A stretch of DNA of 64,000 bases from Candidatus Palauibacter sp. (lineage in GTDB: Bacteria > Gemmatimonadota > Gemmatimonadetes > Palauibacterales > Palauibacteraceae), in assembly GCF_965216145.1 (NCBI RefSeq), contig NZ_OZ244149.1, positions 417,011-481,010 on the forward strand, read 5' to 3'. The position numbers and the translations under genes were made by a program. The first letter of the stretch is position 1, and each line of letters begins with the position of its first letter. The notes beneath the pieces were generated by a model. The model was not told where the DNA came from. It was given only the letters and a program-made list of their open reading frames with translations, and made no database searches. Positions 1-64,000 of this stretch are shown in pieces.

Positions 1-2799
1 CCGGTGGGCGTGGCGCTGCACGGCGACGTGGGCGCGTTCACGAAGGACGAACGGGAGCGTCTGCTACGCGCCTTCGGCGAACGCGCCGACGAGATCAGGG
101 TCTGGGACTGGCCCGAGGCGGCGCTCACCTCTCTGGTCGACCGGTACACCCCGGGGATCCTCGCAGCCTATCTCCGGGAAGATGACCGAAGCGAGGGAAC
201 GCAAGAGGTCGCCTATCTGCTGCTCACCGCCTTGTCACGCACTTCCGTCCCCCTGCCCCTGGATACGGGACTGGTCGCGACGGTCCGGGATGGCTCTTGG
301 CGATCTCATGTAAGGAGCATGTCCCTGCGCGCGCTCCTTCGCCGCCGAGAACACGACCCCTCATGCCTCCCAGACCTGATGAGCCTGCTTGACGATCTGC
401 GGGGCGGGCGGGTGAAGGACCGCAATCACGAACTACTGGGACTGCTGCTGTGGTATCTCTATCCAGACCAGATCGGTCCGGGGAGCGTGTGGGACTACCT
501 GCTCCCCGACGACGTGCCGCTCGGTGGCTCCTACGGCTTCTTCTGGCGGAGTCAGCTCGTCGACAAAACGGGAGATGACGCGCCCGCGCTGGTCGACGCA
601 CTCTACGAGCGGGGGACGGGATGGCTCGAGACGGGTCCCTACGACGCGATGTCCCGGGTCGTGCACAAGCTGGTTCAGCGGGCGTTGCGCGTCAGCGGGG
701 ATGTTGCCGACACCGAGCGAGTCCTCAACTGGCTGGAGTTGATCGGTTTCGAGGCGTTCGTGTCGGGACCAAGCTCCGAGGCACTCCGGGCGATTCGCGA
801 ATGGCTCACGGCTCGTCCCGACATGCAGAAGCAACTCGCGCTTAACGGTCTCGGTCGGCATGGCGGACGCGAGAACTACCGCCCTTGGGCGTGGAGCGTC
901 CGATGGGCGGAGTTCGGTGCCGCCGCACCGGGCCAAGGATCTCCGGCGCTGCGGACGGACGCGGAGCAGCTTGCGATGCCGCCGCCCGAGCCCATCGTCA
1001 CGACCGTGCGGGAGGAGGCGGCGGAATACGTAACCGCAGCGGAACGCGAGAAGGCCGACGTCGTTTCAGCGGTGCGCGACCAACGGGGACAGTTGCCAGA
1101 CGGGAAGTGCGCGCCAGCATTGCTTGACCGGCTTGCGTCGGCGTACCACGACACCTTCCACGACCAACCCGGCGCGGATCCCGAGTCCCGCCTGCTGGGG
1201 CTTCTCGATGGAGATCGGGGAATGGTTCGGGCGGCCTTTTCCGGGTTCCGTCGCGTACTCGAGCGGGACGACCTGCCGAGTCTGCGAGAGATCATCAGGC
1301 TCGACGAGGACAATCGGAGGTCGTTCTTCGCGCTTCCTTTGCTCGCGGGGCTCGACCTGCTCGGATCCACGGCGCTCCAAGGTCGGGACGCGGCAACTGT
1401 CCTCCGGGCCATCGGCATCTACTACGTCACGCCCGTCAACCCGAACCAGCTGGCGCACCCGGCGTGGTACGACGCAATCCGTCAGACACACCCGGACCTG
1501 GTCGCCGAAGTCCTGGTCAAGGTCACCCGCTCTCGGATCCGCAGGAAGGAGGACTGCCATTATCTCTGGCGTCTGGCGCGCGACCCGGCCTACCGGAAAG
1601 TGACTCGGATCGCGGCTCCTAAGCTGTGGCGCGGATTCCCCACCAAGTGTACTGAACCGCAGATTCTGGCGCTGCGAGAACTCCTGCGGGCCGGAGTTCG
1701 CTGGGAGGCGGACGGGATCGAGGAGGCCCTGCGACGCCGGATCGATACCGATCTGGACGTGGCGCAGCGCGCATTGTGGCTCTCCGCCGGACTGTTGGTA
1801 TCGCCCGTGGAGTACGCACCGCTCGTCGTCTCTTTCGTGCAGGAAGGAGAGGAAGCGCGCGGACGCCACATCGTGGACTTTCTGGCCCCTGCGGACGACG
1901 GGTATCGGCTGCCGATGCCTTCGGGCACACGCGAGCTGCGATCTCTGATCACCCTCGTCGGACGCCGGTACGAACCGTGGGTCAGCGAGGCCAAGAGATC
2001 GAGCCCCTGGACGGACGGGAGCCGAATGAAGGCGGAGCAGCTCATTCACCGCTGGACACGCAGACTCGCCGCACGCACGGACGATGCGTCCGTCGCCGCC
2101 CTCGAAGCGTTGGTGTCGGACGCCTCGCTCAAACCGTGGCAGACGATGCTACGACGGGCCGGGGACGCGCAGATCGTAGCGCGCCGCAGCGCGACATTCG
2201 CCACCCCCAACCTTGCCGCCGTCCAGAGAAACTTGTCCGGCGGACCGCCCGCGAGCGCCGCCGATCTTACTGCCTTCGTCGCAGTCGCGTTCGAGGAAAT
2301 CGGGGAGCACCTCCGGCATGGAGACACCGACAGGTGGCGGCAATTCTGGGACGAACCGATCAGTTCCGCCGACAAGCAGCCCAAGCACGAGAACTTCTGT
2401 CGAGACCGGCTTCTCGACGCGCTACGACCGAAGCTCCCGCCCGGGGTGGACGCCCGTCGCGAGGGAAACTACGCCGAGGACAGGCGGGCGGACATCCGTG
2501 TTTCGTACGGCGGTTTCGCCATCCCCGTCGAGATCAAGAAGAACCGCTATCGGAAACTCTGGAGCGCGGCGAGCGATCAACTGGTGGCGAAATACGCACG
2601 CGATCCTGAGTCGGACGGATACGGCATCTACCTCGTACTTTGGTTGGAGCGGGAACGTACGCCGGTTCCACCGTCCGGCCCGCGACCCAAGACTCCCGAC
2701 GAGCTTCGGGATCGTCTAGAGACAGGTCTCGCCGACCGTGACCGCGTCAAGGTAAGCGTGGTTGTACTGGACGTCAGCCGCCGTGAAACGGCCAAGTAA
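1..2799 (+). CDS. Large hypothetical protein, 5' partial (>930 aa), with C-terminal PD-(D/E)xK nuclease-like motif
   Basis: ORF track 4..2799; frame is open to the window edge, so the gene probably starts upstream. No P-loop in the visible part. C-terminal segment RREGNYAEDRRADIRVSYGGFAIPVEIKK has the E ... D-hydrophobic ... E-x-K spacing of a restriction-endonuclease-like fold. Confidence 0.6.
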   Translation, partial: PVGVALHGDVGAFTKDERERLLRAFGERADEIRVWDWPEAALTSLVDRYTPGILAAYLREDDRSEGTQEVAYLLLTALSRTSVPLPLDTGLVATVRDGSWRSHVRSMSLRALLRRREHDPSCLPDLMSLLDDLRGGRVKDRNHELLGLLLWYLYPDQIGPGSVWDYLLPDDVPLGGSYGFFWRSQLVDKTGDDAPALVDALYERGTGWLETGPYDAMSRVVHKLVQRALRVSGDVADTERVLNWLELIGFEAFVSGPSSEALRAIREWLTARPDMQKQLALNGLGRHGGRENYRPWAWSVRWAEFGAAAPGQGSPALRTDAEQLAMPPPEPIVTTVREEAAEYVTAAEREKADVVSAVRDQRGQLPDGKCAPALLDRLASAYHDTFHDQPGADPESRLLGLLDGDRGMVRAAFSGFRRVLERDDLPSLREIIRLDEDNRRSFFALPLLAGLDLLGSTALQGRDAATVLRAIGIYYVTPVNPNQLAHPAWYDAIRQTHPDLVAEVLVKVTRSRIRRKEDCHYLWRLARDPAYRKVTRIAAPKLWRGFPTKCTEPQILALRELLRAGVRWEADGIEEALRRRIDTDLDVAQRALWLSAGLLVSPVEYAPLVVSFVQEGEEARGRHIVDFLAPADDGYRLPMPSGTRELRSLITLVGRRYEPWVSEAKRSSPWTDGSRMKAEQLIHRWTRRLAARTDDASVAALEALVSDASLKPWQTMLRRAGDAQIVARRSATFATPNLAAVQRNLSGGPPASAADLTAFVAVAFEEIGEHLRHGDTDRWRQFWDEPISSADKQPKHENFCRDRLLDALRPKLPPGVDARREGNYAEDRRADIRVSYGGFAIPVEIKKNRYRKLWSAASDQLVAKYARDPESDGYGIYLVLWLERERTPVPPSGPRPKTPDELRDRLETGLADRDRVKVSVVVLDVSRRETAK

Positions 2800-2878
2800 G
2801 GAAGGACCGAGAGATGAGGACTCCCGGAGACGAGCGTGAACGAGGCGCGGGACGTGAAGACGAGCATGGAGTCCCGCG

Positions 2879-3889
2879 TTGAGCGGCACCGATCGCCAGT
2901 GTCCGCTGTGTCTTCGGCAATGCGGAGGCGGCGGAGGTGAGTGGGGATATTGGTTTGATTGCGAAACGTGCGGGAAGTTCAGCGTCGAGCAGTACCTCAG
3001 GGCCAGCGACGCGACCAATGGTCTGACGGTTACACAGCGGTCCTGGCTGTCGCACTTCGCGCGGACGAAGTGGGACCTCCACGAGTCGTTGCCGAAGAGG
3101 GTTCCCGGCACCACTCCGGAGCCGACCCCTGCCGTGATCGACCGCAAGCTCGTGGAACAAGCCCGAAACGGAGACTTGGCCGTAACCCGTGCGCAGCAGG
3201 CGGCGAACGCGATCAGGCACATTGGAGATCGAGTCCTCGAGGGAGGAGGCGCCATCACTCTCCGATATGGCTCACCCAAGTTCGCAGCGGTCATCGGTGC
3301 TCCGAACTCCGGTAGTGCGCGGGAACTCATGGGCGAACTCGCCGCGGCGGACAGGGTCAAATGGAATGAACCGCCATACTTCCAAGGCGGCGAGGAACCG
3401 TATGCCAGTGCGGACCTTACGCTCACAGGCTGGGAGCAGTACGAGGAGATGAAGCACGGTTCGCTCGATGGAGGGTACGGATTCTTCGCGTGGCAATTCG
3501 GCGGCACAAGAACCGAGCCCATTTTCAAGGATGTCCTCAAGCCGGTCTTCAGGAAGCGGGGCTATCCGCTACGGGATATGAAGGATCTCTCCCAGCCCGG
3601 CCTGATCGACAACATCATGCAGGACCGGATCCGGGGCGCCTCGTTCGTCATCGTCGACCTGACCGACGGCAACCGCGGGTGCTACTGGGAGGGGGGCTTT
3701 GCACAGGCTCTCGAGAAGCCGGTCGTGTACATCTGCCATCAGGAAGCGTTCCACGACCCGGCCACGAAGCCGCACTTCGACACGAACCATTACACGGTCA
3801 TCTTCTGGGGTGCCGACAAGCCGAACGAGGAATTCGTCGAGGAGCTTATCGCGACGCTGCGGCGGCACCCCGGCGGACTGGATCTTTGA
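2879..3889 (+). CDS. Zinc-ribbon protein with C-terminal nucleoside 2-deoxyribosyltransferase-like (SLOG superfamily) domain
   Basis: N-terminal four-Cys ribbon (CPLC ... CETC). C-terminal FVIVDLTDGNRGCYWEGGFAQALEKPVVYICHQ matches the D..G...E.G.A.a..KPv signature of nucleoside deoxyribosyltransferase-like domains. Alternative (TTG) start per ORF track; 80 nt downstream of the preceding gene on the same strand. Confidence 0.6.
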   Translation: MSGTDRQCPLCLRQCGGGGGEWGYWFDCETCGKFSVEQYLRASDATNGLTVTQRSWLSHFARTKWDLHESLPKRVPGTTPEPTPAVIDRKLVEQARNGDLAVTRAQQAANAIRHIGDRVLEGGGAITLRYGSPKFAAVIGAPNSGSARELMGELAAADRVKWNEPPYFQGGEEPYASADLTLTGWEQYEEMKHGSLDGGYGFFAWQFGGTRTEPIFKDVLKPVFRKRGYPLRDMKDLSQPGLIDNIMQDRIRGASFVIVDLTDGNRGCYWEGGFAQALEKPVVYICHQEAFHDPATKPHFDTNHYTVIFWGADKPNEEFVEELIATLRRHPGGLDL

Positions 3890-4194
3890 CCGGGTTCATC
3901 GCCATGGACTGGTTGAGCGTCGGTCAGCGGACGGATGTGCTCGACTGCGGCGGCAACCGGTACGCGCAATCGACCGGCCAAGTGCGGTTCAACGTGGGGG
4001 TGAAGGCGGACTCGGAAACGGTCACGCGGTAACGGTGAACGCGGCGCTGCGCCGGGAGGAGCTGCTGCGCCCGTTGAGCGCGCCGTGGCTGACGTGTTAC
4101 TCTACCGGTGTGCCGCAAGCGGAGATCGCGGAAGCAGCGGAAAGATGGGTCAATCTGCCGGGTGAACCGATGAACAGAGAAGGGAACGTCACAG

Positions 4195-4419
4195 ATGCGT
4201 AATCCACCAACATCTAGTTACGACATTGTTAGTGGTACATTCGATCTTTCTATCGACGGAAGCACCGTAACCGTAAAGGGCGATATCAGCAGTACCTACA
4301 ACACGGCCCTTATCCCCATAAATGTATCGTTCGATGTGGACAACAACCCTATGGACTATTCACTACGGGAGTTGGGCAAAATGGCCATCGTGCAGCACTT
4401 TCAAAAGAATGAGAGTTGA
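4195..4419 (+). CDS. Small hypothetical protein (74 aa) in an AT-rich patch
   Basis: ORF in a locally AT-rich segment that contrasts with the GC-rich surroundings; no recognisable motif. Could be non-coding. Confidence 0.3.
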   Translation: MRNPPTSSYDIVSGTFDLSIDGSTVTVKGDISSTYNTALIPINVSFDVDNNPMDYSLRELGKMAIVQHFQKNES

Positions 4420-4517
4420 GGTCAATTGAGGTCCAAGCTCCACTAGTTGAAGACAACCACTTACATAGGGTGTGTAAATTGGCGACCCGTCCAAAAAGCC
4501 GGGAACACCTCAGGATT

Positions 4518-5354
4518 CTATCCGAGGCTGTCGCGCAGGATTCTCTCCAATTCGTCAACTACGGCCCGCATGTGCAGCTTGTCTTCCGGGCGCTCTTCAC
4601 TATTGCGTATCGTATCGACGACATTTGACCATGTCTTATGGATTTCGGGCAATCTGAGCATCTTGGGATCCGCATTTAGTGCTACGTGTAGCAGCTCTTC
4701 CGCGCGAGTAAGGTCGAAAGCGTCATACGCATTAATTTTTTTGATACAGGCAAGATGCTCATTGGGGAAGTCCAACATCTGATAAAGATTATCAATATCT
4801 CTTGACAGATAAGCAGTATCCTGAAGAGCGCTTACAACTTGCTCTGCGATGTCCGACATGTTTGACTGGTGTCGGATCGCGATGGCCTCCTCAACGGCGT
4901 TGGCCAAATTGTCCCGAATCCACTCGTACCGTTCTTCGCTACTTCGCCCGGGAGGATCGTAACACTTCACCACACGGGAAAGATCTTCATGTGCGCCGAC
5001 AGCGATCCTGAACGGATTCGGACCCCTTGCGGCCACATGTCCATCCCGGTTTCGCAGGCCGTGGATGCGAATCCCGACGACGCCCATCCCATCCTTCCAG
5101 GACTTCTCAATCTCGTATTCGACCCATGGCCGTCCGGTGGTGTGGGTTCCCACCAAGACCACCGTGCAGGAGCGTGCTCGCATCTGGTCGACGATCCACG
5201 CCCTGATGGCCGGAGCACCCTGACGCGTCAATTCCTCCCAACTGGTATCCGTCGCCGGTCTGTTTCCCTCAACCACGCCGATGTTCCGAACCGTCGCCGC
5301 TCGCCAGCGGTCGGTTTCGTAGTTAAAGCTGTAGAACACCCTTCGCTTTAGCAT
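4518..5354 (-). CDS. TIR-like domain protein (DUF1863 / ThsB-like) with AT-rich C-terminal helical extension
   Basis: Start set at the internal ATG (MLKRRVFYSFNYETDRW...), residue 94 of ORF 4518..5633. N-terminal VFYSFNYETD ... CTVVLVGTHTTGRPWVEYEIEKSW ... GVVGIRIHGL fits the flavodoxin-like TIR/DUF1863 pattern. Confidence 0.65.
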   Translation of the reverse strand: MLKRRVFYSFNYETDRWRAATVRNIGVVEGNRPATDTSWEELTRQGAPAIRAWIVDQMRARSCTVVLVGTHTTGRPWVEYEIEKSWKDGMGVVGIRIHGLRNRDGHVAARGPNPFRIAVGAHEDLSRVVKCYDPPGRSSEERYEWIRDNLANAVEEAIAIRHQSNMSDIAEQVVSALQDTAYLSRDIDNLYQMLDFPNEHLACIKKINAYDAFDLTRAEELLHVALNADPKMLRLPEIHKTWSNVVDTIRNSEERPEDKLHMRAVVDELERILRDSLG

Positions 5355-5454
5355 GCCGTTCCTCCACGGCTCCCATCCACTATCACCGGCGACCGCGGGG
5401 GCGACATCGGTCGGAGGAGCGAGAACGAGATAAGATGCAACTCGGACGCCAGTT

Positions 5455-8190
5455 CTATCGCGCGGGCCGGACGCCTCCCTTGCGGCGCAGACCGTAGCCG
5501 ATCCGGAAGACATCCGGGACATCGACGCGGTCATCCCGGAGGCGACGGAAGATACCCAGGGACTCCAAAGCCTCGCGGAGTTCATCGTGGTCATAATCCA
5601 TATGCGGCAGCGGGAGCCGCCACCCGTCTCCACTACCCGCCTGGGCCAGCTGCTTCAAGACGCGTCGCTCACGCCACAGATGAACGACTTCCTCGAAATC
5701 ACACGGAACAACCCGTCCGGAGAGCGGTTGCATCAGCACCTGCACCCATGGATAATCCTCCTGTAGCTCCCGAACCCGCGTCGTGGACGCCTCCCGCACA
5801 CCGTGCTTGATGCTCTGGTAGTGAAGGGCGTAGCCATGATCCGGATGGCGTTCATGAGAATCTTCCGCCGCTGAGCGCAACGCCGTGAGAAACGAGCGCG
5901 GACTGACCTTGCCCCCGGCGTCGGCGAGGTGGTTTGGGATCCATGTGTACGGGTATCCGCGTCTCCGATCAGTGCCCATCCACGGGCCCGCGAATTCGTG
6001 GAACTTGTCGCGCTGGGCCCCCTCGTCGCGGTCGAGCGGATACGGCACTTCGAAGCGCGGTGCCGTATCGTCATCAGTCGTGGACCAGTGTCCGTCCTGC
6101 AAGCGCGGACGGACGAGGTCACCTCGTGGACCGTTGGCCAGGGAATGCCAAAGCAGGCCGTAGAGATCCCGGCGCGGCCAGCTGAGATCGACAGCCGACG
6201 ACAACACTTTCGAAGCGTCCGGAAAGTCCGTGATCCGCCGCTCGTCCACCTGATCAGTTCTCAGGAAGATCTTCGCGCGCAAGCGGCGATACGGACGCAT
6301 GTCGAGGGCGTGCTCCAGCAATCCTCGAATCAGCTCGGACGCAGTCTGCCAGTCGGAGGCGGCGCGATCCAGAGCGTCAAATAGCACGACGGAATACACA
6401 CCCCTTGAGTCCAGTTCGACATCGATAGTCCGCAGGAGGTCGAGGACGACACTCGGGTCATCGAGGACGTACCTCGCGCGTTCAAGCCACGTATCGAACT
6501 GTCGTATCGGATGGTCGGCACCCGCCACCGCGCACGCATGCACGGTTCGCCAGATGATCCGGGGCTCCACGTTGTTGGCGATTAGTCGACAAAGATCGTC
6601 CCTCACCGGATAATCGCCCGGCACATTGGAGACACCGAATCCCGACTCGACGACTGAATCTTCGTTCAAAGGAAAGCCCCGCACCTCTCGCCCCAGCGAG
6701 CGACGAACCTCGGGACTCTGCAGGGCGCGCCACCAGAATGTCTTGCCTGAGCCGCGCATTCCAGTGACGAGCATCGTGTCGGGGTGCATGGCCTTTCGAT
6801 GCGAAGGCGGGATGTACACGGCCGACGACGGGACGGGCTCGCCGTAGCTCGCCGGATCGGGCAGCTCGCTGAACGCGAGGCGCACGGTCTCGGCCCGGGT
6901 CGGGTCGCCGACTGGCTCGGGGCTTCGGTAGAGCAGGTCGAACCGTCGGAGGAACTCCCTGTACGCTTGGGCCACCGTCGTTCGCTCCAGCTTCCGGAGA
7001 GAAATTCCGGCCGCGAACCCTCGTGTCCAATGGATCACCAGCGGATCATGCTGCCCCTCCTCGGACGACAGGTCAGCCGACACCCCCTCATCCGTTTCCC
7101 CGAGATCCACGATCTCGTCCTGCAGGCGATCCCGAAGGAGGATTCGTGCGTTTTCCCGGAACCGTTCGACGTACCGCTCGGTATCCGTCTCGGGCGTCAA
7201 GGCGGAGACGATCGACAGGCGTTCGCGTATCCGGGATGCCATGTTTGTGCGCGCCCAATGATCGAACAGAATCCCGTAGTCCGTCCAATGGCTGTCGGAG
7301 TCGACGGCGAACAGCATCACCTCCGCGTCCAGATCCGTCACCGTTGCCGCCGCAATATCGTGGAGGCCGCTCCGGCTCTCGATGAGCACGACGGTCGGGC
7401 TGAACTCCGTTTCCAGGTTCACCACCAACCGCTTCAAGCGACTCGTCCAAGGATCGATCGCCGTATCCATGTACGTGCGCCCGAGCTTTGCGAGGTATTC
7501 CCCCGGCTTCCTGCCGTGCGCCGGCGCCACCAGCACACGTCCCGGCAAGTCATGAGCCCAAGAGGGCTTCCCCGTCATCCGGCTCACGACATGATCTCCC
7601 TGTCCGACCAATTCTTCGACGAACCAGTCCGTGACGCCGAACTCCGGCTCGGCCGGGGGTTCCAACATGGCCGACGCCAGCCCGGGCGACTCTAGGTCCA
7701 AATCGATGACAAGCACATCCTCCGCCTGCCGGGCGAGGTGCCACGCCAACACCGCCGCCGTCGTGCTGCGCCCCACCCCACCCTTCACCGAGTATAGGAC
7801 GTAGCGGGCCGGGTGGTGTTCGCTCGACGGGTCCGGGACTGTCCACCATTCTTGGCCGACGACGAGCCGGTCGGCCCAATGAACGCCGGGCCTGATCAAC
7901 TGCGCCGTGTCGCCCAGCGTCTCCAGCAACGCGGGATCTACGAAGAGCACTGTCTTCTGCGGCAGGTGTCCGTGGGCCGCGAGCGCATCCGCCAAGCGAC
8001 TCGCCAAGCGGCTCAGCACTTCGCCGAGTTCGCGATCATCCTGGGCTGCTTCCGATACCGATATGCCGACCTTGCCGAAGAGGTTGCGCACGAGGTATAG
8101 CGGCGGTGCGTCGGCTGGGATCTCCATCCCTTCCAGCACCTCCGATACGAGCCGCCGCACTTGGTCGAACGGAACGAAGGTGTCGCTCAT
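5455..8190 (-). CDS. Dual-NTPase protein: ParA/MinD-like domain with deviant Walker A (KGGVGRST) plus a second P-loop NTPase (GMRGSGKT)
   Basis: Start at internal ATG (MSDTFVPF...), which overlaps the stop of the upstream 140-aa gene (ATGA). YSVKGGVGRSTTAAV followed by DVLVIDLDLESPG is ParA/Soj-like; LVTGMRGSGKTFWWRAL with later VVLFDALD gives a second Walker A/B pair. Confidence 0.7.
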   Translation of the reverse strand: MSDTFVPFDQVRRLVSEVLEGMEIPADAPPLYLVRNLFGKVGISVSEAAQDDRELGEVLSRLASRLADALAAHGHLPQKTVLFVDPALLETLGDTAQLIRPGVHWADRLVVGQEWWTVPDPSSEHHPARYVLYSVKGGVGRSTTAAVLAWHLARQAEDVLVIDLDLESPGLASAMLEPPAEPEFGVTDWFVEELVGQGDHVVSRMTGKPSWAHDLPGRVLVAPAHGRKPGEYLAKLGRTYMDTAIDPWTSRLKRLVVNLETEFSPTVVLIESRSGLHDIAAATVTDLDAEVMLFAVDSDSHWTDYGILFDHWARTNMASRIRERLSIVSALTPETDTERYVERFRENARILLRDRLQDEIVDLGETDEGVSADLSSEEGQHDPLVIHWTRGFAAGISLRKLERTTVAQAYREFLRRFDLLYRSPEPVGDPTRAETVRLAFSELPDPASYGEPVPSSAVYIPPSHRKAMHPDTMLVTGMRGSGKTFWWRALQSPEVRRSLGREVRGFPLNEDSVVESGFGVSNVPGDYPVRDDLCRLIANNVEPRIIWRTVHACAVAGADHPIRQFDTWLERARYVLDDPSVVLDLLRTIDVELDSRGVYSVVLFDALDRAASDWQTASELIRGLLEHALDMRPYRRLRAKIFLRTDQVDERRITDFPDASKVLSSAVDLSWPRRDLYGLLWHSLANGPRGDLVRPRLQDGHWSTTDDDTAPRFEVPYPLDRDEGAQRDKFHEFAGPWMGTDRRRGYPYTWIPNHLADAGGKVSPRSFLTALRSAAEDSHERHPDHGYALHYQSIKHGVREASTTRVRELQEDYPWVQVLMQPLSGRVVPCDFEEVVHLWRERRVLKQLAQAGSGDGWRLPLPHMDYDHDELREALESLGIFRRLRDDRVDVPDVFRIGYGLRRKGGVRPAR

Positions 8191-8609
8191 GGCGTCCCTC
8201 CCTGCGCAGCCCATTGAACCATCAGCCGAACCTCTGACGCCGCCCGACGATGCGGCTCGACGTAGGCCTCATCGAAGTTCCCCCGGCTGGCGTAGCGGTT
8301 ATGGTGCGACCAATCGGAGAACGGTTCCCCGCCCGGAAGCTGCGCAAGCAGCGCGCCCGCGCCTCGCTGCGCCGCGAACTGGTCGAACACGTTCCACAGT
8401 TCCTCGATATGTACGCGATGCGCCCGCTCTTCCGGCGCGCCGTCGGGGCGAACGAGCATACCAAGATTCTGCATGAGCGACTTCAGGCCGCACTCGGCGC
8501 TGAACCCGTACAACTGATCCGCGTTGGCCCAGCGACGCGCGGCCGACAGGTACTCGGCATCTTCCCAGTGTCGCTCGTGCGCGTCCTCGAAGTCCGCCGC
8601 GTAGATCAT
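8187..8609 (-). CDS. Hypothetical protein (140 aa), translationally coupled to the dual-NTPase gene
   Basis: Clean ORF starting MIYAADFEDAHERH; stop overlaps the downstream start. N-terminus resembles the methyltransferase C-terminal tail and the 65-aa orphan ORF. Contains RAHRVH, a weak R-x4-H HEPN-like hint only. Confidence 0.55.
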   Translation of the reverse strand: MIYAADFEDAHERHWEDAEYLSAARRWANADQLYGFSAECGLKSLMQNLGMLVRPDGAPEERAHRVHIEELWNVFDQFAAQRGAGALLAQLPGGEPFSDWSHHNRYASRGNFDEAYVEPHRRAASEVRLMVQWAAQGGTP

Positions 8610-8803
8610 GCTAGCTCATGGCCCCGCGCAGCGCGCGTCGTGTTCAGATCCATCAGACGAGCGAGCACCTCATTGCGCACGTCGCCCGGCGGTCGGGTCA
8701 ATAGGGTGTAAGTGCCATGAGGCGGCGACCTTCCGTGGCGCTCATGAGCGTCCGTGAAGTCAGCCGGATGGATCACGAGTCCCCGGCAAGAATAGATCGG
8801 CAA
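8606..8803 (-). pseudogene. Orphan 65-codon ORF: probable remnant of a gene 3' end, homologous to the methyltransferase C-terminus
   Basis: Translation ...HPADFTDAHERHGRSPPHGTYTLLTRPPGDVRNEVLARLMDLN aligns with the methyltransferase C-terminus ...HETDEDERRRARAPHRYRWPNEVRDEVLARLMALN. Alternative start, no upstream context; lies in the 418-nt gap after the truncated ATPase. Confidence 0.3.
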
Positions 8804-9027
8804 TCCGCATGTTCACCCTCCATGGTCGGCTCGTCGCCGTCTGCGGTGCGGTTTCGGCGGTCATGCATGATACTGTGGCGCTCCAAGTTAGACGCCGGAG
8901 CGGTTTCTTGCTCCACCGCAGCCTCGCACGGCTACTGCGGGACATCGCAAGAGGTCGTGTCGATCGACCCTCTTCCGAGAGCTCCGCGGCGGAACTCCGT
9001 CCGGTGAGCGTCCGTTTCCTAAGGGGG

Positions 9028-9822
9028 TCACGGCTGTTCTTGAGGGGGTGTAGCGCTTTCGGCAGCACAGGCGATGGCGTCAAGCTTCTCGCTCACTTCC
9101 GGATCGACATCCGCAGGCGGCATGTGGCCGACGAGCCGGTAGAAGTTGCCCTTCGGCATGAGGTTTGGCAGGCCCAGCTTCGAGAAGTACGCGGTGAGCA
9201 GCGGCTTCAGGAACTCCGTGCTCACCTTCAGGTCGGCGCCCCACGGCGACGGCTTCCCGAGACGCCGCACGTTCACGGCGCCCTCGTCGAGCCGGGTCTC
9301 GGCCGCAGCCAGCCCCGACATCGGCGGCAGGAAGGCCATCCTCACGCTCCCCGCCTCGTCGGGGACGGGCATGCGGTCGGGAACGCGATCCTCCGTCAAC
9401 CGCAGCGGACGGCAGTACACCGACTCGTCGTTCGCGTAATCGAACTCGAGCCCGCACGTCCAGGCACGCCCGCGGGTCACCCCCTCGACGATGATGTCGA
9501 TGCGGATGTTCCTCGTTTGCTGTTTACCGCCTACGTACCGCACATCTCGCACCCGAAGATCCCGCCACGCGAGCTTAACGCTCGGAATTGGAATGGACAC
9601 GAGATCGCGACGGTTGATGGTCACGCCCGGGCGTTTCTCGGGCGTTCTCTTGCCGGCCCGCTTGGCGTTCCACTGGGTCAGCCCCGTGTGCCACAGGGCG
9701 AGCGCCTGCATGGCGGAGGTCTTGCCCGAATTGTTGGGTCCGATGAAGACGACCGGGCTCCCGAGCTCGACTTCGACGTCTTCGAAGCGCTTGAATCTTC
9801 GAATGGTCAGCTTTGTCAGCAT
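9028..9822 (-). CDS. AAA ATPase N-terminal fragment (AAA_15/AAA_21-like, as in GajA/PtuA/OLD-family ATPases), probably truncated
   Basis: Start at internal ATG (MLTKLTIRRFKRFEDVEVELGSPVVFIGPNNSGKTSAMQAL). Walker A present, but no Walker B, signature or H-loop before the stop at 264 aa. Confidence 0.5.
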   Translation of the reverse strand: MLTKLTIRRFKRFEDVEVELGSPVVFIGPNNSGKTSAMQALALWHTGLTQWNAKRAGKRTPEKRPGVTINRRDLVSIPIPSVKLAWRDLRVRDVRYVGGKQQTRNIRIDIIVEGVTRGRAWTCGLEFDYANDESVYCRPLRLTEDRVPDRMPVPDEAGSVRMAFLPPMSGLAAAETRLDEGAVNVRRLGKPSPWGADLKVSTEFLKPLLTAYFSKLGLPNLMPKGNFYRLVGHMPPADVDPEVSEKLDAIACAAESATPPQEQP

Positions 9823-9901
9823 ACGACGCCACCACTTCCCGTCCGGTCGCTTGCATGCGGCTTCAGCCAGCAGAGCAGCGGAACCGCGCATGGCGCACTG
9901 C

Positions 9902-11272
9902 TCATCTGACCCCCTGGAACTCCGCATCCACTCGTTCCAAGTCACGTCTCAGGTCATTCGCCGCTTGGCGCGCAAGGCGGAGCCGTTCCTTCTGATTCCG
10001 GCACCGTTCGCCCAGTTCCGAATAGCATATGGACAGATTGAGAAGTGACGAGAACAGGCCTTGAGCTGCCGTGTCGACCGCCTTGAGATCTTCCGGCGAA
10101 AAAGGCAGATCGCTTCCGCGCTCACCAAGTTCTTGGCCTTGCCCCGCCAGCTCGCGTAGACGCAGATCGCACTCGTTCGGCGTGCTCTTACCCGCTTCGA
10201 GATCGGAGAGGACGCGGATCACATTTTGCACGAGAGGACGGCTGGCTGAAACAAGTGTCTTGATCTCCCTTAGCATGGGCCCCTTCTTGCCCGTATGCTG
10301 TCGATGGAATTCTCTCCAGTGCCCGTACTGGTGATTCCAAAGAATCGAGACACCATCCCAAACTTCGTCACCGTCCCACGGCATCGGACGACAGGATGGA
10401 TCGAGGCCCGGATCAACCCACTGAGTTCGCGCAATCCAGTTCGCGTGACGAACGTCGTCGTGTCCGCCCGCCACATAGAGGTATACGACGTCTGCTCTAT
10501 GCCCGGACCAAAGCGCCTCAAGTTGAGGACTTCGGTGGTATTCCTCTTCGCGAATCTCCGGAAGAGCCCGACTGATCACGTCCCTAACGCCATCGCGCCC
10601 CGCGTGGCGATCAACTACCAGCACCGCTGAATAACGCTTGGCACCCGCATGACTCACGTCCTCGAGCCGCACGATCTCGTACGGCAGGTCGCCCTTCACC
10701 GGCACTTCGAGGATTGCGTCGGGCGCACGACGCTGGCCACAGGCACACGTCCCGTCGTTACGGAACAGCTTCCCGTCCCGAGGGCAGATCTTCTCGTATG
10801 CGATGAGGAGCCGGGCGCAATCAACCGTATCGACGATGAGGTGTGGGACAGTCGCGTCGCTGGCCGTCTGCGCAAAGTCGCGTCGCGCATCATCCTGAAT
10901 GTCCCCTACGGCCATCAGCACTGCCAAACCGAGGTCCGGTATCGTTCGGAGCTTAGCGAACTGATGAGAAACGATTTTGCTCGTAACCTTCGGGAAGGAA
11001 GGACCCTTCAAGACGAAGCCGGCGGTAACCGGACGACCACGTAGGACGATCCGAGTCGTAACGATGTCGGCGATCTCCGTTGGACCGTGTGGCGTTTCGT
11101 TCGGGTCGAAGAGGATCTCACGAACTGCTGATTCCAGCGCACGTTCGTTCAACCGCCGAACCTCCGCGAGCACGTCGTCAGACACGCCTGTGGCTGGAAT
11201 CCGAACCACCTTGGCGAACTGATCGATTTCACCGAGCGCCACCAAACGGGCCCGGTTCACGCCGATCCCCAT
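9902..11272 (-). CDS. Hypothetical protein (456 aa) with Cys cluster and C-terminal coiled coil; candidate partner of the methyltransferase
   Basis: Start at internal ATG (MGIGVNRARL...), 29 nt after the methyltransferase stop. Contains CPRDGKLFRNDGTCACGQ and a charged C-terminal helical region. No confident family assignment. Confidence 0.5.
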   Translation of the reverse strand: MGIGVNRARLVALGEIDQFAKVVRIPATGVSDDVLAEVRRLNERALESAVREILFDPNETPHGPTEIADIVTTRIVLRGRPVTAGFVLKGPSFPKVTSKIVSHQFAKLRTIPDLGLAVLMAVGDIQDDARRDFAQTASDATVPHLIVDTVDCARLLIAYEKICPRDGKLFRNDGTCACGQRRAPDAILEVPVKGDLPYEIVRLEDVSHAGAKRYSAVLVVDRHAGRDGVRDVISRALPEIREEEYHRSPQLEALWSGHRADVVYLYVAGGHDDVRHANWIARTQWVDPGLDPSCRPMPWDGDEVWDGVSILWNHQYGHWREFHRQHTGKKGPMLREIKTLVSASRPLVQNVIRVLSDLEAGKSTPNECDLRLRELAGQGQELGERGSDLPFSPEDLKAVDTAAQGLFSSLLNLSICYSELGERCRNQKERLRLARQAANDLRRDLERVDAEFQGVR

Positions 11273-11303
11273 CCGGTCGTGAAAGACCTGTTCTGCCTTG
11301 TTC

Positions 11304-14300
11304 TCAAGTCGTTCCTCCCGCCGACAGGTGTTGCGTACCCTGCGCACGTTCGGAATTTAGAGCCATCAGGCGGGCCAACACCTCGTCCCGCACCTCGTTG
11401 GGCCAGCGATATCGATGGGGTGCCCTTGCACGGCGACGCTCATCTTCGTCGGTCTCATGGTTGAGCAGGAACTCGCATCGGGTAGGGATGTCGGACCAGC
11501 CGTACGCATCGAGGACGACCCGATCGATGTCCGCGTGAAGCTCGCGGAGCCTCGATACCGCCGGATCCGTTTCGTTCCGGTCGTGGAACCGGTTGTACGT
11601 CTTGGTCAAGCCCTCCTGGTTGTGAAGCATGAGGTCGCCGCGAAACTCGTAGTATGCCTTGCCGACTCGCTCCCGGACGGGATCTGCATGCCAGTCTGGA
11701 GGAAACGGGAAAGTCTCAAAGCAGTCGGACGGCGTGTACCGCAGCCGTTCCTCAAGCGTCGACCCGAAAAAGCGTGCCCAAACCTCGTGAACGCGGGATT
11801 GAAGGACGCAAAACGCTGCGTAAGTGTCCATGGAAAAAATCACAAGAGTGTTGGCGAAAACCATTCGGGCTGGAAGAAACGCTAATGCCAGATGGGGCGT
11901 GGCACCGCAGTTGACGGCCAACACTCGATTCAAATCCGCGATGGTCGCGTAGAGTCCTGCAGCTTTTTCGGCGTGTTGCCACCAACGCTCTCGACGCACC
12001 TTACGGTTCTGTCGCTCACGGTCGGGCTTCACCTTTTCTTCTAGAATCTGCACTAACTCTGGCCATCGCTCGCGGCACTCGTCCTGCCGACGCTTGCCAA
12101 AGTTGATCACGTAGCGGTGATGCGCTTGCGCGAGGCTCGTGTTGACCTCCTGCCCGCCAATGTAGGGGAAGATCACTTGCGCATTGTGCGGATCCTCAGC
12201 GATAAGCCTCCGCATTTCGGCCAAGGGCGTGGCCACTCCCTTGGTGTCGGTGTCGTCGAACGTGAAGCCCATGCCGAGGACGATGCTCCCCTGAAAGCTC
12301 TGCTCCGCGTTTTCCTTGAGCCGCGGCGGGTCGTCGTTCCCACCTGCGTGGAACAGAAATGCCGTGATCCGTTCGACGGCGGCGTCATCGAGCGATTTCT
12401 GGTGCCCGAACCTCCCTTTCACGATGTGCAGGACGCTGACCACTACAGCCGCAACGCCCGGCCACTTGAAGCGGGTTTGCGCGCGGTAGATCTCTCCGCC
12501 GCGCGTGCAGATCCAGCGGAGGCCCGTGGACCGGGTGTCGCCTTGCGAAATCGTGTTCGTCGCGATGAGGCCCAGCGTGCCTTGTTTGCGCAGCAGGTTG
12601 AACGACCGCCGGAAGAAGTGGGCGACCAAATCCGCGTTGCCGTGGCTCCGCGCGTGCAGTTCCTTGAGCCACAGCGGGTAGCCGGGGACGTTCGAGGCCG
12701 CGACGGTGTTCTTGCCCGCGAACGGCGGGTTCCCGACGAAGGCGTCAAAGCCCGGGTTCCGGCGCTCGAACACCTCCGGGAACTCGATCTCCCAGTGGAA
12801 CGGGGCGAACGGCGTGGTCTCCTTCCGTTTCGCGGCGAGGCGCCCCCCGTGGGAGAGAACGGCGAGGCGTTCCGTATCGCTGTCGCCCAGAAGAGACGCG
12901 AAGTGCTGCCGCCGGCGGGCCTCCCGCTGCCTCGCTCTTGTCTCGAGGAAGAACGCCTCCAGCGCCAGATCGCCGAAGAACCGGACGTCCGTCAGCGCCG
13001 CGTTCGCGTCGTCCAGCTTGTCTCGAAGTTCCCGCTGGTCGATGTCGGGCGGCGCGTCCCTGATCTCCCCGCGTAGCGCGACCACGCGGTCCACTGCGTC
13101 CGAGACCACGGTGTTCAGCTCCAGCTGGGGCGGCAGGGATCCCCTCTTCCAGGTGAAGGCGGCGATCTGCGGCTTCGCCAGGCCGACCAGGGAGTCGCCG
13201 TCGCGGAGGGCGTGGTCCACGAAGGTGAGCGGTTCGTCCTTGGCCAGGGTGGCCAGCCACAACGACATCTTGGCGAGGTCCACCGCCATGGGGTTGCGGT
13301 CCACGCCGTAGAGGCAGCGATGCGCCACGAGACGGCGGGCGAACAGATCTTCGTCCTCCCCGGACGGGAGAGCGGGGAGCGTTCCGTGCATCCGCCATGC
13401 GGTGACGAGATGGTCGCCCAGTTGGCGGCAGGCCTCGACGAGGAAGGCGCCCGAACCCATGGCGGGATCGCAGACCTTGAGATCGAGGATCTGCTCGGCG
13501 CGGGGCGGGCCGCCGTCTCCGAGGCGTTCGAGGATCGGTTCCAGCGCTTGCCGCACGATCGGTTCGGTGAGTTCGCGCGGCGTGTAGTGCGATCCCGAGC
13601 GCCGCCGCGCCTCGCTGGGCTGGAGGATCATCGCGCCGCGCGGCACCAGATCCGGTGTGGCCGCCGCGTCGATGACGTTGTGCAGGGAGGCGTGCGCGTC
13701 GGCGAGCGTTTGCGCCGCGCGGAGGGGCTTGCTCACGGTGGGCGTCAGCTTTCGGCCCGTCCGGTCAAGAATCCATTTCGGGCGATCGACGGGCGCAACA
13801 TCCAAGAGCAGTTCCAGATCCACCGTTGTCGAGGCTCCGAGCTTCTTCTGCGCCTTGACGGCGGCGGACCGGCCCGTCGCGGTCTCCAGCCGGAACCCCA
13901 TCATCGTCTCGTACACGGAGCCGATCTGCTCCACGTCGAGCGCGCGGTACGAGATCCGTTCGCCGTCGAGGACCAGCAGCTTGTCGAGCACCCGGTAGAT
14001 CGTTCCGTCCGGCACCAACGGAACGTCGATCCCCTCGTGCACCTGCGGTGCGCCGCTCCCGCGCCATCCCTCGAGGAACGGGAACCGACTCGGGCTGAAC
14101 AGTTCTCCGCGCCGCGGCGGGAGTCTCATTCCGTCGCACTCCGCCCCGTCGTGGACCATGCGAAACAGCACGACGAGCTGTGCCCACGCCCCGTAGCGCT
14201 GGTCCATCGTGTCCGGGTTGAGCGCCGCGTCCTCCCTCAGCCTCTCGTACAGTCCGCCCAGCGAATAGGAGCCGAGGAAGGTCGCGTCGTCCGACAACAT

Positions 14301-15359
14301 CCCGCGCTCTTCGGCGTAGAGCACGAACACGAGGCGCAGTACGACGGTGAGGAGCGCGCGGTACACGTTGTCCGGATCCTCGTCCAGCGCCTCGCGCAGA
14401 AGCTTACCGTGCGACGCGTCGTGCGCCGCCTGGAAGCCACGCAACAACTCGTGCAGGGCGTGCAGCACCTGCTCGGCCAGCCGCTCGCTGACCACGTTCT
14501 GGTACTTGCGGCTGCTCTCCAGAAGGGCCGCCAGCCGTTGCTCCCGCGGCAGCGCCAGCAGCCGCTTCTCGGAGAGGAGGAGGCGTAGCGCCGCACACAG
14601 CGGGCGGCCCGCCGTGGAGAGCATGTCGCCGACCCGGAAGTCCATCCACCCGGAACTCTCGCCCCGCGGCGCGGACATGAGCCGGATCACGCGTCCGTTG
14701 AAGAGCAGCCCGGCGGGGACCCCGGTGCGGCGCAGCAGCCGTTCCATGCGCCCGTGGGGCGAGGCCTCGAGCCGGCCCGCACCCGTGGCGACGCGATCGA
14801 GGTCCTCCCCGGGGTCGAGGACGGTGACGAGCAGTTGCCACGGCACGCCTCCCTCCGCCGGATCCCGTTCGCGCACGGCGAGGCGGGGCCGCAGCACATC
14901 CCGGTATTCCTGGAGGCTGACCTCCAATTCGGGAGGAATGGGCGAATCGCCTATGCCCGCGTAGCCGCTGGGCGAGAAGCGCCAGCCCAGGACGGATCTC
15001 GCAAACGCTTCGAAGTCGGGCAGGTAGGGTTCGGGTTCTGCCGAGGTGCCGAACGCGCGTTCCCGGACGCACTCGTTCAGAAGCCGCTGTCCCCCGATGT
15101 CCCGCCGGTCAAGCACCGCGCCCGCCTGGACGAGCGCGTGTGCGGACACCACGAGCCCGGTCGGCTGGATGAACCCCAGCCACTCGAGGTGGTCCCGGAC
15201 GTAGGGCGAGGGCTTGGCCACGCGGCTCAGCCGGTCTCGGGCCAGAGATACACGAGTCCGACCGGCTCCACGCGACGCGCCCGCACCCGATAGAAGTCCT
15301 CGATCCGCGCCGGCTCGTCGCGCAGGTCGCGCTCGAACTGCTTGAGCCGGTCCCGCCAC
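11304..15359 (-). CDS. Gamma-class N6-adenine DNA methyltransferase (PglX / type IIG / Eco57I-like), ~1350 aa
   Basis: Motif order X-I-IV: SGSHYTP, then DPAMGSGAFL (SAM-binding motif I), then FVGNPPFAGKN (catalytic NPPF). Long N- and C-terminal extensions. ORF-track start is an alternative codon overlapping the helicase 3' end; the true start may be about 45 codons downstream. Confidence 0.8.
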   Translation of the reverse strand: MAGPAQAVRARPARRAGADRGLLSGAGASRGAGRTRVSLARDRLSRVAKPSPYVRDHLEWLGFIQPTGLVVSAHALVQAGAVLDRRDIGGQRLLNECVRERAFGTSAEPEPYLPDFEAFARSVLGWRFSPSGYAGIGDSPIPPELEVSLQEYRDVLRPRLAVRERDPAEGGVPWQLLVTVLDPGEDLDRVATGAGRLEASPHGRMERLLRRTGVPAGLLFNGRVIRLMSAPRGESSGWMDFRVGDMLSTAGRPLCAALRLLLSEKRLLALPREQRLAALLESSRKYQNVVSERLAEQVLHALHELLRGFQAAHDASHGKLLREALDEDPDNVYRALLTVVLRLVFVLYAEERGMLSDDATFLGSYSLGGLYERLREDAALNPDTMDQRYGAWAQLVVLFRMVHDGAECDGMRLPPRRGELFSPSRFPFLEGWRGSGAPQVHEGIDVPLVPDGTIYRVLDKLLVLDGERISYRALDVEQIGSVYETMMGFRLETATGRSAAVKAQKKLGASTTVDLELLLDVAPVDRPKWILDRTGRKLTPTVSKPLRAAQTLADAHASLHNVIDAAATPDLVPRGAMILQPSEARRRSGSHYTPRELTEPIVRQALEPILERLGDGGPPRAEQILDLKVCDPAMGSGAFLVEACRQLGDHLVTAWRMHGTLPALPSGEDEDLFARRLVAHRCLYGVDRNPMAVDLAKMSLWLATLAKDEPLTFVDHALRDGDSLVGLAKPQIAAFTWKRGSLPPQLELNTVVSDAVDRVVALRGEIRDAPPDIDQRELRDKLDDANAALTDVRFFGDLALEAFFLETRARQREARRRQHFASLLGDSDTERLAVLSHGGRLAAKRKETTPFAPFHWEIEFPEVFERRNPGFDAFVGNPPFAGKNTVAASNVPGYPLWLKELHARSHGNADLVAHFFRRSFNLLRKQGTLGLIATNTISQGDTRSTGLRWICTRGGEIYRAQTRFKWPGVAAVVVSVLHIVKGRFGHQKSLDDAAVERITAFLFHAGGNDDPPRLKENAEQSFQGSIVLGMGFTFDDTDTKGVATPLAEMRRLIAEDPHNAQVIFPYIGGQEVNTSLAQAHHRYVINFGKRRQDECRERWPELVQILEEKVKPDRERQNRKVRRERWWQHAEKAAGLYATIADLNRVLAVNCGATPHLALAFLPARMVFANTLVIFSMDTYAAFCVLQSRVHEVWARFFGSTLEERLRYTPSDCFETFPFPPDWHADPVRERVGKAYYEFRGDLMLHNQEGLTKTYNRFHDRNETDPAVSRLRELHADIDRVVLDAYGWSDIPTRCEFLLNHETDEDERRRARAPHRYRWPNEVRDEVLARLMALNSERAQGTQHLSAGGTT

Positions 15360-18300
15360 GAGCGGATGTTGGCCCGAAGCTGCTTCCGGTCCTCGTCGTC
15401 GAGGGCGAGCGTGAGCTGGGGTTCCTTCTCGTGCCGCTGCAGCTCCTTCTCGACGCGATCCCGCTGGCGAGTCAGGGTCTCGCGCAGCTCCCCCGCCTCC
15501 CGCTCACCGCGCTCGCTGAGACGCTCGGCCGCCTTCTTCGCCAACTCCTCCGCTCTGGGTTCCAACTGGGGTCTCAAGTCGCCGATGTCTGCGGGGGCCG
15601 CGGCGAGCAGCCGTTCCCGCACGGTCTCGCTCGGCTGCGACACCCGTTCCGAGTCGAGCACCCGGTCGAGCAGGGCCAGCGTCTTCCGCTCCGCGTCCGC
15701 CCGGTATCGCTCCAGCGGGCCCTGGCGGCGTTCGGGGTCCGTCCAGCGGGCCGTCACCGTAACGATCTCCTCGTGCAGGCGCTCCGCGCGTCGGCCGTAT
15801 AGCGACAGGCGCCCCAGCAGCACGACCCGGGGGATGGAGTCGGCCACCTGCGCGAGACAGGCCCGCGACAGGTCGTGGTGCACGAAGCCCTGCGCCCGGA
15901 ACCGGGCCAAGAGGCGCTGCGCGACCCGCTGTTCAAGGTGCAGGTGCACGACATCGTCCGTCAGTTCGCCCGGATCCTCGAACACGACCGGGCGGACGGG
16001 CGCCTCCCGCCGCCACTCCACGATCTTCTGATCCCGCTTCATCGGTGCGCGCAGCGTGTCGAGGGTCGACGCCCACGAGGGGTCCGCCGCCACCCGTCCG
16101 TCGAGGGCCGGGAACGACCACACCGCCCGCCCGTTCTCGTCGCGCGCCTCCCTCAGCGGCGCCGCGTTCTGAAGCCCCAGCGAGCACGACAGCGCCCTGC
16201 GGAATGCCTCAGGACCGAACCGCACCCACTCGCGCGACTTCTCGAGCAGGTTCCGGCAGCGCTCGATCTGATCCTCAAGATCGCTTTGCCGCTCGCGCGC
16301 CGACTCGAACTCGTCCGCCACGCGGCGCTTGCGGTCCGCCTCCAGATCCATCCCCGCCAGCGTCTCGGCGAGCCCCGTGGCATCACGGCGCCGAATCCCC
16401 TGCTTGAGCCGCTTCTCGATGTCCTCCTCGATCACCTTCGAGAGGCTGCCCAGCTCCCGGCGGATGGTCTCGGTCTTCCTCACCAGCACCTCGAGCACCC
16501 GGTCTTCGTGACGCTGGGGCAGGGTGAAGTAGTGGCAGCGCACTTCGTCCGCGGGCTGGAGCTTGCGGTCGATCCGCCCGTTGCGCTGCTCGATCCGGCC
16601 GGGGTTCCAGGGCAGGTCGAAGTGGAATAGGTCGGTGCAGTGCGCCTGGAAGTTCAGCCCCTCGCGCGCCGCATCCGTCGCCAGCAGGATGCGCAACGGA
16701 TCCCGCGACGGAGGCGTGTTGAAGCGGCGCTGGATTTCCTTGCGCCGCGCGCCGCTCGTGGCCCCCTCGATCACGGCAATCCGCTCCTCCGCCCTGTCCG
16801 TTCCCGCGATCGCGTGCGACAGCGCGTCCCTGAGGAACCGCTTGGTGCCCTCCACATGCTCGGTGAAGATCAGCACCCGGCGCTCGTTCCAGCGGGGCGT
16901 CCCCACTGCAGGCATTCCAAAGGGCGGAAGTTCGGGACACAGGTTCTCCCGGATCCAATCGAGGAGCGCGCGCGTCTTCGCGTCGGGGTGCGTGCGCGCA
17001 GAGTCCGCGACCTCCTGCATGCGGTCGAGCAGGCGCTGCTCCTTCCGCCACAAGTCCTCGATCCGGGCATCGCGCTTCAACGCCGACTCGGCCTCCCGGT
17101 TGGCGGCCTCGATCTGTGCTTCCTCCGCAGCTTCCTCAGCACCGTCGAGGATCTCGTCGTCCGCCCCCGGTGTCGTCAGGAAATCCTCCGCCAGCGCCCG
17201 GCGCGCCGCTCCGCCGCGAGCGTGCCGCTCGTCGCTTCCCGCGTTGCGGCCGGTCCCGGCCTCCCATTGCCTCTTCACCGTCTTCCGGTGCCGCGCGAGA
17301 CTGATGGCGAACGCCTCGATGGACGACAGCAGGCGCTGTTGAAGGCCGACGACGAGCAATCCCGCCGCCGCCCGCCCCCGGGCCGTCGCGTGGGCGAAGC
17401 GCTGGTCGCGCACGGAGCGGTATTCGTCCAGCAGCCTTGAGAGCACGAGTTCCGGCGCGTCCTCCGGCAGGTTGTCGATGACGACCGGTCTCACGTCCCG
17501 CTTGGGGAAGCCGCCCTGGATCTCGCGGATGTCTTCCTTGAGACGGCGGATCATCACGGCGTCGAGGTCCGTCTTCCCGCGCACCGTCACGCCTCGCGTG
17601 AAGCGGTGCGGGTCGAGCAGTTCCAACAGCGTGGAGAAGCTGTTCGAGTGCCCGTTGTGCGGCGTCGCCGACAGGAAGAGACGATGCTCGAAGCGGTAGC
17701 AGAGGTCGCGAATCGCGCGCGTGAACTTCGACTCGATGCCATACCGCCCGCCGTGGCTTGGGGCGGCGTGATGCGCCTCGTCCAGAATCAGCAGGCTTCC
17801 GGGCGACATCGTTCCGAGCCACTCCCGCATAGGATCCGCGTAGGCGGGATCGGCCAACAGCCGGTGCGAAACGAGGAACCGGCTGTGCGTCCGCCACGGA
17901 TTCACGCCGAAGCCGCGCTCGCGGCGCATCGTCGCCACGTAGTGCCGGTCCAGGATCTGGAACACGAGCCCGAACCGCTCCTCCATCTCCGCCTTCCACT
18001 GCTCCAGCACCGAGGGAGGCGCGGCCACAACGATGGTCTTCGCCTTTCGGCGCAGGAGAAGCTCGCGCGCGATCAGCCCGGCCTCGATCGTCTTGCCCAG
18101 ACCGGTGTCGTCCGCGATGAACAGGTTCACGCGCGGCAGGCGGAGGGCCTTCCTCAGCGGCTCCATCTGGTAGGCGTCTAGGGTGATCCCGGCCCGGAAC
18201 GGCGCCTGAAACAGCGACGGATCGGTCGCGGTCGTGCAGCTCCACCGCAACGTGTTGAGGAAGGCCGCGAAGTACTCCGGCGAGTCGAAGCCGCGCTCCG

Positions 18301-18589
18301 CCAAGTTCTCCCACGGCTCATCATCGAGGATGGCGCGGTCGAGCTCGTACTTCCAGAAGACTTCGAGTTCCTGCCCCTGCGCATCGTCATCCGCGCACGC
18401 CAGCCGGACCCGCGCGGACTCACTGGACTGTCGGCCCCCCGTCACCTCCTCCACCAGCCAGCGCCGTGTACGTACCCGCACCATCTCCCCCACCTCCGGA
18501 TCCCGGCTTGGCAAGCCACGGGAAAGCCGAGGGTCACCGTGGGCGTTAGCTGCGTCATGGGAACCGAGCGGTTCCAGGTCAGGCGTCAT
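15227..18589 (-). CDS. SF2 helicase, SNF2/DEAH-type (DISARM DrmD-like / BREX helicase-like), ~1120 aa
   Basis: Helicase motifs I LFIADDTGLGKT, II LLILDEAHH, III LFLSATPHNG, VI QRNGRIDRKLQ; long C-terminal coiled-coil region. Confidence 0.8.
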   Translation of the reverse strand: MTPDLEPLGSHDAANAHGDPRLSRGLPSRDPEVGEMVRVRTRRWLVEEVTGGRQSSESARVRLACADDDAQGQELEVFWKYELDRAILDDEPWENLAERGFDSPEYFAAFLNTLRWSCTTATDPSLFQAPFRAGITLDAYQMEPLRKALRLPRVNLFIADDTGLGKTIEAGLIARELLLRRKAKTIVVAAPPSVLEQWKAEMEERFGLVFQILDRHYVATMRRERGFGVNPWRTHSRFLVSHRLLADPAYADPMREWLGTMSPGSLLILDEAHHAAPSHGGRYGIESKFTRAIRDLCYRFEHRLFLSATPHNGHSNSFSTLLELLDPHRFTRGVTVRGKTDLDAVMIRRLKEDIREIQGGFPKRDVRPVVIDNLPEDAPELVLSRLLDEYRSVRDQRFAHATARGRAAAGLLVVGLQQRLLSSIEAFAISLARHRKTVKRQWEAGTGRNAGSDERHARGGAARRALAEDFLTTPGADDEILDGAEEAAEEAQIEAANREAESALKRDARIEDLWRKEQRLLDRMQEVADSARTHPDAKTRALLDWIRENLCPELPPFGMPAVGTPRWNERRVLIFTEHVEGTKRFLRDALSHAIAGTDRAEERIAVIEGATSGARRKEIQRRFNTPPSRDPLRILLATDAAREGLNFQAHCTDLFHFDLPWNPGRIEQRNGRIDRKLQPADEVRCHYFTLPQRHEDRVLEVLVRKTETIRRELGSLSKVIEEDIEKRLKQGIRRRDATGLAETLAGMDLEADRKRRVADEFESARERQSDLEDQIERCRNLLEKSREWVRFGPEAFRRALSCSLGLQNAAPLREARDENGRAVWSFPALDGRVAADPSWASTLDTLRAPMKRDQKIVEWRREAPVRPVVFEDPGELTDDVVHLHLEQRVAQRLLARFRAQGFVHHDLSRACLAQVADSIPRVVLLGRLSLYGRRAERLHEEIVTVTARWTDPERRQGPLERYRADAERKTLALLDRVLDSERVSQPSETVRERLLAAAPADIGDLRPQLEPRAEELAKKAAERLSERGEREAGELRETLTRQRDRVEKELQRHEKEPQLTLALDDEDRKQLRANIRSWRDRLKQFERDLRDEPARIEDFYRVRARRVEPVGLVYLWPETG

Positions 18590-18831
18590 GCGGAGCGTCC
18601 AAGGGCACGTACCGGGTCATTCCGGTTGGGCGACAGGATGACCGACACCTCAGCCCTCCGGCAAGCTCTCGCGCGTCCCTCCCGCCGTGCCCTCCCATGT
18701 TGCATACTCGCTCCTCGTAGCCAAGCACCCCGCCTCCGATGCAACCTTTCGGATGTCGCCCGGTTTTCCGCATGATCGTATCGTTCGACCGGCTCGACCT
18801 GTCACCGCGTGCGTCCGTCAAAACGCTTATC
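18590..18831. promoter_or_regulatory. Divergent intergenic region between the helicase operon (-) and the SIR2-like gene (+)
   Basis: About 240 nt non-coding spacer between divergent starts; appears to contain a short inverted repeat (GTTGCAT ... ATGCAAC). No promoter consensus confidently identified. Confidence 0.3.
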
Positions 18832-19875
18832 ATGCATATGCTCACGAAAACTGAACTTACGGGCTCTCCACAAAACGGACGCCCTCACGTTGTCCTTCTC
18901 GGCGCGGGTGCAAGTAGGGCCGCGTTTCCCGATGGGGACCGACACGGCAGATCCATACCCCTAATGTCTGACCTCGCAGACCTCCTCGGATCGCCCTGGA
19001 CCGATCTTGTCGTGCGCGCCAGTCCTCCGGTCAACGGCTTTGAGCGCCAATTCACTTGGCTAAGGGATCAGCATCGTTACACGGATTCTCTCCATGAAAT
19101 AGAGTCCTCCCTTTTTGACTATTTCGTGAACCTCGCTCTACCGGACCACGCAACGATTTATGATCATCTTGTCCTAGGACTTCGCCGGAAGGATGTAATT
19201 GCGACGTTCAACTGGGATCCGTTTCTGCTTCTTGCCCATCGACGCAACAGACTTCCTAATCTGCATCTTCCCGACATCAGGTTCCTTCACGGCTGTGTGC
19301 TGTACGCCAGTTGCATTCAGCATTCTGAAGTGCTTGGCTCACCAGGGGAGATCTGCCCTCGCTGTAACAAACCTCTAACTCGAAGCAGTTTGATCTTTCC
19401 CGTTGAAGACAAGAACTACGTCGACGACCGCTTGATCGCTGAGGATTGGAGGGCGGTGACGGATACACTCCCAAGAGCTTTTCAACTGACCATATTCGGA
19501 TACTCCGGTCCGTCGACGGACTACCAAGCCAAGACGTTGCTCCGAGACGCTTGGGGTGCTTCGGCTACTGACGATTCTTCCATGTCCCCCATACGTCAAT
19601 TCAGCCACCTCGAGATTATCGACACCGTGAAGGGCGGTGAACTGTATGAGCGCTGGAAGGATCTCATTCCTCTCGACCACCTCATGTCGACCGATACGTT
19701 CTGGGATTCCTCGATGGCCAGATGGCCCCGCAGAACCGCGGAGTCTAAGTTGCAGGCGAGCATCTTTGCGCGAATAGTTGAACCCCTCGGTCCGTGTCGC
19801 ACGACGAATCTTGGGGAGCTCCAAGAGTTCCACATGGAGCTTGCAAGAGTGGAGAGGGAGAAGGGTGTGGAGTAA
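18832..19875 (+). CDS. SIR2-like (SIR2_2 / DHS-like NAD-binding) protein, stand-alone
   Basis: Start at internal ATG (MHMLTKTEL...). VVLLGAGAS (Rossmann-like), IATFNWDPFL (TTNYD-like), FLHG (catalytic-His position), IFGYSGPSTD (GYSxxD). Locally lower G+C than the flanks. Confidence 0.6.
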   Translation: MHMLTKTELTGSPQNGRPHVVLLGAGASRAAFPDGDRHGRSIPLMSDLADLLGSPWTDLVVRASPPVNGFERQFTWLRDQHRYTDSLHEIESSLFDYFVNLALPDHATIYDHLVLGLRRKDVIATFNWDPFLLLAHRRNRLPNLHLPDIRFLHGCVLYASCIQHSEVLGSPGEICPRCNKPLTRSSLIFPVEDKNYVDDRLIAEDWRAVTDTLPRAFQLTIFGYSGPSTDYQAKTLLRDAWGASATDDSSMSPIRQFSHLEIIDTVKGGELYERWKDLIPLDHLMSTDTFWDSSMARWPRRTAESKLQASIFARIVEPLGPCRTTNLGELQEFHMELARVEREKGVE

Positions 19876-19907
19876 TATGGGATCGGGGTCGTTCAGCGGT
19901 CTGGTGC

Positions 19908-22900
19908 TCAGCGCGGGCCGACCGTCACCTCGGTGACGCCGGGGGGGACCTCGACGCGCTCGACCGCGCCACCCGGCCACCGGACTTCGACGGCCACCGG
20001 ATCGCCCGAGAGACCCATGATCTGCACCGGGTCGTCGTGCGAGCCCGTGCCGGACCCCGCCCTCACCTCCCGGGCCGGGCCCATGCCATCGGCGTACACC
20101 ACGCGCAGGACGGCCCCGATTCCGTAGCGGTTCCCTCCGGGCCCAGCGAGGCGCACCCGCAAACCCGGCGAGGTTCCGCTGCCCCTGAACAGGCGCGCCG
20201 CTCCACCGTTGATCCCCAGCACGAAATCGAGGCGGCCGTCGCCATCGATGTCCGCGGCGGCGACGCCCCGCTGGTCTCCGTAGACGGCGACCCCGGACTC
20301 CGATCCCGGCACGGGGCGGAACCCGCCGAGCCCGTCCCCCTCCAGCCACAGTCCCCGGCCCGCGTCGTAGCGTGGCGTGTCCTCGTCCGTGGCGAAGAAG
20401 TTCTGGGACAGGAACAGATCCTCGCGGCCGTCCCCGTTGGCGTCGGCCACGAGCAGCCCCATCGAAGGAGCCTGCTGCGCCTCGCGGGGCAGCGGAGCCG
20501 CCTCGAAGCGGGCGCCCCGGTTCAGGAACACCATGTGCCGCAGTTCCGTCGCCTCCAGGCGGCCCTCCGGCCAGGCGCCCAGCGCCTCACCCACGTCCGC
20601 CTCCGCGTAGTCCGCGCGCGTCGGCATGCGCTCGCCCACGGGCGGTATGTGTTCGGCGAGGCGGCCCAGCGCGGCCAGCGGCGCCACCGCGCCCAGGCGT
20701 TCGTCGTGCTGCGCCTCCACCAGGTCGAGGGTGCCGTTGAGGTCCACGTCCCCGAACAACAGTTCCAGCGGTGCCCCGGGCGTCGGCCGGTATTCCGTGT
20801 TGTCTCCCCAGGAGACGGCGACGAGATCCGAGCGGCCGTCCCCGTCGAAGTCGCCCGCGGACACGCCATTCCAGCGGCCGAAATACTCGTGGAGACCCAC
20901 CTCTTCGGTGACGTCGGAGAACCGGCCCCGGTCGTTCCGCAGCAGGCGCACCGGACCCCAGTCGACGGAGACGGCGAGGTCCGGATCCCCGTCCACGTCG
21001 TAGTCGGTGAACACGGCGCCGGTCACCATGCCCAGGCGCTCGAAGACCGCGGCATCCCGTCGGTCCTCCTCGAAGCCGCCGCCCGGACGGCCCCGGAAGA
21101 CCCTGGACGGTCCTGACACCGGGTAGCCGCCCGGCACGACCCTCGCACCGGCGAAGAGGTCCAGCCGTCCGTCGAGGTCGTAGTCGGCGACGGCCAGGAC
21201 GCCCACCGAGGCCGATGTCCCCGGCGCAACGCCGCGGTTGATCGGCGTCACGGCCACGCCCGTCATCGCGGCCCCCGGCCATTCCGCGGACACCACGGCC
21301 GGCACCTGGGTCACCTCGGCGGCCGGCGCCTCGTAGCTCGACAACCCGAGCAGCACCCGGACCGTATCCGCCACGGGCAACGGGATTACCGCGGTCTGGT
21401 CGATGGGCGCCCGCGGCCCGGCCAGCGTCACCCGGACCAGCGTCCCGCCGTCGTTCCGGAACAGCACCGGCGCCGCGTTCGCCCCCGAACCCAGGAGCAG
21501 ATCCGGGTCGCCGTCGCCGTCCAGGTCGTGCCACGCCACGCTCGGCCCCATCCGGGACAGACGCAGCGGCAGGAGCGGCTGCCGGGTCACCTCGGCGAAC
21601 GGCGGCTCGTCGTGGATCGGCCCGAAGCTCTCGTCCAGTTCGAACCACGGCGCCGCGACCGGGGTGGGCGCCGCCGTCCGGGTGCCCGCGACCGCCGCTA
21701 CCCCGGTGCCCGCGGCCGCCCCCGTCCGCGTGGCCGATTCGGGCCCCGAGGCTTCCGCCTCGAACACCTCGTACAGACGGTTGGCGCCGTCGACGCGCAC
21801 CACCGACCGGCCCCCGCCCCGCCAATCCACGCCCAGCGTGCCCTCCAAGGCCTCCCCCATCGCGAACGAGACGAGTTCCTCCGACCCGGACAGATACCCC
21901 CCGCCCGCGGCGATCTCCTTCGTCTGCCGCGGCAGCCCCGGGACCTCCAGCCACACCGTGGCTCCGATCCCGGCCGTATTCGGCGCTTCCCCCCGCAGGC
22001 GGACGGCCAGCCGGGGCGCCGCCGCGTCGTTCCTCAGCAGGAGCGCCGGCTGGTCGAGCCGGTTCACCACCGCGTCCAGATCCCCGTCCCCGTCGAAGTC
22101 CGCCAGCGCTGCCCCGTGCGACACGTCCGGCTCCGGCGCCACGCCCCACGCCCCCCCCACCTCCTCGAACCCCCGACCACCCAGATTCCGGAACGCCACG
22201 TTGAGCAGCGGAAGAGGACGGTACAGGAGCGTGGATTCGCGCTCGCCCGAGAGGCCCGCCTCCCGGATGCGGATCTGGGTGTCCGCGTCCATCAGGTCCC
22301 GGATGTGGCCGTTCGGGATCAGGAGATCCTCGAACCCATCCAGGTCCACGTCGAGGAAGAGCGCCGACCACGACCACCCGGACGCTTCCACCCCCGCCTG
22401 GCGCCCGACCTCCGCCCACGTCCCGTCCCCCCGGCTCGCCAGCAGCGTGTTGCGGTTCACCTGCTGCGCCCCGGAGGCCTCGCCCGGCGGCGTCTGCACC
22501 ACGCGCGACACCGGATCCTGCGTCTTCCTCGACCTCGAATCGCGAGCCAGCATGTCGAGCACGAACACATCCGCGTCGCCGTCCCGGTCGAAGTCCGCGA
22601 AGTCCACCGCCATGGAGGAGGCGCTCGTCGTGGGCAGGGCGTGGGGAGGCGGCAGGCGGAAGGTGCCGTCCCCCTGGTTGATCCAGAGCCGGTCGGGACT
22701 GTGCAGGTCGTTCGCCACGTAGAGGTCCGGGTCCCCGTCAGCATCCAGATCCCCGAAGCGGGCCGCCAGCCCCCATTCGGTCGGGGCGGCCTCGAGCGGC
22801 GCCCCCTCGGGGTCGAGGAAGGCCCCCGAGGAGAACGGGACGTGCCGGAAGCGGCCGCCGCCCTCGTTCACATAGAGTTCGTCGGACTCCCCCTTCTCGA

Positions 22901-23678
22901 GCCGCACCACGCCGTCCGCCCGCCACGCGAGTTCGTAGTGCTCCGCGAAACGCTCCACCACCTCGAACCCCCGCCCCGCGCGCCGCACCGTATTGGGGAA
23001 GGCGACCTCGTCCCCGGGGAAGAGGTCGAGCACGGAGCGGCTTTTGTAGCGGGTGAGGTAGAGGTCGAGATCCCCGTCGCCGTCCACATCGGCCAGCGCG
23101 CTCGACATCCCCCCGCGCGAGTCCAGCAGCCCCGCGTCGGGCGCCTCCGCGAAACGCCCCTCGCCATCGTTCAGGAACACGGATCTCGGGCCCTCGACGG
23201 AGGTGAGGATGAGATCGTGGTCGCCGTCACCGTCCACGTCGACGAACGTGGCGCCGGTCGAGAAGCGGTCCCCGGCGGCGACGCCGCTCTCGACGGCCTC
23301 CTCCCGAAACCGCCAGTCCCCGAGATTGATGTAGAGGGCGTTGGGACCTTCCAGGCGCGCGAGGTAGAAGTCCGGCCGGCCGTCCCCGTTCACGTCGCCC
23401 GCGGCCACGCCGGAGCCGTTCCCGCGCATCTGGTTCTCGATGAAGCTCGCGTCCGTGAGCGCGTTGGCGAAGTCCACCCCGGACCACGAGGGCGGAATGG
23501 AGGTGAACCCGGCGTCGCCCCCCTCGACCGCCAGAGGCCGCCAGCGGGCGCCGGACACCTCCGTCCACTCCCCCGGCTGCACGGGGGCGGAGAAATCCGC
23601 CGGACCGCAGGCGGCGATGGCGGCCAGCAGCGCGCATGAGGCGCGACGACGCGCGGCCTGGATTCGTGGGCGGTTCAT
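19908..23678 (-). CDS. FG-GAP/VCBS repeat lipoprotein with C-terminal ASPIC/UnbV domain (CRTAC1 family)
   Basis: Start at internal ATG giving a lipoprotein-type signal (MNRPRIQAARRRASCALLAAIAACG). Many DxDGDGxxD repeats (DVNGDGRPDFYLA, DVDGDGDHDLIL, DLDADGDPDLYV) and the C-terminal WPGG...VEV signature. Confidence 0.75.
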   Translation of the reverse strand: MNRPRIQAARRRASCALLAAIAACGPADFSAPVQPGEWTEVSGARWRPLAVEGGDAGFTSIPPSWSGVDFANALTDASFIENQMRGNGSGVAAGDVNGDGRPDFYLARLEGPNALYINLGDWRFREEAVESGVAAGDRFSTGATFVDVDGDGDHDLILTSVEGPRSVFLNDGEGRFAEAPDAGLLDSRGGMSSALADVDGDGDLDLYLTRYKSRSVLDLFPGDEVAFPNTVRRAGRGFEVVERFAEHYELAWRADGVVRLEKGESDELYVNEGGGRFRHVPFSSGAFLDPEGAPLEAAPTEWGLAARFGDLDADGDPDLYVANDLHSPDRLWINQGDGTFRLPPPHALPTTSASSMAVDFADFDRDGDADVFVLDMLARDSRSRKTQDPVSRVVQTPPGEASGAQQVNRNTLLASRGDGTWAEVGRQAGVEASGWSWSALFLDVDLDGFEDLLIPNGHIRDLMDADTQIRIREAGLSGERESTLLYRPLPLLNVAFRNLGGRGFEEVGGAWGVAPEPDVSHGAALADFDGDGDLDAVVNRLDQPALLLRNDAAAPRLAVRLRGEAPNTAGIGATVWLEVPGLPRQTKEIAAGGGYLSGSEELVSFAMGEALEGTLGVDWRGGGRSVVRVDGANRLYEVFEAEASGPESATRTGAAAGTGVAAVAGTRTAAPTPVAAPWFELDESFGPIHDEPPFAEVTRQPLLPLRLSRMGPSVAWHDLDGDGDPDLLLGSGANAAPVLFRNDGGTLVRVTLAGPRAPIDQTAVIPLPVADTVRVLLGLSSYEAPAAEVTQVPAVVSAEWPGAAMTGVAVTPINRGVAPGTSASVGVLAVADYDLDGRLDLFAGARVVPGGYPVSGPSRVFRGRPGGGFEEDRRDAAVFERLGMVTGAVFTDYDVDGDPDLAVSVDWGPVRLLRNDRGRFSDVTEEVGLHEYFGRWNGVSAGDFDGDGRSDLVAVSWGDNTEYRPTPGAPLELLFGDVDLNGTLDLVEAQHDERLGAVAPLAALGRLAEHIPPVGERMPTRADYAEADVGEALGAWPEGRLEATELRHMVFLNRGARFEAAPLPREAQQAPSMGLLVADANGDGREDLFLSQNFFATDEDTPRYDAGRGLWLEGDGLGGFRPVPGSESGVAVYGDQRGVAAADIDGDGRLDFVLGINGGAARLFRGSGTSPGLRVRLAGPGGNRYGIGAVLRVVYADGMGPAREVRAGSGTGSHDDPVQIMGLSGDPVAVEVRWPGGAVERVEVPPGVTEVTVGPR

Positions 23679-23694
23679 GAAGCGGGAAAGACGC

Positions 23695-24330
23695 TCAGAA
23701 TCCGGAGAGGATGGCATCCGCACGGCCGACCAGGGCCCGGTTCAGCGACAGCCACGTCTCCACCGTGGTCGGGTCCGCCCAGCCGGAGGCGGCAGCCGCC
23801 ACCAGCCCCGAGGTTTGGGGCCACGGGCGGCCCTCGGCGAACTCCCGCACGTCCTCGAAGGCGGAGAACACGGTGGGATCCACCTCGGCCCCGATCGAGG
23901 TGAGACGGTTGGACACGGCGCGCCACTCCGCGCGCGTTGCCGCGTCCACGGCGAGCTGGGGCAGGCGCACAGCGCCCGCCAGCGAACCCGTCAGCGGGCC
24001 GGCGGAGCCGTCGGCGGCCCCGGGAACGACCCAGGTCACGATCTGTCCCTCGAGCCCGAACCGCCTGAACTCCTGCAGCCGGTAGAAGAGGGCGAGCGCG
24101 AGTTCCCGCTGCAGCCGGGCCGCCTCGTCCGCCGCCTCCGTGAGCCGCCCGAGTCGCCGGCCCTGCCGCTCGGCCATGCCCGCCAGGATGTCCGCCGCCG
24201 CGTCGCCATCGCCCGCAGGCCCCCCACCGGGCCCACCCAATGCGACCCCCGCGACGCCGCCCAGGACGAGGCCCATCAGGAGACCCGCCGCCGCGGCCCG
24301 AACCGGCTTCGCCGAAACACGCCACGTCAT
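23695..24330 (-). CDS. Hypothetical membrane-anchored protein
   Basis: Start at internal ATG (MTWRVSAKPVRAAAAGLLMGLVLGGVAGVALGG), which overlaps the stop of the upstream gene (ATGA). Hydrophobic N-terminal segment then a helical region. Confidence 0.45.
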   Translation of the reverse strand: MTWRVSAKPVRAAAAGLLMGLVLGGVAGVALGGPGGGPAGDGDAAADILAGMAERQGRRLGRLTEAADEAARLQRELALALFYRLQEFRRFGLEGQIVTWVVPGAADGSAGPLTGSLAGAVRLPQLAVDAATRAEWRAVSNRLTSIGAEVDPTVFSAFEDVREFAEGRPWPQTSGLVAAAASGWADPTTVETWLSLNRALVGRADAILSGF

Positions 24331-25448
24331 CGCCGGTTGTGGTGCTCGTCGTAGTGTTTGCCGAGCCAATCCTCGCCGTAGTCGTTGCCGGGGTCGCGCA
24401 TGATGCTGTGCACATGGTTGGCGGCGCCGCCGTCCCCGACGCCGCGCTCGACGATGTACTCGATGAGGACGGAGGGTCCGTGGACACGGTAGTAGTAGCG
24501 TGCGGACACGTCATCCACGGGCCCGATCCACGCGAAATGCAGGGCATCCAGGCCGTCCGCACGGATCTTCTCGAGCTGGGTCTCCGCCGCACCGTGATCC
24601 GCGTTGGCCACATACTCCTCCACGAGCTCCCACAGAAGGGCATGCTGAGTTTCGGAGAGCGCGGACGCCGGGAGACCGGCGAACGCGTTCAGGTTCCCTT
24701 TCCGGCCGGGCCCGGTGAGCACGTCGCGGGGGATGTCTTCCCCGAGGACCGCCCGCGCGCGCTGGTCGCCATCCAGCGCCTGCAGCAGCCGCCAGCCCCG
24801 TTCGCCCTCGTTGGCGAGCACCCGCCAGCCGGCGTCGAGCCCGTGAAGAATTTCGTGCGGCTCCGCTCCCAGGAAGAGCGGCGTGAAGCTGATCCGGCCG
24901 TCCGCCACCGTGAAGTTGGCCGCCAGGTGGTGACCCGAGATCTGCCAGCCCCAGTTGGCTTCCTCGCCGGGGCGGCCGAAGAAGGAGATCCAGTAGTTGG
25001 CCGATGTCCAGCTCTCGACGAGGTCCGACGGGAGCCGTCGCTCGCCGCTCGCCACGGCCGCCGTCGCTTCTTCGTGCAGCATTTCATCCAGGCGCACGAC
25101 CCCGGCCATCTTCTGGTATCCCTGGCTGCTCGTCGACGCACGCAGGAGGTCGTGCAGCCGTCTTCGTTGGAGGTCGGTGAAGTCGCCGATCCGCGCCCCG
25201 CTCCGCGCCACGATGCTGGCCGGCAGGTTGCTCCAACTGGTGCGGGCCGTGTCGGCCTCGAAGGGGAATTGCGCGGCCGCACGCTGCGCCGGAGACAGCG
25301 AGGCGAGGAACTCCCGAGCCGCCTCGGTCATGCGCGCGGGCGACAATTCGGCTTCGATGGCCACTCCCGCCCTGGCGGGCCGCGCTTCCGCCTCTCCGCC
25401 ACAGGCGGCCAGCAGCCCGGCGACGACAACACCCTGCAACGTCGACAT
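24327..25448 (-). CDS. Secreted lipoprotein of unknown function (possibly DUF3500-like)
   Basis: Start at internal ATG (MSTLQGVVVAGLLAACGGEA, lipobox-like); the 775-codon ORF in the track is an upstream extension. Family name is from memory, not verified. Confidence 0.55.
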   Translation of the reverse strand: MSTLQGVVVAGLLAACGGEAEARPARAGVAIEAELSPARMTEAAREFLASLSPAQRAAAQFPFEADTARTSWSNLPASIVARSGARIGDFTDLQRRRLHDLLRASTSSQGYQKMAGVVRLDEMLHEEATAAVASGERRLPSDLVESWTSANYWISFFGRPGEEANWGWQISGHHLAANFTVADGRISFTPLFLGAEPHEILHGLDAGWRVLANEGERGWRLLQALDGDQRARAVLGEDIPRDVLTGPGRKGNLNAFAGLPASALSETQHALLWELVEEYVANADHGAAETQLEKIRADGLDALHFAWIGPVDDVSARYYYRVHGPSVLIEYIVERGVGDGGAANHVHSIMRDPGNDYGEDWLGKHYDEHHNRR

Positions 25449-25637
25449 GATCCGGCGGGGGCCGGCGGCGCTCCGACCGTTCACTGAATCCCTCCTCCCA
25501 AGTGTGGCTTCCGGCGAGGCCGGAGTCTCCGAATCGGGTTCCCGAACGTAACCCGCCCGGGGGCATGCGTACATCGTTGGCAGGGTCTTAGGTTGCAACC
25601 CCATCCCCGGAAGAAGGCCACCGGAAGGAGGCGCCCC

Positions 25638-27377
25638 ATGGTCTTGCACGGCACACGTCTCAACGCACTCCGATTCGTCACCGTGGTCCTCGGTGTCGGC
25701 ACCCTCTCGCTCCCGACACCGACGAGCGCCCAGGAGACCGCGCCCGCCATCGAATCGATCACGGGGGCCGACCTTCGCGCCGACCTCTTCTTCCTGGCCG
25801 GAGACGAGATGCGCGGCCGCCTCGCCGGCTCGCCCGAGGGCCGCCTCGCGAGCGCCTTCATCAAGTCGCGCTTCGAGCGGCTCGGGCTCACGCCGGCTGC
25901 CCCCGGTGGCTCCTACTACCACTCCTTCAACGTCGTCCAGGCCGAGGTCGGGGAGGACAACCGCCTGGCCGTCGAGTACGACGACGGGCGGGTGATCTCG
26001 AAGGAGCGCGGCCAGGAGTTCTACCCCCTGCGAGAGAGCGGGAGCGGCACGGCCGGCGGGCAGGTCGTGTTCGCCGGCTTCGGGATCTCCGCGCCGGAAC
26101 TGGGCCACGACGACTACGGTGCCGGCGTGGCGGGCAACGTCGTCCTCATCCTCGATCACGAACCGGAAGAGACGGACCCCGAGAGCGCCTTCGATGGCCT
26201 CGTCACTTCGGAGGCCTCCGCCGCCTACCGGAAGCTCGCCGCCGCGCAGGAGGCCGGGGCGGTCGCCGCCCTCCTGGTGACGGACGTCCACAACCACCCC
26301 GAACCCGGCAACTTCAGCGCCGAGGCCGCCGGCTACTGGCCCGAGACCGTCCGCCGCGGGGGACGCTACACACTCGAGAGCCGCCTGAACCGGATCCGCA
26401 TCCCCGCCGTCCGCATCTCGACGGCGCTGGCGGAGAGTCTCGTCGAGGGCACCGGTCGCACGCTGGCGGAGCTGGCGCGCGGCGCGGAGGCGGCGGGAGG
26501 CGCCGCACCCGTTTCCCTCCCCGGTCTCGAGGTGATGGTCTCGGCGGACGTGCGACGGGAGGTCCACACCGCACGCAACGTAGTCGGCCTCATCGAAGGC
26601 TCGGACCCGGAGCTCAGGGACGAGTGGGTCATCGTGTGCGCGCACTTCGACCACGACGGCGCCGAGGGCGCGATGATCTACAACGGCGCGGACGACGATG
26701 GCTCGGGCACCGTGGCGCTGATCGAGATCGCCGAGGCCTACGCCGAGGCCGCGCGCATGGGCGAGGGCCCCCGCCGCTCGGTCCTGCTCGCGGCGTGGGA
26801 CTTCGAGGAGAAGGGACTGCTGGGCGCGTGGGCCTACGTCGAGAACCCGCTACATCCTCTCGACAAGACGGTGGCCGTCCTCAACATGGACATGATCGGG
26901 CGCAACGAGGAGGTCGTCGTGGGAGGCGGCCGCCGCTTCCGGGGGCTCGACATCCAGTCGGCCGGATCCAACGCCAACGCGATCAACATCCTCGGGACCA
27001 CCCGGAGCGACGACCTGCTGTCCGAGGTCCAGCGAGCCAACGCCGAGACGGGCCTCGATCTGCGCTTCCGCTACGACAACCACCCGATCCAGCTCCTGCG
27101 CCGCAGCGACCACTGGCCGTTCATGCAGGTGGGCGTCCCCGCGCTCTTCTATCACACGGGGCTGCACCCGGACTACCACCGCCAGGACGATATCCCCGAG
27201 CGCATCAACTACGAGAAGCTGGAGAAGGTGGCCCGGCTCGTGTACCAGACGAGCTGGAGCCTGGCCCAGCGGCCAAGCGGACCGGCGAGGATCAGCATGT
27301 CACCTCCCGCGACCTGTCCATCACGTCGACGATGTCCGGCGCCTCGGCAAGGTACTCCTTCTTTGCCCTGGCAATGA
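25638..27377 (+). CDS. M28 family zinc aminopeptidase with PA domain
   Basis: Start at internal ATG (MVLHGTRLNALRFVTVVLG, signal-like). HFDH ... GADDDGSG ... EEKGLLGA ... NMDMIG are M28 metal-binding/catalytic motifs. Confidence 0.75.
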   Translation: MVLHGTRLNALRFVTVVLGVGTLSLPTPTSAQETAPAIESITGADLRADLFFLAGDEMRGRLAGSPEGRLASAFIKSRFERLGLTPAAPGGSYYHSFNVVQAEVGEDNRLAVEYDDGRVISKERGQEFYPLRESGSGTAGGQVVFAGFGISAPELGHDDYGAGVAGNVVLILDHEPEETDPESAFDGLVTSEASAAYRKLAAAQEAGAVAALLVTDVHNHPEPGNFSAEAAGYWPETVRRGGRYTLESRLNRIRIPAVRISTALAESLVEGTGRTLAELARGAEAAGGAAPVSLPGLEVMVSADVRREVHTARNVVGLIEGSDPELRDEWVIVCAHFDHDGAEGAMIYNGADDDGSGTVALIEIAEAYAEAARMGEGPRRSVLLAAWDFEEKGLLGAWAYVENPLHPLDKTVAVLNMDMIGRNEEVVVGGGRRFRGLDIQSAGSNANAINILGTTRSDDLLSEVQRANAETGLDLRFRYDNHPIQLLRRSDHWPFMQVGVPALFYHTGLHPDYHRQDDIPERINYEKLEKVARLVYQTSWSLAQRPSGPARISMSPPATCPSRRRCPAPRQGTPSLPWQ

Positions 27378-28077
27378 TGTAGTCCGGAACCCCGTGCATC
27401 GCCTCGGCGATCGGGCCGGCGACGGCCGCGAGGGTGTCGGAGTCGCCGCCCAGGGATATCGCGTTGCGCACCGCGTCTTCAAAGCTCTCCGCTTCCAGTG
27501 CGCAGGTAATCGCTTCCGGGACCGTCCCCTGGCACGTCACATCGAAATGATAGCCGGGCCGGATCTCGTCCACGGACCGCGAGAGGTCGTATCCGAACTC
27601 ATCCACAATCTTCGCGCGGATCTCGGCGGGACTCCTGCCCCGGAGCGCAAGCCAGATGGCGCGGGTGGTCGCCCGCGCACCCTTCAGACCCTCGGAGTGA
27701 TTGTGCGTGACCTCCGTGACCCGATCCGAGGCCGCGAGCGCGTCCTGGATCGTTCGACCGCGGTTCAGAAATGCGGCGGGCGAGACCCGCATGGCCGCCC
27801 CGTTCCCGTAGCTCCCGTAGGCTTCGGGATCCGCCTCATGGATCCAGCGACGGAAGAAGCCTCCATAGCCACGCCCGGGATGACGCCTGCACCACCGCTG
27901 CAGGGTGGAGGCGGCGGGCAGGTCGTCCAGCAGAATCTCCGCCACGGCGGCCGTGCAGACCGAATCGTCGGTATAGCGGCAGTGCGGTCCGAAGAACTCG
28001 AACGCCTTCGTCTTGATCTTCTTCCCTCGCCCCTCGTACACCGACCCCACAATGTCTCCGATGATCGCTCCCCACAC
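27292..28077 (-). CDS. ADP-ribosylglycohydrolase family protein (DraG/ARH-like)
   Basis: N-terminal GAIIGDIVGSVYE, then YGNGAAMR and C-terminal GGDSDT. 3' end overlaps the convergent M28 gene by about 86 nt. Confidence 0.7.
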   Translation of the reverse strand: MWGAIIGDIVGSVYEGRGKKIKTKAFEFFGPHCRYTDDSVCTAAVAEILLDDLPAASTLQRWCRRHPGRGYGGFFRRWIHEADPEAYGSYGNGAAMRVSPAAFLNRGRTIQDALAASDRVTEVTHNHSEGLKGARATTRAIWLALRGRSPAEIRAKIVDEFGYDLSRSVDEIRPGYHFDVTCQGTVPEAITCALEAESFEDAVRNAISLGGDSDTLAAVAGPIAEAMHGVPDYIIARAKKEYLAEAPDIVDVMDRSREVTC

Positions 28078-28084
28078 GGCGCGA

Positions 28085-30652
28085 CTACTCCCCGGCCCCG
28101 CTTCGACCGCCTTCCGTCGTCGTGTGGGCGTCGGCCTCCCCTGCCCCCTTCACGTAGCGGTCGAACCAGCCGATCCAGCGCGCCCACATGTCGAGGTTGT
28201 TCTCGATCGCGCGCGGCGTGTGCGACTCGAAGGGATACTCGAACAGGGCGGCGGTCTTCCCGAGCCCGGTAAGGGCCTGGATCATTCGCCTCGACTGTAT
28301 GGGATACGTGCCCGAGTTGTTGTCGTCCGCCCCGTGGTACATGAGGAGCGGGGTGTTGATCTGGTCCGCCTTGAAGAAGGGGGACATCTCCATGTACACG
28401 TGCGGCGCCGCCCAGATGTCGCGCGGCTCGGCCTGGAACCCCATCGGCGTGAGCGACCGGTTGTAGGCGCCGTCCCCCGCGATCCCCGCCTTGAAGAAGG
28501 GCGTGTGCGCGAGGAAGTTCGCGGTCGCGAAGGCGCCGTAGCTGTGGCCCCCGTGCCCGATCCGGTCCATGTCGACCACGTCGAGGCCGTCGACGGCGCG
28601 GATCGCGGCGTACATCCCGTCGACCATGTTCGAGATGTAGTAGTCGTTGTAGTTCTGCCCCACGATCGGGATATCCGGATAGACCAGCGCGTACCCCTGG
28701 GTGAGCCAGATGTCGGACCAGCGCAGCCACGTCAGGTTCGTGTACGCGTTGTGGTTCCGGGCGCGGATCGTCGCGTTGTCGAAGTCGTCCTCGCTCCGGT
28801 ATTCGCGCGGATAGGTCCAGAAGATGGCGGGCACCTTCGTCCCCTCGACGTAGTCCACCGGCAACGACACCCGCCCCTGGATCTCCAGGCCGTCGCGACG
28901 GGTGAACTCGAAGTCGATGCGGCGCGCGGCGGTCAACCGAGGGAACGGATCCACATTCCGCGTCAGATTCTCCATGCCGCCGTCCCGGGTCCACATGTGG
29001 CTGTCCGGGAACATGTTCTTCCCCTCCCGGCTCACGATCATGCGCTCCAAGTCGGCGTCGAGCGGCACCAACGGCTGATCGAAGCTGTCGCGCGAGCCCT
29101 CGAACAACCGCTCCGTGGCTCCATCCGCAATCGACAGGCGGTCGACGAAAGGCTGCGGCCGGAAGTCCTCCTTCAAACCGTCGCCACGCAGGTAGGCGCT
29201 CTCCCCGCCGGAGGACATCCACGCGTACTCGATCCCGTTCCCGGTCCGGGCCGTGAGGAGGTCGCCCGGCAGTTCGACCGCGTCTCCGGGGTCGTGGAAC
29301 GGGACGAGGGTGCTTCCCTCCGCGTCGCCCTCCCCCAGCGCGTAATGCACCAGCGCGGCCTCGCCGTCCCGGCGCACCGAGGCGAAGGCGTGGCCGCCGT
29401 CCGCGGAATAGGTGACGCCCGAGATCCGGTCATCGCTCGCCGCCACCTCCTCCGCGTCTCCGTCGCCGAACGGGGCGCGCAGCAGCATGATGCGGTCGGG
29501 GCGATCGTCCTCCCCCTCCTCGTCCTCCCCCTCTTCGGCTTCCGCGCGGTGCAGGTAGGAGATCCCGCTCCCGTCCGGACGCCACACCCGGTCTCGCGGT
29601 CCGTTGTCCGGGCCGCCGCCGGAGCCTTCGCGCAGTTCGCGCTCCTCGAGCGTGGCGAGCATGTCGCCGCTCTCCACCTCCAACACCTCGGTCACGCGCG
29701 GGAATCCTGTGTAGCTCGCGATGTAGGAGAAGGGGCGCGCCAGGCGCGTCGCCATCACGTGACGTCCGTCGGGGCTCATCGACAGCGATTCGTACATGCC
29801 CGGCTCGCCGATAGCCCGCGCGGGCCGGCCGGGCGCCAACTCGACGATCTGGCTCCGCGTGTAGTACTCGAACAGATCGCCGGCGTGCGCGTCCTCGAGC
29901 AGGAAGGGCATCGTGCGCGTCGGCGTGGCCGTCGCGCGCGTGTGACGGATGGTCGGGCCCGAGGGCAGCCCGGGAGGCGGAGGCGGGGGTCCGCGGTCCG
30001 CCGGCGCCGCGAGCGTGAGGATCGAGCCCGCCGGCGTCCACTGCAGCATCCTCGAAGGCGCCGATCCCTGTCCCCGTGACGAAGTCCCGATCGTCGCGAT
30101 CACCCGCGCGTCGCCGGCCGGCGTCACGCTGCCGTCGCTCGTGTCGGCGATCCAGACTTCGGTGCGTTCCTCGAGGTGCGCGAGGAAGGCGAGCCGGGAA
30201 CCGTCCGGCGACCACATGAGGTCGCTCACGAAGATGCCTTCGGGCAGTTGCACGTCGGTGAAGGCGCGCGCGCTCAGCGAGTAGAAGCGAAAGCCGTACA
30301 GGCCGTAGATGTCGAGGTGCCATGGCCGGTCGGTGCGCGCCCGGATCTCCAGCATCCCGAGGCGCAGCGTCTCCTCCCCCACCTCCGCGAGCGTCGAAAG
30401 CTCCGTCGAGAGCGGGACGACGAAGTGGTCGCCGTCCGGACTGATGTGGTCCAGCGTGGCGAAGTTCGGGTCGGTCGCGAACAGATCCTGGACGGTCTGG
30501 CCCGGGAGGATGTAGCCGGACGGGATGTCCAGTTCCGGCGCCTCTTCGGACGCGTTCTGGGCGGCGAGCGGCGACGCCGCGGACCCGTAGGACACAGCGA
30601 TCGCCAGCAACAGCGCCGGCAGCACGGAACGAAGACGGCGGAAGACCCTCAT
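28085..30652 (-). CDS. S9 family serine peptidase (prolyl oligopeptidase / DPP-like) with N-terminal beta-propeller
   Basis: Start at internal ATG (MRVFRRLRSVLPALLLAIAVSYG, signal). Catalytic GGHSYGAF (GxSxG nucleophile elbow) and C-terminal His region. Confidence 0.8.
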   Translation of the reverse strand: MRVFRRLRSVLPALLLAIAVSYGSAASPLAAQNASEEAPELDIPSGYILPGQTVQDLFATDPNFATLDHISPDGDHFVVPLSTELSTLAEVGEETLRLGMLEIRARTDRPWHLDIYGLYGFRFYSLSARAFTDVQLPEGIFVSDLMWSPDGSRLAFLAHLEERTEVWIADTSDGSVTPAGDARVIATIGTSSRGQGSAPSRMLQWTPAGSILTLAAPADRGPPPPPPGLPSGPTIRHTRATATPTRTMPFLLEDAHAGDLFEYYTRSQIVELAPGRPARAIGEPGMYESLSMSPDGRHVMATRLARPFSYIASYTGFPRVTEVLEVESGDMLATLEERELREGSGGGPDNGPRDRVWRPDGSGISYLHRAEAEEGEDEEGEDDRPDRIMLLRAPFGDGDAEEVAASDDRISGVTYSADGGHAFASVRRDGEAALVHYALGEGDAEGSTLVPFHDPGDAVELPGDLLTARTGNGIEYAWMSSGGESAYLRGDGLKEDFRPQPFVDRLSIADGATERLFEGSRDSFDQPLVPLDADLERMIVSREGKNMFPDSHMWTRDGGMENLTRNVDPFPRLTAARRIDFEFTRRDGLEIQGRVSLPVDYVEGTKVPAIFWTYPREYRSEDDFDNATIRARNHNAYTNLTWLRWSDIWLTQGYALVYPDIPIVGQNYNDYYISNMVDGMYAAIRAVDGLDVVDMDRIGHGGHSYGAFATANFLAHTPFFKAGIAGDGAYNRSLTPMGFQAEPRDIWAAPHVYMEMSPFFKADQINTPLLMYHGADDNNSGTYPIQSRRMIQALTGLGKTAALFEYPFESHTPRAIENNLDMWARWIGWFDRYVKGAGEADAHTTTEGGRSGAGE

Positions 30653-30770
30653 GGTCTGGCTCCTGGGCGAGGTGGGAGGCCTGAAGGCCCAAGCTGGACC
30701 GCGCGAACGACCCTCCGCAAGCGGCACTCCTGCGCCGAGATTCGACCGCGCTGCGGATGAGGGGCAGCGG

Positions 30771-32018
30771 TCAGTTGTTCTCTGCTTCTTGCTGGACTCT
30801 CTGAAGAATCGCCCGATCGAGTACGGAGCGAACGGTCGGGCTGACGCCTCTGAGCTGGATCGCCGCCATGAATCGGAGCGCCCCGATCCGCACGAAGAGC
30901 TTGCCCAGGAACTCGTCAGCGAAACTGCTCGAAATCACCGAAATGCCGTCAAAGTCGACGTTGATGGGGTAGCTCGGATACATCGCCAGCAGGTTCTCGA
31001 TCTTCGTCCGCGCTGACCTCCCGGAGAACCTCGATCCGACCGAGCCGACTTCCTTTGTCACAACGAAGTTGAGGACGTCGTCTGTCTCATCTTCGTAGCG
31101 AAGTTCCACGTAGTCGGCTGAATCAAACCGATCTCTATCCTCAAGGGCCTGCCACAGCGCCTCCGGCTCCGAGTAGTCGAGCCGAACGACGACGAGAGTG
31201 CCGACTACGGGGATCGTTTCGTCGCGGGAGCCGGACTCGGAACCGATGCTTGCGTAACCGGAGTGAATCGCAAAGCTGCCCGTACCCACGCGCGACGCCT
31301 GTTGAGTACCGAACAGACCGTGTCCCATCCCGGCTTCTGTGCTGGTGATTCCGCGCTCGATGGAGAGTCCGAGGGCCTCTGCGTCGGACAGTCCGGGCCT
31401 CGTCGTTCTCATGGTTTGGGGGATTCCTCTTCCTGCATCGGCGACGACGAACTCCACCTGCTGCCTTGTCGGGTATTGACTCAGTTGAACAAAGCCGCCC
31501 TGTGGAGAGTCGGCGTGCCGGAGCACGTTGTCCGCGATCTCGAACACGGCCCACTCGAACGCCGCGAGATCGCGGCGCGTCAAGCCTGCCGGAGAGGAGA
31601 GAACCGCGTCGACGATTTGGCGTACGATGTTCTCCTGTTCCTCAGGGGAGCTAAAGCGCCTTGCAGGCATGACGTCCGTCGGTTGCCACGTCGATCCTTC
31701 GAACTTCCGGGAAGTTGCAAGGTGCGCCCAGTTGGCGTTGGCAAACAGGCGTCTCAACTTCCCTTCTGTGGGGCGAATCAAGGTTAGGTCGACATCCCGT
31801 TCATCCCGCAGTCGGGCACAGATTGCGAGCAAGGCGCACATCGGAGCGGGGAATGCGCTGGTAGTGGCGGAAAAGTCCAGCGTGATGTCCGCGAACCCCT
31901 TCTCTTCCGTAGCTTGGTGTATCGCGGCGAGAAGACGCCGGAACGAACCGAGCGTGAGGTCGCCGGCGATCTTAATGAGACCGCCATCGCGATTGACTCG
32001 TAGATTGCCAGGGTTCAT
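30771..32018 (-). CDS. STAS-like / GHKL ATPase (anti-sigma regulatory-factor-like) / C-terminal STAS-like (DUF4325-type) protein
   Basis: N-terminal STAS-like LIKIAGDLTLGSFRRLLAAIH; central FEIADNVLRHADSPQGGFVQ ... VADAGRGIP is HATPase_c-like; C-terminal VDFDGISVISSSFADEFLGKLF. Somewhat lower G+C than neighbours. Confidence 0.5.
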   Translation of the reverse strand: MNPGNLRVNRDGGLIKIAGDLTLGSFRRLLAAIHQATEEKGFADITLDFSATTSAFPAPMCALLAICARLRDERDVDLTLIRPTEGKLRRLFANANWAHLATSRKFEGSTWQPTDVMPARRFSSPEEQENIVRQIVDAVLSSPAGLTRRDLAAFEWAVFEIADNVLRHADSPQGGFVQLSQYPTRQQVEFVVADAGRGIPQTMRTTRPGLSDAEALGLSIERGITSTEAGMGHGLFGTQQASRVGTGSFAIHSGYASIGSESGSRDETIPVVGTLVVVRLDYSEPEALWQALEDRDRFDSADYVELRYEDETDDVLNFVVTKEVGSVGSRFSGRSARTKIENLLAMYPSYPINVDFDGISVISSSFADEFLGKLFVRIGALRFMAAIQLRGVSPTVRSVLDRAILQRVQQEAENN

Positions 32019-32130
32019 GACACCAGTGTCGGGAAGGGTCGGGGGTCAGGGCGCCGCGCGGGCTCGACCGGCTGCAAAACTCGGGACCGCTCTCGTTTGG
32101 GTCAATCTCTTGCACGGAAGCCGTGACAGG

Positions 32131-32628
32131 ATGGACATGAAGAACTTGGGGAAGGCTGGCGCATGTCTCGCCCTCTGGGCGGGTGTTGGCTGTCAGGCGA
32201 ACGCGGCGGCGCTCTCGGAAGCCCGTGCCGCCTCGATCCGCGACAGCGTGGCGACCGCGATGGACACGTTCCGGGAGATCGGGTCGGGCCCGGACCCCTC
32301 GGCGGTCGCCGGCCTCTATTCCGAATCGCCGACCTTCCGCTTCTACGAGAACGGGGAGCTGCGCTACCGCTCGGCGGCCGACGTGCGCGCCGCACTCGAG
32401 GGTCTTCCCCCGAGCATGCGGATCTCGACCGAATACTCGGACACGGACATCGAGGCGCTGGCGCCGGGACTCGCGCTCGTCCGGTCCCTGTTCGAGAGCA
32501 CGATCGAGGGCGAGGGCGGGTTCGAGTTCGGCTACGGCGGGGCCGTGACGATGCTGTGGACCCACGAGCCCGGGGGCTGGCGCATCCTGAGCGGCCATAC
32601 TTCCGCGCCGGTCCCGCGCGGAGGGTAG
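32131..32628 (+). CDS. NTF2-like / SnoaL-like (DUF4440-type) lipoprotein
   Basis: Start at internal ATG (MDMKNLGKAGACLALWAGVGCQA). Length and hydrophobic pattern fit the NTF2 fold. Confidence 0.5.
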   Translation: MDMKNLGKAGACLALWAGVGCQANAAALSEARAASIRDSVATAMDTFREIGSGPDPSAVAGLYSESPTFRFYENGELRYRSAADVRAALEGLPPSMRISTEYSDTDIEALAPGLALVRSLFESTIEGEGGFEFGYGGAVTMLWTHEPGGWRILSGHTSAPVPRGG

Positions 32629-32648
32629 CGGCCCGTGGCGAGCCGGGA

Positions 32649-33209
32649 GTGATCGCGACGGAAGCGGGCGATGGCCCCCGGGAAGCCGTCGAGTCGCTCT
32701 TTCAGCGGGGGATGGGCGCACGGCGGGAAGGCCGCCCGGACGAGGCCATACGCCACATGAAGGCGGCGGTCGCACTGGCCCGGCGGCACGACGATCCCGT
32801 GGCGCTCGCCCGCGCCCTGCACGGTCGGGCGAACGTGGAGCGCGACCGGGGGCGGCGCGACCTCGCCCTTCGGCTCTATCGGGAAGCCATCCCGCTCTGC
32901 CGGCAGGGGGACGATCCGCTCGCCCTCGCCCACACCGTGCGCCACCTCGGCGATGTCCTCCGCGAGCTGGGCGACCTCACGGAGGCGGAGCCGTGCTACG
33001 CGGAGGCGCTGGCCCTCTACCGGGCGCACCCGTCGCCGCCCACGCTCGACCTCGCCAACGCCGTGCGGCGGATGGCCATCCTCAGGGAGGCGCTCGGCGA
33101 GAACGAGCACGCCCGGGCGCTGTGGCGGGAGGCCGGCGCGCTGTACCGCGAGGTCGGCATCGAAGCCGGCGTGTCGGAGAGTTCGGCCCACCTCGAACGG
33201 CTCGGCTGA
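32649..33209 (+). CDS. TPR-like helical repeat protein
   Basis: Repeated A/L-rich helix pairs (ALARALHGRANVERDRGRRDLALRLYREA, LALAHTVRHLGDVLRELGDLTEAEPCYAEALALY). Start uncertain: GTG at 32649 or ATG at 32712. Confidence 0.45.
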   Translation: MIATEAGDGPREAVESLFQRGMGARREGRPDEAIRHMKAAVALARRHDDPVALARALHGRANVERDRGRRDLALRLYREAIPLCRQGDDPLALAHTVRHLGDVLRELGDLTEAEPCYAEALALYRAHPSPPTLDLANAVRRMAILREALGENEHARALWREAGALYREVGIEAGVSESSAHLERLG

Positions 33210-33286
33210 CGCGCCGCCCGTCTTGCCAGATCGGCACGTTTGGACCACCGTGATTCAGAAGGGCGGTTGTCATCCGCCATCGGGAA

Positions 33287-34672
33287 ATGTCGAAGGAGGA
33301 CTCGCAAATGCTTCGGAATCACGGGCTGAACCGTCGGGCGTTTCTCAGGAGCACCGGAGCCACCGCCGTACTGGGCGCCGTCGGCGCGCGTTCGGCGCTG
33401 GCGAGCGAGGTGGCCGCGACGAAGGCGGCCGCGACCGGGTTCGGCCCCTCCCGCGCAGACTTCGACTTCGATGAGATCTACGACCGCCGCGGCAGCGACT
33501 GCGTCAAGTGGGACCGCGCGATCGAACAGTTCGGCCCGGAGATCGAGGTCGGCATGGGCATCGCCGACATGGACTTCCGCGCCGCGCCATGCATCACGCA
33601 GGCGATCGCAGAACGCTGCGGCCATGAGAACTGGGGCTACCAGCACCGCGACAGCTCGTTCACGGACGCCGTCGTGGCCTGGAACCAGCGCCGCTACGAC
33701 CTCGACATCGACCCCTCGAGCATCGTCTGGACGTCGGGCGTCCACCCCGGGATCATCGCCGGACTTCACACCTTCGCCCCTCCCGGCAGCCGGGTCCTCA
33801 TGACGACCCCCACCTACAACGGCTTCTACTCGGACCTGCGCTTCACGCGCACGATCGCCGAAGACAGCCAGATGAAGGTCGTTGACGGCCGCTACGAGAT
33901 CGACTGGGAGGACTTCGAGCGCCGGGTGCAGCGGGTGCACGCCTTCATCCTCTGCAATCCCCAGAACCCGACCGGGAACTGCTGGTCGGCGGAAGACATG
34001 ACCCGGATGGGCGAAATCTGTCTCGAGCACCGGGTCCCGGTGCTTTCCGACGAAATCCACTGTGATTTCGTGATGAAGGGACAGAAGTACACGCCGTTCG
34101 CCAGCCTCGACCGGAGGATCGCCGACAACAGCGTCACCTTCAAATCCAACAGCAAGACCTTCAGCCTCGCCGCGAACAAGGTCGCCTGGTACTTCTCGAC
34201 GAACCCCGCCTTCATGGAGCGCCTGCGCCCGTACACGCGCGCGGATCTGAGCACGATCGGCATGGTCGCCGCCCGCGCCGCCAACAACGAGGGCGAGGAA
34301 TGGCTCGACCAGCTCCTCGTCTACCTCGACGGCAACCACGACTTCACGGAGTCCTACATCGGCGAGAAGATGCCCAGCGTAGAGTACACGAAGGCGCAGG
34401 GCACCTTCCTCGCGTGGCTCGACATGAGCGGGCTGATGGACCGCATCGACGCGCAGGGGCAGGCGGACTACGAGAATCGCACGGCTGCGCAGCCGGTCGA
34501 TCCCGAGACGATCCTGCAGCGCTGGCTGGCCGAGAACGCACGCATCTATCTCAACAACGGGCCCAGCTACGGGACCGGCGGGGAGGGGCACATGCGGATG
34601 AACATCGCGACCTCGCGGCAACTCGTGCAGCGCGCCCTCGACAACCTGTCCGGCGCCATCGCGGCTCTCTAG
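33287..34672 (+). CDS. PLP-dependent aminotransferase class I/II, MalY/PatB-type C-S lyase; Tat-type signal
   Basis: N-terminal NRRAFLRSTGATAVLGAVGA (twin-arginine-like). Fold-type I pattern including FKSNSKTFSLA (PLP-lysine region) and CNPQNPTG. Confidence 0.75.
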   Translation: MSKEDSQMLRNHGLNRRAFLRSTGATAVLGAVGARSALASEVAATKAAATGFGPSRADFDFDEIYDRRGSDCVKWDRAIEQFGPEIEVGMGIADMDFRAAPCITQAIAERCGHENWGYQHRDSSFTDAVVAWNQRRYDLDIDPSSIVWTSGVHPGIIAGLHTFAPPGSRVLMTTPTYNGFYSDLRFTRTIAEDSQMKVVDGRYEIDWEDFERRVQRVHAFILCNPQNPTGNCWSAEDMTRMGEICLEHRVPVLSDEIHCDFVMKGQKYTPFASLDRRIADNSVTFKSNSKTFSLAANKVAWYFSTNPAFMERLRPYTRADLSTIGMVAARAANNEGEEWLDQLLVYLDGNHDFTESYIGEKMPSVEYTKAQGTFLAWLDMSGLMDRIDAQGQADYENRTAAQPVDPETILQRWLAENARIYLNNGPSYGTGGEGHMRMNIATSRQLVQRALDNLSGAIAAL

Positions 34673-34706
34673 AGCGCGGCACCATAGACGGATTTGGGAG
34701 CCTGAC

Positions 34707-35120
34707 ATGACGCGCGCCGTCGCCTCGTTCGACGTCAAGGGATGGGACCAGGGCGAACCCGAGTCGGAAGCCGGAGGCCCCACCCTCTCGAGTGCGGTGG
34801 TCCGCAAGCAGTTCGACGGGGACCTGGTCGCCGAGAGCGAAGCCCGGCTGATGATGTGCCAAGCCGACACGAGCGACATCTCGGCGGGCGCGGGCTACAT
34901 CGCCAGCGAGGTCGTGCGGGGGACGCTCGCGGGGAAACAGGGCACGTTCGTGATGCAGCACTGGGGCCTGAGCGCGGACGGGCGCGAGCGAACGGGCGGG
35001 CACGTCGTTCCCGGCTCCGGCACCGGGGATCTGAAGGGGCTGACGGGCTCGGTCGAGATCTCGGTCGACGGCGCCGGCACGCACACCCTCACGATCGACT
35101 ACGAACTCCCGGACGGTTGA
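34707..35120 (+). CDS. DUF3224 domain protein
   Basis: FDVKGWDQ ... GTFVMQHWG ... VVPGSGTGDLKGLTGS pattern typical of this family. Confidence 0.55.
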   Translation: MTRAVASFDVKGWDQGEPESEAGGPTLSSAVVRKQFDGDLVAESEARLMMCQADTSDISAGAGYIASEVVRGTLAGKQGTFVMQHWGLSADGRERTGGHVVPGSGTGDLKGLTGSVEISVDGAGTHTLTIDYELPDG

Positions 35121-35199
35121 CGACGGCTCCGGGTTTCGGCACCGTAACTTCCACGCCGGTCGAGGTGCGCCGGCGTTTCTTCCTGAGAGGGATAGTACG

Positions 35200-36798
35200 A
35201 TGAAAAGATGGTCCATGGTCCTGACGGCGTTCCTCCTCGTCGCGACGCTTTCGATCGTTCCCGGGAGTGTCGAAGCGCAGTTCGACGAGGTCGGGTCGAT
35301 CGACTTCCCGACCTCCGCCACCGGCGAAGCGCAGGAGCATTTCCTTCGCGGCGTCGCGATCCTGCACAGCTTCGGATGGAAGCAGGCCCGCGAGCAGTTC
35401 CACGCGGCGCAGGAACTCGATCCCGACTTCGCGATGGCCTACTGGGGCGAGTCGCTGGCGTACAATCACCCGCTCGTCTCGCAGATGGACGCGACGGATC
35501 CGCGCGAGGCGCTGCAGAGGTTGGGGGCGACCCCGGCGGAGCGTATGGTGAAGGCGCCGACGGATCGTGAGAAGGGGTTCCTGAAGGCGGTCGAAATCCT
35601 GTGGGGCGAGGCGGACCACACGGAGCGGCGCGTCGGGTACATGGAGGCGATGCGCGAGCTGTACGAGGCCTATCCCGAGGATCCCGAAATCGCCGCCTTC
35701 TACGCGCTCTCGCTGCTCGGCGCGACCGCGGCGACGCGAGATCTGAGCCAGCGCTGGAATGTCATGGCCGGCACGATCGCGCTCAAGATGTTCAACCAGA
35801 ATCCGATGCACCCGGGCGCGGCGCACTACACGATCCACTCGTTCGACAACCCGATCATGGCGCCGCTCGCGCTGGACGCGGCCTACGCCTTCGCCGACAT
35901 CGCGCCGGCCGTCTCGCACGCCCGCCACATGCCGACGCACATCTTCATCCAGCACGGGATGTGGGACCGGGTGTCCGGCAACAACCAGTCGGCCTACGGC
36001 GTCGCCCAGGAGTTGTGGCAGCCGGGCGACCCGGTGGGTGACGCCGTGCACGCGCTCGACTGGGGGCAGTACGGTGACCTGCAGCGGGGCGACTACGCCA
36101 AGGCGCAGCTCTGGATGGACCGTCTCGGCGACATGGTCGACAACGAGGGGTTCGGGACGGCGAGCGGCGCACGCGGCGCCGCCGGGATCGCGCGGGCTCA
36201 GGGCGCGGTCTCGCTGCTCAAGGCGCGCTACATCGTCGACACCGAGGAGTGGGAGGTGCAGCCGATCACCGAGGACTCGCCGGCGCACGAACTCCTCGCC
36301 ACGGGGCTCAGCGCTCACCGCACGGGCGACCAGTTGATCGTCACCGAGGCGGAAGCCGCGCTCGGGGAGCTGTCCGACGGCAGCGGCTACACGCACGTGA
36401 TGCACAAGCAGATCGGCGCGCTCCGGCACGCCGCGATGGGCCACCCGGGCGTGGCGATCGGCCTCATGGATGAAGCCGAGGCCGAGGTCATGACCATGGC
36501 GCCGCCGCGCGGTTCGGCGAGCCCGGTCAAGCCGCTGCACGAACTGTACGGCGAGGTGCTTCTGGACCTCGACATGCCGGCGGAGGCGATCGAGAAGTTC
36601 GAGACGTCGCTGCTCCGCATGCCGAACCGGCCGCGGTCCCTGCTCGGTCTGGCCCGCGCGCACGCGGCCAACGGCGATGCGGCGCTGGCCGCCGAGTTCT
36701 ATGCGAAGGTCGCCGACCTCTGGCAGGGCCATGCACACGCCGGCCTGCGTGAGGCGGAGGACTTCCTGGCGCAGTCCATGAACGAGGGGAACCGCTAG
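35200..36798 (+). CDS. Secreted hypothetical protein (helical, possibly TPR-like)
   Basis: Signal-like N-terminus MKRWSMVLTAFLLVATLSIVPGSVEA; long clean ORF; no catalytic motif recognised. Confidence 0.6.
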   Translation: MKRWSMVLTAFLLVATLSIVPGSVEAQFDEVGSIDFPTSATGEAQEHFLRGVAILHSFGWKQAREQFHAAQELDPDFAMAYWGESLAYNHPLVSQMDATDPREALQRLGATPAERMVKAPTDREKGFLKAVEILWGEADHTERRVGYMEAMRELYEAYPEDPEIAAFYALSLLGATAATRDLSQRWNVMAGTIALKMFNQNPMHPGAAHYTIHSFDNPIMAPLALDAAYAFADIAPAVSHARHMPTHIFIQHGMWDRVSGNNQSAYGVAQELWQPGDPVGDAVHALDWGQYGDLQRGDYAKAQLWMDRLGDMVDNEGFGTASGARGAAGIARAQGAVSLLKARYIVDTEEWEVQPITEDSPAHELLATGLSAHRTGDQLIVTEAEAALGELSDGSGYTHVMHKQIGALRHAAMGHPGVAIGLMDEAEAEVMTMAPPRGSASPVKPLHELYGEVLLDLDMPAEAIEKFETSLLRMPNRPRSLLGLARAHAANGDAALAAEFYAKVADLWQGHAHAGLREAEDFLAQSMNEGNR

Positions 36799-36830
36799 TC
36801 GCTCCCCGCCGTCGGCGACGGCGAAGACCA

Positions 36831-36870
36831 GGCCCCGGGGCGCGAGCGACGGCTTCGCGTCCCGGGGCCG
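36831..36870. terminator. GC-rich hairpin between convergent genes (candidate bidirectional terminator)
   Basis: Inverted repeat approximately CCGGGGCGCGA ... TCGCGTCCCGG in the 79-nt gap between convergent gene ends. No clear U-tract, so factor-dependent or weak intrinsic. Confidence 0.3.
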
Positions 36871-36877
36871 CGGTCCA

Positions 36878-37897
36878 TCAGTAGATCGCGAGCAGATCCA
36901 GCACCGGGACACCCATGAGGGCCGAACGGCCCGTCCTGACCTGTACCAGGATGTCGAGGGTCTGGAGGGGCCGGAGGTCCTCGGCCGCCGCCAGCAGTTG
37001 CGCGGGGACCGCCACGTAGACGAGACCATCCCCGGGATCGGGCGCCCTCGCGAGCAGGAACGGTTCCCCCTCGTAGAAATCGATCCGCTCGGGCTCGGCC
37101 CGCTCCAGAGACAGGAACTGGACCGCCCACCGGAGCCTCGCTCCCGCGTAGTCATCCGGGTTCGCGCGCAGGGCGGCGGCCGAGACCCCGGCCACGACCG
37201 AGTCCGGATCCGCCGTCACCAACTGCTCGGAGGGGGCCCAGCCTTCGACGCGCACCCGCGTCCAGCCGCTCCGGCGCTCGACGACCGTGACGGGAGTCCC
37301 CGTCTCCACCGTCACGATCGTCCGCCCCTCCGGCGCCGCGTACAGGACGAGCGCGGCCTCGCCCGCCGTGATTTCGCTCCCCGGGGCGACGAGCGGAGGC
37401 GGTCGGCCGACCTCGCTCTCCGGCGGAGCGAAGGATGTCGCCGGCGCCCCGAGCGCGGCGTCCCGCACCCAGCCCGTTCGACGGACGCGGCTCCACTCCT
37501 CCCGGTCTTCCACCCGGTCCACCAGGAACCCCTCGAGAAGCAGCCCGGTCACGGGCCCGGAAGGCTCGTCCCTGAGCGGTTCGCCGCCCCGCGTGGCGAT
37601 GAGCCCGTTGTGACCCTCGCGCGTGGACGCGGCGATCGCGGCGGATGGAACCCAGCCTTCGATGTCGACTTCCGCCCAGGACCCGTCGGTGCGGCGGACC
37701 ACGACCCGCGTGCCCCGATTCAGCTCGGCGAGCCGCAGGCCGTCGGCCGTCTTCCGGAACGTCTCGCTCTCGAGGACAACCTCACGCACCTGCCCGGACA
37801 TCTGAAACGGCAGGCAGAGCAGCGCCGCCGGGAGGAGGATTCCCGGCCGCAAGCGATTGCAACGAGACGTTTTTCTGGTAAGGACCCCGTCCGCCAC
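36878..37897 (-). CDS. Secreted protein with repeated SH3b-like modules
   Basis: Signal-like N-terminus; two similar segments (RTDGSWAEVDIEGWVPSAAI and RRSGWTRVRVEGWAPSEQL) typical of bacterial SH3-like domains. Confidence 0.5.
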   Translation of the reverse strand: MADGVLTRKTSRCNRLRPGILLPAALLCLPFQMSGQVREVVLESETFRKTADGLRLAELNRGTRVVVRRTDGSWAEVDIEGWVPSAAIAASTREGHNGLIATRGGEPLRDEPSGPVTGLLLEGFLVDRVEDREEWSRVRRTGWVRDAALGAPATSFAPPESEVGRPPPLVAPGSEITAGEAALVLYAAPEGRTIVTVETGTPVTVVERRSGWTRVRVEGWAPSEQLVTADPDSVVAGVSAAALRANPDDYAGARLRWAVQFLSLERAEPERIDFYEGEPFLLARAPDPGDGLVYVAVPAQLLAAAEDLRPLQTLDILVQVRTGRSALMGVPVLDLLAIY

Positions 37898-37989
37898 CTA
37901 CATTCCCCGCGCCGCGACCCCGTCGTGAGATCGAGATCTCTCTGATTCAGGAACCTGCTCGTCGAATATATGGAAGCCGCGTCAAACCA

Positions 37990-38745
37990 GTGTCAAACAG
38001 ATTGAACCTCCGCCGACGCAGCCGCCCGGTCACCGGCCTCTTCGTCATCGGGCTGGCAGCGCTCGCGTCCTACCCCGCGGCCCTCGAAGCTCAGGCCGAG
38101 CGCATCGACTCGCCATTCCGCTGGCGCGAGAAGGGCTTCCGCGTCGGCCTGTTCGGGGGATACCACGCGGCGAACCGGGGCCGGCTCGAGTTCGGCCAGG
38201 GGCCGACGAGCGTGGCCGGCGCCAAGATGCGCGTACGCGCGTCGAGCCCGCTGTCGCTCGAACTCGGCGCCACCTACGGCGCCGCGAGCCGCTGGACGCT
38301 GGACGTCACCGGGGAGGGCGGGCCCGCGATCGTGGACACGGTCGCAGCGGGGTGGCTGCGGGCCGACGCCGGGGCGCAGATCGGCCTCACCGGAGCACGG
38401 ACCTGGAACGGCATCCACCCCTACGGGATGATCGGAGGGGGGTTGGTGTTCGGCGTCAACGAGGGCGCTTCGGAGGCCCTCGCCGATCAGGCGCTCGAGC
38501 CGTTCCGTTACGACATCTCCACGGCGCCCCACATCTACGTCGGGCTCGGGTTCGAGATCTTTCCCTCGGAGAAGATCGGCATCGGGTTCGAGATCCGGGA
38601 CTACCTCGTCCGCGTCACCGCCCCGGAAGGGTATCTCTTCTCCGGGACCCTCGATCTGTTCGAGGCGTCTGGCGCCCCCGCGCCGGAGGGGACGGTGTGG
38701 GGTCACAACCCGGAGTTCGGCATCTCCATCTGGTACTACTTCTAA
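37990..38745 (+). CDS. Outer-membrane beta-barrel protein
   Basis: Signal peptide, alternating hydrophobic beta-strand pattern, aromatic C-terminus (WYYF). Confidence 0.5.
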   Translation: MSNRLNLRRRSRPVTGLFVIGLAALASYPAALEAQAERIDSPFRWREKGFRVGLFGGYHAANRGRLEFGQGPTSVAGAKMRVRASSPLSLELGATYGAASRWTLDVTGEGGPAIVDTVAAGWLRADAGAQIGLTGARTWNGIHPYGMIGGGLVFGVNEGASEALADQALEPFRYDISTAPHIYVGLGFEIFPSEKIGIGFEIRDYLVRVTAPEGYLFSGTLDLFEASGAPAPEGTVWGHNPEFGISIWYYF

Positions 38746-38815
38746 CCTTCTGGCGCCGAGGCCCGGCGGGAAGGCACCCGCCGTCGAGACGCGGCGGACC
38801 CGGGAGCGGGCGAGC

Positions 38816-40069
38816 ATGAGCGACGCGGACTGGATCTCCTTCGAAGAGGCGCGTGGTCGCGTCCTCGCGGCCGTCTCGCCTCTCGGGACCGAGCGCGTGG
38901 CGCTGCCCGATGCGTTGGGCCGCGCCCTCGGCCGTCGCGTCTCCGCCGTCGTCGCGCATCCTCCGTGGGACAACAGCGCCATGGACGGCTTCGCCGTGCG
39001 ATCGGACGACGTCCAGGGCGCGAGTCCGGAGCGGCCGGTCGTCCTCCCCATCTCCGACGATATCCCGGCCGGGGCCTTCCCTCGAGGACCGCTCGAGCCC
39101 GGCTCGGCCGCGCGCGTGATGACGGGCGCACCGGTCCCCGCGGGCGCGACGGGCGTGGTTCGTGTCGAGCACACGGATGGAGGCCCCGGACGGAGCGTGC
39201 GGATCTTCGACGACGCGGACGCTGCGCGGCACATCCGCTTGCTCGGTGAGGATGTGGAGGCGGGCGACACGCTCGTGGATCGGGGCGAAGAGGTCGGACC
39301 GGCGGCGCTCGCGCTGCTGGCCACGGCCGGCCTTCGAGAGGTTGAAGTGGGGCGCCGCCCCCGCGTCGCGGTGCTCGCCAACGGAGACGAACTGGCGGAC
39401 CTGGACGAATTCGAGGAGGTACTCGCCAGCCGCCGAATCCTGAATTCGAACAGCTACGCGCTGGCGGCCCAACTCGCAGCCTCGGGGGCCGAACCGGTAT
39501 CACTCGGCATCGCGCGCGACGATCCCGCTGACCTGCGGCGATGCCTGGAGCGGGCCGACGATTGCGACGGGATCGTCTCCGCCGCGGGAGTGAGCGTCGG
39601 CGAACACGATTACGTGAAGCAGGTGCTCGACGAACTGGGCTTCGATCGCTCGTTCTGGCGCCTCCAAATGCGGCCCGGCAGCGCGACGGTCTTCGGTACG
39701 CTGGGCGGGCGGCCCCTCTGGGGGGTCCCGGGCAACCCGGCCTCCGCGCTCGTCACCTTCGAGACGCTGGTGCGTCCGGCCGTGCGGAAGATGGCCGGCT
39801 TCGCGCGGCCCTGCCGCCGGCCGATCACGTGCATCGCGGCGCGGGATGTCCGCGGCCCGAGAGATGTGGTCTCGTTCCTGCGCGTGCTCGTCGAGGCGAC
39901 CCCGTCCGGCGAACTCGTCGCTCGCCCGAGCGGGCCGCAGGGGTCGGGCAACCTGAGCTCGATGCTGGCCGACGGACTGCTCGCGCTGCCGCTCGGCACG
40001 GACGTGGTCCGAGCGGGCGAGCGGGCGCTGGTGATTCCCCTGCGGGAGTGGGCGAGTCCGCCCGGCTGA
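38816..40069 (+). CDS. moeA: Molybdopterin molybdenumtransferase MoeA
   Basis: MoeA N-terminal pattern (SPLGTERVALPDALGR ... SAMDGFAV), MoCF-binding core (GDELADLD ... SGGVSVGEHDY) and C-terminal domain. Confidence 0.8.
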   Translation: MSDADWISFEEARGRVLAAVSPLGTERVALPDALGRALGRRVSAVVAHPPWDNSAMDGFAVRSDDVQGASPERPVVLPISDDIPAGAFPRGPLEPGSAARVMTGAPVPAGATGVVRVEHTDGGPGRSVRIFDDADAARHIRLLGEDVEAGDTLVDRGEEVGPAALALLATAGLREVEVGRRPRVAVLANGDELADLDEFEEVLASRRILNSNSYALAAQLAASGAEPVSLGIARDDPADLRRCLERADDCDGIVSAAGVSVGEHDYVKQVLDELGFDRSFWRLQMRPGSATVFGTLGGRPLWGVPGNPASALVTFETLVRPAVRKMAGFARPCRRPITCIAARDVRGPRDVVSFLRVLVEATPSGELVARPSGPQGSGNLSSMLADGLLALPLGTDVVRAGERALVIPLREWASPPG

Positions 40070-40102
40070 GGCGGTTTGTAGCGGGGCCGTCGGGGCGCCG
40101 GG

Positions 40103-41176
40103 TCAGACCCGGATGACCGCCGCCGCCATCGTGTAGCCTCCGCCGATCGACGTGAGCAGGATCGTGGCCGGATCGGGCACAGGCCCGTGCTTGCCGCGGA
40201 GGACCTCGTCGAGCGTGATGGCCACCGTCGAAGCCGACATGTTGCCGTAATCGGCGATGTTGTGGACGACCCGCCCATTCGGAAGTTCGAGCTTCTGCTC
40301 GAGCCCGCGTGTGATCCGCATGTTCGCCTGGTGCGGAATCACGAAGTCCACGGCCGACCAGTCCAGGCCCGCCCTCTCGAGCGCCTGCTCGCCGACGTCG
40401 GCCATCTTCATGATCGCGTTTCTCACGATGCGAGGACCGCCGTCCATATGAAGGATCGGGATCCGGTCATCGTCCCGCCGCCAGCCCTGTCCCGCCAGAT
40501 ACAGCGGATCGCGGGCGAACTCGCCCGATGAGGCCGGAGGCCCGAGGACGCCCCGGTCGCCTTCACAGCGCTCGAGCACGGCCGCCCCCGCCCCGTCGCC
40601 GAAGAGCACCGCGGTTCGAACGTCGGTGTAATTCACGAGCCGGGTGAGAGCGTCGCCCGAAATAACGAGAACCCGCTCCGCCATGCCGCTCACGATGGCC
40701 GACCAGCCCGCGCCGACGCCGTACACGAAGCCGGCGCAGGCGGCATTGATCGTGAACCCGCCCAACTGCGGGTTCCCCATCTTCGTCGCCACCGTGCACG
40801 CCATGTTCGGCACTTCGTCGGACGGCGACACGGTCGCGACGTACAGCAGGTCGATCTCGTCCGGTTCGCGTCCAGCCGCCTCCAGCGCGGCGAGTCCCGC
40901 GCGGGCGCACATGTCTTCGGTTGTCACGTCGCTTTCCGGCGGGATCCGCCGGCGTGACCTGATTCCGGTCACCTGGCGTGCCCACTGATCGAACACCTCG
41001 GGAGCCGAGAGCCCGTTGGCCCCTTCGATGCCTCGAAGCGCGGATCGGGCCTGCTCGACATCGAACGACGCGCACAGGGTGCCCATCTCGAAGAGCTGGA
41101 AGTTGTTCACGGCGTCGGGCGGCAGGTAACTCCCGGTCCCCGTTACCGCGGCAGTGACTCTGGCTGCCAAGGGCAC
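40103..41176 (-). CDS. 3-oxoacyl-ACP synthase III family (FabH-like KAS III)
   Basis: Catalytic triad context: INAACAGFVYG (Cys), VIPHQANMRI (His), and Asn region near the C-terminus. Confidence 0.75.
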   Translation of the reverse strand: MPLAARVTAAVTGTGSYLPPDAVNNFQLFEMGTLCASFDVEQARSALRGIEGANGLSAPEVFDQWARQVTGIRSRRRIPPESDVTTEDMCARAGLAALEAAGREPDEIDLLYVATVSPSDEVPNMACTVATKMGNPQLGGFTINAACAGFVYGVGAGWSAIVSGMAERVLVISGDALTRLVNYTDVRTAVLFGDGAGAAVLERCEGDRGVLGPPASSGEFARDPLYLAGQGWRRDDDRIPILHMDGGPRIVRNAIMKMADVGEQALERAGLDWSAVDFVIPHQANMRITRGLEQKLELPNGRVVHNIADYGNMSASTVAITLDEVLRGKHGPVPDPATILLTSIGGGYTMAAAVIRV

Positions 41177-41272
41177 ACCTTCCCCGGTGGATTGGGAGTT
41201 GGATTGGAGAGTCCGGGAGTATAGGCGGGGACGGGGAGCGTTGCCAACCCGCCCGGCTGGACCCTCGAGGGT

Positions 41273-41953
41273 CTAGGGGAGGGACCCGGCCATGAGGAAT
41301 CGTTCGGCTGCCGAGCGGGCGGCCGCGGCCAGCGCTTCCGTCGGACAGGGGCGGGCCGGCAGCGCCCGCGCGCACTCACGGACGGCCGCGCGGGACCAGC
41401 AATCCGCCGGCTGGCCGCCGCCGCACTCTCGCACGAGGAGCTTCACGCTGGCCGGAAGGCGGAGCACCGCGTCGCTGTCCAGTTCCTCGGACAGGGCGTA
41501 GCGGACCAGCTCCTCGGCGGGGCCCAGTTCGACCCCGGCGTCGAGCAGCTCCTCGAGAGAGACGACGACGATCGCGAAGTCGTCCGGGCGATCGCGCCCG
41601 AGCGTGGTCAGGAGCCCGCGCGCCACCCCGCGGCGCAGCGCATCGGCCGCCTTCTCGAGCGCGATCGGCTCGGCGCCGGGACCCACGACTGCCACCGCGG
41701 CCCGTAGTTCGTCGGCGAACGCGTTCACCGCAGCGAGGACGACCTCCGGGGCCATCCGCTTGGCGACGCCCTCCATGGCCTTGTCGATGAGGAGGCTGCG
41801 GGGGAGCCCGTCGCGCACGCCGGCCTCGATGACGGAGAGGGTACGGGCCGCGTAGACCGCGCCGAGGTGCTGGCTGAAGCGGGCTCGCGCGTCCTGCCCC
41901 GCCAGCGGGCCCGCCACCAGCAGCGCCGCGACGAGGAGCAGGGCCTTGGCCAC
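41273..41953 (-). CDS. Hypothetical secreted protein
   Basis: Signal-like MAKALLLVAALLVAGPLAGQ; helical; no family recognised. Confidence 0.45.
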   Translation of the reverse strand: MAKALLLVAALLVAGPLAGQDARARFSQHLGAVYAARTLSVIEAGVRDGLPRSLLIDKAMEGVAKRMAPEVVLAAVNAFADELRAAVAVVGPGAEPIALEKAADALRRGVARGLLTTLGRDRPDDFAIVVVSLEELLDAGVELGPAEELVRYALSEELDSDAVLRLPASVKLLVRECGGGQPADCWSRAAVRECARALPARPCPTEALAAAARSAAERFLMAGSLP

Positions 41954-41959
41954 GAGCTG

Positions 41960-42601
41960 CTAGGGAGCCAGCGAGCGGGCGCCCGCGCCGCCCGTGATGG
42001 CGATGACGGCGTTCTGGTTGCCGTATCCGTCTTCCACATAGCGTTCCGCGTGTGGATCGGTCATCCAGGTCTCGCCGTCCACGAGGAACATGTACTTGTG
42101 CACCCCCGGCGGAAGCCGGACACGGCCGGACCACAGGCCGGTCCCGTAGGGGTCGGCCAGCGCGATCTCCGGCTGCCAGTCGTTGAAATCGCCGGCCACG
42201 TAGACCGACGTCGCCCCCGGCGCCTCGAGGCGGAACTGCACGTAGTGCACCTCTTCGCTGACGAGCGTCGCGGCCGCGCCCGCGGGCTCCGAGAGCACGT
42301 TTTCGCGCGGCAGGAACAGGAAGGTGGCCAGCGCGGCGGCAGCCGCGAGCCCGAGCCACGGTCGCACCCGTACGGAACGGGGATGGACCCACCAGTCGAC
42401 GAGACCGGACCAGGGACGCCGGTCCTCGGCCCGGATCGCGTCGAGCACCCTCGACTCGAGCCCGACCGGGGCACCTTCAACTCCCGAATCTCGGACGTCC
42501 GAGAGGAAGAGGTCCCAGCGCTCGGCCTCCCGCGCAACATCGGGCGGGAGTTCCGAACGGTCCATTCCCCCGTCCAGATACAGATTCAGATCGTCTCTCA
42601 T
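41960..42601 (-). CDS. Anti-sigma factor with C-terminal glycogen-binding (AMPK-CBM/CBM48-like) domain
   Basis: Start overlaps the stop of the upstream ECF sigma gene; central transmembrane segment; C-terminal VYVAGDFNDWQP ... GVHKYMFLVDG. Confidence 0.5.
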   Translation of the reverse strand: MRDDLNLYLDGGMDRSELPPDVAREAERWDLFLSDVRDSGVEGAPVGLESRVLDAIRAEDRRPWSGLVDWWVHPRSVRVRPWLGLAAAAALATFLFLPRENVLSEPAGAAATLVSEEVHYVQFRLEAPGATSVYVAGDFNDWQPEIALADPYGTGLWSGRVRLPPGVHKYMFLVDGETWMTDPHAERYVEDGYGNQNAVIAITGGAGARSLAP

Positions 42602-43113
42602 CGGTAATCCTCTAACAGCACCTGTAACTGATCCCGCGCCCGGTGCACGCGCATCTTCAGCGCGGACACGGAGACTTCCAGTTTCTCAGCCATCTCTTCG
42701 TACGACCAGCCCTCGACGTGCTTCAGGACGAAGGCTTCGCGCTGTTCATCGCTCAGCGACTGCAACGCCCGGTAGATCTGTTCCCGGATCTCCGCCCGTT
42801 CGGCTCTCGCCTCCGGGAGACCCCGCGTCGCGGTCAGGGGACCGACCGATTCCAGGGAGACTTCCCTCTTCGCCCGACCCTTCAACTGATCCTTGCACAG
42901 GTTCACGGTGATTCGAAACAGCCAGCCTCCCACGCGCTCCGGATCACGGCACCGGTCGAGCCGACGGAAACCCCGGATGAAAGTGCGCTGCACGACATCC
43001 GCGGCGTCGTCCGCACGGCCGGTCATCCGCTCCGCGTAGCGGTACAACACATCCTTGTACCGCCGGACGAGAATCCCGTAGGCCTCGCGGTCGCCTGCCA
43101 GAACGGCCGACAC
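42598..43113 (-). CDS. RNA polymerase sigma-70 factor, ECF subfamily
   Basis: Region 2 (YKDVLYRYAERMTGRADDAADVVQRTFIRGFRRL) and region 4 (SDEQREAFVLKHVEGWSYEEMAEKLEVSVSALKMRVHRARDQL). Confidence 0.8.
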   Translation of the reverse strand: MSAVLAGDREAYGILVRRYKDVLYRYAERMTGRADDAADVVQRTFIRGFRRLDRCRDPERVGGWLFRITVNLCKDQLKGRAKREVSLESVGPLTATRGLPEARAERAEIREQIYRALQSLSDEQREAFVLKHVEGWSYEEMAEKLEVSVSALKMRVHRARDQLQVLLEDYR

Positions 43114-43313
43114 CGTTTCCGCGTCGCTCGGCTCCTCGCGGGCAATCCGACCCTCCCGCCCGACCCGAAAGATCTTCTCTTCGGGAATAAGACGACCTCT
43201 ACCGCGTTACGGTCACTCGCTTCGATCATCGGCCCCGGGGCGGCGTCCCCTCGAGACCCCGAACCTGCAGCGAGAACTTAGCGGAGGCGGGGTTCCCCAA
43301 CTACCTTGCGCGC

Positions 43314-44456
43314 GTGAACGCCGGGAACCATGCCACCCACGAGAGCCGCGATGCCGCGACGCGGGCGGCACCGGATCTGTCCGGTCTCCCCACCCCGGCG
43401 CTCCTCCTCGATCTCGATGTTCTCGAGAACAATCTCCGGGTCATGCAGGAGCGCGCGGACGCACTCGGCGTCCGGCTTCGCCCCCATGTGAAGACGCACA
43501 AGTGCGTGGAGATCGCCGAACGGCAGCGCGCCGGGGCGGCGAGGGGAATCACCGTGTCCACGCTGGCGGAGGCCCGGGTCTTCGCGGAGGCGGGGTTCGA
43601 CGACATCCTCTGGGCCTTCCCGCTCAACCTGTCCCGGGTCGGCGAGGCGGCGGAACTCTCCCGTGAGATCGAACTGGGCGTGACGGTGGACTCGCACGCG
43701 GCGGTGGCCGCGCTCGAGACGGCCGCCGCGCGCTTCTCCGTCTGGCTCGAGATCGACTGCGGCTACGGCCGTTCGGGAGTCCCCCACGACAGCGACCGAG
43801 TCGTGGAGGTGGCGGCACGGATCGCGCGCGCGGACAGGCTCACGCTGCGCGGCTGCCTGACCCACGCGGGCCACACTTACGCGGCGGACTCACCCGCCGC
43901 GATCGCGGCGGTGGCGGAAGAGGAGCGGCAAGCCATGGTCGACGCGGGGCGGGCACTCCGCGCGGCGGGGATCGAACCCGGCACGCTGTCGCTCGGATCC
44001 ACGCCCGGGATGAGCCGGGTCGAGACGCTGGCGGGGGTCGACGAGGCGCGGCCGGGCAACTACGCCCTCTACGACTATTCGCAGACGCGCCTGGGCTCGT
44101 GCTCGGTGCGGGACTGCGCGGTCACGGTACTGTCGACTGTCGTCTCCGCCGGGGGCGGATCGAGCGGATCGATCGCCGACTGCGGGGCGCTCGCGCTCTC
44201 GAAGGATCTCGGACCCGACGACCCGCCGCACTACGGGCGGCTCTTTCTCGACCTCGCGGGAGGCGAACTCGGGGACGACCGCGTGACGTCGGTGAGCCAG
44301 GAACACGGGCGCATCTCCGGCCGGTCCGCGGTGGGGGAGAAGATCCGGGTGCTGCCGAATCACGCCTGCCTGACCGTCGCGCAATTCGATCACTTCGATG
44401 TCGTGCGCGGGCGTCGGGTGGTCGACGGCTGGAAGATCAGGCGAACGCGCGACTGA
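43314..44456 (+). CDS. Alanine racemase-domain protein (D-serine deaminase-like / D-threonine aldolase family)
   Basis: RLRPHVKTHKC (PLP-lysine motif of fold-type III enzymes) and overall length. Confidence 0.6.
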   Translation: MNAGNHATHESRDAATRAAPDLSGLPTPALLLDLDVLENNLRVMQERADALGVRLRPHVKTHKCVEIAERQRAGAARGITVSTLAEARVFAEAGFDDILWAFPLNLSRVGEAAELSREIELGVTVDSHAAVAALETAAARFSVWLEIDCGYGRSGVPHDSDRVVEVAARIARADRLTLRGCLTHAGHTYAADSPAAIAAVAEEERQAMVDAGRALRAAGIEPGTLSLGSTPGMSRVETLAGVDEARPGNYALYDYSQTRLGSCSVRDCAVTVLSTVVSAGGGSSGSIADCGALALSKDLGPDDPPHYGRLFLDLAGGELGDDRVTSVSQEHGRISGRSAVGEKIRVLPNHACLTVAQFDHFDVVRGRRVVDGWKIRRTRD

Positions 44457-44495
44457 GCGAGTCGGGCCGGGATCGCGGGTGGAGGGCGGTCCGGG

Positions 44496-45536
44496 TCAGG
44501 GCGCGCGGCCGAGCGCGATGAGCTGCGCGAGGATCGAGACCGCGATCTGCTCGGGTGTGCGGGCGCCGATGTCGAGCCCCACCGGGCCATGTATGCGGTC
44601 GCACGCGGCCTCGTCCAGCCCGCGCGCGCGCAGCGCTTCCCGGCGCTTGCGCTGCGTCCGTCGTCCCCCGAGCAGACCGACGTAGCCGCAGCGCGAGGCG
44701 AGCGCGCTCTCGAGCGCGGGTTCGTCCAGCTTGGCGTCGTGCGTGAGGGTGACGACGCTCGTGCGGGGGTCGAGATCGAGCGCCTCCAGCGCCTCGTCCG
44801 GCCAGCGGGCGTCGAGCGCGGCGGCCCCGGGGAAGCGCTCCGGCCGCAGGAACGCCTCACGCGGGTCGACGACCAGGACCTCGAAGCCGGTTCGGGCGGC
44901 CATGGCGCAGAGCGCGTGAGCGATGGGCGTCGCCCCCACGATGACGAGGCGCGGCGGCGGGACGAAGGACTCGACGAAGACGGCGCTCTCCGGGTCGCCG
45001 CGCACGAGTTCGACGACCTGCGCGTCCGACCGGTCGAGCCATTCGTTGACGCGGGAGCGGGCCCGTCGGTCGAACTCCGCGGATCCCAGCGTTCCCAGCG
45101 ACCTGTCGGCCTCGAGGAGGAGGTGCCGCGAGCGCGTCGACGCCGCGGCGCCGGTGAGGAGGACGCTCGGTGCGCCGGCCTCCTGGAGCTGCCACAGCCG
45201 GTGCCAGACGGGGTCACCGGGATCGTACGGGTCGAGGAGTACGTCGATCTCCCCGCCGCAGGAGAGGCCGACGCCCGCGGCCATCTCGTCGGTGATCCCG
45301 TAGGTGACGGTGGCCGGCGCGCCGCCGCCCAGCAGCGCGGTGAGCCGTTCGTGAAGGTCGCCCTCGACACAGCCGCTGGAGATCGAGCCGGCGAGTTCCC
45401 CGGTCCCGGAGATGGCGAACCGCGCGCCCGGTGGCCGCGGGGCCGACCGGCGCACCGCGATCAGCGTCGCGATGGCGATCGGATCGCCCCGCCCGGCCCA
45501 GCGCGTGATGTCCTCGCGTACGTCCCGTAGACTCAT
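44496..45536 (-). CDS. XdhC/CoxI family accessory protein
   Basis: Start at internal ATG (MSLRDVREDITRW...). N-terminal XdhC_CoxI pattern plus Rossmann-like VIVGATPIAHALCAMAARTGFEVLVVDPRE. Confidence 0.65.
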   Translation of the reverse strand: MSLRDVREDITRWAGRGDPIAIATLIAVRRSAPRPPGARFAISGTGELAGSISSGCVEGDLHERLTALLGGGAPATVTYGITDEMAAGVGLSCGGEIDVLLDPYDPGDPVWHRLWQLQEAGAPSVLLTGAAASTRSRHLLLEADRSLGTLGSAEFDRRARSRVNEWLDRSDAQVVELVRGDPESAVFVESFVPPPRLVIVGATPIAHALCAMAARTGFEVLVVDPREAFLRPERFPGAAALDARWPDEALEALDLDPRTSVVTLTHDAKLDEPALESALASRCGYVGLLGGRRTQRKRREALRARGLDEAACDRIHGPVGLDIGARTPEQIAVSILAQLIALGRAP

Positions 45537-45555
45537 GGCGACCGAAGGCGGGTGG

Positions 45556-46539
45556 CTACCCGCCCTGACGGACCTCGCGAACCGCCTCGGTGAGTGCGGG
45601 CAGAATCTCGAACACGTCGCCCACCAATCCGTAGTCGGCCACGCCGAAGATGGGGGCGTCGGCATCGCGATTGATCGCGACGATGATCTTCGCGGTGCGC
45701 ATGCCCGCCAGATGCTGGATCGCCCCGCTGATCCCGACCGCGAAATAGAGATTGGGGGAGACGGTCTTCCCGGTCTGCCCCACCTGCTCGCCGTGCGGCC
45801 GCCACCCCGCGTCCACGACGGCCCGGCTGGCGCCGAGCGCCGCCTCGTCGCCCAGCGCGTCCACGAGTCCCTCGAGGAGCGGCCAGTTCTCGGGGCCCTG
45901 CATGCCGCGCCCGCCCGAGACGATGATCGTCGCTTCGCTCACATCGAGGCGGTCGCGATCGCCCTGCTCGGCGGCGACGGTGCGCACGCGCCCCTCGATC
46001 CCGCCGAGATCGAGCGCGGAGATCTCCCCCGCCGCGGCCTGTTCGACGGGGGCGAAGACGTTGGCCCGAATCGTCATCACGGCCGGTCCCTCGCCGAACC
46101 TGAGGGTGGCGATCGCCTTCCCTGCGTACATCGGGCGCCGGACGACGATCTCGCCGTCTTCCAGCCGGCAGTCGATGACCTCCGACGCGACCCCCCGCCC
46201 GAGGCGGGCGCCGACCCGTGGAGCGACATCCTTTCCCTGTGCGGTGGCGGCGAAGATGACCGCCCCGTAGTCCCCGGCCTCCACGAGGCGGGCCACGACC
46301 TTCGCGGCGATGTCCGGCTGGCAGAGCGCGAGATCGTCAGATTCCCCGACGAAGATGCGGTCGGCGCCCAGGCCGGCGAGCGGCGCAGCCGCCGCCTCCG
46401 TGCCCTCGGGGCCGAGCGCGACCGCGTGCGCTTCGCCGCCGAGTTCGTCGGCGAGCCTGCGCGCCAGCGCCACCGCCTCCTGCGACGGGCGTCCAGCCGA
46501 CCCTTCCCGGATCTCGGCGTAGGCGAGCACATCCGACAT
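45556..46539 (-). CDS. etfA: Electron transfer flavoprotein alpha subunit
   Basis: Start at internal ATG ([13 protein letters not shown]...), overlapping the etfB stop. FAD-binding C-terminal region (IVSGGRG ... SRAVVDAGW ... QVGQTGK ... [16 protein letters not shown]). Confidence 0.8.
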
Positions 46540-47288
46540 CAGAGCACCCCGGCTTCCTCGCGCAGCGCGCGCACGAGTTCGGGCACCGCGTCCGCCCCTT
46601 CGCCCACGATGCGGCCGGCCGCCGGGGCCGGCGGCTCCTCCAGACGCACGAAGTCGATCGTGGGCGCGCGGAGCGTGACCTCCCGCTCCTCGAGCGGCTT
46701 CCGCTTCGCCGCCATGATCCCCTTGAGGCTCGGATAGCGCGGCTCGTTCAGCCCCTTCTGCGTCGACACGACGGCGGGCAGCGTGAACTCGAGCACCTCG
46801 TGTCCGCCCTCGACCTCGCGGCGGGCCCTCGCCTCCCGTCCCTCGATCTCCAGACCGACGACGACGGTCGCGCACGGGAGTTCGAGGAATTCGGCCACCA
46901 TCTGGGGGACCTGCATGTTGTCGTCATCGATCGCCTGCTTCCCGAACAGGACCAGATCGTACTCGCGGCCGCGGATCTCGTCCGCCAGCGCGCGCGCCAC
47001 CGGCAGCGCGTCGTGCGAACCCTCGCAGCTGAGGAGCACCCCTTCATCGGCTCCCATGGCGAGCGCCTGTCGGATCGACTCGGCGCTCTGCGGCGGCCCG
47101 AGCGCAATGACGGTCACCCTGCCCTCCCCCGCCTCTTCCCTGCGGCGGATGGCATCCTCGAGCGCGAACTCGTCGTAGGGGTTCACGACGTATTTCACCC
47201 CGGCCGGGTCCAGCCCCGTCCCATCCGGGGTCACGCGCACCCGGGTCGCCGAGTCCGGGACGCGCTTCATGCAGACGATCGTGTTCAT
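46539..47288 (-). CDS. etfB: Electron transfer flavoprotein beta subunit
   Basis: MNTIVCMKRVPD ... VNPYDEFALE ... characteristic EtfB N-terminus; immediately upstream of etfA. Confidence 0.8.
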   Translation of the reverse strand: MNTIVCMKRVPDSATRVRVTPDGTGLDPAGVKYVVNPYDEFALEDAIRRREEAGEGRVTVIALGPPQSAESIRQALAMGADEGVLLSCEGSHDALPVARALADEIRGREYDLVLFGKQAIDDDNMQVPQMVAEFLELPCATVVVGLEIEGREARARREVEGGHEVLEFTLPAVVSTQKGLNEPRYPSLKGIMAAKRKPLEEREVTLRAPTIDFVRLEEPPAPAAGRIVGEGADAVPELVRALREEAGVL

Positions 47289-47308
47289 CGCGTCTTTATC
47301 GTTTCGCG

Positions 47309-47893
47309 TCAGGCGTTCTGGTAGGTCTCGATTTCTTCGTTGCGGAGGGCACAGATGCGAAACGCGATGATGTCGACGAGGGCGTCGGTGACGTCCCGCT
47401 GGCGGTGGATCGTGGCCCGTTCGTGCTCCGACCGGGGCCGCGCCTCGCGAAGCTTCACGAGCCGCGTACCCAACCAGTCGAGGAAGTCGTGCGCCACGTC
47501 GCGGCGTTCACGGTCGCGATCCGGTTCCCCGTTCGGGGCCCTCGGAAGGAAGGCGTCGATCAGTGTGAGCAGTCCGGGAAAGACCATCTCGGTGAGTTCC
47601 TCGTCTCCGACGAGTTCCTCCTCGGTGATCTCCTCCCAACTCATCTCGTTCCAGTACAGTTCGCAGGCTTCTTCGAACAGATGCCGGCGCACCTCGGGGG
47701 GCGTTCTTCGCAGGACGAGGTCGCCCGGCCCGAGCCTTCGGCCGACGACTTTGCGAATCCCGCGGATGCGTTCCCGGACGAGGGTCCGGCCGGCCAGGGC
47801 GAGGGCGTCGTCCCCTGGATCCTCGGGCGAGGTTCGGGCTTGCGTTGCGTTGTTCACGGGGCCGAAGATGCGATGGCCACGGTGAAGGAACAA
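47309..47893 (-). CDS. Hypothetical protein
   Basis: ORF of 194 codons divergent from the ECF sigma gene; no motif recognised; start uncertain. Confidence 0.4.
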   Translation of the reverse strand: MFLHRGHRIFGPVNNATQARTSPEDPGDDALALAGRTLVRERIRGIRKVVGRRLGPGDLVLRRTPPEVRRHLFEEACELYWNEMSWEEITEEELVGDEELTEMVFPGLLTLIDAFLPRAPNGEPDRDRERRDVAHDFLDWLGTRLVKLREARPRSEHERATIHRQRDVTDALVDIIAFRICALRNEEIETYQNA

Positions 47894-47958
47894 GCACCGC
47901 GCCGGACGATGCGGGGGGCGGTTGCAACGGCCGGTATCGAGGGAGTGTTACCCAAGCG

Positions 47959-48612
47959 ATGGTGACGCCTTTGGCGGAGGACACGCGAACGCATACACAT
48001 CGACCGGCCGCCGGGACCCGCTCCGGCGCCGGGCCTGATGAGCAGACGGACCCCGGGGCGGACGAGCCCGGCCTCGTGGAGGCCGTGCAGGCGGGCGATG
48101 TGGAGGCGTTCTCGCGGTTCGTGACGCGGTATGCGGATCCGGCGTACGCCGTGGCGCTTTCGATCCTGCGTCAGGAACAGGACGCGGAAGACGCGGTGCA
48201 GGCCGCGTTCATCCGCGCGCTGGAGAGAATCGGGCAGTTGCGGCCGGGGAGTCGCTTCGGCCCGTGGTTTTATCGTGTGCTGCGGAGTACGTGTCTTAAT
48301 CTCCGGCGGCGCGAGATGCTGCGGACGCACTCGGAACTCACGGACACCGCGGCGTCGCGGGACGATCCGCACCGGGAGTTCGAACGAAGTCACGCCCGGG
48401 GCCGAGTGCTCGAGGCGCTGGAACGGCTTCCGGAGCGGCAGCGGACGGCGGTCATGATGTACGACCTGGAGGGATACGATCACGCCGAAATCGCCGGGAT
48501 CCTCGGGATCGCGGTGGGCACGTCGAGGGCGAACCTTCATCACGGGAGGCACGCGCTGCGCCGAGTTCTGGGCGAGAGTGCGTCTCCTACCGAAGGAGCA
48601 GAAGATGAGTAG
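47959..48612 (+). CDS. RNA polymerase sigma-70 factor, ECF subfamily
   Basis: Start at internal ATG (MVTPLAEDT...). Region 2 (VTRYADPAYAVALSILRQEQDAEDAVQAAFIRA) and region 4 (RQRTAVMMYDLEGYDHAEIAGILGIAVGTSRANLHHGRHALR). Confidence 0.75.
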   Translation: MVTPLAEDTRTHTHRPAAGTRSGAGPDEQTDPGADEPGLVEAVQAGDVEAFSRFVTRYADPAYAVALSILRQEQDAEDAVQAAFIRALERIGQLRPGSRFGPWFYRVLRSTCLNLRRREMLRTHSELTDTAASRDDPHREFERSHARGRVLEALERLPERQRTAVMMYDLEGYDHAEIAGILGIAVGTSRANLHHGRHALRRVLGESASPTEGAEDE

Positions 48613-49009
48613 CACGAATCACGGGCGATCCGGCGGGCGGCGACCCGCCTGGCCCGCATACCTCGAGCCGCTGCGGCCGGACCAACTCACGCGGCGCCGG
48701 CTGCGCCGGAACGTGATGGCCGCGGCGGGGGCGCTGCTGGAGCGACGGCCGCTCTCGTGGATCGACATCACCGCCAGTTGGTCGGCGGCTCTGACACCGA
48801 TCGCGGCGGGCCTGCTGGTCGCCGCCGGGGTGCTGGCCTATCGCGCCTCGGGACCGGCCGCACCGGCGGTCGTCGCAGAAGCGGAGGCGGAGTCGGTCGG
48901 GCTGGTGCGCTCGCTGGCGCCGGACGCAGAGGCGCCGCCCGCGTTGCTGATCGACCTCGTAGAGCCGAGCCGGGACGCGGTGCTCACGGCCGCGCTCATC
49001 AACCCCTAG
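48605..49009 (+). CDS. Putative membrane anti-sigma factor
   Basis: Start overlaps the sigma gene stop; one hydrophobic helix (LTPIAAGLLVAAGVLAY); position conserved for anti-sigma partners. Confidence 0.45.
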   Translation: MSSTNHGRSGGRRPAWPAYLEPLRPDQLTRRRLRRNVMAAAGALLERRPLSWIDITASWSAALTPIAAGLLVAAGVLAYRASGPAAPAVVAEAEAESVGLVRSLAPDAEAPPALLIDLVEPSRDAVLTAALINP

Positions 49010-49040
49010 CACGCTGAAACGCGATTACGGCCGGGTGCGT

Positions 49041-49502
49041 ATGGACACTTCAAGATTCCGGGCGATGCTGCTGCTGGGCGTCATCTTCGCGGCGGGCGCC
49101 GTGGTCGGCGTCGCGGTCGACCGGCTCGATCTCTTCACTGGCGGAGCCGCGGCCGATGAGCCGGCGGACACCGCCACTTCCGAGTCGGAGGAAAGTGACG
49201 GAGAGCGGCGCGGACGGCAGACGACGATCGAGGCCTTCGCGGACGAACTCGGCCTCACGGCCGATCAGCGGACGCAGATCGAGGCTTACCTGGACCATTT
49301 CCGGGGGGGTGCGAGGATGCTGCAGCAGGAGGTCCGCCCGCGGTACCGCGCACTCATGGATTCGGTCCGGACGGAGATCGAATCGGTGCTCACCGACGAG
49401 CAGGTCGAGGGGTACCGGGAACTGCTGAGGCAGCGCTACAGCGGTGGACGGGAGCGAGAGCCCGGTCGGTCGGGCAACGAGAACCCGGAGTCGGACAGCT
49501 GA
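49041..49502 (+). CDS. Periplasmic LTXXQ-motif protein (Spy/CpxP-like)
   Basis: Signal-like N-terminus plus two LTXXQ-type motifs (LTADQRTQIEAY, LTDEQVEGYREL). Confidence 0.5.
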   Translation: MDTSRFRAMLLLGVIFAAGAVVGVAVDRLDLFTGGAAADEPADTATSESEESDGERRGRQTTIEAFADELGLTADQRTQIEAYLDHFRGGARMLQQEVRPRYRALMDSVRTEIESVLTDEQVEGYRELLRQRYSGGREREPGRSGNENPESDS

Positions 49503-49551
49503 GAGACGGCTGACACTGCGAAAAACCAGCCCCTCCGGGGGCGAGGAAACG

Positions 49552-50910
49552 ATGATCACTCTACATAGATCGGGACCCGAAGGCCGGCGCTGCGCCGGTC
49601 TTCGTCGATGGGGGTTCGCCCTGCTGCCGGGGATTCTGTTCGCCTCGGCCATGCCAACCGGGACGGCCGTCGCGCAGGTACAGGCGACCGACGACGTCCG
49701 CGCGATCACGGTCGACGAGGCCGTGGAGATCGCACTCCGCCGCAACCCCACGCTGCTTCAGGCCTACTCGTCGATCGAGATGGCGGAGCACAACCGGCTG
49801 AGCGCCTTTGGTTCGTTGCTGCCGTCGCTCAACATGAGCTTCGGCTATCAGAATTCGTCCACGGGCCGCCTCGATCCGCTCGGCGAGGGGATCGTGGCGA
49901 CGAGCTACTCCACGCGGCTCAACGCCTCCTACAACCTGTTCAACGGCTGGAGCCGCTTCACGGACCTCAAGGGCGCGCGGCTCGGCGTCGTCGAGCAGAA
50001 CGCCCGCTACCGCGAGGTCGAGTTTCAGGTCATCCAGCAGGTGAAGCAGGAGTACGCGGCGACCGTGGCCGCGCGTGAACTCGTCGCGGTCGAGGAACGC
50101 CGCGTCCAGCGGGCGGCCGACCAGCTCGAATTCGTGCGGCAGCAGCTGGAACTGGGGCGGGCGACGCGCTCGGACTCCCTTCGCTCTCAGGTTGATCTCA
50201 ACAACGCGCGACTCGCGCTCCTCAACGCGGAGAACGACGTGCGCACGACGATCTTCCGGCTCGCGGCAGTCGTGGGGTCGGAGACGCTGATCGGACCGAC
50301 CGCCGAGGCGGAACTCGCCGGGACGCCGATCCCCTACACCCGCGACGAGCTGTTCGCGATGGCGGATGTGACGGCGCCCGCCCTGCAGGCCGCCTCCGCG
50401 GCCGTCGAGGCCGCCGAGGCGTCGGTATCAAGCGCGCGCTCCAGCTACCTGCCCTCGATCAACGTCGGCGGCGGCTGGGGCTGGTCGAACCAGGAGTTCC
50501 CCCCGAGCAATCGCTCGTGGCAGTTCTCGTTGAGCGGCTCCTACCCGCTCTTCAACGGCTTCCAGCGCGAGACCCAGGTGTTCCGGGCCCGGTCGCAGGC
50601 GGACCAGGCCCAACAGTCGGAGCGGGCGGCCCGGCTCAACCTGAGTTCGCAACTCGACGCGGCGTACGCGACATCCCAGTCCGCCCTCGCGGGCGTGGAC
50701 CTCGCGGCACAGAACGTCGAACTCAGCGAGGAGAGCCTGCGGGTGGTCCAGGAACGGTACCGGCTCGGTCTCGCCACCATCCTCGAACTGCAGGACGCGC
50801 AGATCACGCTCACGCAGGCGGAGGTCGACCTCGTCACGCGGCGCTTCGAGTATGAGGTCGCGGTCTCGGCGATCGAAGCCCTTCTCGGCCGGAGACTCGA
50901 CCAGCCGTAA
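49552..50910 (+). CDS. TolC-family outer-membrane efflux protein
   Basis: Start at internal ATG (MITLHRSGPEGRR...). Signal peptide and two repeated helical/beta halves with typical TolC patterns (SYLPSINVGGGWGW ... LFNGFQRE). Confidence 0.7.
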   Translation: MITLHRSGPEGRRCAGLRRWGFALLPGILFASAMPTGTAVAQVQATDDVRAITVDEAVEIALRRNPTLLQAYSSIEMAEHNRLSAFGSLLPSLNMSFGYQNSSTGRLDPLGEGIVATSYSTRLNASYNLFNGWSRFTDLKGARLGVVEQNARYREVEFQVIQQVKQEYAATVAARELVAVEERRVQRAADQLEFVRQQLELGRATRSDSLRSQVDLNNARLALLNAENDVRTTIFRLAAVVGSETLIGPTAEAELAGTPIPYTRDELFAMADVTAPALQAASAAVEAAEASVSSARSSYLPSINVGGGWGWSNQEFPPSNRSWQFSLSGSYPLFNGFQRETQVFRARSQADQAQQSERAARLNLSSQLDAAYATSQSALAGVDLAAQNVELSEESLRVVQERYRLGLATILELQDAQITLTQAEVDLVTRRFEYEVAVSAIEALLGRRLDQP

Positions 50911-51050
50911 CGAGCGGTCCGGCCGAACGGACCGCGGACGGCCGAACTGTTCAACGTCCCGCTGGCTCCGGGTGTCGTGTCAAGCGTGTTCGTCGGCACC
51001 CGCAGCCGCCGGATTGTCTTGAAGTTTACCTGACACGAGACGAGATCCCG

Positions 51051-52523
51051 ATGTCCATGACGCAACGCTGCTCCCGGCGCTCCGCGCCCCTTGCCGCGGT
51101 CTTCGGCGCCCTGGCCGTCGTGGCCTCGGGTTGCGCGATCGGCGAGGCCAACGAGCCTGAGCAGACCCTCCAGGCGCTGAGCGCGTCCCGCCAGACGATC
51201 ATCTCGAGCGTCGAGGCGACGGGCACGATCGAGCCGATCCGCGTGATCGAGGTCAAGTCGCAGGCGGGTGGCGAGGTGCTCGAACTTCCCGTCGAACTTG
51301 GTGACAACGTCGAGCAGGGAACGCTCCTCGTGCGGATCGATCCACGCGACGTGAACAACGCGTTCGCCCAGGCGGAAGCGGACCTCGACGTGGCTCTGGC
51401 GCAGAACGAGGTCGCGCAGCTGCAGCTGGAACGCATCACCACGCTGCACGATTCGGACATCGTCACGGCGGAGGAACTCGAGAACGCGACGCTCTCGGCG
51501 GCCACCGCGAGAGCCTCGCTCGTGCGCGCCCGGACGAACCTCGAGCTCGCGGAGGACAAGCTCGACGACGTCACGCTGCGGGCACCGATCACCGGGACGA
51601 TCGTGGAACGGACGCTCGAAGAGGGTCAGGTCGTCACGGGGACGCGTGATCTGACGGGTGGCACGGTGCTCATGCGCATGGCCGACCTCAACGAGGTGCA
51701 GGTGCGCACGCTCGTGGATGAGACGGACATCGGGCGCCTCGAGCGGGGGCTCCCGGCCAACATCACGGTCGAAGCCTACCCCAACCGGACGTTCCGGGGA
51801 TCGGTCCTAAAGATCGAACCGCAAGCCGTCGTCGAGCAGAACGTGACCATGTTCGCGGTGTTGACGCGGATCTCGAACGATGAGGATCTGCTGCGGCCGG
51901 GGATGAACGCGGATGTCGAGGTCGTGATCGGGCGCCAGGAAGGCGTGCTGGCCGTCGCGAACAGCGGGATCAAGTCCCAGCAGGAGGCCGCCCAGATTGT
52001 CCGCGCCCTCGAGATCGACGCCGATGTGAACGCCCTCATCACCGATCTCCGCGAGCAGAATCGGCCGCCGGAGCCCCTGGAGACGGCGGACGGAACGACG
52101 GCCGAGGCGGACGGCGAGGCCGAGGAGGAACCCGAGATCGGCGGCGTGCCGATGTCCGAGTTCCAGTCGATGTCGCAGCAGGAGCGGATGCGGGTGATCC
52201 AGAACCTGTCCGCGGAAGACCGCGGCCGCCTGATGCAGCAGTTCCGCGGCGGCGGGCCCGGTGGGGCCGGCGGCGGGGCCGGCGACCCCCGGCGACGGCC
52301 GGATGAGCCGCGGCCCGCGTTCGTGTTCAAGTACGACGAGATGGGCGCCCTCACCGTCAAGGCCGTCATGATCGGGCTCAGCGACTTCGACCACACACAG
52401 ATCGTGCAGGGACTCGAGGAGGGCGAGGAGATCGTGGCGGTTCCCCTCTCCCTCATCCAGCAGCAGGAGTTCCTGAATCGGATCCGCAGCAGGTCGGCGC
52501 TGCCGGGCGTCGGCGGAAGGTGA
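51051..52523 (+). CDS. Efflux transporter periplasmic adaptor subunit (HlyD/MFP family)
   Basis: Lipoprotein-like N-terminus, ATGTIEPIRVIEVKSQAGGEV (barrel-sandwich hybrid), coiled-coil hairpin, RAPITGTIVER. Confidence 0.75.
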   Translation: MSMTQRCSRRSAPLAAVFGALAVVASGCAIGEANEPEQTLQALSASRQTIISSVEATGTIEPIRVIEVKSQAGGEVLELPVELGDNVEQGTLLVRIDPRDVNNAFAQAEADLDVALAQNEVAQLQLERITTLHDSDIVTAEELENATLSAATARASLVRARTNLELAEDKLDDVTLRAPITGTIVERTLEEGQVVTGTRDLTGGTVLMRMADLNEVQVRTLVDETDIGRLERGLPANITVEAYPNRTFRGSVLKIEPQAVVEQNVTMFAVLTRISNDEDLLRPGMNADVEVVIGRQEGVLAVANSGIKSQQEAAQIVRALEIDADVNALITDLREQNRPPEPLETADGTTAEADGEAEEEPEIGGVPMSEFQSMSQQERMRVIQNLSAEDRGRLMQQFRGGGPGGAGGGAGDPRRRPDEPRPAFVFKYDEMGALTVKAVMIGLSDFDHTQIVQGLEEGEEIVAVPLSLIQQQEFLNRIRSRSALPGVGGR

Positions 52524-52533
52524 CGAGGACCGC

Positions 52534-53745
52534 ATGATCTTCTTCGAGGTGCTTCGCGTGGCCATGGACGCGATCCGGGCCAACAAGCTGCGCTCGTTCC
52601 TGACGATGCTCGGGATCGTCATCGGCGTGGGGGCCGTCATCACGATGGTGGCGCTCGGCGAGGGCGCACAGCGTCAGGTCGAGCAGCAGATCGCCTCCCT
52701 GGGGACGAACGTGCTCACGGTTCGCGCCGGACAGGGGATGTTCCGCGGCGTACGGGGCGGCTCGAGTTCGCGCCTCACGGCCGACGACGTGGAAGCGGTG
52801 CGAAACGGGGCCCCCGCGCTGGTCCAGATCGCGCCCGAGATGCAGGGGCAGTTGCAGGTTCAGTACGGACGCAACAACGCGAACGTCCGCATCCTCGGCA
52901 CGACGCCGAACTATGCCGAAGTCGGCAACTATACGGTCGCCCTGGGCAGGTTCTTCGACGAATCGGAGAACCAGGGACGGCGGAGGGTCGCGGTGCTCGG
53001 GGGGGCGGTTCCGACAGTCCTGGGCACGGACCCGGCCGAACTCGTCGGCCGCTCGATCTCGATCCGGAACATCAGGTTCGAGGTCGTGGGCGTTCTGGAG
53101 GAGAAGGGCGGGCAGAGCTGGTTCAACGAAGACGAGCAGATCTTCGTCCCGCTCCAGACGGCGCAGTTCCGGCTCCTCGGGACGGACCGGGTGAACCAGT
53201 TCAAGGTCGTCGTCGAGAGCGAGGCCGCGATTCCCATCGCGATGGTGCAGATCGAGGACGTGCTCCGGCGAGAGCACCGTCTGCCCCTCGGGCGGGCGAA
53301 CGATTTCTTCATCTCCGACAGCGCGCAGTTTCTCCAGGCGGCGGAGGAAACGACCCAGACCTTCACCATGCTGCTGGCGGGCATCGCCGCCGTCAGTCTT
53401 CTCGTCGGCGGGATCGGCATCATGAACATCATGCTGGTGTCGGTCACCGAGCGGACGAAGGAGATCGGCGTCCGCAAGGCGCTCGGCGCCACGCGGAGCG
53501 CGGTCATGCTCCAGTTCCTGTTCGAAGCCACCACGCTCTGCGTGACGGGCGGGATCCTGGGCGTCGGCTTCGCGTACGGCGCGGCGGAGATCCTCTCGCG
53601 CTCGGCCGGCTGGACGATGGCGATCGCTCCGGAGGCGATCGGGCTTGCGGTGGTGTTCGCGGCCGTGGTCGGCGTGTTCTTCGGCATCTGGCCGGCTCGC
53701 CGCGCCGCGCGGCTCGATCCGATCGTGGCGCTGCGGTACGAATAG
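52534..53745 (+). CDS. ABC transporter permease (MacB-like periplasmic domain + FtsX)
   Basis: N-terminal transmembrane helix, periplasmic core, C-terminal FtsX four-helix region (GIGIMNIMLVSVTERTKEIGVRKALGA). No ATPase gene adjacent. Confidence 0.8.
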   Translation: MIFFEVLRVAMDAIRANKLRSFLTMLGIVIGVGAVITMVALGEGAQRQVEQQIASLGTNVLTVRAGQGMFRGVRGGSSSRLTADDVEAVRNGAPALVQIAPEMQGQLQVQYGRNNANVRILGTTPNYAEVGNYTVALGRFFDESENQGRRRVAVLGGAVPTVLGTDPAELVGRSISIRNIRFEVVGVLEEKGGQSWFNEDEQIFVPLQTAQFRLLGTDRVNQFKVVVESEAAIPIAMVQIEDVLRREHRLPLGRANDFFISDSAQFLQAAEETTQTFTMLLAGIAAVSLLVGGIGIMNIMLVSVTERTKEIGVRKALGATRSAVMLQFLFEATTLCVTGGILGVGFAYGAAEILSRSAGWTMAIAPEAIGLAVVFAAVVGVFFGIWPARRAARLDPIVALRYE

Positions 53746-53896
53746 CCCGCTTCCCGCGCCGCTTCTTCCGGCCACCTCTCCCCGCGGCGGGATTGGCGGT
53801 ACGTCGCGGGCGGACGTATGGTCCCGGCGTGAGCCCTGACACCCGCGCGGGCCTTGCCCCGGGGTGTTTATTCAACCCGGTCCCGGACGCAATCGA

Positions 53897-54406
53897 ATGA
53901 GCGTTCCGCTGAGAGAACTGCCCGACACCGCCCGTCTCTGGATCTACGGGACGGACCGTCCGCTGTCGGACGGGGAGCGCGAGGCGCTCGTGGGCGACCT
54001 GCGCGCGTTCGTCGACGTGTGGACGGCCCACGGGGCGGCGCTCCGCGCCGGCGTGGAGTGGGTCGAGGGGCGCTTCGCGGTCATCGCCGTGGACGAGGCT
54101 TCGGCGCCGGCCTCGGGGTGCTCGATCGATGCCATGGTGCGGCGGCTCGCCGCGCTCGAGGCGCGGCTCGCCTGCTCGCTGCTCGACGGCACGCGCGTGT
54201 TTTATCGCGGCGAGTCCGGCGAGATCGTGGGGTGCGCCCGGGCCGCGTTCCGGGCCCGGGCGGCGGCCGGCCAGGTCGACGATTCGACCGCGGTCTTCGA
54301 TCCCACCATCGAGACGCTCGCGGAACTGCGTGCGGGCGACCTGGAGCGGCCGGCCTCCCGCTCCTGGCATCGACGGCTCGTGGACCGGCCGGACGGACGG
54401 TCCTGA
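53897..54406 (+). CDS. Hypothetical protein
   Basis: Start at internal ATG (MSVPLRELPD...); clean ORF directly upstream of the patatin-like gene; no family recognised. Confidence 0.45.
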   Translation: MSVPLRELPDTARLWIYGTDRPLSDGEREALVGDLRAFVDVWTAHGAALRAGVEWVEGRFAVIAVDEASAPASGCSIDAMVRRLAALEARLACSLLDGTRVFYRGESGEIVGCARAAFRARAAAGQVDDSTAVFDPTIETLAELRAGDLERPASRSWHRRLVDRPDGRS

Positions 54407-54419
54407 TCCGGGGACCGGT

Positions 54420-55580
54420 GTGACGGGAGGTCCGGGGGGGAGCGCACCGGGCTCGGCGGAGGGGAAGCTGGCCTTCGCCCTCTCCGGGGGAGGTGCCCGG
54501 GCCGCCTACCAGACCGGAGTCCTGTGCCACATCGGCGAGCGGCTGCCCAGGCTGCAGATCCCCCTTCTCACCGGCGTCTCGGCGGGCGCGATCAACGTCG
54601 GGTTCCTCGCCTCCTATCGTGGCGACTTCCGGCAGGCGACGCGGGCCTTGAAGCGGCGCTGGCTGTCGCTGACGACCGAGGAAGTGCTGCGGACGAACCC
54701 GACTTCGCTCCTGAAGGTGGGGATCCGGCTCGGCGGTTCGCTTCTCGGGGGCGGGATCGGACTGAGTCCGCAGTTTCGGAGCCTCGTGGACACCGCGCCG
54801 CTGCGTGAGTTCATCGAGCGCAACCTCGTCGTCGGGGCCATCGGGGAGCGGATAGCGGCGGGCTACGTCGAGGCGATCGGTCTCACGGCGATGTCCTACC
54901 AGACGGGGCGTACCGTGCTCTTCCTCCAGGGGGAATCGAGCGCGCGGCCGTGGCCCGCCACCGCGCGCAACCGGCTCGTGCGGACCGACATCTCGGTCGA
55001 CCACATCCTCGCCTCCGCGTCGATCCCGCTCGTGTTCCCAGCCGTCAAACTGGGGCAGCAGTACTACGGGGACGGCAGCTTTCGCACCGCGGCGCCGCTG
55101 GCGCCCGCCATCCACATGGGCGCGGATCGCATCTTCACGATTTCGGCGCGTTATCGGCGCTCGGAACTGGAGACGAGGCGACCGGACATGGCCGGCTACC
55201 CGCCCCCGGCGCGCGTGCTCGGCCTGCTTCTCAACTCGGTCTTTCTCGACACACTCGACTGGGACGCGGCGGCGTTACGCAGAATCAATCATCTCATCGA
55301 CAGCCTTCCGCCCGAAGTGGCGGAGGAGCAGGGTCTGCGCCACGTCGACCTGCTCATCCTCAGACCCTCCCGCGACATCGGGAGACTCGCACGCCAGTTC
55401 GAGATCGAACTGCCCCCGGCGCTGAGGTTCCTGGTGCGCGGCCTCGGAACGCCACGGGCGAAGAACGCGGATTTCCTCAGCTATCTCCTGTTCGAGAGCG
55501 AATACGTCCGAGCGCTCGTCGAACTCGGGGAAGCCGACGCGGAATCGAACTGGGACCGCATCGAGTCGTTCCTCACCTGA
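54420..55580 (+). CDS. Patatin-like phospholipase
   Basis: LSGGGARAAYQTG (oxyanion Gly-rich), GVSAGA (GxSxG serine), YYGDGS (catalytic Asp of the DG dyad). Start is a GTG by residue arithmetic, 14 nt after the upstream stop. Confidence 0.7.
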   Translation: MTGGPGGSAPGSAEGKLAFALSGGGARAAYQTGVLCHIGERLPRLQIPLLTGVSAGAINVGFLASYRGDFRQATRALKRRWLSLTTEEVLRTNPTSLLKVGIRLGGSLLGGGIGLSPQFRSLVDTAPLREFIERNLVVGAIGERIAAGYVEAIGLTAMSYQTGRTVLFLQGESSARPWPATARNRLVRTDISVDHILASASIPLVFPAVKLGQQYYGDGSFRTAAPLAPAIHMGADRIFTISARYRRSELETRRPDMAGYPPPARVLGLLLNSVFLDTLDWDAAALRRINHLIDSLPPEVAEEQGLRHVDLLILRPSRDIGRLARQFEIELPPALRFLVRGLGTPRAKNADFLSYLLFESEYVRALVELGEADAESNWDRIESFLT

Positions 55581-55588
55581 CCGTGCAC

Positions 55589-56698
55589 GTGAAGATCGTC
55601 CATTTCGCCGACCTTCACCTTGACTCTCCCTTCGCCTGGTGCGAGGCGAGCGGGGACGTGGCCCGTCGGCGGCGCGAGGCGCTGCGCGAGACGCTCCTCG
55701 CGATCACGGCTCTTGCGAGGGATACAGATGCCGACGCGCTCCTCTGCGGCGGCGATCTGTACGAACACGACCGCGTGACGCTGGACACGGAGAAGTTCCT
55801 CCGGCAGACGTTCGCCGGTCTCGACCCGATGCCCGTCTACATCGCTCCGGGCAATCACGACTGGTACGGGCCGACGAGCCTCTATGCGACGGAGGAGTGG
55901 AGCAGCAACGTCCACATCTTTCGCGAAGCGGTTCTGCGCCCCGTCCCGGTCGCACCCGGGATCACGCTCTGGGGCGGCGCGCACTGCGCCCCCGCGAATA
56001 CGGACAACTTTCTCGGCGGCGGCTTCCGGGTGGAGGGGCCGGGCGTCCATCTCGCGCTCTTCCACGGCGCGGAACAGTCGTGGCTCGCCGCGCAGGGAGA
56101 GGGGAAGGTGCCGCACGCCCCCTTCGACACGGCGGACATCCGGACGGCGGGCCTCGACCACGCGTTCCTCGGCCACTATCACCGGCCCGCGGACGGCGCA
56201 CACCACACCTATCCGGGCAATCCCGATCCCCTGCAGTTCGGAGAGGACGGGGAGCGCGGGGCCGTCGTGGCGACGTTCACGGCGGAGGGCGCGGTGGAGT
56301 GCGAACGTCGTGTCGTCGCGATGACGCACGTCCACGACCTCGCACTCGACGTCACGGAGTTCACGAGCCGACAGCAGATTCGAGACACCCTGCGCGAGGT
56401 CGCCGCGGGCCGGGGCGGTCTCGCGCGCCTTACGGTGACCGGGGACCTCGAACCCTCGCTCGATCTTCAGGAGGAAACGATCCGGGAACAGTTGCTCGAG
56501 ACCTTCGAGGCCGTCCAGATCCGAAAATCGGGTCTGCACCTGGCGTACGACCTGGATCAGATCCGCGAGGAACCCACCGTGCGGGGCCAGTTCGTGAGAG
56601 ATGTGATCGGGGCGGATCTGCCGGAGGACGAACGACGCCGCGTGTTGAGGATGGGACTCCGAGCCCTCGACGGGCGGGACGATCTGGAGGTGCTCTGA
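55589..56698 (+). CDS. Metallophosphoesterase, SbcD/Mre11-like nuclease subunit
   Basis: KIVHFADLHLD, GGDLYEH, IAPGNHD, FHGA, GHYHR are calcineurin-like phosphoesterase motifs. GTG start just after the patatin stop. Confidence 0.7.
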   Translation: MKIVHFADLHLDSPFAWCEASGDVARRRREALRETLLAITALARDTDADALLCGGDLYEHDRVTLDTEKFLRQTFAGLDPMPVYIAPGNHDWYGPTSLYATEEWSSNVHIFREAVLRPVPVAPGITLWGGAHCAPANTDNFLGGGFRVEGPGVHLALFHGAEQSWLAAQGEGKVPHAPFDTADIRTAGLDHAFLGHYHRPADGAHHTYPGNPDPLQFGEDGERGAVVATFTAEGAVECERRVVAMTHVHDLALDVTEFTSRQQIRDTLREVAAGRGGLARLTVTGDLEPSLDLQEETIREQLLETFEAVQIRKSGLHLAYDLDQIREEPTVRGQFVRDVIGADLPEDERRRVLRMGLRALDGRDDLEVL

Positions 56699-56701
56699 GC
56701 C

Positions 56702-59587
56702 GTGCGTTTCGAGTCTGTCGTAGCGTACGCCTTCGGCCCCCTGCGGGACGAGAGCCTCGAGTTCGCGCCGGGCATGAACGTCGTCTACGGTCCCAACGAG
56801 GCGGGGAAATCCTCCTGGCACGCCGCGGTCTACGCCGGCCTGTGCGGGATGCGGAGGCGGCGGGGAATGCCGCGCAGGGACGAGAAGGTCTTCGCGGAAC
56901 GGCACAGGCCCTGGGGGGGCGACGGATGGGAGGTGGGGGCCGTCATCGCGCTGGAGGACGGACGGCGCGTCGAGTTGCGGCATGATCTCGCGGGCAGGGT
57001 CGACAGCAGCGCGCGGGATGCGAGCGTCGCGGGCCGCGACTACTCGAGCGAGATCATCCACGAGGGCGCGCCCGATGGCTCGCGCTGGCTGGGACTCAAC
57101 CGCCGCTCGTTCCTTCACACGGCCTGTGTACGGCAGGCGGACATCCTCAGGGTGCGGGACGACCCCCTGTCCCTTCAGGAGGACATGCAGCGCGCCGCTG
57201 CCACGGCCGGGGCGGATGCGACGGCCGCCGCGGCGCTTCAGCGGCTCGATGACTACCTGAGGGACCGGGTCGGCTCGACACGGGCGCCGACGAAGCCGCT
57301 GGTGAGGACCGAACGGGAAACCGACGACGCGCGCGCGGCGCTCGAGACCGCGCAGGAGGCCCATCGCGACTACCTGCGGCGGCGTGTGCAGGTGGAGGAT
57401 CAGGAGCAAGCGGCCAGGGAGGCGGAACTGCGGGTCGAGGCCATGCACGCCGCGCTCGCCGATGCTGAAGCGAACGCGCTCGCCGAACGGCTGGGAGACG
57501 CGCGAGCGCTCGATGAACAGTTTCCGGAGGGCGTGCCTCACCCGCTGCCCGATGGCGGCGTACTGCACAGGAGAGTCATCGAAACGCTGACGACGTGGAG
57601 TAACCGGCCGGTATTGCAGGAGCTGGCGGGGCCCTCGGCGCAGGAACTGGCGGAGAGGATCAACCGGGCCCACCGCGGGCTCCTCGCGGCACGCGCCGCG
57701 GTGGCGGAAGCCGGGGCGCTCGACATCGAGCGCCGCGTCGCGCGGGCACATGAGCTGGGGGCTCTCTTCCCGGCGGGCGCTCCGCGCACCTCCGCCGCCG
57801 AGGAAGCGCACGCGAGCCTGGTTCGGGACGCGCTCAACGCCTGGGAGTCGCTACCATCCCTCCGGGAGCCGGACGGGCCGGACGTCGAGCAACTCGAATT
57901 CAGCCTGGCTGATTTCGACAAGAAGCGTCGGGGGGGCGGCGGCGCATCGGGGGCGCGACGATCCGGATCACATCTCCTCGCCTGCGGTGTCGCTGCAGTG
58001 GTGGGGATCGTCGCGGCCCTGCTGCTGCCCGATTTGCGGGTCGTGGGTCTGACCCTGGCCGCCACCGGGGCCGCGGCGTTCCTCTGGCTCCGGTTCGTGG
58101 ACTCGCGGCCCGGCGGGGCGGACATCGCTCTCGTGCTCGAGACGCAACGCGACGCCATGGCGCGCAGTCTCGCGGTGCGCCGCACCGAACAGGCTGGCTA
58201 CGAAGCCGCACTCGAGCGCAGAGCCGCGCTGATCGAGCAACTGGTCGACAACGGCGCGCTCGACAACGGCGCGGGATCGGAGCCGGAGACGGTCGTCCGA
58301 AGGCTGCGCGAGTGGGAGGCGTCGTGGCGCGATGAGAAGCTGGCGCGTGCCCAGTTGGGCCTCGAGTGGGACGAGCTTCAGGGACTGCTGGGCGGGTCGT
58401 CGCTGGAGGAACTCGTCGCGGAGGCCGGTCGACTCCGGGAAGAAGCCGATGGCCTCAGCGCATCCGCGGACGAATCCCGGCTGGACGAACCGCGGGCACG
58501 AAGCGTATCCGCGCGTGAACTCGCCGAGATGGAGCAGCACGTCGACGACGAACTCCGCGGGTGGCAGGAAGAACGAGCCGAACGCCTCGCGGCGGAAGCC
58601 CGGCACCGCCTGGACACCGAGCGGGTCGCCGCCGCCACGGAGACGCTGCGAGCGACCGCCGCGCGGATCGGCGTGACGGGCGACGACCCGGAAGAGCTGG
58701 CCGACGCGCTCGAGGTGTGGCGGGCAGGCCGGGAACGAGCCCTGGGGGAAGCCGGACGGCGCAGTGAATCGTGGGACCGGCTACAGCAGCTGCTCGGCGA
58801 CCGAACGCTGGATGAGTTCGCCGCGGAGGCGGAGCGGCTCCGCGCCCGCGCGGACCGGCTGGCGCACGAGGTGGGGCCGCGCGCGCTTGCCATGGCCCGC
58901 GAAAGCGGGCCCACGGCCGAGAGACTGGAAGCTCTTCGTTCGACAGCGGAGGCCGCGCGCTCGGAGGTGGACAGAGCGCACGGCCAGCTCACGGAACGCG
59001 AGCAGAACCTCCCCCGCGTGGCGGACGCCGAAGACGCTCTGGCTGCGGTCGAGCGCGAACAGGCCCGCGTTGGGCGACTCAAGCGCACACTGGACAGCAC
59101 GATCGCCTTCCTGCGGGAGGCGGAGGAACGCGTCCTCCGTGACATCGCGCCGATCCTCACGAGCACGATCCTCGAATGGCTTCCCGGGGTGACGGAAGGA
59201 CGCTATACGGGCTGTCGCATCGACCCCGAGTCCCTGCTCGTGGAGGTCCGCACGAACCGGGGACGCTGGCGTGCCGCCGAGCTGCTGTCGCACGGGACGG
59301 CCGAGCAGATCTATCTGCTCCTCAGGTTCGCACTCTCCCGCCATCTCACCGGGACGGGCGAGACCTGTCCTCTGATCCTCGACGATGTCGTGGGCGCGTC
59401 GGACGCGGAACGCAAGGAGGCGATGCTCCGGACGCTGCGCGCGGTCGGGGAATCGACCCAGGTCATCCTCTTCACCCATGAGGACGATGTCCGGGACTGG
59501 GCCAGGCGGAACCTCCACGCCCCGCGCAACCGTCTAATCGAACTCGCGGGACCCCGGCCGCACGCCGAGGAGCGGCCGGCTACCTGA
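56702..59587 (+). CDS. SbcC/Rad50-like (YhaN-like) AAA ATPase with long coiled coil
   Basis: N-terminal Walker A (VVYGPNEAGKSS), C-terminal AEQIYLLLRFAL (signature-like), LILDDV (Walker B), FTHE (H-loop). Central hydrophobic hairpin is unusual for SbcC. Confidence 0.7.
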   Translation: MRFESVVAYAFGPLRDESLEFAPGMNVVYGPNEAGKSSWHAAVYAGLCGMRRRRGMPRRDEKVFAERHRPWGGDGWEVGAVIALEDGRRVELRHDLAGRVDSSARDASVAGRDYSSEIIHEGAPDGSRWLGLNRRSFLHTACVRQADILRVRDDPLSLQEDMQRAAATAGADATAAAALQRLDDYLRDRVGSTRAPTKPLVRTERETDDARAALETAQEAHRDYLRRRVQVEDQEQAAREAELRVEAMHAALADAEANALAERLGDARALDEQFPEGVPHPLPDGGVLHRRVIETLTTWSNRPVLQELAGPSAQELAERINRAHRGLLAARAAVAEAGALDIERRVARAHELGALFPAGAPRTSAAEEAHASLVRDALNAWESLPSLREPDGPDVEQLEFSLADFDKKRRGGGGASGARRSGSHLLACGVAAVVGIVAALLLPDLRVVGLTLAATGAAAFLWLRFVDSRPGGADIALVLETQRDAMARSLAVRRTEQAGYEAALERRAALIEQLVDNGALDNGAGSEPETVVRRLREWEASWRDEKLARAQLGLEWDELQGLLGGSSLEELVAEAGRLREEADGLSASADESRLDEPRARSVSARELAEMEQHVDDELRGWQEERAERLAAEARHRLDTERVAAATETLRATAARIGVTGDDPEELADALEVWRAGRERALGEAGRRSESWDRLQQLLGDRTLDEFAAEAERLRARADRLAHEVGPRALAMARESGPTAERLEALRSTAEAARSEVDRAHGQLTEREQNLPRVADAEDALAAVEREQARVGRLKRTLDSTIAFLREAEERVLRDIAPILTSTILEWLPGVTEGRYTGCRIDPESLLVEVRTNRGRWRAAELLSHGTAEQIYLLLRFALSRHLTGTGETCPLILDDVVGASDAERKEAMLRTLRAVGESTQVILFTHEDDVRDWARRNLHAPRNRLIELAGPRPHAEERPAT

Positions 59588-60581
59588 ACGCCTTCGAGCT
59601 CGTGGAGTGGCCCGGGTCCACCTTCGCACTCGGGTCCATGTAGTGCACCGCGTTGTTGACGGCGATGGCGGCCTCGCCGAAGCCGGTGGAGATGAGTTCC
59701 AGCTTGCCCTCGTAGGTGGCGATGTCTCCCGCCGCGTACACCCCCGGGATGTTCGTCCGCATGCGCGAGTCGACCAGGATCGCATTCTTTTGGAGTTCGA
59801 GTCCCCATTCGGCGATCGGACCGATGTTGGGGACGAACCCGATGAGGGCGATGATCTCGTCCACTTCGAGCCGGACCGTTTCCTTCGTCTTCGTGTGCTG
59901 GAGCGTCGCGGCCTCGACCCGGTCGCTCCCGTGGATCTCCGTCACGGTGTGGAAGGTCCGGAGCTCCAACTCGCCCCTCTCGTGCGCCCCCTCGACCTGC
60001 GCCACCGTACGCTCGTGCGCGCGATACCGGTCCGAGCGGTGAATGTGGGTCAGCTCGCCGGCGATCTCGCGCAGCGCCCAACTCCAGTCGAAGGCGGAAT
60101 CGCCCCCACCCACGAGGAGGACCCTCTTCCCGCGGCATGATTCGGGGTCCTTCACATGGGCGGTCAGCCCCCGCTTCCAGAACTCGTCCCAGCCCGGCAC
60201 GGCCAGGGTCCGGCTCCTGAAGGCGCCCTTCCCCCCGGCGATGACGACGGTCCGCGTTGGACGCGGTCCTTCATCCGTGCGAAGGTCGAACGATTCGTTT
60301 CCGGGATTCAGGGCGAGCACGCGTTCTTCGAGGCAGACTTCCGCGTTGAACTGCATCGCCTGCGTCACGAGATCCCGCGCCAGATCCTTGGCCAGGATCC
60401 GTGGGAACCCGGCCACGTCAAAGACGTTCTTCTCGGGATAGAGAGCGGTCAACTGACCGCCGAGTTCGGGCAGAACGTCGATGATACGGGCCGACACACC
60501 CCGCATTCCGGCGTAGAACAACCCGTAGAGACCGGTCGGGCCCCCTCCGATGATTGTGATATCGACCGTTTCGTTGCGCAC
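59580..60581 (-). CDS. FAD-dependent ferredoxin-NADP+ reductase type 2 / thioredoxin-reductase-like oxidoreductase
   Basis: ITIIGGGPTGLY (FAD), VLLVGGGDSAFDW (NAD(P)H), GVYAAGDIAT. Confidence 0.75.
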   Translation of the reverse strand: MRNETVDITIIGGGPTGLYGLFYAGMRGVSARIIDVLPELGGQLTALYPEKNVFDVAGFPRILAKDLARDLVTQAMQFNAEVCLEERVLALNPGNESFDLRTDEGPRPTRTVVIAGGKGAFRSRTLAVPGWDEFWKRGLTAHVKDPESCRGKRVLLVGGGDSAFDWSWALREIAGELTHIHRSDRYRAHERTVAQVEGAHERGELELRTFHTVTEIHGSDRVEAATLQHTKTKETVRLEVDEIIALIGFVPNIGPIAEWGLELQKNAILVDSRMRTNIPGVYAAGDIATYEGKLELISTGFGEAAIAVNNAVHYMDPSAKVDPGHSTSSKAFR

Positions 60582-60611
60582 GCCGTCGTTGTCCCCGCCA
60601 TCCGGAACCGG

Positions 60612-61244
60612 TCACGCCACGCTATTCCATTTGCGGCGCAGACAGTGCGTCCCGTAATCGATGATCGCCCACACGGAGGTGACCCCGACGAGGAGCACGA
60701 GTGCCGGAACATATCGGGGGTCGAAGATCAGAGCGAGAAGCGTAAGGAACTGCAGTCCCGTGGCGATCTTGCCCGGCCAGCGTGGTCTGAAGGGGATGAT
60801 GAGAGACACCAGGCGAGCGAGAAAGTATGACCCGGCAGTGTACAGGTCCCTCAGGATCAGGATGAGGAATGACGCCCCGTCGAGTCCGCCCGAGGCGAGG
60901 AAACCCGCAAGCGCGAGGAGGACGAACAGCTTGTCGCAGAGCGGATCGAGCAGGAGTCCGATCTGCGAGCGGGTCCCGCTGACGCGGGCGATGAACCCAT
61001 CCAGGACATCGGTCGCGCCGGCCGTGCCCACGAGCACGGCCATGAGCCCGGGGTCCGTCACCACGGTGAACGCGAGTCCGAGCGGAATGCGACTCAGCGA
61101 CATGAGATTGGAGAGGGTCAGGAACCCCGGGTCGTGCGTCTGTATCGGAATCCTCCGCTTCCTGGTCTCCAAGCCTTCCGGGTCACCGGGAAGATGCACG
61201 TTGCGGGGGCGCGTCTCCAGTGCTCGCGCAACTCTACCCACCAC
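60612..61244 (-). CDS. CDP-alcohol phosphatidyltransferase family protein (PgsA-like)
   Basis: DVLDGFIARVSGTRSQIGLLLDPLCDK matches the D-G-x2-A-R-x8-G-x3-D-x3-D motif; multiple transmembrane helices. N-terminus probably shorter than the ORF. Confidence 0.7.
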   Translation of the reverse strand: MVGRVARALETRPRNVHLPGDPEGLETRKRRIPIQTHDPGFLTLSNLMSLSRIPLGLAFTVVTDPGLMAVLVGTAGATDVLDGFIARVSGTRSQIGLLLDPLCDKLFVLLALAGFLASGGLDGASFLILILRDLYTAGSYFLARLVSLIIPFRPRWPGKIATGLQFLTLLALIFDPRYVPALVLLVGVTSVWAIIDYGTHCLRRKWNSVA

Positions 61245-61271
61245 CCCCCGGGCACCCGGCGGCGAATCCGA

Positions 61272-61646
61272 TTACGCCGGGAGTTCCGCGTTCTCGGCCT
61301 CGATTTCCGACCCGCCCGGTCGCGGGTCGAGCATGACGAGATCCTCGACGACGACGTCCACGGTCGGAATCGCGATCCCGTCCCGTTCGAAGGATCCGTA
61401 TTCGAGGTGGCCTTCAACGTACAGCCGCGATCCCTTGCGAACGTATTCCCCGACCGTCTCCGCCTGCTTCCGCCAGAAGGTGAGACGGTGCCAGTCGGTG
61501 CGACGCCGGGTCTCCCCGTTCGCTCGAAAGATACGGTTCGTCGCGAGTGAGAGGTGTGCGACCGGGGTGCCGGAGGTCGTCTCGCGGACATCGGGGTCGC
61601 TCCCGGCGTTACCTACCAGGATGACCCGGTTCACGGTTCTCGACAT
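61272..61646 (-). CDS. ssb: Single-stranded DNA-binding protein
   Basis: MSRTVNRVILVGNAGSDPDVRETTSGTPVAHLSLATNR ... DWHRLTFW ... YVRKGSRLYVEGHLEY: OB-fold SSB pattern. Confidence 0.75.
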   Translation of the reverse strand: MSRTVNRVILVGNAGSDPDVRETTSGTPVAHLSLATNRIFRANGETRRRTDWHRLTFWRKQAETVGEYVRKGSRLYVEGHLEYGSFERDGIAIPTVDVVVEDLVMLDPRPGGSEIEAENAELPA

Positions 61647-61795
61647 GCCTGCCTTCTCCCTTCGTGTTCATGGACGGGTGTTGGGGGACGTGCCAGTATC
61701 CGGTCTGGACGACGGGCTCCCAAGGCCGACACCTCCACCGGACGAGGTGGTGGATCGGATCTTGACGTCATCGTCGCAAGTGGATCTGCTCAGGG

Positions 61796-62776
61796 ATGGT
61801 CGACATCGATTCTCGTTCCAGATTGGCGCGGGGCCGGGCCCGGACGGGCTTCCTCCTGATCGGCGGCGGCGCGCTGCTGGCGGGAGCCGTCTTCTCCAGC
61901 GACCTCATCGTTCGCTGGAGTCTCGAAGGGTCGCGCATCACCGTGCTGGCGCACTCGGCGGCGGGACTCTCGCCAGGTTCGACCGTCTGGGTGGCGGGGC
62001 GACCGGTGGGGCGCGTCTCATCCATCTCCTTCCGCCCGCTCGACGCGAGCCCCCATGAGCCGACGCAGGCGCATGTCGTGGTCGAGGCCGTGATCGAACG
62101 GGTGGCCGTGCCGATCCTTCGAGAGGACGCCACGGCCGAGGTGCGGGCGTCCGACCCTCTCGCGTCGGCGATCGTGACCATCGATCCGGGGAGCGGATCC
62201 GCGCCGCCCTGGAACTTCTCCGATACGCTCCGCGCGGCGGGGCCGCCGCTCGACACCGAAGCCGTCCTCGCACGCGCGGACACGCTGGCGATGGCGGTGC
62301 GATCGCTCGAGGCTCTCGCGGCGGAGGCCGGGAAAGCGATCACGTCGGGTCGCGGCTCACTTGCGCGCCTGCGCGAGGAGCCCGAGACGCTGGAGGGGCT
62401 GAGGCGCGAGTTCGGAACGCTGCGAGAACTTCTCGAAGGCGACCTCTCACGGTCTTCGCTGGCTCGGCTCGTGACGGACACGCTCGTGGGGGCGGCCACC
62501 GACCGGGTCGGCGAACGGCTCGCGGCGTGGGACGCGTCCCCGGAGCGTTGGGCTTCGCGCCGCAGCATCGAGACGGCCGCGGCGGCCGTCGAGGCGATGG
62601 GAACCCGTCTTGCGTCGCTCGCGCAGCGGATCGAGCGGGGGGAAGGCACGGTGGGGCGCGCGCTGATGGACGGCGAAATCCGCCGGCAGGTCGACGCCCT
62701 GCGCGCCACGGTCGCCGCCCTCGCCGAGGAGTTGAAGTACAGCCCGTCGCGGTGGCTGCGCGTCCGGGTCTTCTAG
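61796..62776 (+). CDS. MlaD/MCE-family protein
   Basis: N-terminal membrane anchor (FLLIGGGALLAGAVF), MCE-like beta region (VWVAGRPVGRVSSISF), long helical C-terminus. Confidence 0.55.
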   Translation: MVDIDSRSRLARGRARTGFLLIGGGALLAGAVFSSDLIVRWSLEGSRITVLAHSAAGLSPGSTVWVAGRPVGRVSSISFRPLDASPHEPTQAHVVVEAVIERVAVPILREDATAEVRASDPLASAIVTIDPGSGSAPPWNFSDTLRAAGPPLDTEAVLARADTLAMAVRSLEALAAEAGKAITSGRGSLARLREEPETLEGLRREFGTLRELLEGDLSRSSLARLVTDTLVGAATDRVGERLAAWDASPERWASRRSIETAAAAVEAMGTRLASLAQRIERGEGTVGRALMDGEIRRQVDALRATVAALAEELKYSPSRWLRVRVF

Positions 62777-63305
62777 CGGCCCGTCAGCTTCTCCGGCTCG
62801 GCAGCGCGCCATGCACGGCGAACTTCAGGAGTTCGGTCGTACGGCCACGCCTTCGCCGGACGGCGATGACGATGTGATCGACGACCTGGTCGCGGTCCTC
62901 GAGCGACACGGCGACATCGACGGATCCATCCGCCGCCGTGATCCGCGTACGGATGGCGCGACCCGGCTCGGCGTCCGCCGCGCGGGCCGGGTTCCGGCAC
63001 AGCGTGCGGGAGGAGCGGCGTCCCCCCGGTACCGGGCACGACAACTTCAACAGCCGGAACCAGTCCGGCTGATAGCTTATACGCCACAGATTGCCGAGCT
63101 GGTCGAGTCCTCTTCCCTCGCGATTGTGTCTGGCCATCGGGCGCTCGACGGTGAGAGTTGACTTGCGGGCGGTCGCTTGACCCTGTCAGGCGGCCCCATT
63201 ATGGTCGTCAGGTCCGCCCCGGACCACATCCCCTGGCTGTAGCTGCCGGCAGTACCTCACGACCGCAATCCGGCTCACTCACGCTCCCACTCTCTCTTCC
63301 GGAGG
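62777..63305 (+). promoter_or_regulatory. Probable long 5' leader/regulatory region of rho
   Basis: About 530 nt without a convincing protein-coding ORF directly upstream of rho; rho genes commonly carry long autoregulatory leaders. Confidence 0.3.
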
Positions 63306-64000
63306 ATGGCGTTGGATATCGCCGAACTCAAATCGAAGTCGATCGGCGAGCTTCATGACCTGGCCGAAGAACTCGACCTTCTCAACTTCTCGGGTCTTCG
63401 CAAGCAGGACCTGATCTTCCGAATCGAGCAGAACCTGCTCGATTCGGATGTCGTCCTCCGCGGCGAGGGCGTACTCGAGATCCTGCCGGAAGGCTACGGA
63501 TTCCTCCGGAGCCAGGACTGGAACTATCTGTACGGGCCGGATGACATCTACGTCTCCCCCTCGCAGATCAAACGTTTCGACATGCGGACGGGAGACACGA
63601 TCCAGGGCCGGGTCCGGCCGCCGAAGGAAGGAGAGAGGTATCTCGCCCTCCTCAAGGTGGAGACGCTCAACGGCGTGGATCCGGACAAGGCGAAACACCG
63701 CATCGCATTCGACAACCTGCGGCCCCGCTACCCCGAGGAGAGGCTCGTTCTCGAGAGCGAGGACGGCGATGTGTCGATGCGGATTCTCGATCTCATCGCG
63801 CCCATCGGGAGGGGGCAGCGGAGCCTGATCGTGTCTCCGCCGAAGGCCGGGAAGACGATCCTCCTCCAGAAGATCGCGAACGCCATCGTCGCGAACCAGC
63901 CGGACGCGAAGGTGATCGTGCTTCTCATCGACGAGAGGCCCGAAGAGGTCACGGACATGGAGGAGAACGTCCCGGCCGAGATCATCTCCTCGACCTTCGA
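63306..64000 (+). CDS. rho: Transcription termination factor Rho (3' partial)
   Basis: Translated directly from the sequence (not in the ORF track because it runs off the window end): MALDIAELKSKSIGELHDLAEEL ... GVLEILPEGYGFLRS ... GPDDIYVSPSQIKRFDMRTGDTIQGRVRPPKEGERYLALLKV ... PIGRGQRSLIVSPPKAGKT ... LLIDERPEEV; near-collinear with E. coli Rho N-terminal, CSD and P-loop. Confidence 0.85.
   Translation, partial: MALDIAELKSKSIGELHDLAEELDLLNFSGLRKQDLIFRIEQNLLDSDVVLRGEGVLEILPEGYGFLRSQDWNYLYGPDDIYVSPSQIKRFDMRTGDTIQGRVRPPKEGERYLALLKVETLNGVDPDKAKHRIAFDNLRPRYPEERLVLESEDGDVSMRILDLIAPIGRGQRSLIVSPPKAGKTILLQKIANAIVANQPDAKVIVLLIDERPEEVTDMEENVPAEIISSTF

Follow-up and report, generated by a model that had tools for sequence, protein, structure and literature searches.

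Results

A nuclease-ATPase gene pair downstream of a patatin-like gene

The window analyzed in the present study, a stretch of 64,000 nucleotides from Candidatus Palauibacter sp. (contig NZ_OZ244149.1, positions 417,011 to 481,010), carries three co-oriented genes that encode a patatin-like phospholipase, an Mre11/SbcD-like metallophosphoesterase, and a Rad50-like ABC ATPase (Table 1). The patatin gene ends 8 nt before the start of the metallophosphoesterase gene, and the stop codon of the latter precedes the start of the ATPase gene by 3 nt. This order was named in the preliminary description, which had placed the ATPase gene behind patatin-like and SbcD-like genes, and the Pfam matches to Patatin and Metallophos bear it out. 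The metallophosphoesterase contains the motifs DLH, GD, GNHD, and GHYH, and its nearest solved relative is Mre11/SbcD of Thermotoga maritima.

Table 1. Features of the locus, with positions counted from the first letter of the window
Feature	Position	Strand	Details
Patatin-like phospholipase gene (neighbor)	54420..55580	+	Pfam Patatin, E 2.4e-23; motifs GGGAR, GVSAG
Mre11/SbcD-like metallophosphoesterase gene (YhaO/SbcF-like)	55589..56698	+	369 aa; Pfam Metallophos, E 1.3e-13
YhaN/SbcE-type Rad50-like ABC ATPase gene	56702..59587	+	961 aa; GTG start; stop codon counted in the end coordinate
Walker A, GPNEAGKS	56789..56812	+	Residues 30-37; motif scan
Gly/Arg-rich flexible linker before the hairpin	57935..57964	+	Residues 412-421; pLDDT <50; belongs to the basic N-flank KKRRGGGGASGARRSGS
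Hairpin helix 1, GSHLLACGVAAVVGIVAALL	57965..58024	+	Residues 422-441; AlphaFold2 helix H422-441
Turn, P443-D444-L445-R446	58028..58039	+	P-[DE] turn recurrent in relatives
Hairpin helix 2, VVGLTLAATGAAAFLWLRFVD	58040..58102	+	Residues 447-467; AlphaFold2 helix runs 443-467
Flexible linker after the hairpin	58097..58123	+	Residues 466-474; pLDDT <50
C-terminal ABC head motifs	59285..59479	+	Signature LSHGTAEQ (862-869), Walker B LILDD (891-895), H-loop ILFTH (922-926); motif scan

The ATPase is of the YhaN/SbcE type, a Rad50/SMC-fold ABC ATPase, and not a canonical SbcC. Its residues 1-216 match Pfam AAA_27 (PF13514) with 40.6 bits (cut-off, 22; E 2.8e-10), PF13514 is common to all listed homologs, and an SMC_N match of Pfam lies at the C-terminus. 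In contrast, the NCBIfam Rad50 equivalogs remain far below their cut-offs (PRK03918, 46 bits vs 700; Rad50_Sulf, 23 vs 1000), as does the metallophosphoesterase with respect to the SbcD equivalog, and none of the SbcC models of NCBIfam matched the ATPase at E<=0.01. The motif scan found the C..C of a CxxC zinc hook nowhere in the 961 residues, and the hook was found in no intact relative. A central C..C in one relative (L043) was considered as a zinc hook and rejected, being part of an inserted IS66-like transposase that interrupts the gene. A protein identical to the window ATPase (P0001) occurs in the public collection, and one fragment (P0273) in the 90%-identity cluster of a relative bears the IMG label "uncharacterized protein YhaN." These results agree with the earlier assignment of the gene to the YhaN type rather than to canonical SbcC.

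All motifs of the ATPase head, namely Walker A, signature, Walker B, and H-loop, are intact in the motif scan; N32, E33, G35, K36, and S37 of Walker A are invariant in alignment A1, and the residues of the other three motifs are invariant or nearly so. Between Walker A and the C-terminal motifs, residues 199 to 830 are helical in the AlphaFold2 secondary structure and form long arms. In the model, which represents a monomer without a membrane (mean pLDDT 82.8), these arms are broken up into many helices and differ in length, the N-side arm having ∼210 residues and the C-side arm ∼360. A profile search of the PDB with the ATPase retrieved Rad50 heads (Pyrococcus furiosus Rad50, E 8e-12), and Foldseek placed the Mre11-Rad50 complex 7zr1 at the top, followed by SMC5/6 and MukB. 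Internal repeats were seen by pairwise segment comparison; a blastp self-comparison gave no off-diagonal match.

A hydrophobic hairpin at the tip of the arms

The peptide singled out in the preliminary description, GSHLLACGVAAVVGIVAALLLPDLRVVGLTLAATGAAAFLWL, is residues 422-463 of the plus-strand ORF 56702-59587 (nt 57965-58090), its start having been given 2 residues (6 nt) and its end 1 nt away from these positions. It belongs to an uncharged stretch, residues 422-467, in which AlphaFold2 predicts two helices joined by the P-D-L-R turn, and comparable hydrophobicity was not found elsewhere in the 961-residue protein. AlphaFold2 confidence within the hairpin is only 57-67. Helix 2 has an aromatic/basic end, LWLRF in the window protein and LAWWWLxKRR in many relatives. 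The description of this region as two transmembrane-like helices is supported: the region looks like a membrane hairpin, with two uncharged helices of ∼20 residues, a turn of 1-4 residues, and K/R-enriched flanks. The hairpin is not, however, placed within the arm but forms the arm tip, in the position of the zinc hook. Alignment of the stretch to the zinc-hook/hinge region of canonical SbcC had been named as an observation that would refute the preliminary reading; the position fits this to the letter, but in the absence of any hook motif with which the stretch could be aligned, the reading is not refuted. Three minus-strand ORFs cover the hairpin (57538-58185, 57900-58211, and 57968-58606) and were regarded as ORFs such as arise by chance in DNA rich in G+C; family matches at both ends of the plus-strand reading frame, and homologs numbering in the hundreds, support that frame.

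The Kyte-Doolittle mean over 19 residues, for which 1.6 is the usual threshold, peaks at 2.6 in helix 1 and exceeds 1.6 in both halves of the hairpin. Apparent insertion free energies after Hessa 2005, calculated as a simple position-independent sum, were -0.63 kcal/mol (19-mer) and -2.69 kcal/mol (18-mer) for helix 1, and +2.26 kcal/mol (19-mer) and +0.23 kcal/mol (17-mer) for helix 2, which is only marginally hydrophobic. As a control, genuine transmembrane segments of the MacB/FtsX permease (same window) gave -1.4 to -0.7, while the best 19-mers outside the hairpin gave +9.3 in the ATPase, +11.7 in the metallophosphoesterase, and +5.2 in the patatin. On both scales, the values of the hairpin fall within or close to those of the MacB/FtsX transmembrane segments and far from those of the other segments of the three proteins.

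Conservation of the hairpin among relatives

Of 342 unique full-length relatives, 258 carry the hairpin, and clustering at 50% identity left 150 representatives, 139 of which retain its position and character. The hairpin lies at 0.45-0.53 of the protein length irrespective of the length of the arms, in proteins of 600-1175 aa. Across the family, its helices measure ∼21 (helix 1) and ∼20 residues (helix 2), and a median of 1 residue separates the uncharged runs. Its two flanks are enriched in K+R (3.7 and 3.45 per 15 aa vs 2.06 expected) and depleted of D+E (1.4 and 1.8 per 15 aa vs 2.46 expected). G435 in helix 1 is at least 90% conserved, Gly449 and Gly456 in helix 2 are conserved as well, and a Trp-rich belt and KRR follow helix 2 in many members. 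The helices are Ala/Gly-rich, and their family medians on the Hessa scale (helix 1, +1.9; helix 2, +3.2) are marginal for autonomous insertion. A single amphipathic helix (muH 0.6-0.8, e.g., TLFRAIRAVFAALFRLFG) takes the place of the hairpin in one clade of Chloroflexota, which is monophyletic and branches within the hairpin-bearing proteins. The family is large, with 1463 clusters at 50% identity reaching E<=1e-30; tblastn against the PLSDB plasmids gave one partial match and no Firmicutes homolog.

An uncharged run rich in Ala, Gly, Val, and Leu could also be a low-complexity accident of composition devoid of any specific role, given that the protein contains 16% Ala, 12% Leu, and 7.5% Gly and that the genome region has a G+C content of ∼70%. 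Among 5000 composition-preserving shuffles of the protein, 30 contained one window scoring as well as helix 1, but none (0/5000) contained two adjacent windows scoring as well as helix 2. In addition, position, length, turn, and flanking charge are retained across phyla in the hairpin-bearing relatives at identities down to ∼35%, and certain Gly and Pro residues are conserved. Because of these conservation data, an accident of composition is effectively refuted and its probability is close to nil. The hydrophobic two-helix hairpin is confirmed as a real and conserved feature of the family.

Gene neighborhood and the question of a defense system

In all 83 related loci examined, the ATPase gene is immediately preceded by the metallophosphoesterase gene; these loci span at least seven phyla, including Gemmatimonadota, Chloroflexota, Acidobacteriota, and Actinomycetota, and in addition Pseudomonadales and Spirochaetia. 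The patatin gene behaves differently. Whether the patatin-SbcD-ATPase order is conserved was a question of the preliminary description, and the answer is divided: the order is kept in the Palauibacter/Gemmatimonadota clade (19 of 19 loci examined), but patatin is absent beside the pair in every other locus (more than 60 loci in at least six phyla), where the neighbors are unrelated metabolic genes. The Gemmatimonadota neighborhood is wholly collinear, with MacB, a 180-aa orphan, the patatin, a pyridine-nucleotide oxidoreductase, and a downstream minus-strand ORF, which in the matching locus L001 is a CDP-alcohol phosphatidyltransferase gene, and the neighbors in these loci are 83-99% identical. 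Such collinearity and identity indicate that the adjacency of the patatin gene is inherited synteny and carries no information on function. A scan around the operon revealed a single terminator-like site, at 53851-53865 ahead of the orphan gene, and nothing resembling a promoter.

It is conceivable that the three genes compose a single module, for example a defense-like system in which a membrane-anchored DNA sensor/nuclease would be coupled to a phospholipase effector. Their common orientation, the short gaps between them, and the invariable arrangement in Gemmatimonadota would fit such a module, as would the weak PADLOC matches of the C-terminal half of the ATPase to MADS mad3 (1.2e-17) and Lamassu LmuB (1.1e-12). 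With these SMC-like defense ATPases and Wadjet JetC, the window ATPase also shares SMC-like fold matches in the PDB search. The PADLOC matches are, however, partial and limited to the generic ABC C-terminal half, the scores of the patatin and the nuclease are not significant, and the cognate partner genes of these systems (LmuA, JetABD) are lacking. The partner is an Mre11-like nuclease in every locus, and the surroundings are metabolic neighborhoods rather than defense islands. PADLOC provided no full-length model match, and no conserved co-occurrence of an effector was seen in the test for a patatin-linked or SMC-like defense system. With patatin missing outside Gemmatimonadota and its adjacency there explained by inheritance, a three-gene module is highly improbable. 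The patatin gene is probably not part of the system, and a functional link of it with the gene pair is not supported.

Discussion

The window ATPase shares with Rad50/SbcC the ABC head fold and its motifs, an antiparallel helical arm, and the two-gene arrangement with a calcineurin-like nuclease encoded upstream, and Mre11-Rad50 is its best structural match. It differs from them in its broken, asymmetric arms and, above all, in carrying a hydrophobic hairpin instead of a zinc hook at the tip. The reading that we favor, with fair though not strong confidence, is that the gene encodes the ATPase subunit of an Mre11-Rad50-like nuclease module of the two-gene YhaN/SbcE and YhaO/SbcF type, and that the arm-tip hairpin is most likely inserted into the membrane. 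The uncharged hairpin of ∼45 residues, situated where Rad50 and SbcC have the CxxC zinc hook and composed of two helices of ∼20 residues with a Pro-Asp turn, would enter the cytoplasmic membrane with both ends on the cytoplasmic side, while the flexible basic linkers would connect it to the arms. The arm tip would thereby be tethered to the membrane, and the ATPase/nuclease head might act on DNA ends in the cytoplasm. The conserved glycines of both helices probably would allow packing of one hairpin against another in the bilayer, and this packing might also provide the tip-to-tip association that is the task of the zinc hook in Rad50. We infer insertion, topology, and dimerization through the hairpin, and the role in DNA-end processing, which is likewise inferred, is carried over from SbcE/SbcF of Bacillus subtilis.

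The hairpin has the usual marks of a membrane hairpin, namely uncharged helices with a 19-residue Kyte-Doolittle mean above 1.6 joined by a short turn, and both the positive-inside flanks, enriched in K+R and depleted of D+E, and, in many members, an aromatic belt are present as well. It is most likely a membrane anchor, although the marginal helix 2, the marginal family medians, the low pLDDT of the hairpin, and the behavior of SbcE-YFP in B. subtilis count against this. A soluble role would be the obvious alternative: the arm tips might bury their hairpins in a helical bundle, a cytoplasmic substitute for the hook or hinge that dimerizes the complex without touching the membrane. The hairpin occupies exactly the site of the Rad50 zinc hook and the SMC hinge in a family that lacks CxxC, its Ala/Gly-rich helices are marginal on the Hessa scale, the conserved glycines would suit tight helix packing, and SbcE-YFP of B. 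subtilis appears as mobile foci on the nucleoid and not as a membrane stain (PMC2811018). On the other hand, at least 40 residues without a charged or strongly polar residue would be unusual in a soluble bundle, whose helices are amphipathic, and the positive-inside flanks, as well as the Trp belt and the KRR closing helix 2 in many members, likewise speak against a soluble interface. The central domain of the B. subtilis protein, expressed alone, is moreover completely insoluble (PMC2811018).

The substitute found in the Chloroflexota clade, a lone helix whose hydrophobic moment is very high, argues further against a soluble interface. A high-moment amphipathic helix is the other classic mode of membrane binding and is typical of in-plane anchors. 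The presence of this substitute therefore favors membrane association over a soluble dimerization knob, and we regard the soluble interface as unlikely, while a membrane-inserted hairpin remains our preferred reading.

The window protein belongs to a known family, and the hydrophobic, insoluble central domain of SbcE was already described in 2009 (PMC2811018). According to that report, SbcE (YhaN) of B. subtilis lacks CxxC and possesses a "unique central domain" that is hydrophobic in its first half and includes a conserved proline, the protein interacts with the SbcD-like YhaO encoded upstream, and SbcE/SbcF act in double-strand-break repair and transformation (PMC2811018). SbcE gathers at the poles of competent cells, and SbcE-YFP forms dynamic foci, often on the nucleoid, that travel from pole to pole within minutes, with no membrane signal described (PMC2811018). 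The window ATPase resembles SbcE/SbcF (Pfam AAA_27/COG4717) in its length of ∼960 aa, its SMC/Rad50-like head, its long helical arms, the absence of CxxC, and the SbcD-like metallophosphoesterase gene directly upstream. It also has a central hydrophobic domain with a proline (422-467, P443-D444), a likeness that is matched to the published description and not to the sequence of SbcE; shared family, position, and description suggest that the two domains are homologous. B. subtilis YhaN (probably UniProt O08455) is apparently annotated in UniProt as a multi-pass membrane protein. The differences are that the host belongs to Gemmatimonadota, a Gram-negative-type phylum, that the downstream gene is not yhaM, and that the 2009 report does not read the "unique central domain" as a membrane hairpin (PMC2811018). 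The statement that a membrane anchor has replaced the zinc hook was not found in the literature searched: searches on SbcE, SbcF, and membrane gave nothing beyond the 2009 paper (PMC2811018), those on zinc hook, transmembrane, and SbcC gave nothing, and those on Rv1277/Rv1278, PF13514/AAA_27, and COG4717 gave nothing relevant.

For annotation, the gene pair at 55589-59587 is better named SbcF/SbcE-like (YhaO/YhaN-like) than SbcCD, and the patatin gene should be left out of the pair. The YhaN/SbcE family, which was described as one of Gram-positive bacteria in 2009 (PMC2811018), is spread much more widely than this first range. If the hairpin is a true anchor, the family would comprise Rad50/Mre11-type machines whose arm tips are fixed to the membrane and not joined by zinc, and the picture of DNA-end tethering would change for the YhaN/SbcE family. 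Such an anchor would put the "unique central domain" described for B. subtilis SbcE, and also the polar localization of SbcE in competent cells, in a new light, and would give a simple account of both the insolubility of this domain and the polar foci. For the wider evolutionary picture, we see about even chances that a branch of the Rad50/Mre11-like nucleases, found in at least seven phyla including Gram-negative ones, swapped the zinc hook for a membrane anchor, which would be a transmembrane hairpin in most members and an in-plane amphipathic helix in the one Chloroflexota clade. These enzymes might then serve as membrane-tethered processors of DNA ends at the cell envelope, acting for example on incoming DNA or on membrane-bound ends of chromosomes.

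Identity of the ATPase and its partner

The Rad50-like ATPase encoded in the window can be assigned with high confidence, in both family and architecture, to the SbcE/YhaN-type Mre11-Rad50-like proteins. Its N-terminal P-loop domain exceeds the cut-off of the YhaN-type Pfam model AAA_27, its C-terminus matches SMC_N, and the Walker A (GPNEAGKS), signature (LSHGTAEQ), Walker B (LILDD), and H-loop (ILFTH) motifs are intact. Among the NCBIfam models, Rad50, RecF, and RecN fell far below threshold and SbcC gave no match at E ≤ 0.01, while a motif scan of the whole sequence found no CxxC. On the grounds of AAA_27, the missing CxxC, and the unmatched SbcC models, the proposal in the preliminary description that the protein is of the YhaN type rather than a canonical SbcC holds. 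A profile search of PDB sequences matched Rad50 heads, and Foldseek placed C. thermophilum Mre11-Rad50 at the top, followed by the ATPases of SMC5/6, MukB, Lamassu, and Wadjet. In IMG, one fragment of a relative's cluster is named "uncharacterized protein YhaN" and members of another cluster "exonuclease SbcC". The partner carries the metallophosphoesterase motifs DxH, GD, GNHD, and GHxH, and its closest solved relatives are T. maritima Mre11/SbcD. The ATPase belongs to a known family, for which the phylum is new.

Features of the locus and of the ATPase gene
Feature	Position (nt)	Strand	Remarks
Orphan gene	53864-54406	+	180 aa; no Pfam match
Patatin-like phospholipase gene	54420-55580		GGGAR and GVSAG motifs; ends 8 nt before metallophosphoesterase start
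Metallophosphoesterase gene (calcineurin-type)	55589-56698	+	369 aa; directly upstream of ATPase gene
ATPase gene	56702-59587	+	961 aa; GTG start
Hydrophobic peptide	57965-58090	+	residues 422-463
N-arm repeat	~57485-57646 and ~57731-57895	+	residues ~262-315 and ~344-398; 30% identity over 54 aa, E 6e-5
C-arm repeat	58271-58453 and 58679-58861	+	residues 524-584 and 660-720; 44% identity over 63 aa, E 3e-8
Long ORFs across hairpin-coding region	57538-58185, 57900-58211, 57968-58606	-

Only 3 nt separate the metallophosphoesterase stop codon from the ATPase start. Further upstream on the same strand lie genes for an outer-membrane efflux protein, an HlyD-type adaptor, a MacB/FtsX permease, and the orphan. 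The patatin and orphan genes separate this MacB/FtsX efflux cluster from the nuclease pair; a pyridine-nucleotide-disulphide oxidoreductase gene follows downstream on the opposite strand. The minus-strand ORFs are of the sort expected by chance at the G+C content of the window (~70%), and nothing in the present analysis supports them.

Distribution of the family and conservation of the gene pair

A word-indexed search gave 796 matches, and among the best 120 of these, identity to the ATPase runs from 100% to 42% and those with a named source are from Gemmatimonadota or Chloroflexota. The nearest genomes are of Candidatus Palauibacter sp. (Gemmatimonadota), with 95% ATPase identity. An exhaustive profile search collected 1463 clusters (50% identity) at E ≤ 1e-30, and of 599 stretches pattern-matched in GTDB species genomes, 566 proved to be relatives. 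The 83 loci compared here (78 kept from that scan and five from earlier look-ups) include Gemmatimonadota, Chloroflexota (Dehalococcoidia, Caldilineaceae, Chloroflexia, Tepidiformaceae), Acidobacteriota (Vicinamibacterales, Bryobacteraceae), Actinomycetota, Pseudomonadales/Azotimanducaceae, Spirochaetia, and others. Many homologue-bearing MAGs, of several phyla, have isolate names (SB06xx and jk18x bins, Plut_, RHO1) suggestive of marine sponge or coral metagenome bins (L008, L011, L013, L016, L018, L024, L037, L038, L053, L054, L056, and L081), which could reflect sampling bias or symbiont gene exchange.

In all 83 loci a metallophosphoesterase homologue runs up to the ATPase start or overlaps it, and the two genes form an obligate module. 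The partner appears split in L002/L019 (Dehalococcoidia OZ252088.1, ~4893-6001 of L002), where genes of 171 and 63 aa are called and tblastn aligns only 177 aa; the ATPase gene beside it is intact, and a frameshift or decay to a pseudogene may account for the split. Across L006-L083 the metallophosphoesterase is far more conserved (~50-67% identity between phyla) than the ATPase, whose best-segment identity drops to 34-37% in the remotest loci. Within Palauibacter, the ATPase is 58-63% identical against 83-88% for its neighbors, a much faster evolution that is probably due to the arms.

The order patatin-SbcD-ATPase, noted in the preliminary description, is present in the window, but only its SbcD-like member recurs throughout the compared loci; a patatin homologue stands upstream of the pair in the 19 Gemmatimonadota loci alone. 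These 19 are collinear (MacB, orphan, patatin, the pair, oxidoreductase, and a further minus-strand ORF downstream, which in the matching locus L001 encodes a CDP-alcohol phosphatidyltransferase), and their neighboring genes are 83-99% identical as against 58-95% for the ATPase. The arrangement of patatin and orphan is kept in Palauibacter/Gemmatimonadota only, together with the whole neighborhood (L001, L006-L018, L024, and L034). Because that neighborhood is wholly collinear, and because unrelated metabolic genes flank the pair outside Gemmatimonadota, the adjacency of patatin is a case of inherited synteny, and a functional link cannot be argued from it. PADLOC returned only partial matches to the ATPase C-terminus (mad3, LmuB), with nothing significant for the metallophosphoesterase or patatin.

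The hairpin and the arms

The hydrophobic hairpin claimed earlier is real, the original numbering being off by two residues at its start and 1 nt at its end; it lies not within the arm, however, but at the arm tip, in the place of the hook. The Kyte-Doolittle mean over 19 residues peaks at 2.6 and exceeds 1.6 in both halves. With Hessa 2005 apparent insertion free energies summed without position weighting, helix 1 gave -0.63 kcal/mol (19-mer) or -2.69 (18-mer), and helix 2 gave +2.26 (19-mer) or +0.23 (17-mer), compared with -1.4 to -0.7 for true transmembrane helices of the MacB/FtsX permease; the best segments elsewhere scored +9.3 (rest of the ATPase), +11.7 (metallophosphoesterase), and +5.2 (patatin). 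When the ATPase was shuffled, a single window matching helix 1 arose in 30 of 5000 trials and an adjacent pair in none of 5000. An AlphaFold2 model built from a 68-sequence alignment (mean pLDDT 82.8) shows two helices, 422-441 and 443-467, at moderate confidence (57-67), between linkers (412-421 and 466-474) with pLDDT < 50. The N-flank is KKRRGGGGASGARRSGS, and the C-flank starts with RFVDSRPGG.

Of 150 representatives (50% identity), 139 have a hairpin, as do 258 of 342 unique full-length sequences, and the hydrophobic element always lies at 0.45-0.53 of the length of intact ATPases, which range from 600 to 1175 aa when IS-interrupted and truncated copies are left out. Usually, uncharged runs of ~21 and ~20 residues are separated by one to four residues, often P-[DE] or [DE]-x-R. 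The 15-residue flanks hold 3.7 and 3.45 K+R, where whole-protein composition predicts 2.06, and only 1.4 and 1.8 D+E, where it predicts 2.46. In a local alignment of 58 hairpins, G435 of helix 1 is conserved, as are G449 and G456 of helix 2, seven residues apart, and in many members LAWWWLxKRR closes helix 2, so that basic residues come after an aromatic belt. A central CxxC is absent from every intact member. The family's only apparent one, in L043 (Vicinamibacterales OZ241898.1), was rejected as a hook because an IS66-like transposase with zinc-finger motifs (CPDCGG...CAQCRRR) interrupts the gene from ~codon 265, which also explains the long tblastn span (5001-9319).

Judged by AlphaFold2 secondary structure, the arms are uneven, the N-side arm having ~210 residues and the C-side arm ~360, and each contains an internal duplication (see table). 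Homologue lengths group near 600, 715-780, and 905-976 aa, and at every length the hairpin stays near the middle, which suggests that arm length alters through the paired gain or loss of modules.

Discussion

B. subtilis SbcE (YhaN), described in 2009, is a 106-kDa SMC-like protein nearest to SbcC, without CxxC, in which heptad regions of ~300 aa enclose a "unique central domain" whose first half is hydrophobic, which holds a highly conserved proline, and which was completely insoluble on over-production (PMC2811018). Its gene follows the sbcD-like yhaO, whose product, SbcF, interacts with SbcE; SbcE mutants show defects in transformation and in the repair of double-strand breaks. In competent cells SbcE-YFP collects at the poles, and in growing cells it appears as mobile foci that often lie on nucleoids (PMC2811018). 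The family was said to be Gram-positive, and the central domain was not interpreted as a membrane hairpin (PMC2811018). Compared with that published description, the ATPase of the window has every architectural feature given there for SbcE. The UniProt entry for YhaN presumably annotates two transmembrane segments.

Whether the hairpin enters the membrane has to be weighed against the main rival, a soluble role, in which it would be a hydrophobic knob for dimerization in the cytoplasm. The nucleoid-associated, mobile foci of the B. subtilis SbcE fusion (PMC2811018) count against insertion, as do the marginal Hessa values of helix 2 and of the family medians and the no more than moderate confidence with which AlphaFold2 models the hairpin. 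About a dozen Chloroflexota loci of Dehalococcoidia, Tepidiformaceae, and Caldilineaceae (L004, L005, L022, L023, L025-L029, L035-L038, and L040), however, lack the hairpin and have at its site a single, strongly amphipathic helix, e.g. GGLFATLFRAIRAVFAALFRLFG or TLFRAIRAVFAALFRLFG, with a hydrophobic moment (muH) of 0.6-0.8. Because a neighbor-joining tree of head domains groups these loci as a single clade, nested within the hairpin-bearing sequences, the hairpin looks ancestral within the loci sampled, with one exchange for an amphipathic helix. Membrane binding can be achieved interchangeably by a transmembrane hairpin or an in-plane amphipathic helix, whereas their interchange as cores of a soluble bundle is not obvious. 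The exchange is the main argument for membrane association; we consider insertion of the hairpin reasonably likely, and a soluble knob rather unlikely. L075 (Spirochaetia) has another, different single helix, hydrophobic or amphipathic.

The preliminary interpretation was essentially right, corrected for the arm-tip site and the unsupported patatin link, and with membrane insertion standing as a prediction. The ATPase and its partner are best read as an SbcF/SbcE-type Mre11-Rad50-like nuclease with, at the arm tip, a helical hairpin predicted to insert in the membrane with both ends cytoplasmic; in place of a zinc hook, this hairpin would tie the complex to the inner membrane, and its conserved glycines probably also mediate tip-to-tip association. 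The modest additions of the present analysis are that the hairpin is the rule over a very wide family including Gram-negative phyla, and that one clade has swapped it for an amphipathic helix.
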